Shown here: in pieces, positions 1 to 32,000 of the stretch
How the letters are laid out: every line of letters begins with the position of its first letter
How positions within the stretch are numbered: the first letter of the stretch is position 1
From: Promethearchaeum syntrophicum
GTDB taxonomy: Archaea; Asgardarchaeota; Lokiarchaeia; Sigyniarchaeales; Promethearchaeaceae
Reading direction: 5' to 3'
DNA length: 32,000 nt
NCBI RefSeq assembly: GCF_008000775.2
Contig: NZ_CP042905.2
Location: 570,001 to 602,000 of the forward strand
Position numbers and translations under genes: made by a program
Notes under the pieces: model-generated
Told to the model about the DNA's origin: nothing
What the model saw: the letters and a program-made list of their open reading frames with translations, nothing else
Database searches by the model: none

Positions 1-1
1 A

Positions 2-1246
2 TGCTCTTTGTATGCAGAACCTCTCTGTGGATATCCAATTGGTTGGGGTCAAGTATTGAGATTTTTAGAGACTCCTGATAATTCCTTAACAGTTTGGGGA
101 GATCAAGGAGATATTAATATCTTAGCAGATTATGGATCATCTTTCCTATGGGCAATGTATTTAACCGATCATTATACTGTCGGAGAAGAAAATTTTCTAG
201 GTCATTTTGTTCAATCAAGAATACCTGGAGTTGACGGAATTAATGCAGCTTTAGAATATTTTGGACATGAAGAAGACTTTGATGATGTTTACCATGATTG
301 GAGAATTGCAAATCTTATTGATGCAGAAAGTGGAAAATATGGTTACACGACTTTTGATTTAGCTGATGCAGAATACCCACTTTATATCAACGATATGGAC
401 AATCAACTATTCAAATGGACTCAAGGAACTGATTTTGGTACTACCATTACCTATGATGATTATGATACTTATGTGTCGATGCTTGGGCCTTACGGTACTG
501 ATTATATTGGATACTCTGAAGAAAATTGGAATAAGAATTTCGCAAAATTATACTTTGATGGTGATGATACTGCCATTGTATATGGATGGGAAATGATCGA
601 TGGTGTATGGTATTCTGGAGCAGATGATCTTATGAATACTCTTATTGCTGCAGAAATTTATGTTGATCCTTTAGATCCTACATTATATATGACCTCATAT
701 TGGGATATTGAAGATTATTGGGATTTTGGTTTTGTTCAAGTATCTGAAGATGATGGTGAAACATGGACATCCCTTGAGAATGAATATACAACCAGTGATC
801 ATGATCCTGGTGCTCACCAAAATGTTTTGGACAACCTTCCAGGAATCACAGAATATGTAGGAGAAGTAGTAGATATGACATTTGATCTTTCACTTTATGC
901 AGGTGAAAATGTACAAATTGGTTTCCGCTATGTGACCGATTGGGCAACCTTTTATGAGGGTTGGTATATCTTTGATGCAAATGTTGGTGGAGTTTCATTA
1001 GATCTTGCAATTGTTTATCCAGATGCTTCATATATGGTTACAGTAGTTGCATATAAAGAAACAGGTGGAGGAACTCATTATATGGTTATGGATTTAGACC
1101 TTAATGATGGTAATTTTGGTTCAATTTCATTATTGGGTAATTGGGCAGATCATATGGTTTTAATTGTCAGTGCAACTCAACCACAAGGCTTTTCAGATTA
1201 TTCATTTAGAATTAAACCAGGAAAAGGCACTCGATGGATGATGTAA
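2..1246 (+). CDS. Secreted metallopeptidase, C-terminal portion (M6 / immune-inhibitor-A-like), 5'-truncated at window edge
   Basis: The frame is open from the window edge to the stop at 1244-1246. Motifs ADYGSSFLWAMYLTDHY, VQVSEDDGETWTSLEN and FRYVTDWATFYEGWYIFD resemble the post-catalytic and beta-rich C-terminal domains of InhA/M6 peptidases. The HExxH site would lie upstream of the window. Family call is from remembered motifs, not a search. Confidence 0.55.
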   Translation, partial: CSLYAEPLCGYPIGWGQVLRFLETPDNSLTVWGDQGDINILADYGSSFLWAMYLTDHYTVGEENFLGHFVQSRIPGVDGINAALEYFGHEEDFDDVYHDWRIANLIDAESGKYGYTTFDLADAEYPLYINDMDNQLFKWTQGTDFGTTITYDDYDTYVSMLGPYGTDYIGYSEENWNKNFAKLYFDGDDTAIVYGWEMIDGVWYSGADDLMNTLIAAEIYVDPLDPTLYMTSYWDIEDYWDFGFVQVSEDDGETWTSLENEYTTSDHDPGAHQNVLDNLPGITEYVGEVVDMTFDLSLYAGENVQIGFRYVTDWATFYEGWYIFDANVGGVSLDLAIVYPDASYMVTVVAYKETGGGTHYMVMDLDLNDGNFGSISLLGNWADHMVLIVSATQPQGFSDYSFRIKPGKGTRWMM

Positions 1247-1255
1247 AATAATATA

Positions 1256-1284
1256 CGGAAATGATAAATTTCCGATTTTTTTTT
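1256..1284 (+). terminator. Hairpin plus T-tract terminator after the peptidase gene
   Basis: Perfect 6-bp stem CGGAAA (1256-1261) / TTTCCG (1269-1274) with a 7-nt loop, followed by A plus a T9 run (1276-1284). It begins 10 nt after the stop codon. Confidence 0.6.
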
Positions 1285-1456
1285 AATTTTTTTTGATTTT
1301 CTTTCCATTTGGTAAACATACTTGATTATATTGAATTTTTCTCACATAAATTAAGAATATTTAATTAATTTTTAAAAACCAGATTTTTGCATTAGAAATG
1401 AACAAAGAAAAAAAGAAAAAAAAAGGTGAATAAAATGAGAAAAACAAGTAATGTGA

Positions 1457-1795
1457 TTAAAATGAATAGTAATGGAGAGCCTCGATTTTACTTCTCAGAT
1501 TCTGGATATGCTGCGAATCCCCTAACTTAAAGGTTCGCATCAAATTCAACGCATCTTTATATAAATCACCAGAAAGTAAACGGTCATCCATTCTTTCACA
1601 ATATTGGGCCATTCGGAGCAATCCGTTGATCAAACTTTTTGGTTCGTTAAAAGTTTTAACAAACTCAATATATTCCTTAAAAACTTCTAAAGATTTTCGG
1701 TATTGATCGGGAGTTTTTTCAAAATATGCAACTTTTTGTTGTAAAGACTGCAATTTATTGATCCGTGCCAAATATTGAATTTGAGAAGTAGACAT
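1457..1795 (-). CDS. Hypothetical helical protein (112 aa)
   Basis: ATG-initiated ORF in an otherwise stop-dense AT-rich region. Composition is protein-like (predicted helical). No recognisable motif. Confidence 0.45.
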   Translation of the reverse strand: MSTSQIQYLARINKLQSLQQKVAYFEKTPDQYRKSLEVFKEYIEFVKTFNEPKSLINGLLRMAQYCERMDDRLLSGDLYKDALNLMRTFKLGDSQHIQNLRSKIEALHYYSF

Positions 1796-1923
1796 TATCT
1801 ATAATTCAGATTTACTCGTAATGAAATTTCATATCATCAGAATTATATGTGCGTATTATGAAAATCGAAAACTTATTTTTCATTTGATCATTGTAAATAA
1901 TTAGTAATTATCATTACTACCAC

Positions 1924-1996
1924 GCCAAGGTAACCAAGTGGCTAAGGTGCTCGCCTGCAGAGCGGGTTATCGTGGGTTCAAGTCCCTCCCTTGGCT
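1924..1996 (+). tRNA. tRNA-Cys (anticodon GCA)
   Basis: Hand-folded cloverleaf. Acceptor GCCAAGG/CCTTGGC. Anticodon stem CTCGC/GCGGG with loop CTGCAGA (GCA at positions 34-36). T-arm GTGGG-TTCAAGT-CCCTC has one U-U mismatch. D-arm has an A13:A22-type mismatch, and the discriminator is U73 as expected for tRNA-Cys. No encoded CCA. GC-rich island in an AT-rich spacer. Confidence 0.9.
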
Positions 1997-2068
1997 TTAT
2001 TTGTTTTAGGGGATTAACTTTTTTTAATCTCCTCTCTTTTTACGGATATTATAAAAAAAAAGTTAGTT

Positions 2069-3061
2069 TTAATATTTTGAACTTATTTTTAATTTTTCTA
2101 CGAGCCAACGAAAATTTGGAGCTATTCCTTCACCAGTAATAGCAGAAGTTGTATGATACTGAGCTTTAATTCCATATCTAATAGTGTTGTATTGGTTTTT
2201 ATATTTTTCTAAATCAAAATTCGGCATTAAGTCAATTTTATTAAAAAATATCAAAAAGGGCAAATTTGAAAACTGTTTACTGGGATATTTGTTCTTTAAA
2301 AAACTAATCCAATTATGAAATTCTTGTATTGCTGCTTTTTCTTCATTACCTTGATTTGAACTATCAATAACATATACAACTGCTTGAGGTAGCTTGCCTG
2401 GTTCAATTGGATGGTCTTCAAGAATTTCCTTCACATGTTCAGTACAACATACATCTAAGACCCGAAAATCCAATTGTTCATATAACATTTGCAAAACTCT
2501 TGGAGTTAAAGTGGGTGTTTTTTGAGGAATGAATTTTCCATGAAGGAGATAATCTACAATGGATGATTTTCCTCCCCCTTTATTTCCAAGAAATAGTACT
2601 TCCGCAATACCTAAATTATATGTTTCATGAATTTTTGCTGCCTCGAAGAAACAATCGGTTAAAATTTGTATCATTTGACCAAAAATCTTAAACGAATTCT
2701 CTTCAATGTGTGGGACAGTTAAATAAAAGGCTTTCGATAAATCAGGTATTTGATATAATTGGTTGACTGTATTTTCCATTATTTTGGTAAAAAAATGGGT
2801 ATTTTCATGGTCTTCAATGTATAGGGTAAGCATAAGCATTTCTTTGATTTCGGGGAACCATGCTGAAGGGATATCAAAAAAGTAGGAAAGAAACGGACCA
2901 TTTTCCTTAAATTTTTCTTTGTCTTCACTTGAATTTGTTGTATATTCTACGTGCATTTTTTTCATATTGTGTTGAATTTCATCTGTAATTTCCAAATTCG
3001 GGACAGAATAAATTAAATGGATATCATTTTTAGCAATCCCCCGTGATAATATTAATCTCAT
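2069..3061 (-). CDS. Arf/Sar-like small GTPase with ~175-aa N-terminal extra domain and a degenerate switch II
   Basis: G1 GNKGGGKSS. G4 NKID. G5 TSAITGEG. AVVYVIDSSN aligns with Arf GLIFVVDSND. The G3 position reads DVCCT instead of DVGGQ. The ORF track starts at 3121, but the first 20 codons (MFFFHPIRSRVIILISIDIS) look like translated AT-rich promoter, so the ATG at 3061 (MRLILSRG...) is preferred. Confidence 0.75.
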   Translation of the reverse strand: MRLILSRGIAKNDIHLIYSVPNLEITDEIQHNMKKMHVEYTTNSSEDKEKFKENGPFLSYFFDIPSAWFPEIKEMLMLTLYIEDHENTHFFTKIMENTVNQLYQIPDLSKAFYLTVPHIEENSFKIFGQMIQILTDCFFEAAKIHETYNLGIAEVLFLGNKGGGKSSIVDYLLHGKFIPQKTPTLTPRVLQMLYEQLDFRVLDVCCTEHVKEILEDHPIEPGKLPQAVVYVIDSSNQGNEEKAAIQEFHNWISFLKNKYPSKQFSNLPFLIFFNKIDLMPNFDLEKYKNQYNTIRYGIKAQYHTTSAITGEGIAPNFRWLVEKLKISSKY

Positions 3062-3305
3062 AGATATATCTATTGATATCAATATTATAACTCTGCTCCT
3101 TATAGGATGAAAAAAAAACATAAAAGTATAGAATATTTTTAATAATCCTTAGGAGATATACAAATAAATTCTCAGTTATATCCTTTAAACAAGCAAAATT
3201 TAATGGAAAATTAATAAAAGCACTAATGGTGGGAAGATATTTTTTGTTTTTTCTTAAAAAAAAAAACAAGGAAATTGAAGGATGAATGAAGATTATTCGA
3301 TAGAT

Positions 3306-3902
3306 TTATTTACCTTTATCAAATTTTTTGGCTTTTAATAAAATCGGAATCGATATTATCCCTCCAAAAATAAAAGGTAGAAGTATTTGAATCCAATATA
3401 CGTTATATGGTAGTAAATATATTGGAGGTTCGTGTTGTAGATTTGGGAAAACAGTGCGTTCGTAATAAGAAATTGCTGCTGTAATCCAAGTATATGCCCA
3501 TGCTAAAAAAGTAGCACTCCCTAACCATTTAGCTTGTTTATATATCTTCTGTTTGTCAAAATATGAGAGAAAAGTTTTGTATAAAATGATTATCGCAATT
3601 AGAAAACTAGGCCATGTGTGGAAGTTGAATGATAAATTGTCAATTTCAAAGGGAACAACTTCTTGTTTTGTAATAGCATCAATAAATCCTGTAACTCCTG
3701 CGAAAAGTCCCAGTAAGTATAACATTGTCGCAAAACCTCCAAAAGCACGGTGGGATCGGAAAAGGACTTCATTCTTCTTGATTAAAAATACTTTTTTCTT
3801 TACATATGCAGCATATATTCCAGTAATCGCTTGAACTGTAGCACATAAGGCACCAAGCATTGTAATAATCGTATTGTATTCTGCAGTACTTGAAACGGGC
3901 AT
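3306..3902 (-). CDS. Integral membrane protein (about 5-6 TM), unknown function
   Basis: 198-aa ORF made of repeated hydrophobic 20-aa segments. Conserved-looking His residues (SHRAFGG, FHTW) hint at a heme or metal ligand, but no family could be assigned. Confidence 0.55.
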   Translation of the reverse strand: MPVSSTAEYNTIITMLGALCATVQAITGIYAAYVKKKVFLIKKNEVLFRSHRAFGGFATMLYLLGLFAGVTGFIDAITKQEVVPFEIDNLSFNFHTWPSFLIAIIILYKTFLSYFDKQKIYKQAKWLGSATFLAWAYTWITAAISYYERTVFPNLQHEPPIYLLPYNVYWIQILLPFIFGGIISIPILLKAKKFDKGK

Positions 3903-3983
3903 AATTAGCTATTTATGACTAAATTATTTAAGATTTTCACTTTATGTGTATTTGCTGAACATAAAAAAAACTGAATAATATAA

Positions 3984-4010
3984 GGAAGGGGTTCAAGTCC
4001 CCCTGGCTCT
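3984..4010 (+). other. Orphan tRNA 3' fragment (T-arm plus 3' acceptor strand), similar to the tRNA-Cys 3' end
   Basis: GGGGTTCAAGTCCCCCTGGCTCT. Stem GGGG/CCCC around a TTCAAGT T-loop, then an acceptor-like strand. It aligns with tRNA-Cys 1969-1996 (GGGTTCAAGTCCC[TC]CCT[T]GGCT) with two small indels. No matching 5' half lies in the 80 nt upstream. Confidence 0.45.
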
Positions 4011-4097
4011 TAATTTTTTATTGAATTTTGGGTAGTATATAAATTCAGCAACCTATTTTATTTTAAATATCGATTTTTATATCCTCATTTGAATAAA

Positions 4098-4382
4098 ATG
4101 GGAAGAACTTTACCATCATTTCGGATTGCACTTGACCAAGAAATAAATTCATGGACAGACTTCAGACGTGGGTTAAGAATTGAAGATCGGGAATATTTTG
4201 ACAATATTATGCGATATGCTAGAATTCACAGCGATGCTGGCTCACTTGCTGCGCGTATGTTACTGTCCGAAAATGTTTTCCTCTCAGCTCTGATTGAACA
4301 GGATAAGAAAATAAGTGAACTAACAGTAGAAATTGAGAGGCTTAAAAAGAACCAAAAAAAACTAAATCTCCCGAAGAATTAG
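4098..4382 (+). CDS. Hypothetical protein (94 aa from the ATG at 4098)
   Basis: Stop-free frame in an AT-rich context. The track start (TTG at 4089) is 3 codons upstream of the ATG. C-terminal coiled-coil-like segment. No known motif. Confidence 0.45.
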   Translation: MGRTLPSFRIALDQEINSWTDFRRGLRIEDREYFDNIMRYARIHSDAGSLAARMLLSENVFLSALIEQDKKISELTVEIERLKKNQKKLNLPKN

Positions 4383-4464
4383 TAATTGAAAGTTCGAAAA
4401 TTTCATTTTCAAAGGTTAAAATAGCAAATTTTATTTTTTCGATTGGTTTTTTGAAGATATTGCT

Positions 4465-5922
4465 ATGATTAAAATATTCAATGATTTAAAAAACGAGCTG
4501 GAAGAGTTTAAACCGATTAAGGAAGGGGTGGTTACAATGTACGTTTGTGGAGTTACAGTTTATGATGACCCGCACTTAGGTCACGCCCGTTCAGCGGTTT
4601 CTTTTGATTTAATTCGCAAATACTTTGAATATAAAGGGTATCGCGTTAAATACGTTATGAATTATACCGACGTAGATGATAAAATGATAAGTCGGGCTAA
4701 TGAACGCGGTATTACTATTTATCAATTAGCACAAGAGAATATAGCTAAGTACGAAGAAATGCAAAGGGGGCTATTTATTAAATCCCCAACAGTAAAACCG
4801 AGAGCAACTGATGAAATTCCCGATATGATCAAGGTTATTAAAAAACTGGAAAAGAAAGGATTTACATACGGATCTAAGGGAAGTGTTTATTTCGATACGA
4901 GCAAGATGGAGAATTATAAAGGTTTATTCATGAAAAAAGAAATTTCCGATCAGGAAACTGAAGAAGATCAATATACACAATCAGAATTTGCAGAAGATAA
5001 AAAAAATTTAGAAGATTTTGTCCTATGGAAAAAAGAAAAACCTGGTGAACCATCTTGGGATTCACCATGGGGAAAAGGACGACCCGGTTGGCATATTGAG
5101 TGTAGTGTTATGGCAATGAAATATCTCGGAAAAACGGTAGATATTCATGGAGGAGGAAAAGATCTTAAACGTCCACATCATCAAAATGAAATTGCGCAAT
5201 CAGAAAGCTCGACTGGAAAAACCTTTGTGAACTATTGGATGCATAATGGATTTCTGAATATAGATAATACCAAAATGTCAAAATCCTTGGGAAATTTCAT
5301 TTCATTAATGGATATGTTAAAAAATCATTCAGGCGTGTTTTTACGCTACTATTTAGTAAATTCCTATTATCAAAGACCTATCAATTTTAGTATGGACAAA
5401 ATGGATCAATCTCTTCAAAATTTGAAGAAGATCCAAAGATTTTACAAGAAATTGAATGATTATTCTACAGCTAATGCGGAAGGAAGCACAATAAAGGGTA
5501 TTTTAGAACATAGAAATCAAATTAAACAGTTCAAAAAGCAATTCCTTGATGCTATGGATACAGATTTTAATAGTCCGAAAGCAATGGGGTATTTATTTTC
5601 CATTATTAATTACTTAAATAAGAGCATTTTTATCAAAGATAATCAAATTACATTAGAAATGAAAGAGGATCTAATTGCATTCTTAGATGGTATTGATAGC
5701 TTTTTAGGATTTATAAATCCACAAATTAAAGAAGAACAAGATGAATCTGGCTCCATTTGGAAAGAACGCTTTGATAAATTGACCAATTCAATTCTGGACT
5801 TTAGAAAAGAGGCTAAGATTAATAAGAATTTTGAACTCGCAGATCAAATACGAGATCTTTTGATAAATACTGGTATCAAAATATCAGACCAGGGAAATGA
5901 TTATACTTGGGAAGTAGATTAA
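4465..5922 (+). CDS. cysS: Cysteine--tRNA ligase (class I aaRS)
   Basis: HIGH motif (PHLGHARS) within MYVCGVTVYDDPHLGHARS. KMSKS motif (TKMSKSLGN). WHIECS zinc/cysteine-binding signature. Length of 485 aa is typical. Confidence 0.95.
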   Translation: MIKIFNDLKNELEEFKPIKEGVVTMYVCGVTVYDDPHLGHARSAVSFDLIRKYFEYKGYRVKYVMNYTDVDDKMISRANERGITIYQLAQENIAKYEEMQRGLFIKSPTVKPRATDEIPDMIKVIKKLEKKGFTYGSKGSVYFDTSKMENYKGLFMKKEISDQETEEDQYTQSEFAEDKKNLEDFVLWKKEKPGEPSWDSPWGKGRPGWHIECSVMAMKYLGKTVDIHGGGKDLKRPHHQNEIAQSESSTGKTFVNYWMHNGFLNIDNTKMSKSLGNFISLMDMLKNHSGVFLRYYLVNSYYQRPINFSMDKMDQSLQNLKKIQRFYKKLNDYSTANAEGSTIKGILEHRNQIKQFKKQFLDAMDTDFNSPKAMGYLFSIINYLNKSIFIKDNQITLEMKEDLIAFLDGIDSFLGFINPQIKEEQDESGSIWKERFDKLTNSILDFRKEAKINKNFELADQIRDLLINTGIKISDQGNDYTWEVD

Positions 5923-5956
5923 ATTTTTTTTTACAACAAATTCCAATTGAGTTAAA

Positions 5957-6724
5957 ATGAATAAAAAAAAAACTCCAGAAACCCGTTTCTATGATAAATT
6001 TGTAATTTTATTTAAATTTCTTTTAAGAAGTAGGATGTTGAAGGTGATTTTAGTCATATTCATCTTGAATGTTATTCTTGGGGCATTTTATTCATATTTA
6101 GAAGGAATTGAATTTCATTTGGGTCTATATTGGGCTACAGATACTTTAACAAACACTGGGACCGGTTTAGTTCCTCCGAATAGTCCTTTTTTATGGTATG
6201 CAACCACTATTCTTATGTGGATCGGTTTAGGAATAACTTTAATTTTCGTAGAATATGTTTATGTTAATTTTTGGAAAAAAAATATGGGGAAAAAAATGGT
6301 TAATTTTGAAAATCACATAGTTTTGATAGGATGGAGTCAGAAAATGCGTCACTTTCTTGATAATTTACCAGGTGGATTAGGTGTACACCATAATTATGTT
6401 CTTATTGCAAATTTACAAGAAAGACCTTTAGATCTTCCAGATATTGTTATATTAATCCGAGGAGATCCTGAACAAGAAGATGTTTTAATCAATGCTGGAA
6501 TTAAAAAAGCGGAACGAGCCTTAATTGTTCTGGGAGATGATTCTGCTGCAGTTTTAATCGCGATGACAATTCAAAGTCTTAATGATGAAATAAAAATCTG
6601 TGTTAACTTGCGTCATAGAGAAAACATTAAGCATTTACAAAGAATCGGTGTTGAAGAAATAGTTTGTGATGAGGAACTCACAGGAGACGCTTTGATAAAA
6701 GCTTTTTATTCATTGAAAAAATAG
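5957..6724 (+). CDS. 2TM pore-loop cation channel fused to an RCK/TrkA-N domain (MthK-like), with a non-canonical filter
   Basis: Two TM segments flank a pore-loop WATDTLTNTGTGLVPP. This is followed by a Rossmann-like HIVLIGWSQKMRHFLDNL ... VLGDD RCK N-lobe. Confidence 0.6.
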   Translation: MNKKKTPETRFYDKFVILFKFLLRSRMLKVILVIFILNVILGAFYSYLEGIEFHLGLYWATDTLTNTGTGLVPPNSPFLWYATTILMWIGLGITLIFVEYVYVNFWKKNMGKKMVNFENHIVLIGWSQKMRHFLDNLPGGLGVHHNYVLIANLQERPLDLPDIVILIRGDPEQEDVLINAGIKKAERALIVLGDDSAAVLIAMTIQSLNDEIKICVNLRHRENIKHLQRIGVEEIVCDEELTGDALIKAFYSLKK

Positions 6725-6849
6725 ATTATATTAAAACCAATAAAAAATTGATACAAGAATAAGGAAATGAACCAAGTTTTAATGATTTATTATCAAGGTT
6801 ATTGTTAAATAATCAATTCCACAGATTGAAATCTGAAACAAGGGATATT

Positions 6850-7482
6850 TTAATTTTTCTCGTTTTTTATATCTTTTAGTTTCTGTTTTACTTCATTGAT
6901 TCTCTCTAATGCATCAGAATAGTTAGGTTTAATTTCAACCGCCCTTTTATAACATTTTAATGCTTCAGGAACTCGATTTCTAATTAAATTTATCTCGCCT
7001 AATTCAAACCAAGATTCTGCAGATGCATCAGAATTTGGATTAATACTTATTACTTTAACAAATGCATCAATTGCTTTTTGGTATCGTTGATTCGCCTTAT
7101 AATTTTTTCCTTTATGTATTATTTCCTTTGATTTACTTATAGAATGATCATAAACAGACTCATCTCTATCTTCATTTAAAATTTTAGAATTTGATTCAAT
7201 TGATTTCGATTTAATATCTGCAAGAAGATTTCTTAGGGGCAAAACAAATACACCAAAGAATATAAACACCACACCAAACATAGCTGAGTTATCTGGAATC
7301 GCGTAAATTGATAAGAATATCCCTATTATTATTATAATAATTCCCATAATCCATAATATCTTTTTTGAAAAATGAGATCTATACTTATTAAAAAAAAACC
7401 ACAAAATTGCTAATCCAATAAATAAAATCAAGGTTAATACTTGAAAATAATCCCAAAAACCTTGCATAATGAAAGAGAACAT
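6850..7482 (-). CDS. Membrane-anchored TPR-repeat protein
   Basis: N-terminal 3 TM segments. The C-terminus carries TPR-like repeats (YQKAIDAFVKVISINPN..., EALKCYKRAVEIKPNYSDA). Confidence 0.6.
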   Translation of the reverse strand: MFSFIMQGFWDYFQVLTLILFIGLAILWFFFNKYRSHFSKKILWIMGIIIIIIGIFLSIYAIPDNSAMFGVVFIFFGVFVLPLRNLLADIKSKSIESNSKILNEDRDESVYDHSISKSKEIIHKGKNYKANQRYQKAIDAFVKVISINPNSDASAESWFELGEINLIRNRVPEALKCYKRAVEIKPNYSDALERINEVKQKLKDIKNEKN

Positions 7483-7551
7483 TATTAGTGATAATCTTCT
7501 GAAATTAATTAAATTTATTTTTTATATCTGACAAAGAAGAATTTGTTTCTA

Positions 7552-7812
7552 TTAATTATTTTTATGAAGAGTTTGAAAAGTTTCATCAATTTCTTGTTTT
7601 AACCAATTTGCAAAAATCAAAATTTCTTTCTTTTCTTCTAAAAGTTTGTCTGTTACTCCAAAAAAATTAATTCTGTATTCGATATTCCTTAACTCGGAAT
7701 TAATTCTTATTAATTCTTGGGACAAACTATCATGAAGATAATGTAATTCACTTCGATTTTGTTCAAGTGCAAGGAATTTCTTTCTTTTAATAAAAACTGC
7801 CAAAATTATCAA
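7552..7812 (-). CDS. Hypothetical small coiled-coil protein (doubtful)
   Basis: 86-codon open frame with only a TTG start and no internal Met. The call rests on ORF length alone. Confidence 0.25.
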   Translation of the reverse strand: MIILAVFIKRKKFLALEQNRSELHYLHDSLSQELIRINSELRNIEYRINFFGVTDKLLEEKKEILIFANWLKQEIDETFQTLHKNN

Positions 7813-7975
7813 CCTTCTAGAAATAATTTTTGAATTGAGTTAATGTAATAAATTTTCTCTAGCATTTAAAGAAAACCTCTTAACCAACTTATTGTAAAAT
7901 TAAAAAAAATAATAAATATGTAGAAAAAAAATAAGTAAACCTTACAAATTGAAAGGAAGAAAAAAACTTTAGCCA

Positions 7976-7993
7976 GAAGACCTAGCGGTCTTC
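7976..7993 (-). repeat. Perfect 7-bp hairpin at the 3' (right) end of the IS
   Basis: GAAGACC (7976-7982) / GGTCTTC (7987-7993) with a 4-nt loop, 25 nt past the recombinase stop codon. On the - strand it is followed 9 nt later by a T7 run. It could be a terminator and/or a recombination-end structure. Confidence 0.5.
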
Positions 7994-8017
7994 CTTAGAG
8001 ATAAAGTTTCAATTTTT

Positions 8018-9577
8018 TTATTTTCGCGTAGATGTGTGCTTGTCTTGATATTTTGACTTCCGAATGAGCCGTTTAAAGCCATGCACAAGATGATACTTAC
8101 TCGTGCTATTCAGTAAATCGGAATTTGTCACCAAAAGCTTGGAGATGTTTCGTCTTAAAGCTCGGGTACGGTGACTTTCAAGAAGAGTCCCTTGATTTGT
8201 AAGATGCTTCTGGAGACGTGCTCGTTTCTTTTCCATAGTCTCATGATAGGGATCATACTGCCGAATTCCGGTCAACATTCCGAATACTATCCGACTATAC
8301 TTAAACGCAACCTTCATCATAGCTTTCTTGAAGGGAAGTTTACGGAGGAGCAGTTGTTTGTACGCATAAGCCCCAATATCTGTGTTACGATCCGGACGGC
8401 TCAAAATGATTGCAGCTGCTTGCGAGAGGGCAGAACGTAAATGTTTATTCGTGAAGCGGTTAACATGGCCCTTGGAGCGAAATGTCCCGCTTTGTTCCAC
8501 TGTAGGAACCACACCGCAGAATTTGCTGAATGCATCGGCGGTGCGGAAGCGAGAATAATTTCCTACCTCCGTGAGGATGGTGAGTACGGTCACCGCATTG
8601 AATCCAGGGATAAAACAGAGCTGTTCGTAGTGGGTACGAAGCGTGGGATGGTTCAACACATATGTTTCGGCTTCTTTCAATAAGATAGCTGCGGCTGCTT
8701 GGGATTCCAAGAGGCGTATGACTTCCACTTGCAAAAGAAAGCATTGAGGTTCCGTGAGTCGGACTTCAGCATGAGGAACTATCTCGGTTGCTTGTCGTTC
8801 TAACACTCTTCCCTGACCATTAGTTTTTAATTCTGCAAGGAATTCTTCGTAGACCTCCCCCAAAGGACGGGATTGGGCAATGTAACGATCCAAGAGTTGG
8901 AGACCCCACTCCGTGTTCAAGTTAAAACTGAATTTCTGATTAGCCAGATGGAGGTGTCGATGGATACGGTTTTTGCAGGTAGTAGTCTGGGTTCTTGTGC
9001 GATGATAGGACCGCATATAGTCCCTTACAGTAAAGAATTCGGGACTTCCCACATAACTTGGGCGTAAAATTCGCTCATAAAACGCTAAATTGGACAATGT
9101 CCGGGCATCAGCTCGATCACTTTTCGTTCCTAAATCTGCAATCCGATTGTGGACTAACAGGGGATTCATGGCAATGAGAAATTCCCTACGAGATGGAAAG
9201 CGTTGTTGAAGTGTTTGATATAAGGCCACGTGGTAAACGCCTGTGCACTCCATCAGAATGGTTGCTTTTGCTTGATAAGGACGCAGAAATCGACATAATT
9301 CTTCCACCCCTTGATGGTGGTTGCGGAAAGTATGTTCACGGATCACCAAGGTTTCTCCAGAAGGAAGGCGTCCGCTCATGCAGAGGGCAATCGAGTCTTT
9401 ATGCACATCCAATCCAATTCCAAAGGCGGTGACTTCTTTGAGGACTTTCACCACTTCCGGATTTCTTGGGGTACGTCGAATACGCTCGATCGAAGGTTTT
9501 TTTTGCTTTGCTGAAATCATTTTATTCACCGAATTCACTGTGATTGAATTCGCGTACATGGCAGGGTGTGTTCGCAT
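8018..9577 (-). CDS. IS110-family transposase/recombinase (DEDD RuvC-like N-domain plus Ser-containing Tnp C-domain)
   Basis: GIGLDVHKDSIAL (first Asp). ILMECTGVYH (Glu). GTKSDRADARTL (Asp pair). IPGFNAVTVLTILTEVGNYSRF...FCGVVPTVEQSGTFRSKGHVNRFTNKHLRSAL (HhH plus catalytic Ser motif). GGAGGT lies 8 nt upstream of the ATG at 9577. At 519 aa it is long for the family, with N- and basic C-terminal extensions. An alternative start exists at 9520. Confidence 0.92.
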   Translation of the reverse strand: MRTHPAMYANSITVNSVNKMISAKQKKPSIERIRRTPRNPEVVKVLKEVTAFGIGLDVHKDSIALCMSGRLPSGETLVIREHTFRNHHQGVEELCRFLRPYQAKATILMECTGVYHVALYQTLQQRFPSRREFLIAMNPLLVHNRIADLGTKSDRADARTLSNLAFYERILRPSYVGSPEFFTVRDYMRSYHRTRTQTTTCKNRIHRHLHLANQKFSFNLNTEWGLQLLDRYIAQSRPLGEVYEEFLAELKTNGQGRVLERQATEIVPHAEVRLTEPQCFLLQVEVIRLLESQAAAAILLKEAETYVLNHPTLRTHYEQLCFIPGFNAVTVLTILTEVGNYSRFRTADAFSKFCGVVPTVEQSGTFRSKGHVNRFTNKHLRSALSQAAAIILSRPDRNTDIGAYAYKQLLLRKLPFKKAMMKVAFKYSRIVFGMLTGIRQYDPYHETMEKKRARLQKHLTNQGTLLESHRTRALRRNISKLLVTNSDLLNSTSKYHLVHGFKRLIRKSKYQDKHTSTRK

Positions 9578-9585
9578 CCTGCCAT

Positions 9586-9940
9586 ACCTCCTTTTAGGTC
9601 TTTTCTTACCCTCAAGGACACGGTGTCATTTCCCCCCCTCTTAGTGATCGTCCGGCTGCGGTCTCGGTTCCTCCCGTGGGTGAAAAAACCCGAAGGATTG
9701 CATCAGCTGCACAGGGGATAGCCGAAATTTCGTGGCATGGGGTTCCCCCTTCGAACGAGCTGTTGCGGTGCTGAGTTCCCACCTGCTCGCCAAGAGGCAA
9801 ACATCCCAATATCTCTGAAAGATTGCTTGACCCTGAGAACCTCCTCCACCAATTTTCGATGAAAGGGTTCCCCACGCGCGGAATGACATACTTTTTTTCG
9901 ATGTGCCTGGTTCAAGACACATAAATTATTAATTGTTCTC
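9586..9940 (-). ncRNA. Candidate bridge RNA encoded in the IS110 left end (extent uncertain, may reach ~9985)
   Basis: ~355 nt directly 5' of the recombinase SD, about 50-55% GC, with no credible ORF (three overlapping - strand frames are open only because stops are rare). Helices found by eye are listed in + strand coordinates. Hairpin at 9901-9922. A three-tier stem spans 9700-9766: GCAACAGC/GCTGATGC encloses AGGGG/CCCCT, which encloses GCC/GGC, with internal loops of 8/5 nt and 9/3 nt. The position matches that of bridge RNAs in IS110-group elements. Confidence 0.45.
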
Positions 9941-10231
9941 CAATCACATTCGGGGGAGTTGGTGTTGATATGACTCCGTGATAATTATTTTGTCGACTTC
10001 CTTTATAAAAATTTGGAGAATGGCTTGTACCGTAAACTTCATGGCTGAAAGTATCTTATACCGTAAACTTGCAATCTCAATGGAGGCGAAGGGGGGTCTT
10101 TTGACAGAAAATATCCTAAAATTAACTAGAGAAAGAGTAAACGAATGTGATTGGAAGAGATCAGAATCATATCTCAAAGAAAAAGCATTGTAGAATGAAA
10201 GAAAAAAGAAAATAAAAAAATGTCACGAAAA

Positions 10232-11563
10232 TTATTTGGCTTCTAGAAATTCATCTGCCATTTTTTCCCCTTTTTCAATATCTACAAAATAGAGGATAAT
10301 TCCTCCAAGAATGAATAAGGATAAAACAGAAAGAATTCCATAACGTACATTTCCAGTTATATCAGATATATATGCCATAAGTGCTGGCCCTATAACTGCT
10401 GCAAATTTTCCAAGCATATTGAAAAAACCATAAAATTGTGCTGCCTTTGCTTTTGGAATTAGCCTTGAATATAAACTTCTACTTAATGCTTGTATCCCTC
10501 CTTGGAAACATCCTATAAGAAAAGCCAATGCATAAAAATGCCATTGTTGAGCCATAAATGCCCCTAATAGAGTTATACATCCATAAGCAATGATTGCAAC
10601 TAGAATTGCCTTTTTTACTCCAATTTTTTTAGCAAAAAGGTTATACAGTAAAGTTCCTGGGAAAGCGACAAATTGTACCATTAATAATGCAATTATTAAT
10701 GATTCTCCAGTAAAACCAAGTTCTGTACCGTAAGCAACAGCCATTCTGATTATAGTGTCCACTCCATCAATGTAAAACCAATAACCCAATAAAAATAGTC
10801 CAACATATTTTAAATGTTTAATATCACGGAATGTTTCTGCTAATTGTTGTAAACCTTCTTTAATTGCTTTCCTAAAAGTCATACCACTTTCAGTTTTAGA
10901 TTCTTTAACAAATAAAATAATCGGTATGGAGAAAACAGCCCACCAAATTGCTACACTAAGAAAAGATACTTTAATAGCCTGTGCCTCGTCAACAAATCCA
11001 AATGTTTCAGGCATTAAATACCATACAACATTTAACACAAACAACAATCCTCCTCCAATGTAACCTAAACTAAATCCTAAAGATGATACATAATCAATCT
11101 TCCTTTCAGAGGCCACTGAGGGTAAAAGTGAGTCATAAAATATGTTAGCTCCAGAAAATCCAATTGTTCCTAAGATATAAAGTGCAACTGCCCATTGCCA
11201 AAGACCAGCGGCAACAAAATTTAAACCCCCAGTTGTCAAAATACCTAATATTGCAAAAGTAAATAGAAATTTCTTCTTTCCAGACATTCTATCCGCGATC
11301 GCGCCAAGAAATGGTGCTAATATTGCCACAATAATAGATGCTATTGAGTTACTATAACCTAAAACAGTGATCGCATTTCCAGAAGCCCAATAACTTTCAA
11401 AAAATAATGGGAAAAAACCAGCCATGACTGTAGTTGCAAATGCAGAATTTGCCCAATCATAAAAAGACCATGATAAGATCGATTTTTTACTATCTATTGC
11501 TGATTGTAATTGTAAATTTTCTTCATTAGTTTTAACATCGTCTGATTCAATATGTTCACCCAT
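10232..11563 (-). CDS. MFS transporter, UMF1/Atg22-like family
   Basis: About 12 TM segments. The N-terminal SWSFYDWANSAFATTVMAGFFPLFF signature is typical of UMF1-type MFS proteins. Confidence 0.8.
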   Translation of the reverse strand: MGEHIESDDVKTNEENLQLQSAIDSKKSILSWSFYDWANSAFATTVMAGFFPLFFESYWASGNAITVLGYSNSIASIIVAILAPFLGAIADRMSGKKKFLFTFAILGILTTGGLNFVAAGLWQWAVALYILGTIGFSGANIFYDSLLPSVASERKIDYVSSLGFSLGYIGGGLLFVLNVVWYLMPETFGFVDEAQAIKVSFLSVAIWWAVFSIPIILFVKESKTESGMTFRKAIKEGLQQLAETFRDIKHLKYVGLFLLGYWFYIDGVDTIIRMAVAYGTELGFTGESLIIALLMVQFVAFPGTLLYNLFAKKIGVKKAILVAIIAYGCITLLGAFMAQQWHFYALAFLIGCFQGGIQALSRSLYSRLIPKAKAAQFYGFFNMLGKFAAVIGPALMAYISDITGNVRYGILSVLSLFILGGIILYFVDIEKGEKMADEFLEAK

Positions 11564-11635
11564 ATTATGAATTCTGCGTTATTCTTTTTTAATTCTTTGA
11601 TAAAATATTTTTTTTTAATAATAATATTGTAAAAA

Positions 11636-12178
11636 TTACAGAAATTCCTTGTCTATCTTAATTTTAATATTACTTTTCTTTTCAGTAGCCCCTTGCTTTT
11701 CTTTTCGCTTATCTTTCAAATAGGGAATTAATTTTTTGAGGCTGATACTAATTATAGCAATACTACCCGCTATGATTATTATCCAAATTGCATATGTAGG
11801 AGATACAAAATCTTTGAAAATTGTTTTCGTATAAGTGGTTCCTATATTATCTTTTCCAACTAGTGTTATATTCATTAATCCAAATGGATATTCTTCTGTT
11901 TTGAAACGAAATTCGAGTTCATTTCCAGATTCAAAGTCTTCTTGAGTTCCATTAAAAAAAAGTGTTAAATTTACAATATAATCTGGACCCGAACCCGTTA
12001 TCTTAAAATCCCCTTCAATTTTATCCCCATCAAGAGAAGTTGTTCCAACAATTTTTGAAACTCTTAGGAATAAAACTTCTTCATCTTGGCCGTTAGCATT
12101 CATAATAACTGAATTTAAAGAAAAAAGCAGAATAAAAGTGAAAATAATTAATGAATATTTATGTTTATTCGATTTCAT
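11636..12178 (-). CDS. Small surface protein: signal peptide, beta-rich ectodomain, C-terminal TM anchor (paralog 1)
   Basis: 180 aa with an N-terminal hydrophobic signal. Conserved QDEEVLFL, GDKIEG, GSGPD, NLTL.FNG and GLMNITL blocks are shared with 12306-12848. NxT sequons are conserved. TM segment plus a basic tail. Confidence 0.7.
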   Translation of the reverse strand: MKSNKHKYSLIIFTFILLFSLNSVIMNANGQDEEVLFLRVSKIVGTTSLDGDKIEGDFKITGSGPDYIVNLTLFFNGTQEDFESGNELEFRFKTEEYPFGLMNITLVGKDNIGTTYTKTIFKDFVSPTYAIWIIIIAGSIAIISISLKKLIPYLKDKRKEKQGATEKKSNIKIKIDKEFL

Positions 12179-12205
12179 TTCACTTAAAATTAATCATTGA
12201 AAAGC

Positions 12206-12236
12206 CAAAAACCTTTGGAAAAATTGATATCAAGCA
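12206..12236 (-). promoter_or_regulatory. Conserved 5' leader/operator block upstream of paralog 1
   Basis: The 21-nt block CAAAAACCTTTGGAAAAATTG is identical to 12874-12894, then (A/G)TA(T/A)CAAGCA follows. It contains the CCAAA-AACC-TTTGG inverted repeat and lies 28-58 nt upstream of the start codon. Confidence 0.4.
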
Positions 12237-12305
12237 TTTACTGAATGAAAATTCTTCAAACATTGTTCTTTGATAATTCTCTGATTAAGAAAGTATAAAT
12301 TATAT

Positions 12306-12848
12306 TTATTTACGAAATTTCTTATCTATAACAATTTTAATTTTGTTTTTCTTCTCAGCAAAGCTTTGCTTTTTATCTTTCATTTCTTTTCTATCAGAAA
12401 TTATTTTTAATATTACAATCGCACCAATAAAAGTAATTACACCCGATAAGATTACAATCCAACTTCCAACTTTTGGTGAAATAAATTCTTTGAAAATTGC
12501 TTTTTCATAAAATAATCCTTCACTATCTTCTCCTATCAGCGTAATATTCATTAAACCTAAAGAATAATTTTTTGTATAAAACTGAAATATGAGATGATTA
12601 TCAGATTCAAATGCAACTTTAACTCCGTTAAATAACAATGTTAAATTTAAAATAAAATCAGGACCAGAGCCGTTTATTGTAAAAATTCCCTCTATTTTAT
12701 CCCCAATTACCGCTCCGTCATCTCTCAGAATTTCTAAGAATAAGACTTCTTCATCTTGGGCATTAATGTTCAAAATTACTGAAATGAAAGAAATGAGAAG
12801 AATAAAAATGAACATAATTAGAGAATGTTTATGCTTTAAAGGTTTCAT
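12306..12848 (-). CDS. Small surface protein (paralog 2, tandem duplicate)
   Basis: Same length (180 aa) and architecture as 11636-12178. Roughly half of the positions are identical by eye. Confidence 0.7.
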   Translation of the reverse strand: MKPLKHKHSLIMFIFILLISFISVILNINAQDEEVLFLEILRDDGAVIGDKIEGIFTINGSGPDFILNLTLLFNGVKVAFESDNHLIFQFYTKNYSLGLMNITLIGEDSEGLFYEKAIFKEFISPKVGSWIVILSGVITFIGAIVILKIISDRKEMKDKKQSFAEKKNKIKIVIDKKFRK

Positions 12849-12873
12849 TTTGTTAAAAATATCATATTAAATT

Positions 12874-12904
12874 CAAAAACCTTTGGAAAAATTGGTAACA
12901 AGCA
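12874..12904 (-). promoter_or_regulatory. Conserved 5' leader/operator block upstream of paralog 2
   Basis: Second copy of the 21-nt identical block (see 12206-12236), at the same distance from its start codon. Confidence 0.4.
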
Positions 12905-13007
12905 ATATTAGAACGAAATTTCATCAATATCGTTCTCAAATACTTTTTTGGATGCTAAAAAACTGAAACATTTTAATGGTATTTTTGACAGATTAATATG
13001 ATCAAAA

Positions 13008-13469
13008 ATGGTTCGAATGTCGTATGTAACTTATAATTGCCCAACATGTCAAATGAGGAGACAAGCGGGAGGGACAATACCACCACTTTGTCCGGCTTGT
13101 GGGAAAGTTATTTGTCATGTTTGTGGAGAAAAAGACTTGTGTCCCACATGTTATAATTATGTGACTCCAGAAGAAATGGCGTATTATGATTCTGTCTGTA
13201 ATTCAGCAAAACAACTTAAAGCTCTAGTTGCAGTTAAGCCAGGATTGTGCTGTGGAATTACATTTTTATTATTAGGTATTACACTAATAGCTTCACCCAC
13301 AGGTATCTTAGAAATCGGAATAATACTTGCCATTTTAGGTGGACTTTTAACATTATTTTTATTTCCAATGAATCTAATGAACGATCGGAAATGGAAAGAT
13401 TATTATAAAAGAAAAGATGATGCCTTTAGAAGCCTTGTTGCAAAAATCAAACAAAGACGGATGCATTGA
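13008..13469 (+). CDS. Zinc-ribbon membrane protein
   Basis: The N-terminus has four CxxC pairs (CPTC, CPAC, CHVC, CPTC). Two TM helices and a basic tail follow. Confidence 0.55.
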   Translation: MVRMSYVTYNCPTCQMRRQAGGTIPPLCPACGKVICHVCGEKDLCPTCYNYVTPEEMAYYDSVCNSAKQLKALVAVKPGLCCGITFLLLGITLIASPTGILEIGIILAILGGLLTLFLFPMNLMNDRKWKDYYKRKDDAFRSLVAKIKQRRMH

Positions 13470-13522
13470 AATTAATTCTATGATTTTTTTTTTTGAAATT
13501 TATTAAAGAAGGAATAGATTTT

Positions 13523-14515
13523 TTAAATTAAAGTTAATAAATCGCTTATAGCTTCATTCATTGGCTTATTTTCATGTAAAACTTTGTAAATTTGTGTTGT
13601 AAGTGGCAGATCGATATTATTCTGTTGAGCAAAATGATGAATAGATTTAGCCGCCCAAACTCCTTCTGAGACCATTCCATGCATTTCTATTTTTATTTGC
13701 GCGAATGTTTTTCCTTGTGCAAGTTTTTCACCATATGATCGATTTCTCGATAGTTTTGATGAACAAGTTGCTATTAAATCTCCAATTCCCGCTATTCCAA
13801 AAAAAGTTTTACGCGCGCAACCAAAATGTTTTCCAATTCTGTTCATCTCAGTAAGTCCGAGTGTAATAATACTACCTTTAGTATTATCTCCTAATTTCAA
13901 TCCATCACAAACGCCTATTGCAATTGCTGTAATATTTTTTACTGCACCACAGATTTCAATTCCGCGTTCATCGAAAATCGCATAAGGTTTAAAATAATTG
14001 GTTTGGAAAATTGCTACTAATTCAGGAAGGATCTCTTCATGAATGGAAGCAATAACAGTGCCTGTAGGGAATTCTCGAGCAACTTCACTGGAGAGGTTTG
14101 GTCCTGACAAAGCGGCAATTTTCACATTTTTAGGAAGAATTTCTCTTAAAACTTCGGACATTAGTTTGAAGGTGTCATACTCTAATCCTTTAGCAACGGT
14201 AACTAATTTATATTCTTTTTTTTGAGAGAAGAATGGAAGAATTTGATTAGCAATATTACGAACAAATGTAGAAGGTACAGCGAAAATAATTATATCTGCA
14301 TTAGGGATGACGTCATTAAAATCAGTGAAGGCAAATAAATTATCTGAGAGATATATTCCCGGAAGAAATTGTATATTAATATGGTTTAAATTAATAGATT
14401 CTACAGTTTCTTTTTCATAACTCCAAATTTTAACTGCATAACCTTTTTTTGCAAGGAGATTTGCTAGAGTCGTTCCCCACCCTCCTGCACCAATAACCGA
14501 AATTTGGGTATCCAT
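13523..14515 (-). CDS. gpsA: NAD(P)H-dependent glycerol-3-phosphate dehydrogenase
   Basis: N-terminal Rossmann motif VIGAGGWGTTLANLLAKKG. Conserved GLKLGDNTKGSIITLGLTEMNRIG and SRNRSYGEKL blocks are typical of GpsA. Length 330 aa. Confidence 0.9.
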   Translation of the reverse strand: MDTQISVIGAGGWGTTLANLLAKKGYAVKIWSYEKETVESINLNHINIQFLPGIYLSDNLFAFTDFNDVIPNADIIIFAVPSTFVRNIANQILPFFSQKKEYKLVTVAKGLEYDTFKLMSEVLREILPKNVKIAALSGPNLSSEVAREFPTGTVIASIHEEILPELVAIFQTNYFKPYAIFDERGIEICGAVKNITAIAIGVCDGLKLGDNTKGSIITLGLTEMNRIGKHFGCARKTFFGIAGIGDLIATCSSKLSRNRSYGEKLAQGKTFAQIKIEMHGMVSEGVWAAKSIHHFAQQNNIDLPLTTQIYKVLHENKPMNEAISDLLTLI

Positions 14516-14561
14516 GAATGTAAATAAAAAAAATAAAAAATTGAATAAAAACCATTTAGTT

Positions 14562-17306
14562 TTACATTACTTGCATTTTGGTCCCACAATGTTCAGGGAC
14601 TTCATTTGTTCCGCAGTTCATTCCCCCAAATTTGGGGTCTAAATTCATCCAACATACGAGTTTACCTTCATGAGGAATCATATCTCTCCCACAATGCTTG
14701 GGAAGTCCTTCTTCGTGATTGCAAACACTACACACTAATTTATTTGCCATAATATTTTCATCTCCTACGATTTTAGATTCAAATTTCTCACTTTCTATAT
14801 TCACAGATTTCTTTTGGGATCGTAAATTTTCAACTGAACTTTTTACTTTATTTAAATCAAGCCTTTTTAGTAATAGGGCTGATATTACAACTGAAACGGA
14901 ACTAATCGCCATGAAAAGGGAAGCGATACCGGGAGGTAAGAAAAAGCCTAATAATCCAAAAAATACACCTGCTGCAAACGGAATTCCTATTAAGTTATAA
15001 ATTGCAGCCCAAAACAAATTTTGTCTCATTTTGATATAAGTTTTCTTTGATAATGTCATAGCTGCTATTAAATTTTGAAGTTCGCCTTTAATTAATACAA
15101 TATCTGCTGATTCTATAGCGATATCAGTTCCTGATCCGATTGCAATACCAACATCCGCTTTTGTTAAAGCAGGTGCATCATTTATTCCATCTCCGACCAT
15201 AGCAACAACTGCGTTTGTTTCACTTTGAATTTCTTCAATCTTGACAAGTTTTTGGGAAGGTAAAACTTCAGCAAAATATTCTTGGATTCCTATGGATTTG
15301 GCGATTGCTTCTGCGGTTTTTTTATTATCCCCTGTTAGAAGATAAGTATGAATTTTCATCTTATGCAACATTTTAATTGTTTCTTTAGCATATGGTTTTA
15401 ATTTATCCGCAAGACCTAAAATACCAATCAATATTCCATCTTTCATTACAAGAACAACAGTATTACCTTGAGATTGAAGATCACCAATCATAATATCTGC
15501 ACTTGAATGATCTACTCCTTCTTTTTCGGCAAATTTTAGATTTCCAACAATAATTCTACTTTTTTCAATAATTCCTTCAATACCAAAACCAGGATTATTT
15601 TTAAAATCTTTTACCGTAGTAAGATCGATTTGTTTCTCCTTAGCTTTTTCAACAATTGCTTGTCCTAAAGGATGTTCTGACCCCTGTTCCAAGCTACCAG
15701 CAAAAAATAACACATCCTTCATAGAATTGTCCATAAATGGTATATTTTTTATAACTTGAGGTTTTCCAACAGTAAGAGTTCCTGTTTTATCAAAAACAAT
15801 ATGATTTACTTTATGCACAAGTTCTAAACTTTCCCCTCCTTTAATGAGGATTCCAGATTTTGCCCCTTTTCCTGTTCCTACCATAACTGCAGTAGGTATT
15901 GCTAAACCAAGAGCACAAGGACAAGAAATTACAACAACACTAACAAATCGAAGTAAAGAATCTTCAAATGTAAAACCTGCTATCCAAAACCAATAAGCAA
16001 ATGTAAGAGATGCAATTAAGATAACAATAGGAACAAAAACATTGCTTACTTTATCTGCTAAACGTTGCATTGGAGGTTTATCTGTTTGAGCATTGCGGAC
16101 TAAATCAATAATTCTGCTTAAAACTGTATCATTTCCAATTTTTTCAACTTCAACTTGAATTAAGCCATTTTGATTAATAGTTCCACCAATTACTAAATCT
16201 CCAGGTTGCTTCTTTACTGAAATAGATTCACCTGTTATCATTGATTCATCAATTCGCGATACTCCTTCGATTATTTTTCCATCAATAGGAATTTTTTCTC
16301 CAGGTTTAACTATTATTATATCCTTAACATCTATCTCATCAATATCAATTTCTATTTCTTCCGCATTTCGGAGTATGCGTGCAGATGTTGCTTTTAATTC
16401 CATAAGTTTAGTTAAAGCATTTGATGTTTTTCCTTTCGCTAAAGTTTCCATCCATTTTCCTAATAAAATAAAACTGAAGATTAGAATTGATTCTGAAAAG
16501 AATAATTCTCCAGCTCCAGTTATCACAGAAAAAATACTATATATATAAGCAGTCCCAGACCCTAAGGCGATTAAGACATCCATATTAGTTGTTTTATTTT
16601 TTAAGCTCAAATACGCGCCTTTATAGAAGAATTGCCCAACAATAATTTGAGAAATTGTAGTTAAAATCAAAATTAAATATATTACAATATTTCGAGAATT
16701 TTCATCAAGCGTTGTTCCCATGTTAATTCGGGATAATGTAAAAATTGGAATAAAAAGTAATAAGCTTATAATTGTGAGATTGCGCCTATATTTGATTTCT
16801 TTCTTAAAATTTTCTCGTTCTTGCTCCAAAATGCCTTGTGACTTGGATCCTTCGATTCCCAGTTTATAAAACTCTTTCATGACTTGATTTTCTGATATTT
16901 GAGCAGAATTAAAAATTATTTTCAAAGATTTTTTATCTTCATTAAAATAGGAAGCATAAACTCCATTCACTTGAGTCACTTCTTCGATAAGTTTGTTAAC
17001 CTTAGCTGAAGACAATTTTTCTTTAACTGAAACAACTAAGTTGGAAAGCGTGGCTTTATATCCTATATCGCTAACAGATTTCAATATATTCTCAATATTC
17101 ACTTCAGAACTATCAAAAATCACTCGACCGCTTTCTGTTGGAAGCACAATATCCACTTTTTTAACTCCTGGAAGTGCTTCTAATTTTGTATTAATTTTTA
17201 GAGCACAATTGGCACAAGTCATCCCAGATATGTTCAAATTTAAGGATATTTGCTCTTTATTCAATATTTCCTTATTCATTTCATATAACTTTTGGTTTTC
17301 ATTCAT
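14562..17306 (-). CDS. copA: Copper-translocating P1B-type ATPase with an extra Cys/His-rich C-terminal domain
   Basis: HMA domain GMTCANC. A second HMA-like fold lacks CxxC. TM CPC motif (SCPCALGLA). DKTGTLT phosphorylation site. GDGINDAPAL hinge. A ~61-aa tail carries CSVC and two (L/V)P(K/E)HCGxxM repeats. Confidence 0.93.
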   Translation of the reverse strand: MNENQKLYEMNKEILNKEQISLNLNISGMTCANCALKINTKLEALPGVKKVDIVLPTESGRVIFDSSEVNIENILKSVSDIGYKATLSNLVVSVKEKLSSAKVNKLIEEVTQVNGVYASYFNEDKKSLKIIFNSAQISENQVMKEFYKLGIEGSKSQGILEQERENFKKEIKYRRNLTIISLLLFIPIFTLSRINMGTTLDENSRNIVIYLILILTTISQIIVGQFFYKGAYLSLKNKTTNMDVLIALGSGTAYIYSIFSVITGAGELFFSESILIFSFILLGKWMETLAKGKTSNALTKLMELKATSARILRNAEEIEIDIDEIDVKDIIIVKPGEKIPIDGKIIEGVSRIDESMITGESISVKKQPGDLVIGGTINQNGLIQVEVEKIGNDTVLSRIIDLVRNAQTDKPPMQRLADKVSNVFVPIVILIASLTFAYWFWIAGFTFEDSLLRFVSVVVISCPCALGLAIPTAVMVGTGKGAKSGILIKGGESLELVHKVNHIVFDKTGTLTVGKPQVIKNIPFMDNSMKDVLFFAGSLEQGSEHPLGQAIVEKAKEKQIDLTTVKDFKNNPGFGIEGIIEKSRIIVGNLKFAEKEGVDHSSADIMIGDLQSQGNTVVLVMKDGILIGILGLADKLKPYAKETIKMLHKMKIHTYLLTGDNKKTAEAIAKSIGIQEYFAEVLPSQKLVKIEEIQSETNAVVAMVGDGINDAPALTKADVGIAIGSGTDIAIESADIVLIKGELQNLIAAMTLSKKTYIKMRQNLFWAAIYNLIGIPFAAGVFFGLLGFFLPPGIASLFMAISSVSVVISALLLKRLDLNKVKSSVENLRSQKKSVNIESEKFESKIVGDENIMANKLVCSVCNHEEGLPKHCGRDMIPHEGKLVCWMNLDPKFGGMNCGTNEVPEHCGTKMQVM

Positions 17307-17462
17307 TTGTCAAATTTAATATACTACTTAGAAATTAATAAACTCTCGAATAAAATAAATAATGAAAAATTCGATTTAGCCTTAAATCTATAAATCAATA
17401 GTGATAAAATTCAATTTTCTTATAGAAGAAATTATATATCATTTTTTAATTACTAATTAAAC

Positions 17463-18614
17463 ATGTCTAATGAAAAAATATTTGATAAACGAAAAGAAAT
17501 ACTCAAAGAACTTGTTTTACAACTTCATGCTGGAAACGAAGATCTTCCGAAATTAAAAAAGAAATTTAAAGATGAGCTAGGGGATGTTTCGGCCTCAGAA
17601 ATAGCCGTTATGGAGCAAGAGCTAATAGATAGCGGTGTTTTAACAGCTGAACAAATAACTAAATTATGCGATATTCATGTTGATATCTTTCGATCTTCTC
17701 TTGAAACTCATGAAAGCCCACAGTCTATTCCGGGCCATCCTATTCACACATACACTGCCGAAAATGAAAAAGCAAAAGAATTGATTCGGAAACTAAAAGC
17801 AGATTTCAATCCGATGGATCTCATCCAATTGAAACAAATAAATACGCATTATACACGACTTGAGAATCAATTATTCCCAATGCTTGAAAAAGTCGGATTT
17901 TCTGGACCATCGCAGGTTATGTGGGCGAAACATGATGAAATTCGGGATATGTTTAATAAAGCTGATAAAGAGAAAGTTGAAGAATTATTGGATTCTGTAG
18001 CAGACATGATCTTCAAAGAAGAAGGGATTCTTTTTCCCGCTTCCTTAGAAAAATTGACTGAAGCACAGTGGGTTGAAGTGAAAAATGGAGAAGAAGAAAT
18101 TGGATTTGCATGGGTAAAACCTGGATCCGAATGGAAACCAGTAACACCAGAAGGTATTCATGGAAAAGATAATCCAAATGTATTACCAGATTCATTATCT
18201 AATTTAGGATTACTTCAAATGAAGACTGGGAAAATGTCTCTTGAACTAGTAAATCTTATGATAACTCATTTACCTGTAGATTTGTCATTTATTGATGAAA
18301 ATGATAATGTTTTATATTATTCGGATGTTCCAGATCGCTTATTTCCGCGAAGTCCAGGTGTAATCGGAAGAAACGTTAAGAATTGTCATCCTCCGAAAAG
18401 CCAAGACATCGTGCTTCGGATACTTGATGCTTTCAAAAAAGGAGAAAAGAATGTCGCAGAATTTTGGTTGGAAATCAAAGGGCAATTCATCTACATTCGA
18501 TATTTTGCTGTTCGGGACAAAGATGGAAAATATCGCGGAACTTTAGAAGTTAGTCAAGATATAACTAATATTCGAAAGTTAGAAGGCACAAAACGACTAT
18601 TAAATTGGTCTTAG
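17463..18614 (+). CDS. DUF438 / hemerythrin-like / PAS domain protein
   Basis: The N-terminus (LHAGNEDLPKLKKKFKDELGDVSASEIAVMEQELIDSGVLTAEQITKLCDIHVDIFR) matches the DUF438 pattern as remembered. The C-terminal segment (FIDENDNVLYYS...NCHPPKS...) is the PAS-like part of this family. Confidence 0.75.
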   Translation: MSNEKIFDKRKEILKELVLQLHAGNEDLPKLKKKFKDELGDVSASEIAVMEQELIDSGVLTAEQITKLCDIHVDIFRSSLETHESPQSIPGHPIHTYTAENEKAKELIRKLKADFNPMDLIQLKQINTHYTRLENQLFPMLEKVGFSGPSQVMWAKHDEIRDMFNKADKEKVEELLDSVADMIFKEEGILFPASLEKLTEAQWVEVKNGEEEIGFAWVKPGSEWKPVTPEGIHGKDNPNVLPDSLSNLGLLQMKTGKMSLELVNLMITHLPVDLSFIDENDNVLYYSDVPDRLFPRSPGVIGRNVKNCHPPKSQDIVLRILDAFKKGEKNVAEFWLEIKGQFIYIRYFAVRDKDGKYRGTLEVSQDITNIRKLEGTKRLLNWS

Positions 18615-18794
18615 TTAAAATTGTGCAATCTTTAAAGAAAACCCCTTTTTTTTATGTATTTTTGAAATAAATCTAAAATTTTTGTTGACAAAATATAACT
18701 CAAAATGAGAAAAAGCAAATTATCAATAATAATTAGATATAATAAACAAAAATTAGGCTAGTCTAATAATATTAAAATATTAAAATGGAGGTAA

Positions 18795-19493
18795 ATTATT
18801 CTGGTAGATGAACATGTTCATAATCCAAAGGCTAAATTTGGATTAGAAGTCGGTGAAAAAGTCCCTTTTTTTGAAATAAATGATGTAAATGGACAGATTA
18901 TAAATATTGATAAAATGATTTCTCAGCAACCTGTTCTCCTTAACTTTTTTCGAGGGCATTATTGAGTTCCCTGCAAGAAATTTCTATCACTTTTAACCGA
19001 GAATCAAACAAAATTTGATGAAAAAAACGTGTCAGTCTTAGCAATTGCTAGGGACCCGCCAAAAAAATTAAAGAACTTCAAGCATTCAAACAAATTTTCC
19101 ATGCCTATTATTGCCGATATGAAAGGGGATATTGTAAAAAATTATAAAGTTTATACAACTGGAAATATGGTTGACCATGCATTTCTAAAATTTAAACTGG
19201 CAATACCTACAACCTATTTAATCGGCATAAATGGTATAATCACATGGCGCTACGTTGGAACTCGAGAAGATAGACCCAGTATCTCACAAATTTTCCAAGC
19301 GATAGAAGAAAATCTTAATGAACTCAACAAAAGTAAAAAAATATCCACTAATGAAAGATCAACCAAAAACAGTAAACCACTGGTGTTTTACGATTATTTG
19401 GTATGCAGCCAATTATCTTTCATAAAAATGGTGCAGAATTTTTTTTTTAATACATTTTTTTTTTATGTAGAATTCTATAACGATTTTCGTTGA
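18795..19493 (+). CDS. Prx-like2/AhpC-TSA-family redoxin with an in-frame TGA (18963-18965) at the first Cys of CxxC: selenoprotein candidate or pseudogene
   Basis: Reading frame 0 upstream of the 19029 ORF gives GLEVGEKVPFFEINDVNGQIINIDKMISQQPVLLNFFRGHY-TGA-VPCKKFL...VSVLAIARD. This is the FxRGxWCPxC redoxin motif with TGA in place of the first Cys. GGAGGT sits at 18787-18792, but only ATT (18795/18798) or CTG (18801) are available as in-frame starts. The C-terminal ~55 aa are low-complexity and overlap the convergent gene. Confidence 0.5.
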
Positions 19494-20146
19494 AGAACTA
19501 AAACGGTCACTAAATTTACCAAGAATGTTAATATCAATCCAATGATAAGAGCATAGGCAATTGTGTTAATACTTTCAAAGAAAATTCCTGGTAAGACTGC
19601 AATCAAACTTAATTGATTTCCCAAATATATGGCTAAAATTACTGCCAACATTGTGGAATTTACTAAAATTCCTATTAATATCGATATTGAGCAGGAAATT
19701 GCCATGGCACTTAAACTAATTGTCAATGAATCCCAAACCCCATCTAGTAAGGTTTCAATAGGGATATCTGTTTTTATTAAATCAAGAATAATTCCAATAA
19801 GTACACTCAGAAGCGTTGCAATCATTATGCATAAATAAACAGCAATTAATTTAGCGAACATCAAATTCCAGCGCTTAACTGGCCGAATCAGGAATAAATC
19901 GTATACATGGCGATCTTTTTCCGATACAATTGTAGTACTTATCATAACAGAAGCTAAAGTACCACTTAAAGAAGAGACCATTAATCCTACGAAAATACTA
20001 ATCGGAATGCCTTCAGTATCTGGTTGTAAATAATGGAGGAATAAACTTATCAAGGGCATGCCAATCCATAAGACCACCATCACTTTACTTTTATAAAATC
20101 CCTTGAATTCATCTTTAATTAATAAACTTAGGCTCATTTTATACAT
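19475..20146 (-). CDS. ABC-2-type transporter permease
   Basis: 223 aa with 6 predicted TM segments. Its start overlaps the stop of the upstream ATPase gene by 8 nt, which suggests translational coupling. Confidence 0.7.
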   Translation of the reverse strand: MYKMSLSLLIKDEFKGFYKSKVMVVLWIGMPLISLFLHYLQPDTEGIPISIFVGLMVSSLSGTLASVMISTTIVSEKDRHVYDLFLIRPVKRWNLMFAKLIAVYLCIMIATLLSVLIGIILDLIKTDIPIETLLDGVWDSLTISLSAMAISCSISILIGILVNSTMLAVILAIYLGNQLSLIAVLPGIFFESINTIAYALIIGLILTFLVNLVTVLVLQRKSL

Positions 20147-21125
20147 CCTCCTTTACATACTGTAAATATACATCTTCTAGAGATGGTTGTAGGAGATTAA
20201 AATTTCGGATAACACACTTATTAGAAACTAATATTTCTAAGATTTCATGTAAGGTGGTATCTAGGTCTGAATCAGAATTTAAAGTAAGAACAAATTTCAA
20301 ATTTCCATGTTGAACTACTTTAGAAACTTGGGGCAATTGATGTAGTATATCACAATCAGGGTTAGTTTCTGAGAGAATAATCTCAATTTCATGTCCAACT
20401 CGGAATTTAGATTGTAATTCTTGAGGTGTTCCAACATTTAAAATTCTTCCATGATTGATGATTGCTATTCGATCGGCTATGTCTTGCACATCACTGAGAA
20501 TATGACTTGAAAGGAATATAGTAATACCTTGTTGGGCTAACTGGAGTATAATTTTCTTCATTTGGTATCGACTACTTGGATCCAAACCACTCATGGGTTC
20601 ATCGAGCACTAAAAAGGTAGGTTTATGCAATAATGCTTGGGCGAGGCGTAATTTTTGTTTCATTCCCCCTGATAAATGAACTATTTTCTTATTTTTAACA
20701 TCATTAAGCCCTACAATTTGTAACACTTCATCAATTCTATTTGGAAGTTTTTGTGGGTCATAACTCGAGAGACGTCCAAGAGTATCCAATAAATGATTCA
20801 CAGTACGCCAAGTTTGAAAACCCACATCTTGGGGAAGATAACCCAGAAATTGATAAATTTCGTTTTGAGTTTTTGAAAGTGGATGACCATAGAGATTGAT
20901 GGTACCTTCAAATTGGCGGATAAGACCTACAATTATTTTCATCGTAGTGGTTTTTCCAGCACCGTTCGGTCCAATATAACCGAGTATTTCTCCTTTTTTA
21001 AGGGTAAAATTTATATCATTCAGAGCAACAAAATATCCGAATTTCTTGCTGATGTTACGCAAATCCAACAAATTTTCATCAGTATGGGATTTTTCTGAAT
21101 GGTCAGTTGAAAGGGGTATTGACAT
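20139..21125 (-). CDS. ABC transporter ATP-binding protein (ABC-2/DrrA-like)
   Basis: Walker A GPNGAGKTT. Signature LSGGMKQKL. Walker B FLVLDEP. H-loop SSHIL. Confidence 0.9.
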   Translation of the reverse strand: MSIPLSTDHSEKSHTDENLLDLRNISKKFGYFVALNDINFTLKKGEILGYIGPNGAGKTTTMKIIVGLIRQFEGTINLYGHPLSKTQNEIYQFLGYLPQDVGFQTWRTVNHLLDTLGRLSSYDPQKLPNRIDEVLQIVGLNDVKNKKIVHLSGGMKQKLRLAQALLHKPTFLVLDEPMSGLDPSSRYQMKKIILQLAQQGITIFLSSHILSDVQDIADRIAIINHGRILNVGTPQELQSKFRVGHEIEIILSETNPDCDILHQLPQVSKVVQHGNLKFVLTLNSDSDLDTTLHEILEILVSNKCVIRNFNLLQPSLEDVYLQYVKEDV

Positions 21126-21234
21126 TATAAGCGAAGTTCTCTCCTATGAAGAATTAGTATTGGTAAAATATAAATGAAGATAAAAGTTAGGATAAAAAGT
21201 TAATCTTATAATATTCAAATCAGTAAAGATAGTT

Positions 21235-21759
21235 ATGCGAAAAATAGTATTATATATTGCCTCAAGTCTTGATGGTTATATTGCACGTAAGAATGGTGAA
21301 GTCGATTGGTTGGATGATTTTAACAACACTGGGGATGATTATGGTTATTCTAAATTTTACGAATCTATAGATGTTACATTAATGGGAAATAAAACATATA
21401 AAACCACATTGAGTTTTGGCAAATTTCCATATAAAGATAAAATAAATTATGTGTTTACAAAGCAAAACAAACTTCCTCAAGCAGAATACGTCGAATTTAT
21501 TAATAAAAATATTGTTTCGTTTACAAAAGGCTTAAAAACTCAGAAAGGAAAGGATATTTGGCTTATTGGAGGAGCTCAAATTAATGAATTATTCTTCAAT
21601 AATGAAATTATAGATGAATTGATTCTTTCGGTTATGCCAGTGACTATAAGTAAAGGAATTCCATTATTCACCGAAAGAGTAAAGCAATTAAAATTTAGAT
21701 TAAATAACGAGAAATTTTATGAAAATGGAGTTGTGCAGCTTCATTATTCCATATTATAA
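21235..21759 (+). CDS. Dihydrofolate-reductase-like protein (RibD C-terminal domain family)
   Basis: MRKIVLYIASSLDGYIARKNGEVDWL ... DIWLIGGAQI is the typical signature of this family. Length 174 aa. Confidence 0.8.
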   Translation: MRKIVLYIASSLDGYIARKNGEVDWLDDFNNTGDDYGYSKFYESIDVTLMGNKTYKTTLSFGKFPYKDKINYVFTKQNKLPQAEYVEFINKNIVSFTKGLKTQKGKDIWLIGGAQINELFFNNEIIDELILSVMPVTISKGIPLFTERVKQLKFRLNNEKFYENGVVQLHYSIL

Positions 21760-21905
21760 ATATATCCTAAATGTGGAGCTTTAATTGTTTGGAATATATA
21801 ACTGATTTTCAAAGGTTTTTTCTTGCATATATTTTATTGTGCAATTTAGAATAGTTTTTATCCTAATTAATCGTAAAAATTATAACTGCTAGCAATAATG
21901 TAAAT

Positions 21906-23414
21906 ATGATTCTAATGTTGGAATATGATTTAATAGTTGTTGGGAGCGGAGTTGGATTAACTGTTCTTAGCCAAGGATTGCAAATGGGATTAAAATGTGC
22001 GGTTATTGAAGATGCAAAAATGGGTGGAACTTGTTTAACTCGGGGTTGTATCCCAAGTAAAGTCTTAGTTTATCCTGCCGATGTAATTAGAGAAGCGGAA
22101 CAGGCAAAAAAAATTGGGCTTGATATCAAAATTGAAAAAATTAATTGGGAATTAATTTCTGAAAGAATGTGGAGCCAAATTGATGAGAGTAAATCCATCG
22201 AAAATAGTTTATCTCACGCTCAAAATCTGACAATATATCAAGGAGTTGGTGAATTTGTCGGAGATTATGAAATGAAAGTAAGATTAAATAAAAATGGGGA
22301 ATATTCGGAAAAATTTCGAGGAAAGAAAATTGTACTCGCATCAGGGGGGAGATCTTTTATCCCACCAATAGAAGGATTAGATGAAGTTGGATATATTACA
22401 AGTGAAACCTTTTTCGGGCTAAAATTTCCTAAAAAACCATGGGAAAGCCTTATAATAATAGGTGGGGGGGTAATTGCTGCAGAATTTGCCCATATTTTCT
22501 CTGCCATGGGAACAAAAGTCACCATAGTTGAAATGCTTCCTCATTTAGTTTCAACTGAAGAACCAGAAATTAGTGAGATTTTAGAACATAAATTTTCTGA
22601 GTATATGCAAGTTTTATTAAACCTGAAAGCATCAAAAGTTGAAACTAAAAATGGGAAAAAAGTTGTAGAATTGGTGGATTTAAAATCAAATAAAGTATCC
22701 CAGATTAGCGCCGAAGAAATTCTAATTGCGACTGGACGAAGATCTAATGCAGATATTCTCAAAGTAGAAAAATCAGGAATTCAAACTGATAAACGCGGGT
22801 GGATCCTTACAAATGAATACCTTGAAACAAATATATCAAACATTTGGGCAATAGGTGATGCTAATGGGAAATATCAATTCAGACATAAAGCAAACTATGA
22901 TGCTGAAATTTGTACACGAAACATTTTCGGACACGGAAAAAAGAGTGCTGTTGATTATTCAAGCGTTCCATGGGCCATATTTACTTATCCACAGATTGCT
23001 CATGTAGGAATGACTCAAAAAGAATCACTAAAGAAAGGATATCATATTTATTCAGCTGTAAAAACATATTCTACAATTGCTAAGGGATTTGCAATGGGTT
23101 TAGAAGCTGATGACGCGCTTTTTAAATTGATTGTTGACCAAGATTATCGGATACTTGGAGCCCATGCAATTGGACCACATGCAGCTACACTAATTCAACA
23201 GATAGTTTATTTAATGAATGCAGGATACACCTGTCCACATGATGAAGAAGTTGATATTTCAAAAACACTTCCTAAAGCAGCGAATTCTTGTCCTGAAGCG
23301 GGTTCATTCATGCCTATTTATAAATCTATGGTGATACATCCTTCTCTTAATGAGGTAGTTGGTTGGTCTTTAGGAAACTTAAAACCTGTTAATATTTCAG
23401 AACATCACCATTAA
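21906..23414 (+). CDS. Class I FAD-dependent pyridine nucleotide-disulfide oxidoreductase (Lpd/GR-like)
   Basis: FAD motif YDLIVVGSGVGL. Redox-active disulfide GGTCLTRGCIPSK. NAD motif IIGGGVIAAEFA. C-terminal interface HPSLNEVV. Confidence 0.85.
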   Translation: MILMLEYDLIVVGSGVGLTVLSQGLQMGLKCAVIEDAKMGGTCLTRGCIPSKVLVYPADVIREAEQAKKIGLDIKIEKINWELISERMWSQIDESKSIENSLSHAQNLTIYQGVGEFVGDYEMKVRLNKNGEYSEKFRGKKIVLASGGRSFIPPIEGLDEVGYITSETFFGLKFPKKPWESLIIIGGGVIAAEFAHIFSAMGTKVTIVEMLPHLVSTEEPEISEILEHKFSEYMQVLLNLKASKVETKNGKKVVELVDLKSNKVSQISAEEILIATGRRSNADILKVEKSGIQTDKRGWILTNEYLETNISNIWAIGDANGKYQFRHKANYDAEICTRNIFGHGKKSAVDYSSVPWAIFTYPQIAHVGMTQKESLKKGYHIYSAVKTYSTIAKGFAMGLEADDALFKLIVDQDYRILGAHAIGPHAATLIQQIVYLMNAGYTCPHDEEVDISKTLPKAANSCPEAGSFMPIYKSMVIHPSLNEVVGWSLGNLKPVNISEHHH

Positions 23415-23451
23415 TTTTTTTATTTCTTGAAATGGACAAATAGAAGATTAT

Positions 23452-23937
23452 TTATTCATTCTGGTTTTTGGCTTTTCGCTCTTTGATTATTAACGCGTTA
23501 TTGATTTTATCCAAAATTTCCTTTGCATGAATCATATCTTGGGGATTCAATGCTTCTAGCACACTTCGAATCTCATCTTTTTGAATTTGAATCACTTTGT
23601 CATAAACTGCATTACCCAATTCAGTTAATATTAATTCTACTTTTCTTCGATCCTTGGGATTCGCTTCCCTTGATATTATATCCTTCTCGACAAGTTGGTC
23701 AATAATTCCTGTTGCTGTTCCTGCTTTGAGTTTAAAATGGTCTGCAAATTCGGTCATTGTAGTTCTTTTATTAGTCCCAATATAGAGGACAATTTGAAAA
23801 TATCTACCGAAGGGATCTCGAAAATTGGTATTTTTCACATACTCAAATAGTTCGGGACGATTAACTACCAATACATCCTTAACTTTATTCATGAGGGTAA
23901 AAAATTTAGTGAGTATCTCATCCTCATCTCGATTCAT
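23452..23937 (-). CDS. MarR-family transcriptional regulator
   Basis: Winged-HTH segment TMTEFADHFKLKAGTATGIIDQLVEKDIISREANPKDRRKVELILTELG. Divergent from the ABC exporter operon. Confidence 0.85.
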   Translation of the reverse strand: MNRDEDEILTKFFTLMNKVKDVLVVNRPELFEYVKNTNFRDPFGRYFQIVLYIGTNKRTTMTEFADHFKLKAGTATGIIDQLVEKDIISREANPKDRRKVELILTELGNAVYDKVIQIQKDEIRSVLEALNPQDMIHAKEILDKINNALIIKERKAKNQNE

Positions 23938-23980
23938 ATTTATATGTAGTCTAATTTATTTATAAATATAATTTATTTTT

Positions 23981-24000
23981 CGAATAGTTCGGATTCCGAA
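23981..24000. promoter_or_regulatory. Overlapping palindromes in the MarR/ABC divergent spacer (candidate MarR operator)
   Basis: CGAA-TAG-TTCG (23981-23991) overlaps the perfect 13-bp palindrome TTCGGA-T-TCCGAA (23988-24000). Confidence 0.35.
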
Positions 24001-24044
24001 GTATTTTTAAAGTGGTAATTCTGATAGATCATATCGATTCATAT

Positions 24045-24875
24045 ATGACTACAAAAAAAAAAGGTTATGAAACTTCAATTTGGAAAGGAATTTTAAGAAG
24101 TCCAGAAAAAATTCTTGATTCTACAAAAGGTTTTAACCAATTGGGGGAAAAAATACCTCCCAAAAGCATCATATCGATTTCAAATGTAAAAAAAATCTAT
24201 AAGTTGGGAGATGTAAAAGTAAATGCCTTAGATGGGGTCTCCTTCGATATCTTCGAAGGTGAGATTGTGTTTGTTTTAGGTCCCTCTGGATCTGGAAAAA
24301 CAACTTTACTAAATCTAATTGGGGGAATTGATTCCATTTCTGAAGGGGAAATAATTGTATGTGATGACACCTTAAGGGCACTTAGCGCGAAGCAACTGAC
24401 CAAGTATCGCAAAAAACGTCTGGCTTTCGTATTCCAATTTTATTCCTTAATTCCAACTCTTACAGTTGTGGAGAATGTTGAGCTCACAATGGAATTAATG
24501 AAATTTCCTCAGAAAACAATTCGAAAGGAGGCAAAAAAATTTATTGAAATGGTGGGTCTTACAGACCGTCAAAATAATTTTCCCTCTCAACTTTCTGGAG
24601 GGGAGCGTCAGAGGGTAGCAATTGCTCGGGCTTTAGCAAAAGATCCTGATATTTTACTTGTAGATGAACCAACTGGGCAATTAGATCAAGATTCTGGAGT
24701 TAAAATCGTGGATTTGATCAGGACAATTGCTAAAGCTCAAAATAAAACTGTTTTGCTGGTGACTCATGATATTGAAATCCATAAATTTGCTGATCGGGTG
24801 ATTAAACTACGATCAGGAAAAATCATTTCCGATCAATACCTTGAAGGTGGTGTTCCCGTTGAAAGCAATTTATAA
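24045..24875 (+). CDS. ABC transporter ATP-binding protein (MacB/LolD-like)
   Basis: Walker A GPSGSGKTT. Q-loop. Signature LSGGERQRVAIARAL. Walker B LLVDEPTGQLD. The ATG at 24045 is preferred over the track's GTG at 24012. Confidence 0.9.
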   Translation: MTTKKKGYETSIWKGILRSPEKILDSTKGFNQLGEKIPPKSIISISNVKKIYKLGDVKVNALDGVSFDIFEGEIVFVLGPSGSGKTTLLNLIGGIDSISEGEIIVCDDTLRALSAKQLTKYRKKRLAFVFQFYSLIPTLTVVENVELTMELMKFPQKTIRKEAKKFIEMVGLTDRQNNFPSQLSGGERQRVAIARALAKDPDILLVDEPTGQLDQDSGVKIVDLIRTIAKAQNKTVLLVTHDIEIHKFADRVIKLRSGKIISDQYLEGGVPVESNL

Positions 24876-27198
24876 AGCAGTGCTACGGGATATTTATTTT
24901 CATAAAGGAAGGAGTTTTATCACTTTCTTTGCCTTATTCTTAGTGATCGCCTTCCCAATAGCCATGTTCTCTACCGGTGCGTCTATTGAAAATTCAATAA
25001 ACATCACTAATGAAGAATACCATTTAGCTCATATGGATTTATATTTTGGACCAATTCATGAGGATATCACCACAAACATCACCGATACGATAATAGATAC
25101 ATTAGGGGTTTCTCCTGAAAGGGTTCAAGCTCAATTAAATACAAAAACTAAGATATTTCATGAGGAAACTTGGTATTCAGTTCAAACTTTTGGTGTAAAT
25201 CCGAATAAAACGCTTGAGATCAATCAAGTCAAAATCATCGAAGGTAAGTTTGATTTGAAAGCCGGGGAAATCGCTGTTATGGATACTTTTGCTACTCATC
25301 TCAATATTTCAATTGGAGATTCTCTCACTTTAAATTTAGGTAGCCGTAACGAAACATATTCAATAGTTGGATTTATCCAAGCGATTAATTATGTAAGCTA
25401 CGATCTCGTTCAACAAGGTTTCATTTATCTAAATGAAGCCGATTTACGCGATTTAATGGGCTTTCCTGACCAATATTTTAATGAAGTTTTAATATACCTT
25501 TCTGAAGATATTACAGATGAAGAAGTTGAAATATGTTCGATTAATTTACGAGATTATTTCAAGGAAAATCACATTCCTGTTTATTTTTTATGGCATACCC
25601 GCATAGTTTCATACGGTGCAGTACTTTCTGACACATTGAATTTAACATCAAGTTATTTGGCAACTTCAGCAACTCTTATTGTCATTATTGTTGGTATCGT
25701 CATTTTTATCATTACAAAACGTTACGCAATTGAACAGCGAAAACAAACTGGAATGCTCTATTCTTATGGATTCTCTTCTAAAACTATCATGAGTGCCTTC
25801 TTGCTACGGACTTCTGTCTTGTCATTCTTTGCCATGATTTTTGGATCGGTAGCAGGATGGTATCTGCTAAAACTTTTAACTTCATTTCTCGGAAATTTGT
25901 GGGGATTATTAAATGTTTCAGCACTAATAACTGCAGGAACTGTATCAGAAGTCTTACTTTCCACTTTTGGGGTATCTTTATTATTTACTTTCCTCGCTGC
26001 ACGAGAAAATGTTTCTCTTACCCCCTATGAAGCCATACGGGGGAAAATCAAAGAATTTTCTCAAAAAATGAATCTTTCTGTAATGGTTCGATTCCCAATT
26101 CAGCTTAAAGTTCCTATACGAAACGTGTCACGAAATAAAGTTCGAAGTGTTTTAACAGTATTAGCTTTTAGTGGATCAATAATGCTATCCTTCTCTCTCA
26201 TAAACACCCAAACTAATCTAACAGAGACTCAAGAAGATTTTTTCAGCACACTAAATTGGGATGTTCAAACAATATTCAACACCCACGATTACTCAGATTC
26301 TATTTATCTGGAAATGAAAGAAAATGAAGAAATCATAACATGTGAGCCTTTTTTAGAAAGGAATGTACAGTTTTTTGAACAAGTTGAAAAAATTACGATT
26401 TTTCGGGGTATATTATCTAATAGCACTTTAATAGAACTTGATCTCCAAGAAGGACCGGGTTTTTCTGACGAGATCAAGGATGAAGTTATCCTCTCCCAAT
26501 TTAATGCTGACAATTTGGGATATTCTGTTGGGGATAATTGTAGTTTTTGGTTATTTGATCAACAAATTAATGTAACCGTGGTAGGAATAGCTCGAACTAT
26601 GGATTCTCCGTTATTAATGTATATTCAATTAGAAACCCTAGAAGATATATTTGGATTTATGCCGATTAATGGGATGCTGGTAGATGTCGAGGACACAGAA
26701 ATTAATGACTATACTAATGTACTCAATGAAAATTCAGATGTGCAATTTGCTATCAAAAAAGCAAAATTTGAAACCAGAATTCGGAATATTGTGGCTTCAC
26801 AGACTGTGATAGTCAATATTATGGTTGTTCTTGGCTTGATTGTGTCCTTTCTTTCAATTTTCTCAACTACAATAATTATTGTTATTGAACGAGATCGGGA
26901 ATATGCTTTACAACGTGTATTCGGATTTTCAACGTGGCAAATTCTAACCCAAATTTTTCTCGAACTTTCATTCTTGGTTTTGATCGCTTTATTACTCGGT
27001 TATCTTACAGGGAATTATTTGAGCGCTTACTGGAAGAATCTCATCGCTGAAAGCTTCTTCTCAATTAATAATTATTTTATCTGGACGGATTATTTAGTTT
27101 TATTCCTCTTTGCATTAGGGGCTACTATATTTTCATTGTATCCGGAATATCAAACCCTAAAAAAGCAATACTTGGCGGAAGGGATTAAAGAGGAATAA
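24841..27198 (+). CDS. FtsX/MacB-type ABC permease with two FtsX modules and large extracytoplasmic domains
   Basis: 785 aa. Two 4-TM FtsX-like blocks are each preceded by a large soluble domain. It overlaps the ATPase gene end. The start is ambiguous (TTG/GTG at 24841-24859). Confidence 0.85.
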   Translation: MKVVFPLKAIYKAVLRDIYFHKGRSFITFFALFLVIAFPIAMFSTGASIENSINITNEEYHLAHMDLYFGPIHEDITTNITDTIIDTLGVSPERVQAQLNTKTKIFHEETWYSVQTFGVNPNKTLEINQVKIIEGKFDLKAGEIAVMDTFATHLNISIGDSLTLNLGSRNETYSIVGFIQAINYVSYDLVQQGFIYLNEADLRDLMGFPDQYFNEVLIYLSEDITDEEVEICSINLRDYFKENHIPVYFLWHTRIVSYGAVLSDTLNLTSSYLATSATLIVIIVGIVIFIITKRYAIEQRKQTGMLYSYGFSSKTIMSAFLLRTSVLSFFAMIFGSVAGWYLLKLLTSFLGNLWGLLNVSALITAGTVSEVLLSTFGVSLLFTFLAARENVSLTPYEAIRGKIKEFSQKMNLSVMVRFPIQLKVPIRNVSRNKVRSVLTVLAFSGSIMLSFSLINTQTNLTETQEDFFSTLNWDVQTIFNTHDYSDSIYLEMKENEEIITCEPFLERNVQFFEQVEKITIFRGILSNSTLIELDLQEGPGFSDEIKDEVILSQFNADNLGYSVGDNCSFWLFDQQINVTVVGIARTMDSPLLMYIQLETLEDIFGFMPINGMLVDVEDTEINDYTNVLNENSDVQFAIKKAKFETRIRNIVASQTVIVNIMVVLGLIVSFLSIFSTTIIIVIERDREYALQRVFGFSTWQILTQIFLELSFLVLIALLLGYLTGNYLSAYWKNLIAESFFSINNYFIWTDYLVLFLFALGATIFSLYPEYQTLKKQYLAEGIKEE

Positions 27199-27230
27199 TT
27201 TTTTCTCATTTTGTTTTCCTTTTGGGCTGA

Positions 27231-27259
27231 TATGGCTTAGGCGGAAAATATATATAACC
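27231..27259 (+). repeat. Direct-repeat module copy 1 (BRE/TATA-like core), 3' side of the TPP-enzyme gene
   Basis: TATGGCTTAGGCGGAAAATATATATAACC. The first 14 nt are identical to 29236-29249, and about 25 of 29-30 positions match overall (one 1-nt indel). Both copies are followed by an A-run plus AATCAATA. Confidence 0.6.
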
Positions 27260-27269
27260 GAAAAAAGAA

Positions 27270-29015
27270 TCAATAATAATTAGGAGGGAGCAATTCTTTT
27301 GGGTCGGTTAAAACATCTATAACATGAAAACCTGGAGAGGTTATTTTTTCCTTAATTATCTGATCCAATTCCGAAAGTTGAGATATTTGGACTGCATCTG
27401 CCCCAAAAGCCTTGGCAATTCCTATAAAATTACTTTTCGGCCTGTCTGTATCATAAAATCTGCGCTGGTGAAGCATTCCCTGTCCGAATTTGACAAATCC
27501 GAGCGCAGCATTGTTGAGTATGATAATTGTGCAGTCGATTCCTAATTTATCAATGGTTTCGAGATCACTCAACCCAGCATTCATCAGTCCCCCGTCCCCG
27601 GTGATCAAAACAACATGGGGTTTGTCCTCTTTGGAATATACTTCATCTAGTGCAATCGAAGTACCGATCAAAGCACCCAACCCAAAACCGGTAGGACCTA
27701 CCCCTCTCGCCGTGATTATTTTTCTCCCTAATCCTTTAACAGGGTAATATGGGCCTATCCATCGTGCACTTGAGCTGGCATCAGTTACTAAGTAATCATT
27801 AGGTCCCATTACATCGGCAATTGATTTTAGTACTCTTTGGGGTTTTATTGGTTGCTTAATGAGCCAATTTTTGTTATCCCGTTCCCGATATTTAAGATGA
27901 TCTGCTTTTAGTTTAATTATTCTGTCCAATCGTTCTTTTAGAACAACTTCAACATCTTCACTTTCCGAAATTCCCATTTCTTTCAAGCCTTCGATCATCA
28001 TGGATAAAGCAATTTGACAATCCCCAACAATTTCTTGGGCATCAAATGTGAGCCCGATCTCCAGCGGTTCAATATCAATTTGGATTTTTTTTAATTTATG
28101 GGATGGGATTTTGAAATTTGCGGTGTCATCTTCCGTCATTCGGTTGCCAACGATAATCATGAGATCAGCACTTTTGCGCAAGAACTTATGGTTAGGTTTT
28201 TCTCCAAAAAGACCAACTGTGCCAAAGTATAGGTTTTCTTCTGTTTGAGAGATTATACCTTTCCCCCCGATCGTAGAAAATACGGGGGCATTGAGCATTT
28301 CACTCAGTTTTTTAACTTCTCTAAAAGCACCCGATGTGACGGCTTGTGACCCCGAGAAGATTACAGGTTGTTTTGCTTCACGGATCATACGGACTGCTTG
28401 TTCAACTTCAGATGCTGCAGGTGCGATTCTGCATCCTTCGACAGCACAAGACCCCCCTTCAGTTCTGATATATTCCCCAAGAGCTAGTTCTTGAGATTGC
28501 ATAACATCTTCGGGTATAATTAATGCAGTTGGTCCATTTTTTCCATTTTTTGCATTACGAATCGCAAATTTGAGGAATCGGGGTAATTGTTCTGGAATAA
28601 AAACTTCCTGTGTTGATTTTGTAATCGGCTTCAACACACCTGCAACGTCAATATCGTGGGGGACATTTCGCAATTTATGCTTTACTTGGACCACTCCAAC
28701 TAAAGCTAACACAGGACTTCCAAAACCCTTTGCTTCCGCAAGTGCTACAGGAAAATTCATAGATCCCGCAGCCCCCGCATCACAAACCCCTAAATTACCG
28801 GACACGCGTGCATATGCGTCTGCTGCGAACGCGGCAGTCCGTTCATCATTCAATAAGATATGATCAATCCCTTTGGTTTGTAATATTCCATCATAAAGTG
28901 CTAACGTATGTCCGTCTGGTATCCCAAAAACTTTCTGGACTCCATTATCTTTGAGCATTCTTGCGATTCCCGTACCTGCTCTTACATTTTCTTTGAGAAG
29001 TTCTTCTTGTGTCAT
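27270..29015 (-). CDS. Thiamine-diphosphate-dependent enzyme, acetolactate synthase large-subunit (IlvB) family
   Basis: N-terminal Pyr domain with catalytic Glu (LNDERTAAFAADAYARVSG). C-terminal TPP motif GDGGLMNAGLSDLETIDKLGIDCTIIILNNAALG. Length 581 aa. Confidence 0.88.
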   Translation of the reverse strand: MTQEELLKENVRAGTGIARMLKDNGVQKVFGIPDGHTLALYDGILQTKGIDHILLNDERTAAFAADAYARVSGNLGVCDAGAAGSMNFPVALAEAKGFGSPVLALVGVVQVKHKLRNVPHDIDVAGVLKPITKSTQEVFIPEQLPRFLKFAIRNAKNGKNGPTALIIPEDVMQSQELALGEYIRTEGGSCAVEGCRIAPAASEVEQAVRMIREAKQPVIFSGSQAVTSGAFREVKKLSEMLNAPVFSTIGGKGIISQTEENLYFGTVGLFGEKPNHKFLRKSADLMIIVGNRMTEDDTANFKIPSHKLKKIQIDIEPLEIGLTFDAQEIVGDCQIALSMMIEGLKEMGISESEDVEVVLKERLDRIIKLKADHLKYRERDNKNWLIKQPIKPQRVLKSIADVMGPNDYLVTDASSSARWIGPYYPVKGLGRKIITARGVGPTGFGLGALIGTSIALDEVYSKEDKPHVVLITGDGGLMNAGLSDLETIDKLGIDCTIIILNNAALGFVKFGQGMLHQRRFYDTDRPKSNFIGIAKAFGADAVQISQLSELDQIIKEKITSPGFHVIDVLTDPKELLPPNYY

Positions 29016-29235
29016 TTATTATCCCCTTGATCTTAAACAAATAATTCTTTTTTTTTTAATCAATAAAGTTGAACCTAAAAATAACGAGGTAGGGGGGAGT
29101 AAAAAGGCTTTGGTTTGTGGGGTTCTAAACTCTTAACGTTTAAGACTATCCTTTACTACCAAAATTGACTCTCCACTAATGTTTTAACATCTTCGAGATT
29201 GACCACTCCACTATTTGAATTGATTTATGAGCAGC

Positions 29236-29265
29236 TATGGCTTAGGCGGGAAAGTTGTATAAACC
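29236..29265 (+). repeat. Direct-repeat module copy 2, 5' side of the TPP-enzyme gene
   Basis: TATGGCTTAGGCGGGAAAGTTGTATAAACC. See copy 1 (27231-27259). Confidence 0.6.
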
Positions 29266-29331
29266 ATTTTGAAAAATAGAAAAAAAATCAATAGATACTG
29301 CTCAAGTAGTTAAAGAATTATGGTAAAGGTT

Positions 29332-30363
29332 TCAAGTTTGTTTTTCTTGAGCGCCCTTTCGAAAGTTCATTGACAGAAAAGTAATTCCTGTTCCAAATAT
29401 ACCAAGACCTGCAGAAACTCCGAAGAATGTAATGACGGGGACCATTATTCCTGCAATAAATAATCCAGCACCAATAACCACTTGAGCTCCACCTGCCAGA
29501 ATTGATGTTAGTCGAAATTGGGTTGAGATAGGCACATCTATATGGATAATTCGTCCACTCGAACCATCAATGTATGCCTCATATTTTTTATTGTTGTAGG
29601 AGAATTTGACTTCATAGACGGGAAAATGGATGTAAAAGACATCTTTCTCCTCCACTTCGTCATTCCGATTAGTAATTGAAACCACTTCTTTCCTCATTTC
29701 ACCTGCCTGTCTGTTAAGAACATTATTGAACATCCATTTTTTAGCTTCATCAAATTCATATACAGAATCGATAACTTTCCCTCCTAATTCTTTCACATGA
29801 GTCATATCAAAGAATTCCTTTCCGGTTGTGGTTACTACATAATTTCGGAGGTATTTCGGAATACTTTTCTCGCTCAGAGCCATCAATGGAATTTGATATT
29901 CACGGTGAATATTTCCTTTTTCTTCGCGTTTGTAATACCACACGTGTTCATACCACCCAGGGCGGTCCCGAGCTGGGTGAGAAAACTTTGGCCAATTATC
30001 CATCCCTACATAAGAACTTGTAGCTTTATACTGTCCTACCCAAATGGGATAGAATTTCAATTCTCGGCTTGTGATTATTGCTGAAGTTTCAAAATCCTGA
30101 GGGGCTCCCGGAACTTTTTTAATCCAATCTTCCATTATAGATTGAGCTTCTTGACCATTGTAATGACAACGTATAATGTAATGATCTTTGATTATGTATG
30201 TGCTTTTTGCTTCTTCGGTCAAATTTTCACCAGTAATATTGGAACCATCGGGACCGACCATCAGAGAAACTTGAATGGCGGTTCCACAGAAGTCACAAGT
30301 ATGGATGGGGCTAGGGGGAACTTCAAGATCAGCTGCACAATTTGGACATACTATTTTTACCAT
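29332..30363 (-). CDS. Zinc-ribbon / soluble domain / C-terminal multi-TM protein (paralog A)
   Basis: N-terminal CPNC...CDFC ribbon. Conserved YIHFPVYEVKFSYNNKKYEAYIDGSSGRIIHIDVPIST block. Gly-rich TM region. GAGGAGGT lies 9 nt upstream of the ATG, which follows the upstream gene's TAA by 1 nt. Confidence 0.7.
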   Translation of the reverse strand: MVKIVCPNCAADLEVPPSPIHTCDFCGTAIQVSLMVGPDGSNITGENLTEEAKSTYIIKDHYIIRCHYNGQEAQSIMEDWIKKVPGAPQDFETSAIITSRELKFYPIWVGQYKATSSYVGMDNWPKFSHPARDRPGWYEHVWYYKREEKGNIHREYQIPLMALSEKSIPKYLRNYVVTTTGKEFFDMTHVKELGGKVIDSVYEFDEAKKWMFNNVLNRQAGEMRKEVVSITNRNDEVEEKDVFYIHFPVYEVKFSYNNKKYEAYIDGSSGRIIHIDVPISTQFRLTSILAGGAQVVIGAGLFIAGIMVPVITFFGVSAGLGIFGTGITFLSMNFRKGAQEKQT

Positions 30364-30364
30364 C

Positions 30365-31456
30365 TTATTTACCTCCTCTTAACGCCTTTTTTGCGGCTTT
30401 TAATGATATACGACGTTCCTTTTTAATTTCTTTCATGGATGATTTTTCCAGCTGCATTTTAAACGCTTTTCGGATGGGAATGGCACTACAACTGATACCC
30501 ACCACTCCCAATATTATCAAAATTATTCCTATCACAGCAGTGTCTTCTATAGCTGACATTTGAATTCCGAAATTTCCTAAGATCGCTGAAACCAAAATCA
30601 ATACCGTCCCCAAAACATAATTTATAATCCTTTGTTTCGTGGTGATGGGAACTTCACCCTTAACCACCTTTCCGGAATCTCCAGCTACCGAGACCTTATA
30701 GATTTTATCCTCAAGTCGATAGCGGACCGACCATAAGGGTGAATGCACGTAAAGTGGATTTTCCACGGTGATTTCCGAGTCACAACGAACCAATTTATGG
30801 AGATTTGAAGCGGCCATTGACCGATTTTTATTTTCAATATCGCCATATGCTTCCATTTGAGCTTCATTGGGCTCCACTTCCGCATTTATAAATTCTGAAT
30901 TGGCATCTTTGACTTTCTCAAAATCAAAATCAACCACATTATCAAGAAACAAAGTTGAATTAAATTCTGAAAACCCATAAAAAGCAGTATGTTTGCGGGC
31001 AATAATATTCTGTTTACCATTTCTGGAAAAATTTCCTTTCGTATCTTTCCAGACGGTCACTTGATATGCTTCTTGGTAAGTTTCCGTCCTTTTTTTACCA
31101 TTGGAGTCTGTTACAGTTCTAGTCTTAGTACGATGTCTTGTAACAGACCCTCGCTGCACTCCATAATACTCCGTATGCGATTTAAACGGGACTATCCAAT
31201 ATGGCAAGTAATTAGCTTTGACTTCATCAATGGAAATTGAATTTATATCGGTTTTATTTTTTTTTAAAAATTCAGTAACGTTTGCGCGAATTTCTTTCTG
31301 AGATTTTGTGGGAATCATTTTATGACCAGCCACTTTATTAAAATCCACATCATATGTTTCTCCACAGTATTCGCAAGTAATCACGATATTTTCTGGAGAA
31401 AGTTTTAAGGTTGCACCACAATTAGTGCAAGGTTTTGTAAGCTTACTTTCTGTCAA
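30365..31456 (-). CDS. Zinc-ribbon / soluble domain / C-terminal multi-TM protein (paralog B)
   Basis: N-terminal CTNC...CEYC ribbon. YVHSPLWSVRYRLEDKIYKVSVAGDSGKVVKGEVPITT aligns with paralog A. Two or three TM segments and a basic tail. TTG start with AGGTGA 6 nt upstream. Confidence 0.7.
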   Translation of the reverse strand: MTESKLTKPCTNCGATLKLSPENIVITCEYCGETYDVDFNKVAGHKMIPTKSQKEIRANVTEFLKKNKTDINSISIDEVKANYLPYWIVPFKSHTEYYGVQRGSVTRHRTKTRTVTDSNGKKRTETYQEAYQVTVWKDTKGNFSRNGKQNIIARKHTAFYGFSEFNSTLFLDNVVDFDFEKVKDANSEFINAEVEPNEAQMEAYGDIENKNRSMAASNLHKLVRCDSEITVENPLYVHSPLWSVRYRLEDKIYKVSVAGDSGKVVKGEVPITTKQRIINYVLGTVLILVSAILGNFGIQMSAIEDTAVIGIILIILGVVGISCSAIPIRKAFKMQLEKSSMKEIKKERRISLKAAKKALRGGK

Positions 31457-31539
31457 TATTTTTCACCTGTAATGCTTCATACATAAAATGAAAGTTATTT
31501 AATAGTAAATTTGTAAAAAAAAAAAAAGGTAGAAAAAAT

Positions 31540-32000
31540 TTATTGTTTTGCCCCACATTTCTCGCAAAATCGCTGACCAGGATCCAACGGGTCTCCACAC
31601 TTATAACATTTTAAAGGACCAGCAGGATGACCACATTGTTCACAGAATTTTTGTCCTTCATCAAGCGGGTCTCCACAATTTTTGCAAAGATCTTCTGAAG
31701 CGGGTGTACCACATTTATCACAGAATTTCTCATCTTTATCAAGTGGATCTCCACATTTTTTGCATTTACCACCTTCACCAGTTGATTTGGGTACTGCTGG
31801 GGGGTGGGGATCCTTTCCACAATTAGAACATGCTTTGGCATCTAATTTTAATTGAGTGCCACAATGAGCGCAAGTCATAAAATCGCCTCCACCACCAGCA
31901 ACTGCCCCAGTTTTCATTCCTCCGCTCATAATATAAGCTGATGCTGCTCCTCCTGTAGATTTACCCAATTCCTTCGCTACATCCTTTTGGGTTTCCGCAG
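31540..32000 (-). CDS. Protein ending in four tandem zinc ribbons, 5'-truncated by the window edge
   Basis: The frame stays open upstream of the track's TTG (..AETQKDVAKELGKSTGG..) to the window end. The C-terminus has CAHCG...CSNCG followed by three repeats of CxxCGDPLDxxxxFCxxCG. Confidence 0.65.
   Translation of the reverse strand, partial: AETQKDVAKELGKSTGGAASAYIMSGGMKTGAVAGGGGDFMTCAHCGTQLKLDAKACSNCGKDPHPPAVPKSTGEGGKCKKCGDPLDKDEKFCDKCGTPASEDLCKNCGDPLDEGQKFCEQCGHPAGPLKCYKCGDPLDPGQRFCEKCGAKQ

What the first reader, a model, noticed from the sequence alone, without database searches (positions are those of the whole stretch)
9586..9990. Structured GC-rich non-coding left end of an IS110-type element: candidate bridge (guide) RNA
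Seen in sequence. The 350-400 nt immediately 5' of the recombinase ORF (- strand) have no plausible ORF. Frames are open in all three phases only because the region is 50-55% GC. The region is dense in helices (+ strand coordinates). One is the hairpin ATGTG-T-CTTG/AAC/CAGG-CACAT at 9901-9922. Another is a three-tier stem at 9700-9766: GCAACAGC/GCTGATGC (7 of 8 bp) encloses AGGGG/CCCCT, which encloses GCC/GGC. Its asymmetric internal loops are tcgttcga/gtgca and gaaccccat/tat. The 9-mer GGGTTCCCC occurs twice in the same orientation (9740-9748 and 9865-9873), and one copy lies inside an internal loop. Established knowledge: IS110-group elements carry a non-coding RNA in the left end whose two internal loops base-pair with target DNA and with the donor (RE-LE junction) to programme the DEDD/Ser recombinase. 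Inference: this region is such an RNA, here apparently in an archaeal host and longer than the ~180-nt E. coli IS621 example. I could not identify the guide segments by eye.
Basis: partly seen in the sequence, partly recalled or inferred. Interest (0 to 1): 0.8.

Follow-up and report, generated by a model that had tools for sequence, protein, structure and literature searches.

The report
Asgard archaeal IS110 bridge RNA gene
The GC-rich stretch upstream of this archaeal IS110 recombinase gene very probably encodes a large bridge (guide) RNA whose loops match the element's own ends and its insertion site; it is a new archaeal variant of a known RNA-guided recombination system.

Summary
The main inference holds; several details do not. 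The window matches Promethearchaeum syntrophicum MK-D1. It carries a 2,268-bp IS110-family element at window 7959-10226 (- strand), so the left end is about 700 nt long and does not stop at 9990.

In about 30 related Asgard elements the stretch 9980-9650 is a conserved, strand-specific structured RNA. Compensatory changes support helices P1-P5. A BRE/TATA-like motif lies at 10002-10017.

Three single-stranded segments follow IS621 bridge-RNA rules and differ from shuffled locus pairings:
- 9932-9923 resembles the left flank (left target guide).
- 9900-9890 is complementary to the right-end/flank junction (right target guide plus handshake).
- 9737-9727 is complementary to the flank/left-end junction (right donor guide plus handshake).

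The donor-guide prediction held in 4 of 4 testable held-out loci. The "three-tier stem" and the repeated 9-mer are not conserved.

Departures from IS621:
- The RNA is about 330 nt and the recombinase about 500 aa.
- The donor site is a three-way junction.
- No canonical left donor guide was found; that position pairs with a subterminal right-end site beside a conserved hairpin.
- The element has a 14-bp subterminal inverted repeat.

Transcription and activity remain untested.

The parts
7959..10226 (-). Whole IS110-family element, 2,268 bp. TTTTC is shared by both junctions, so each end is ambiguous by up to 5 nt.
   Evidence: Near-identical copies L011 and L012 diverge from the window outside these points. 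The left junction aligns in about 20 loci.
8018..9520 (-). Recombinase CDS, 500 aa from M20. An ORF of 519 aa is open from 9577.
   Evidence: Matches PF01548, PF02371 and NF033542. D57, E110, D154, D157 and S363 are conserved. The fold matches IS621 and ISCro4. M20 is nearly invariant, and a 500-aa version is in NCBI.
10208..10221 (.). Left arm of the subterminal inverted repeat (partner at 8012-8025).
   Evidence: 14 of 14 nt complementary. Conserved and co-varying in 19 loci: 242 against 170.2 +/- 7.3 for shuffled pairings, 0 of 2000 as high.
8012..8025 (.). Right arm of the subterminal inverted repeat. It overlaps the stop codon.
10222..10232 (-). Left junction, ATTTTC|GTGAC: left-target T-run with the core, then the right-donor (LE) terminus.
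10002..10017 (-). Putative archaeal promoter CCAAATTTTTATAAAG (BRE-like plus TATA-like). A conserved CCGACAAAAU box follows at 9996-9987. The predicted start is near 9980.
   Evidence: Motif and spacing are conserved across loci. The start site is inferred from usual archaeal TATA-to-start spacing (own knowledge) and was not measured.
9955..9977 (-). H0 hairpin, GGAGU...ACUCC.
   Evidence: A hairpin of differing sequence sits here in all 21 loci folded.
9886..9936 (-). Target-binding loop module. P1 (9936-9933 with 9889-9886) encloses the two guide strands and P2.
   Evidence: P1 shows compensatory changes in L018, L027 and L034 and in held-out L039/L040 and L044.
9923..9932 (-). Candidate left target guide, UUAAUAAUUU (same sense as the left flank AATAATTT).
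   Evidence: Own flank against shuffled flanks: 69 vs 48.2 +/- 5.3 (0 of 20000), and 122 vs 100.1 +/- 5.2 (0 of 5000). This is the noisiest of the guide signals.
9901..9922 (-).
9890..9900 (-). Candidate right target guide plus handshake, CGAAAAAAAGU. Complementary to the right-junction top strand TTTTTTTC (7966-7959).
   Evidence: 165 vs 135.6 +/- 4.75, 0 of 5000. Column pairs are 16-19 of 19 complementary. L016 differs from L003 at one RNA base and at the matching flank base.
9830..9877 (-). P3 hairpin.
   Evidence: 9 of 11 pairs have changes on both sides.
9703..9882 (-). Donor-binding three-way junction closed by the long-range helix P4 (9882-9878 with 9707-9703).
   Evidence: All 5 P4 pairs change on both sides. 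L023 has CAAA/UUUG.
9810..9816 (-). AGAGAUA, immediately 5' of P5 where a left donor guide would sit. Complementary to the right-end segment TATCTCT (8003-7997).
   Evidence: 124 vs 108.5 +/- 3.4, 0 of 5000. Columns are 19/19 and 18/19 complementary. Held-out L041 has a compensatory change, AGAAAUAAU with ATTATTTCT.
9738..9808 (-). P5 (9808-9805 with 9741-9738) closing a hairpin of variable length.
   Evidence: The innermost pair shows UA9, GC5, UG3, CG3, AU1.
9727..9737 (-). Right donor guide plus handshake, UGCCACGAAAU. Complementary to the left junction TTTCGTG (10230-10224).
   Evidence: 190 vs 150.7 +/- 4.6, 0 of 20000. Element-internal positions alone: 82 vs 49.4 +/- 4.2. Columns are 18-19 of 19 complementary. 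Correct in 4 of 4 testable held-out loci.
9671..9699 (-). Hairpin with a U-rich loop (U6 at 9689-9684). Its role is open: structural, an oligo-U termination site, or a T-run-matching donor guide.
   Evidence: A hairpin with differing stems is found in all loci. No informative covariation with the ends.
9650..9671 (-). Conserved 3' motif GGAACCGAGACCGCAGCCGGAC. It may pair with the 5' leader at 9953-9939.
   Evidence: Conservation. The pairing register is inconsistent between loci.
7964..8009 (-). Two-tier hairpin of the right-end tail: AAACUUUA, UCUCUAAG, [GAAGACC GCUA GGUCUUC], UGGC, UAAAGUUU. A T-run follows to the element end at 7959.
   Evidence: Conserved, with an inner stem whose sequence is entirely different between loci.

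Best explanation
Window 9980-9650 (- strand) is the gene for a bridge-type guide RNA of an Asgard-archaeal IS110-family insertion sequence spanning 7959-10226.

**Proposed mechanism**
1. The RNA is probably transcribed from an internal BRE/TATA promoter at 10002-10017, possibly as the leader of the recombinase mRNA.
2. It folds into a target-binding internal loop (P1/P2) and a donor-binding three-way junction (P4/P3/P5).
3. In the target loop, the 5' strand (9932-9923) has the sequence of the left flank, so it would pair with that flank's bottom strand.
4. [quoted passage not shown]
5. [quoted passage not shown]
6. Both 3' strands continue into complementarity with the sequence that becomes adjacent after insertion, as the IS621 handshake guides do.
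7. The 500-aa DEDD/Ser recombinase would use this RNA to insert the circularised element into T-rich sites. Here the site is AATAATTTTC^TTCC, 5 nt after the stop codon of an MFS/Atg22-like gene.

**Shown here:** conservation, structure, strand specificity, guide-to-DNA covariation and the recombinase fold.
**Inferred:** transcription, RNA ends, RNA-protein complex and recombination activity.
**Unresolved:** how the right-end (left-donor) side is recognised. The segment in the left-donor-guide position pairs with a subterminal right-end site instead.
For: - **Recombinase identity:** domains, catalytic residues and fold.
- **Element ends:** defined from independent copies.
- **Non-coding conservation:** the non-coding blocks keep 78-92% nucleotide identity where the proteins share only 56-58%.
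- **Strand-specific folding**.
- **Structure on 21 sequences:** 89.8% of cells paired vs 77.6% in shuffles. 22 pairs change on both sides vs 12.9. Covariation score 0.422 vs 0.195, with 0 of 500 shuffles as high. Slid controls give 37-52% paired. Many G-U pairs fit only this strand.
- **Guide-to-DNA covariation:**
- **Held-out loci:** the donor-guide prediction was correct in 4 of 4. The subterminal pairing held in 4 of 5, one with a compensatory change. The first right-flank base was correct in 4 of 6. P1 showed further compensatory changes.
- **Covariance model:** one hit per element, always on the recombinase strand, 62-108 bits for complete hits (including the intron-split L002). The window has a single hit at 9826-9946.
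- **Group II introns:** two independent introns lie inside the RNA gene in sense orientation. Their removal restores the family consensus.
- **Pairing rules** taken from PMC11208160 and PMC11208158.
Against: - No expression data were available. The start and end of the RNA are guesses.
- No segment identical to the right-end terminus (a left donor guide) was found.
- The left-target-guide match is noisy, 1-6 of 7 variable positions per locus.
- T-runs at both junctions make the core position ambiguous. They also make handshake pairing with cognate versus non-cognate DNA indistinguishable.
- Shuffling loci does not remove shared ancestry, so element-internal covariation could be partly phylogenetic. 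Maintained complementarity argues against that, and the flank-related tests are free of this problem.
- Two held-out loci (L040, L042) did not match at the first right-flank base.
- Rfam gives no hit. Whether it holds a bridge-RNA family was not established.
Confidence: 0.85

Rival explanations
1. The region is only a structured 5' leader of the recombinase mRNA that controls translation or stability. It has no guide function.
For: It lies directly upstream of the ORF on the same strand. Further hairpins continue to the start codon, for example 9585-9558. No terminator separating the RNA from the mRNA was shown.
Against: A leader has no reason to co-vary with flanking host DNA or with the element termini in the IS621 strand pattern. 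Being a leader and being a guide are also not exclusive.
Confidence: 0.06
2. The matches are DNA-level recombinase-binding repeats, that is, internal inverted copies of the ends. No RNA is involved.
For: The element does carry a 14-bp subterminal inverted repeat. The AGAGAUA/TATCTCT relation can equally be read as a second inverted repeat between the left and right ends.
Against: - The segments sit between helices that keep pairing through compensatory and G-U changes on one strand only.
- One segment follows the flank, which is not part of the element.
- The protein has the fold of RNA-guided bridge recombinases.
Confidence: 0.05
3. The region encodes a small protein, for example the 93-aa ORF at 9641-9922 on the - strand.
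For: ORFs of 70-93 aa are open here.
Against: Stop-free runs differ widely between homologs, with no shared frame. Hairpins of variable length cause indels that are not multiples of three, and substitutions preserve base pairs.
Confidence: 0.01

Closest known systems
IS621 / ISCro4 bridge RNA with bridge recombinase (IS110 group; Durrant 2024 PMC11208160; Hiraizumi 2024 PMC11208158)
   Same: - The RNA is encoded in a long left end upstream of a DEDD/Ser recombinase whose fold matches (Foldseek E about 3e-13, target-normalised TM 0.72-0.78).
- The target-binding internal loop has a 5' strand of left-flank sense and a 3' strand complementary to the core and right flank.
- The donor 3' strand is complementary to the core and left-end terminus.
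- Both 3' strands extend into handshake-like complementarity.
   Different: - The RNA is about 330 nt rather than 177, and the protein about 500 aa rather than 326.
- An internal archaeal-type BRE/TATA motif is present. In ISEc11 a bacterial promoter is formed when the ends are joined (PMC11187229); that the same holds for IS621 is my recollection and was not checked here.
- The donor site is a three-way junction.
- No left donor guide adjacent to the core was found.
- The subterminal inverted repeat is 14 bp rather than 2-3 bp.
- The right-end tail is 47 nt and carries a conserved hairpin.
- The core lies in a T-run rather than at CT.
IS1111-group elements and their seekRNA / bridge RNA (Siddiquee 2024 PMC11187229; Durrant 2024)
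   Same: Long subterminal inverted repeats (7-17 bp reported there; 10-17 bp here). Donor-binding nucleotides lie in a multi-loop rather than a simple internal loop.
   Different: The RNA lies upstream of the recombinase in the left end, not downstream in the right end. The extensions beyond the repeats are 5 nt and 47 nt, not 7 and 3 bp.
Archaeal box C/D sRNA with Nop5 (proposed relatives of IS110 recombinase; Vaysset 2024, 10.1101/2024.06.21.599552)
   Same: Guide sequences sit in internal loops. Nop5, Nop56/58 and Prp31 appear as weak structural matches to the recombinase model.
   Different: No C/D or K-turn motifs were examined. The protein keeps its catalytic DEDD/Ser residues, and the guides match DNA junctions of a mobile element.

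Membership tests
IS110-family bridge RNA (bRNA / seekRNA) | Encoded in the long non-coding end next to a DEDD + Ser (PF01548 + PF02371) recombinase | tested here: met
   The left end is about 700 nt.
IS110-family bridge RNA (bRNA / seekRNA) | Conserved secondary structure supported by covariation, on the recombinase strand | tested here: met
IS110-family bridge RNA (bRNA / seekRNA) | Target-binding loop: the 5' strand matches the left target (pairs with the bottom strand), and the 3' strand is complementary to the core and right target | tested here: met
   Permutation tests; column pairs. The 5'-strand signal is significant but noisy.
IS110-family bridge RNA (bRNA / seekRNA) | Right donor guide complementary to the top strand of the core and left-end terminus | tested here: met
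   Held-out loci 4 of 4.
IS110-family bridge RNA (bRNA / seekRNA) | Left donor guide with the sequence of the right-end terminus and core, on the 5' side of the donor loop | tested here: not met
   No identity diagonal was found. That position (9816-9810) is instead complementary to a right-end site 38-44 nt from the end. An invariant T-run match cannot be excluded.
IS110-family bridge RNA (bRNA / seekRNA) | Handshake guides pair with the non-cognate DNA only | tested here: inconclusive
   Both 3' strands are contiguously complementary to the post-insertion junctions. Target and donor both carry T-runs beside the core, so cognate and non-cognate pairing cannot be told apart.
IS110-family bridge RNA (bRNA / seekRNA) | Expressed as an RNA that binds the recombinase and is required for recombination | not testable with these tools
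   Only indirect support: the promoter motif and sense-oriented group II introns.
IS110 group (as opposed to IS1111) | Long left end, short right end, RNA in the left end | tested here: met
   The left end is about 700 nt. The right end is 59 nt after the stop codon.
IS110 group (as opposed to IS1111) | Subterminal inverted repeat absent or only 2-3 bp | tested here: not met
   A 14-bp perfect repeat, 10-17 bp across the family.
IS1111 group | Subterminal inverted repeats of 7-17 bp | tested here: met
IS1111 group | Long non-coding region and RNA downstream of the recombinase; terminal extensions of about 7 and 3 bp | tested here: not met
   The RNA is upstream. The extensions are 5 nt (left) and 47 nt (right).

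The most novel reading that the evidence does not exclude
This Asgard clade recognises its donor in a way not described for IS621. The canonical left donor guide is missing. The strand in its place (AGAGAUA, 9816-9810) pairs with the unpaired 5' arm of a conserved two-tier hairpin in the right-end tail (TATCTCT, 8003-7997).

Two readings remain open:
- The RNA reads a structured DNA donor.
- The RNA docks the 3' end of the recombinase transcript. That end necessarily has the sequence of the right-end terminus and could serve as a guide supplied in trans, giving a bipartite bridge RNA.

Together with the long subterminal inverted repeat and the left-end position of the RNA, this would make the clade an intermediate form between the IS110 and IS1111 designs.
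Probability: 0.3. Interest if true: 0.75.

Novelty: new variant of a known kind. Interest (0 to 1): 0.6.

Why it matters
- Bridge recombinases are being developed as programmable genome-rearrangement tools. So far they are characterised only from bacteria.
- This is an Asgard-archaeal clade with a larger protein and RNA, an apparent promoter of its own, and what looks like a different solution for reading the donor. Its anatomy is mapped well enough here to design experiments directly.
- It adds an archaeal data point to the proposed evolutionary link between IS110 recombinases and Nop5 with C/D guide RNAs.
- It shows these elements landing in T-rich sites just after genes in a close relative of eukaryotes.
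- No paper in the searchable library describes bridge RNAs of Asgard elements. Protein databases already label such proteins 'RNA-guided transposase'.

Tried and rejected
- **Rfam:** gathering and E-value modes gave no relevant hit.
- **Other MK-D1 copies:** exact-protein look-ups of the 500-aa form found nothing on record.
- **Empty site:** a look-up through the neighbouring MFS gene returned only a contig that breaks at the element boundary.
- **RNAalifold helix 157-160/388-391:** rejected. Three variant loci break it but keep the alternative P1 pairing.
rejected, because its strands pair elsewhere in the family.
- **Left donor guide:** k-mer histograms, column-pair identity/complementarity scans and inspection of the U-rich loop found only T-run identity.
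- **Closing helix** between the 5' leader and the 3' conserved motif: plausible in some loci (L028, L022, window) but the register is inconsistent.
- **All-against-all column scan** for further helices: only the known helices and isolated pairs.
- **G-U content of the right-end hairpin** as a DNA-versus-RNA discriminator: about 9% G-U, not decisive.
- **The 11-nt complement 8335-8345/10030-10040:** about as expected by chance in 2.3 kb (my estimate).
- **The left flank of L011:** not used as an independent site, because the contig looks chimeric.

Full report
**Context.** The ORF at 8018-9577 (- strand) matches DEDD_Tnp_IS110 and Transposase_20. It also matches NCBIfam NF033542, 'IS110 family RNA-guided transposase', at 175.6 bits against a cutoff of 140. 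An identical protein is recorded from Promethearchaeum syntrophicum under three accessions, and from a 2.6-kb contig in the assembly of its co-culture partner Halodesulfovibrio. Relatives down to about 35% identity come almost entirely from Promethearchaeota/Lokiarchaeia genomes and sediment metagenomes. D57, E110, D154, D157 and S363 are invariant or nearly so. S363 aligns with the catalytic serine of IS621. An AlphaFold model (pLDDT 83) has the IS621 and ISCro4 bridge recombinases as top structural matches, at E about 3e-13 and target-normalised TM 0.72-0.78. The likely start is M20 at window 9520, giving 500 aa.

**Element ends.** Near-identical copies L011 and L012 and about 20 more distant loci share sequence with the window up to ...ATTTTC|GTGACATTTTTTT on the left (G at window 10226). 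On the right they share ...GGCTAAAGTTTTTTTC|TTCC (C at window 7959) and diverge beyond. The element is therefore 2,268 bp. Its non-coding left end is about 700 nt, not about 400. It sits 5 nt after the stop codon of an MFS/Atg22-like gene. TTTTC occurs at both junctions, so the crossover lies somewhere in the T-run. L016 suggests a TT core. A 14-bp perfect subterminal inverted repeat links 10208-10221 with 8012-8025. It is conserved and co-varies across 19 loci: 242 against 170.2 +/- 7.3 for shuffled pairings, 0 of 2000 as high.

**The RNA.** The non-coding blocks at 9964-9802 and 9743-9650 and the right-end tail keep 78-92% nucleotide identity with elements whose proteins are only 56-58% identical. 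The - strand of 9578-9990 folds better than its shuffles (z = -2.5) and the + strand does not (z = -0.07). A motif of the form CCAAATTTTTATAAAG (BRE-like plus TATA-like) lies at 10017-10002, followed by a conserved CCGACAAAAU box. Both are aligned in nearly all loci. Usual archaeal spacing would put the start near 9980; this is inference.

Alignment of 21 elements and RNAalifold, corrected by hand, give the following layout:
- H0 hairpin, 9977-9955.
- P1, 9936-9933 with 9889-9886.
- P2, 9922-9901.
- P4, 9882-9878 with 9707-9703.
- P3, 9877-9830.
- A short invariant hairpin, 9822-9812.
- P5, 9808-9805 with 9741-9738, closing a variable hairpin.
- A hairpin with a U-rich loop, 9699-9671.
- A conserved 3' motif, 9671-9650.

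On this structure 89.8% of cells pair, against 77.6% in shuffles and 37-52% when partners are slid. 22 pairs change on both sides against 12.9 expected. The covariation score is 0.422 against 0.195, with 0 of 500 shuffles as high. Frequent G-U pairs fit only this strand. H0 and the U-loop hairpin recur with unrelated stem sequences.

A covariance model of the P1-P3 module finds exactly one copy per element, always on the recombinase strand. This includes seven loci fetched afterwards, six of them new elements (L043 repeats L023). Complete hits score 62-108 bits. The window has a single hit at 9826-9946.

**Guides.** The IS621 rules are these. [quoted passage not shown] Two further 3' bases, the handshake guides, pair with the other DNA after strand exchange (PMC11208160; PMC11208158).

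1. **Right donor guide.** The strand after P5, UGCCACGAAAU (9737-9727), is complementary to the left junction TTTCGTG(A)CA. It changes in step with that junction in every subgroup. Examples are TTTCATGA with CAUGAAA, TTTCGTTT with AAACGAAA, TTTTGTAT with AUACAAAA and TTTCACTA with UAGUGAAA. The own-locus score is 190 against 150.7 +/- 4.6 (0 of 20000). For element-internal positions alone it is 82 against 49.4 +/- 4.2. Column pairs are 18-19 of 19 complementary.
2. **Right target guide plus handshake.** The strand after P2, CGAAAAAAAGU (9900-9890), is complementary to the top strand across the right junction. Examples are L008 AAATTTTTTTAT (12/12), L024 AAACTTTTCTTA, L027 AAACTTTTTTCT and L029 ATTTTTATTT. 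The score is 165 against 135.6 +/- 4.75 (0 of 5000). The near-identical elements L003 and L016 differ at one RNA base (G or U) and at the matching first flank base (C or A).
3. **Left target guide.** The strand before P2, UUAAUAAUUU (9932-9923), resembles the left flank in the same sense. The window flank is AATAATTT; other loci show TCATTT, TACTTTT and TTCATTT. The score is 69 against 48.2 +/- 5.3 (0 of 20000) in fixed register, and 122 against 100.1 +/- 5.2 (0 of 5000) in free register. This signal is real but noisy.
4. **Left donor guide.** No RNA segment with the sequence of the right-end terminus was found. Instead AGAGAUA (9816-9810), exactly where a left donor guide would sit just 5' of P5, is complementary to TATCTCT (8003-7997) in the right-end tail and co-varies with it. 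Examples are AAAGACU with AGTCTTT, AGAGACA with TGTCTCT, AGAGAGC with GCTCTCT, and a 10/10 match in L021. The score is 124 against 108.5 +/- 3.4 (0 of 5000), with columns 19/19 and 18/19 complementary.

**Right-end tail.** The tail is a conserved two-tier hairpin: outer stem AAACUUUA/UAAAGUUU, internal loop UCUCUAAG/UGGC, and an inner stem whose sequence differs completely between loci. A T-run follows. It may act as a terminator, a donor determinant, or both.

**Held-out test.** Seven loci were fetched after the model was fixed; one of them, L043, repeats L023 and was set aside.
- The donor-guide rule located the left junction as a unique 7-8-nt match in all four loci whose left end was on the contig: L038, L039, L041 and L042.
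- The subterminal right-end pairing held in 4 of 5. L041 showed a compensatory change, AGAAAUAAU with ATTATTTCT.
- The first right-flank base was predicted in 4 of 6.
- P1 showed new compensatory pairs, CUAA/UUGG and ACGG/CCGU.

**Indirect support for transcription.** In Lokiarchaeum ossiferum (L002) a group II intron lies inside the RNA gene on the same strand. It carries an RT/maturase ORF and matches Rfam RF02012 and RF00029. It begins GUGCG directly after ...GUCAUUCUGCG and ends before CGUGGGGAAC. L030/L031 carry another intron between AUCUU and UCAGAGAGC. Removing either one restores the family consensus.

**Assessment.**
- The boundary at 9990, the three-tier stem and the repeated 9-mer are not supported.
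- The system mixes IS110-group traits (long left end holding the RNA) with IS1111-group traits (long subterminal repeats, multi-loop donor site). It adds an archaeal-type promoter motif, a larger RNA and protein, and an unexplained right-end pairing.
- Caveats: there are no expression or activity data. T-runs blur the core and the handshake logic. Locus shuffling does not correct for shared ancestry in the element-internal tests, though the flank-related tests and the held-out predictions do not suffer from this.

Noticed in passing
L002 347-2652 (Lokiarchaeum ossiferum CP104013.1); L030 127-1193 and L031: Group II introns are inserted in sense orientation inside the bridge-RNA genes of related elements, at two different positions. 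One carries an RVT_N/RVT_1/GIIM ORF. The ligated exons restore the family consensus.
   Followed up: yes
window 9939-9952 and 10142-10155: A 14-nt perfect inverted repeat. The upstream copy (UCCAAUCACAUUCG on the RNA strand) lies before the promoter. It could pair with the leader just 5' of P1 only in read-through transcripts from the upstream MFS gene, so it may act as an insulation device. It occurs only in the window/L011/L012 clade (11 of 13 nt in L012).
   Followed up: partly
window 10027-10058 (- strand): AAGTTTACGGTA occurs twice in the AT-rich left-end spacer. A TTTAYGGTWC motif preceded by a TATA-like GCTTTAAG is conserved about 45 nt upstream of the main TATA in many loci. It could be a second promoter or a protein-binding site.
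   Followed up: partly
window 9987-9996 (- strand): The box CCGACAAAAU between the TATA-like motif and the predicted start is nearly invariant across the family. This is unusual for that part of an archaeal promoter, and its role is unknown.
   Followed up: no
L011 1-78: The 2.6-kb contig from the Halodesulfovibrio MK-HDV assembly starts with window 10179-10102 joined directly to the left-end start. It is either a copy nested in another copy's left end at GGATATTTTC^TG or an assembly chimera. The contig is probably Promethearchaeum DNA in the partner's assembly.
   Followed up: partly
window 9558-9585 and about 9521-9557: A conserved, co-varying hairpin covers the annotated ATG at 9577, followed by a GAAUUCA...UGAAUUC hairpin before the likely true start at 9520. 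The leader therefore stays structured right up to the start codon.
   Followed up: partly
window 11636-12927: Two adjacent 180-aa ORFs and their downstream spacers form a tandem duplication, 71-78% identical, with a period of about 670 nt.
   Followed up: no
window 31553-31758: Three copies of a 50-nt unit at 78-nt spacing (CCACATT...GGGTCTCCACA), 70-72% identical. This is probably a repeat within a coding sequence at the window edge.
   Followed up: no
window 27220-27257 and 29225-29262: A 38-nt motif, TTTTGGGCTGATATGGCTTAGGCGGAAAATATATATAA, is repeated (79% identity) in two intergenic regions about 2 kb apart.
   Followed up: no

Follow-up and report, generated by a model that had tools for sequence, protein, structure and literature searches.

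A PrxL gene of Promethearchaeum syntrophicum MK-D1 that very probably encodes a selenoprotein, with a lost stop codon and a candidate three-way-junction SECIS element

Does the TGA that interrupts a redoxin-like reading frame in Promethearchaeum (Prometheoarchaeum) syntrophicum MK-D1 specify selenocysteine (Sec), or is the frame the relic of a decayed gene? The question is raised by a 32,000-nucleotide stretch of DNA, the whole of which is called the window here and to which all unqualified positions refer. The frame beginning at 18795 on the forward strand translates as IILVDEHVHNPKAKFGLEVGEKVPFFEINDVNGQIINIDKMISQQPVLLNFFRGHY*VPCKKF..., where the interruption is the TGA at 18963-18965, in the context FFRGHY-TGA-VPC. 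A sequence-only reading of this DNA had placed the TGA at the first redox Cys of a Prx-like redoxin and proposed that it encodes Sec. The same reading listed as caveats the lack of a canonical start codon, of a convincing SECIS-like hairpin and of a 3′ end clear of the convergent gene, and it named a TGC/TGT-to-TGA pseudogene as the alternative. Judging from the sequence of the gene and its relatives, we consider it highly probable that the window gene is a PrxL thiol:disulfide oxidoreductase selenoprotein of MK-D1.

The frame was translated with Cys in place of the TGA and compared with Pfam. It matched AhpC-TSA (PF00578; E=1.7e-24; score 86.6 bits, cut-off 26) over a single uninterrupted stretch, residues 19-151, that runs across the TGA, and chance is excluded as an explanation of this match by a wide margin. 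The PrxL coding sequence (CDS) is assigned to 18801..19388 (+), 196 codons from a CTG to a final Phe codon (TTT, 19386-19388), in which the Sec codon (18963..18965, +) is residue 55 and occupies position 1 of a U-V-P-C redox box. The only Cys of the 196-aa product is C58. Its box reads Y-U-V-P-C and is of the CxxC type; the peroxidatic T/S-x-x-C motif of typical Prx proteins is absent from the window protein. The best PDB matches were 3hjp (Bcp-4, E=1.6e-13), 2cx3 and 4nmu (ResA), and among the NCBIfam models run on the window protein those for ResA and SelL-related proteins matched below their cut-offs, with no model reaching its curated cut-off. An independent assembly of DRR199588 (Logan) is 100% identical to the window over 801 nt, including the TGA, the absent start and a TAC codon near the 3′ end that is discussed below, indicating that none of these oddities is an artefact of a single assembly. 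The frame itself, the domain match across the TGA and the second assembly thus confirm that an in-frame TGA stands at the first redox Cys of a Prx-like redoxin.

The gene has been catalogued before. The first report of PrxL selenoproteins in Lokiarchaeota is that of Mariotti et al. 2016 (PMC4989117), who also remarked that PrxL proteins lack Cys beyond the redox box, and we agree with the earlier statement that Sec use is known in this group. PrxL is among the five widespread Asgard selenoprotein families. In the portion of Huang, Xiao & Zhang 2024 available to us (PMC11227280), the Prx-like set holds an entry, "Lokiarchaeia_GCA_008000775_U", that runs MISQQ...YNDFR with X at the TGA and is an exact string match to the window protein; GCA_008000775.1 is strain MK-D1, CP042905. 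The same portion of that paper gives for this genome Sec-containing SelD, FrhA, FrhD and HdrA as well as two additional PrxL proteins. The selenoprotein status of the window gene is therefore a correct call that was already known and published in 2024. Relative to that entry as available, what is added here is a correction of the start, the loss of the stop codon in MK-D1, a three-helix RNA element and the recurrence of its loop.

Comparison with known proteins places the product within this family, with some peculiarities. Like other Lokiarchaeia PrxL proteins (PMC4989117, PMC11227280), it combines an AhpC/TSA thioredoxin fold with a UxxC box that has Sec first and no other Cys in 196 aa, and its gene carries a 3′ RNA element near the stop that partly overlaps the CDS. 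Unlike them, it sits on a long separate branch in the published tree as available (branch length 0.53; PMC11227280), has a conserved extra tail of ~25 aa running into the RNA element, begins at a non-canonical start and, in MK-D1, has lost its stop. Fold and redox-box position are shared with bacterial Prx-like/ResA/TlpA CxxC oxidoreductases and with Bcp/PrxQ; it differs from all of these in having Sec in place of Cys, and UxxC rather than the T/S-xx-C of true Prx.

The redox site was then compared among eight other copies of the gene: L001a and L001b, which lie in tandem, L003, L004, L024, L034, L027 and L028 (L002 duplicates L001a). A scan of metagenomes produced one extra orthologue only. 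Amino acid identity to the window product ranges over 58-91%, being 58% for L027, 64% for L028 and, where measured, 83-91% for the close copies L001a, L001b, L003, L004, L024 and L034. All eight have TGA at the redox codon, making nine with the window, while the flanking codons vary synonymously (CAT TAT TGA GTT CCC TGC; CAT TAC TGA GTT CCG TGT; CAC TTT TGA GTG CCA TGT). The TGA aligns with the first U/C of the UxxC or UxxU of published PrxL proteins (HY-U-VP-C versus W-U-xx-C/U), and the Cys homologues P0014, P0016 and P0038 have CxxC at the aligned position. The orthologue alignment proposed as a check on the Sec reading thus returned TGA throughout the gene copies and CxxC in the Cys homologues.

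Selection was estimated by the pairwise Nei-Gojobori method among five close copies (window, L001a, L003, L004 and L024), between which dS is 0.5-1.3. In this set dN/dS is 0.07-0.16 for the CDS as a whole, 0.06-0.29 for the part 5′ of the TGA and 0.06-0.18 for the part 3′ of it. Values of ~0.1 on either side indicate that the two halves form one translated protein, and purifying selection on both sides, together with retention of the TGA in all copies, means that ribosomes must read through the UGA. These comparisons support the TGA at 18963 as a real selenocysteine codon of a Prx-like redox protein; the nine gene copies, the selection on both flanks, the CxxC homologues and the published catalogue entry all speak for the Sec reading. 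Frameshifts or additional stops in orthologues had been named as evidence that would count against it. One frameshift was found, of 2 nt in L001b; the window copy is free of frameshifts, and all copies retain the TGA.

The tandem copy L001b lies at L001 12438-13077 on a 216-kb metagenomic contig, 2.6 kb downstream of the first copy, to which it is 92% identical. Its start is ATG, and both the TGA and the 3′ element are retained; a 2-nt insertion (GGGATATCCACC) shifts the frame and points either to a pseudogene or to an error in sequencing.

Elsewhere in the window TGA terminates three of the 24 long ORFs, and a genome-wide reassignment of the codon is thereby excluded. A scan of the window for further ORF-TGA-ORF read-through candidates gave none that was credible. 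No gene for tRNA-Sec, PSTK, SepSecS, EFSec or SelD was found within the 32-kb window; a SelD (P0049) annotated to Ca. P. syntrophicum was found in the protein database. Public gene calls for three PrxL relatives (P0005, P0011 and P0012) print W at the Sec codon (…LRDLRWPYCRAH…), and translation with a code in which TGA is Trp thereby hides these selenoproteins as seemingly complete Trp proteins.

Where does translation begin? No ATG, GTG or TTG occurs between a TAA at 18792-18794 and an internal ATG, codon 39 counted from the CTG, and in this respect the caveat about the start was justified. As a sign of decay it does not stand, because the non-canonical start is conserved in the other copies. 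The TAA abuts the 3′ end of a Shine-Dalgarno-like GGAGG (18787..18791, +) and is followed by ATT ATT CTG GTA GAT GAA. In the window, L001a, L003, L004 and L034, GGAGG or GGAGA stands equally far from ATT CTG, and in the window, L003, L004 and L034 the string ATT CTG GTA GAT GAA is conserved with a stop immediately 5′ of it. L027 and L028 open with ATG GT(C/T) at the position of the window's CTG GTA, and in L001b an ATG has arisen three codons upstream. Codons 1-38 supply the opening strands of the Pfam domain, and their product can be aligned with the N-termini of other PrxL proteins; over these codons pS is 0.18-0.54 and pN 0.04-0.12, giving pN/pS of ~0.15-0.3. The non-canonical candidates occupy 18798..18803 (+), namely ATT at 18798, 6 nt past the GGAGG, and CTG at 18801. 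On these grounds translation most likely starts at CUG 18801 or AUU 18798, 6-9 nt past the GGAGG, and the start of the published model, the internal Met of MISQQ, looks wrong in the entry as available and would be ~38 conserved codons short. Since 21 of the 24 long window ORFs start with ATG, a PrxL gene without one is unusual for its genome.

Further upstream, the promoter/5′ leader contains an inverted repeat, TTAGGC-TA-GTCTAA (18753..18766, +), between a TATA-like AGATATAATAAA and the GGAGG. Its arms, TTAGAC/GTCTAA, are kept in all orthologues around a variable 2-nt spacer (TA, GT or AC), and the repeat is probably a regulator binding site, a candidate operator of the redoxin gene.

The 3′ end of the MK-D1 gene is exceptional. 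Seven close copies all terminate in ...SKPL(V/M)F-TAG; MK-D1 alone has TAC (Tyr) in place of the TAG, at 19389..19391 (+), a position in the 3′ strand of helix P2 of the RNA element described below, where the substitution turns a C-G pair into C:C. The MK-D1 ORF continues for 33 codons past the TAC (DYLVCSQLSF...YNDFR; 19392..19493, +), through P3, the 3′ strand of P1 and the terminator, and is closed by the TGA at 19491-19493, with a 19-nt overlap between its 3′ end and the convergent ABC-2 permease gene (19475-20146, minus strand). The overlap with the convergent gene reported from the sequence alone is thus borne out, and its cause is the TAG to TAC change at the ancestral stop. The peptide NSKPLVFYDYLVCSQLSFIK is part of the predicted read-through tail, which also holds the sole additional Cys of the window ORF. 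In orthologues the sequence matching 19392-19493 lies downstream of the TAG and, in some, contains additional in-frame stops. It is probably not ancestral coding sequence, and the published model, in the entry as available, looks wrong at its end in taking in this MK-D1 tail. L027 and L028 terminate ~25 codons earlier, directly past a conserved ...AIEENI/L... helix; together with the TAG of the close copies, these earlier stops indicate that the ORF was lengthened twice, once in the Promethearchaeum-like clade and then again in MK-D1.

Between the convergent genes lie two T10 runs (19439-19448 and 19455-19464), and a T-run is found 3′ of the RNA element in all orthologues and paralogues. The runs at 19439-19464 are probable archaeal oligo-U terminators, as judged from their sequence; a scan for bacterial-type promoters and terminators was uninformative. 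If the T10 runs do end transcription, the MK-D1 mRNA may be without an in-frame stop. In comparisons involving the window copy dN/dS is 0.07-0.12, not raised relative to other pairs, so any loss of function in the MK-D1 copy would be recent.

How, then, might the UGA be recognised? Folding and covariance analysis revealed a three-way junction at 19351..19423 (+) that is a candidate SECIS. Helix P1 (19351-19359/19415-19423) pairs AUGAAAGAU with AUCUUUCAU. Helix P2 (19363-19371/19384-19392) consists of CCAAAAACA and UGUUUUACG around the apical loop GUAAACCACUGG (19372-19383), and P3 (19398-19402/19408-19412) is UUGGU, loop AUGCA, GCCAA. The 5′ end of the element lies inside the CDS, overlapping its last 13 codons, its 3′ end falls ~15 nt short of the oligo-U terminator, and the TAG stop of the orthologues is located within the 3′ strand of P2.

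This three-way fold is the minimum free energy (MFE) structure in five independent lineages (RNAalifold, RNAfold). Four further elements with wholly different stems adopt the identical architecture as their MFE fold, with z-scores of -2.3 to -3.8; their P2 loops are GUAAACAAAAAAUG (L025), GUAAACCUAUGG (L026), GUAAACCAUUAGG (L027) and GUAAACCCUAGG (L028), L025 and L026 being the other MK-D1 PrxL genes. The apical loop motif GUAAACCNNNGG recurs in these two other MK-D1 genes and appears as AUAAACCAUUGG in a related SelD SECIS. When only six close copies were used to train a covariance model, it recovered L027 (E ~1e-5) and L028 (E ~6e-4), both correctly placed and outside the training set, and matched L026 and L025 weakly. 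In an alignment fitted to the model, a procedure that favours the structure, pairing holds in 95% of cells and both partners vary in 17 of 24 pairs, while none of 500 shuffles reached as high a pairing and slid controls gave 39-54%. Within the element nucleotide diversity is 0.09-0.12, whereas third codon positions of the CDS body reach 0.32. The C:C that the TAC introduces into P2 lowers the predicted stability of the window element to -15.1 kcal/mol, from between -20 and -24 in orthologues. In L034 the inner part of P1 and the lower part of P2 are weakened without compensating changes and the mini-stem is lost, leaving as the firm core the outer part of P1, the upper 6 bp of P2 with the GUAAACC loop, and P3.

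Searches for a SECIS of known form had a different outcome. Rfam, run in E-value mode on 18600-19800 and in gathering mode on the whole window, reported no SECIS and a tRNA-Cys alone, and PatScan-like scans of the 3′ region (NNGAN-stem-loop-stem-[G/A]A; strict lokiSECIS) returned only non-conserved chance matches in AT-rich DNA. In the work of Huang et al. (PMC11227280) the stretch searched for a SECIS opened 30 nt ahead of the extended stop at 19493 and would have missed 19351-19423. The AUGA at 19351 and the GA at 19392-19393 (AGGA in L003 and L004) could also be combined into a eukaryote-type fold. This was rejected: L001a and L024 have GG in place of the GA, the spacing is asymmetric, and the helices P1 and P3, with which such a fold competes, are better supported. 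The SECIS-model check suggested with the Sec reading was therefore negative for Rfam and the strict patterns, and it was folding and covariance that brought out the three-way element. Likewise, the statement that no convincing SECIS-like hairpin exists is right as regards a canonical or Rfam SECIS and wrong as regards a conserved SECIS-like structure, which is present at 19351-19423; the non-canonical form of the element explains why it went unrecognised.

The element was set against SECIS elements of relatives. The HdrA-FrhD loci used are those of two related MAGs (L029 and L032), not MK-D1's own, and the SelD locus is that of a close relative (L031). The textbook lokiSECIS, carried by the related HdrA-FrhD loci, has the form AUGA, 9 bp, 11-nt loop, 9 bp, GA. 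In L029 (4341-4377) it reads AUGA-AUUUUGUGA-GGAAAUAUUUG-UCACAAAAU-GA, with the FrhD stop overlapping the AUGA, and in L032 (1527-1563) AUGA-CUCUUGUGA-GAAAAUUUUAG-UCUCAAGAG-GA, with the FrhD stop 1 nt upstream of the AUGA. The SelD SECIS of L031 (1974-2012), AUGA-U-8bp-AUAAACCAUUGG-8bp-U-GA, has an ideal kink-turn and the same P1/P2/P3 layout as the PrxL elements. The occurrence of a kink-turn SECIS in this layout with a common loop indicates that the P2 of PrxL is the counterpart of the upper stem and loop of a genuine SECIS. At all three comparison loci the SECIS is followed by a small hairpin (loop with UGCGA, GCAA or GCAAA), which corresponds to P3 of the PrxL elements, and then by a U-run.

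In common with lokiSECIS and Asgard eSECIS-like elements, the PrxL element lies at the 3′ end, and its P2 has a 9-bp stem and an A-rich loop beginning G-U-A-A-A. This loop matches the G[U/G]AAA apical-loop variant reported in the available portion of Huang et al. (PMC11227280). Unlike in lokiSECIS, P2 is not bordered by an AUGA/GA quartet, Watson-Crick CC/GG pairs occupying the sites of the tandem G:A pairs, and it forms a three-way junction with P1 and the small hairpin P3. Three of the five lineages do have an AUGA in the 5′ strand of P1, where its partner is UCAU or UCGU. A canonical type I lokiSECIS is defined by AUGA directly 5′ and GA (or AA) directly 3′ of a ~9-bp stem whose ~11-nt loop starts with adenines; P2 is instead flanked by (AU)CAA and AUUAU, and the 3′ region has no conserved AUGA/GA match. 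A type II eSECIS-like element is defined by an upper stem of 7-15 bp, a bulge of 4-12 nt with conserved A's, a mini-stem of 2-8 bp, an apical loop of 2-6 nt and a GA_[G/A]A core. Against this definition the 9-bp P2, the GUAAA, the CC/GG and the 3-nt loop fit, and the core is absent; the likeness lies in the CC/GG mini-stem found in most PrxL copies, which is missing in L034. The element at 19351-19423 is likely to be the SECIS of the window gene, a candidate without the canonical AUGA/GA core. The broader proposal, that PrxL genes of the Promethearchaeum lineage use as their SECIS a three-way junction that keeps only the G/A-UAAACC loop and has no AUGA/GA kink-turn core, is a tentative one, and we think it somewhat less probable than its opposite.

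Some features of the surrounding DNA were also recorded. Directly upstream of the PrxL gene, 17463-18614 (+) encodes a protein with DUF438, hemerythrin and PAS_10 domains, plausibly an O2 or redox sensor candidate. This neighbour is missing at L001 and L034, the two orthologous loci with upstream gene calls, and no functional link with the PrxL gene is therefore claimed. On the minus strand, 8018-9950 encodes a 519-aa IS110-family transposase (DEDD_Tnp_IS110 and Transposase_20) within an island of high GC content (0.44-0.60; the window averages 0.34). IS110 elements encode a guide ('bridge') RNA at the position upstream of the transposase. Here, the 300-nt GC-rich stretch upstream of the transposase start (9578 to ~9900) had no match in Pfam or Rfam, and folding of this flank gave no energy signal (z=0.07). 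Two adjacent minus-strand ORFs of equal length (11636-12178 and 12306-12848; 180 aa each), with no Pfam match, may be tandem paralogues.

Three other explanations have to be weighed against a functional selenoprotein gene. Were the whole gene a plain TGC/TGT-to-TGA pseudogene and its frame a relic, the absence of a canonical start, the lost stop of the window copy and the absence of a canonical SECIS would all be natural; a relic, however, would have gathered more stops and frameshifts, and it would not be expected to keep the TGA in nine copies with dN/dS of ~0.1 on both sides at dS of 0.5-1.3 among the five close copies, to conserve the 3′ RNA element or to have been published as a selenoprotein. 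We regard this explanation as extremely improbable, and on the strength of conservation and dN/dS the pseudogene alternative is rejected for the family, leaving it as a minor possibility for the MK-D1 copy alone. Slightly less improbable, though still very unlikely, is that near-cognate decoding inserts Cys or Trp at the UGA. The W printed in P0005, P0011 and P0012 would suit such decoding, but it reflects only the translation table of the gene callers. The codon stands at the catalytic first Cys of the CxxC box, and a Trp there would do away with the redox chemistry; other genes of the window use TGA as an ordinary stop; the genome is reported, in the available portion of that work, to encode Sec-containing SelD and other selenoproteins (PMC11227280); and the conserved 3′ element has a loop in common with the SelD SECIS.

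The remaining explanation concerns MK-D1 alone, namely that its copy is an incipient pseudogene in a functional family, with two other PrxL genes covering the function. The TAC in MK-D1 against TAG in all seven close copies, the C:C mismatch and lower stability of the window P2 and element, the position of the next in-frame stop (19491) past both T10 runs and the two PrxL paralogues of the genome would all fit, and the L001b frameshift is an instance of decay within the PrxL family. Nevertheless, dN/dS of the window pairs is no higher than that of others, neither a frameshift nor an additional stop occurs in the window copy, its MFE structure remains the three-way fold, and a C-terminal extension by itself need not inactivate a redoxin. 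Looked at for the marks of a pseudogene, that is, extra stops or frameshifts and relaxed dN/dS, the window copy shows none, and the lost TAG is its single sign of decay. We consider incipient loss unlikely, if appreciably less so than the two explanations above. As a family PrxL is functional, with the state of the MK-D1 copy less certain.

For the preferred reading, a selenoprotein gene, a mechanism can be proposed from the archaeal and eukaryotic pathway. UGA would be decoded as Sec by tRNA-Sec together with the archaeal Sec-specific elongation factor (EFSec), and an RNA element at the 3′ end, for which the 19351-19423 junction is the best candidate, would direct the decoding of the UGA ~390 nt upstream. 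The Sec-Cys pair would then alternate between selenenylsulfide and reduced states and so reduce a disulfide or a peroxide. The product is most likely a Sec-dependent thiol-disulfide or peroxide reductase.

As the gene was already published, the main selenoprotein claim adds nothing to the catalogue of selenoproteins. The published and database models of the MK-D1 protein, in the form available, nevertheless look wrong at both ends, starting late and including the tail, and the lost stop leads one to ask whether the MK-D1 copy continues to be expressed. MK-D1 is among the few cultured Asgard archaea, and its PrxL genes offer a SECIS variant that can be tested. The kink-turn core that seems to be absent from the MK-D1 PrxL element is thought to link Sec decoding in Asgard archaea with that in eukaryotes. 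If a junction without a kink-turn does serve as the SECIS, the kink-turn would not be a strict requirement of Asgard Sec decoding, whose main determinant would be the apical loop.
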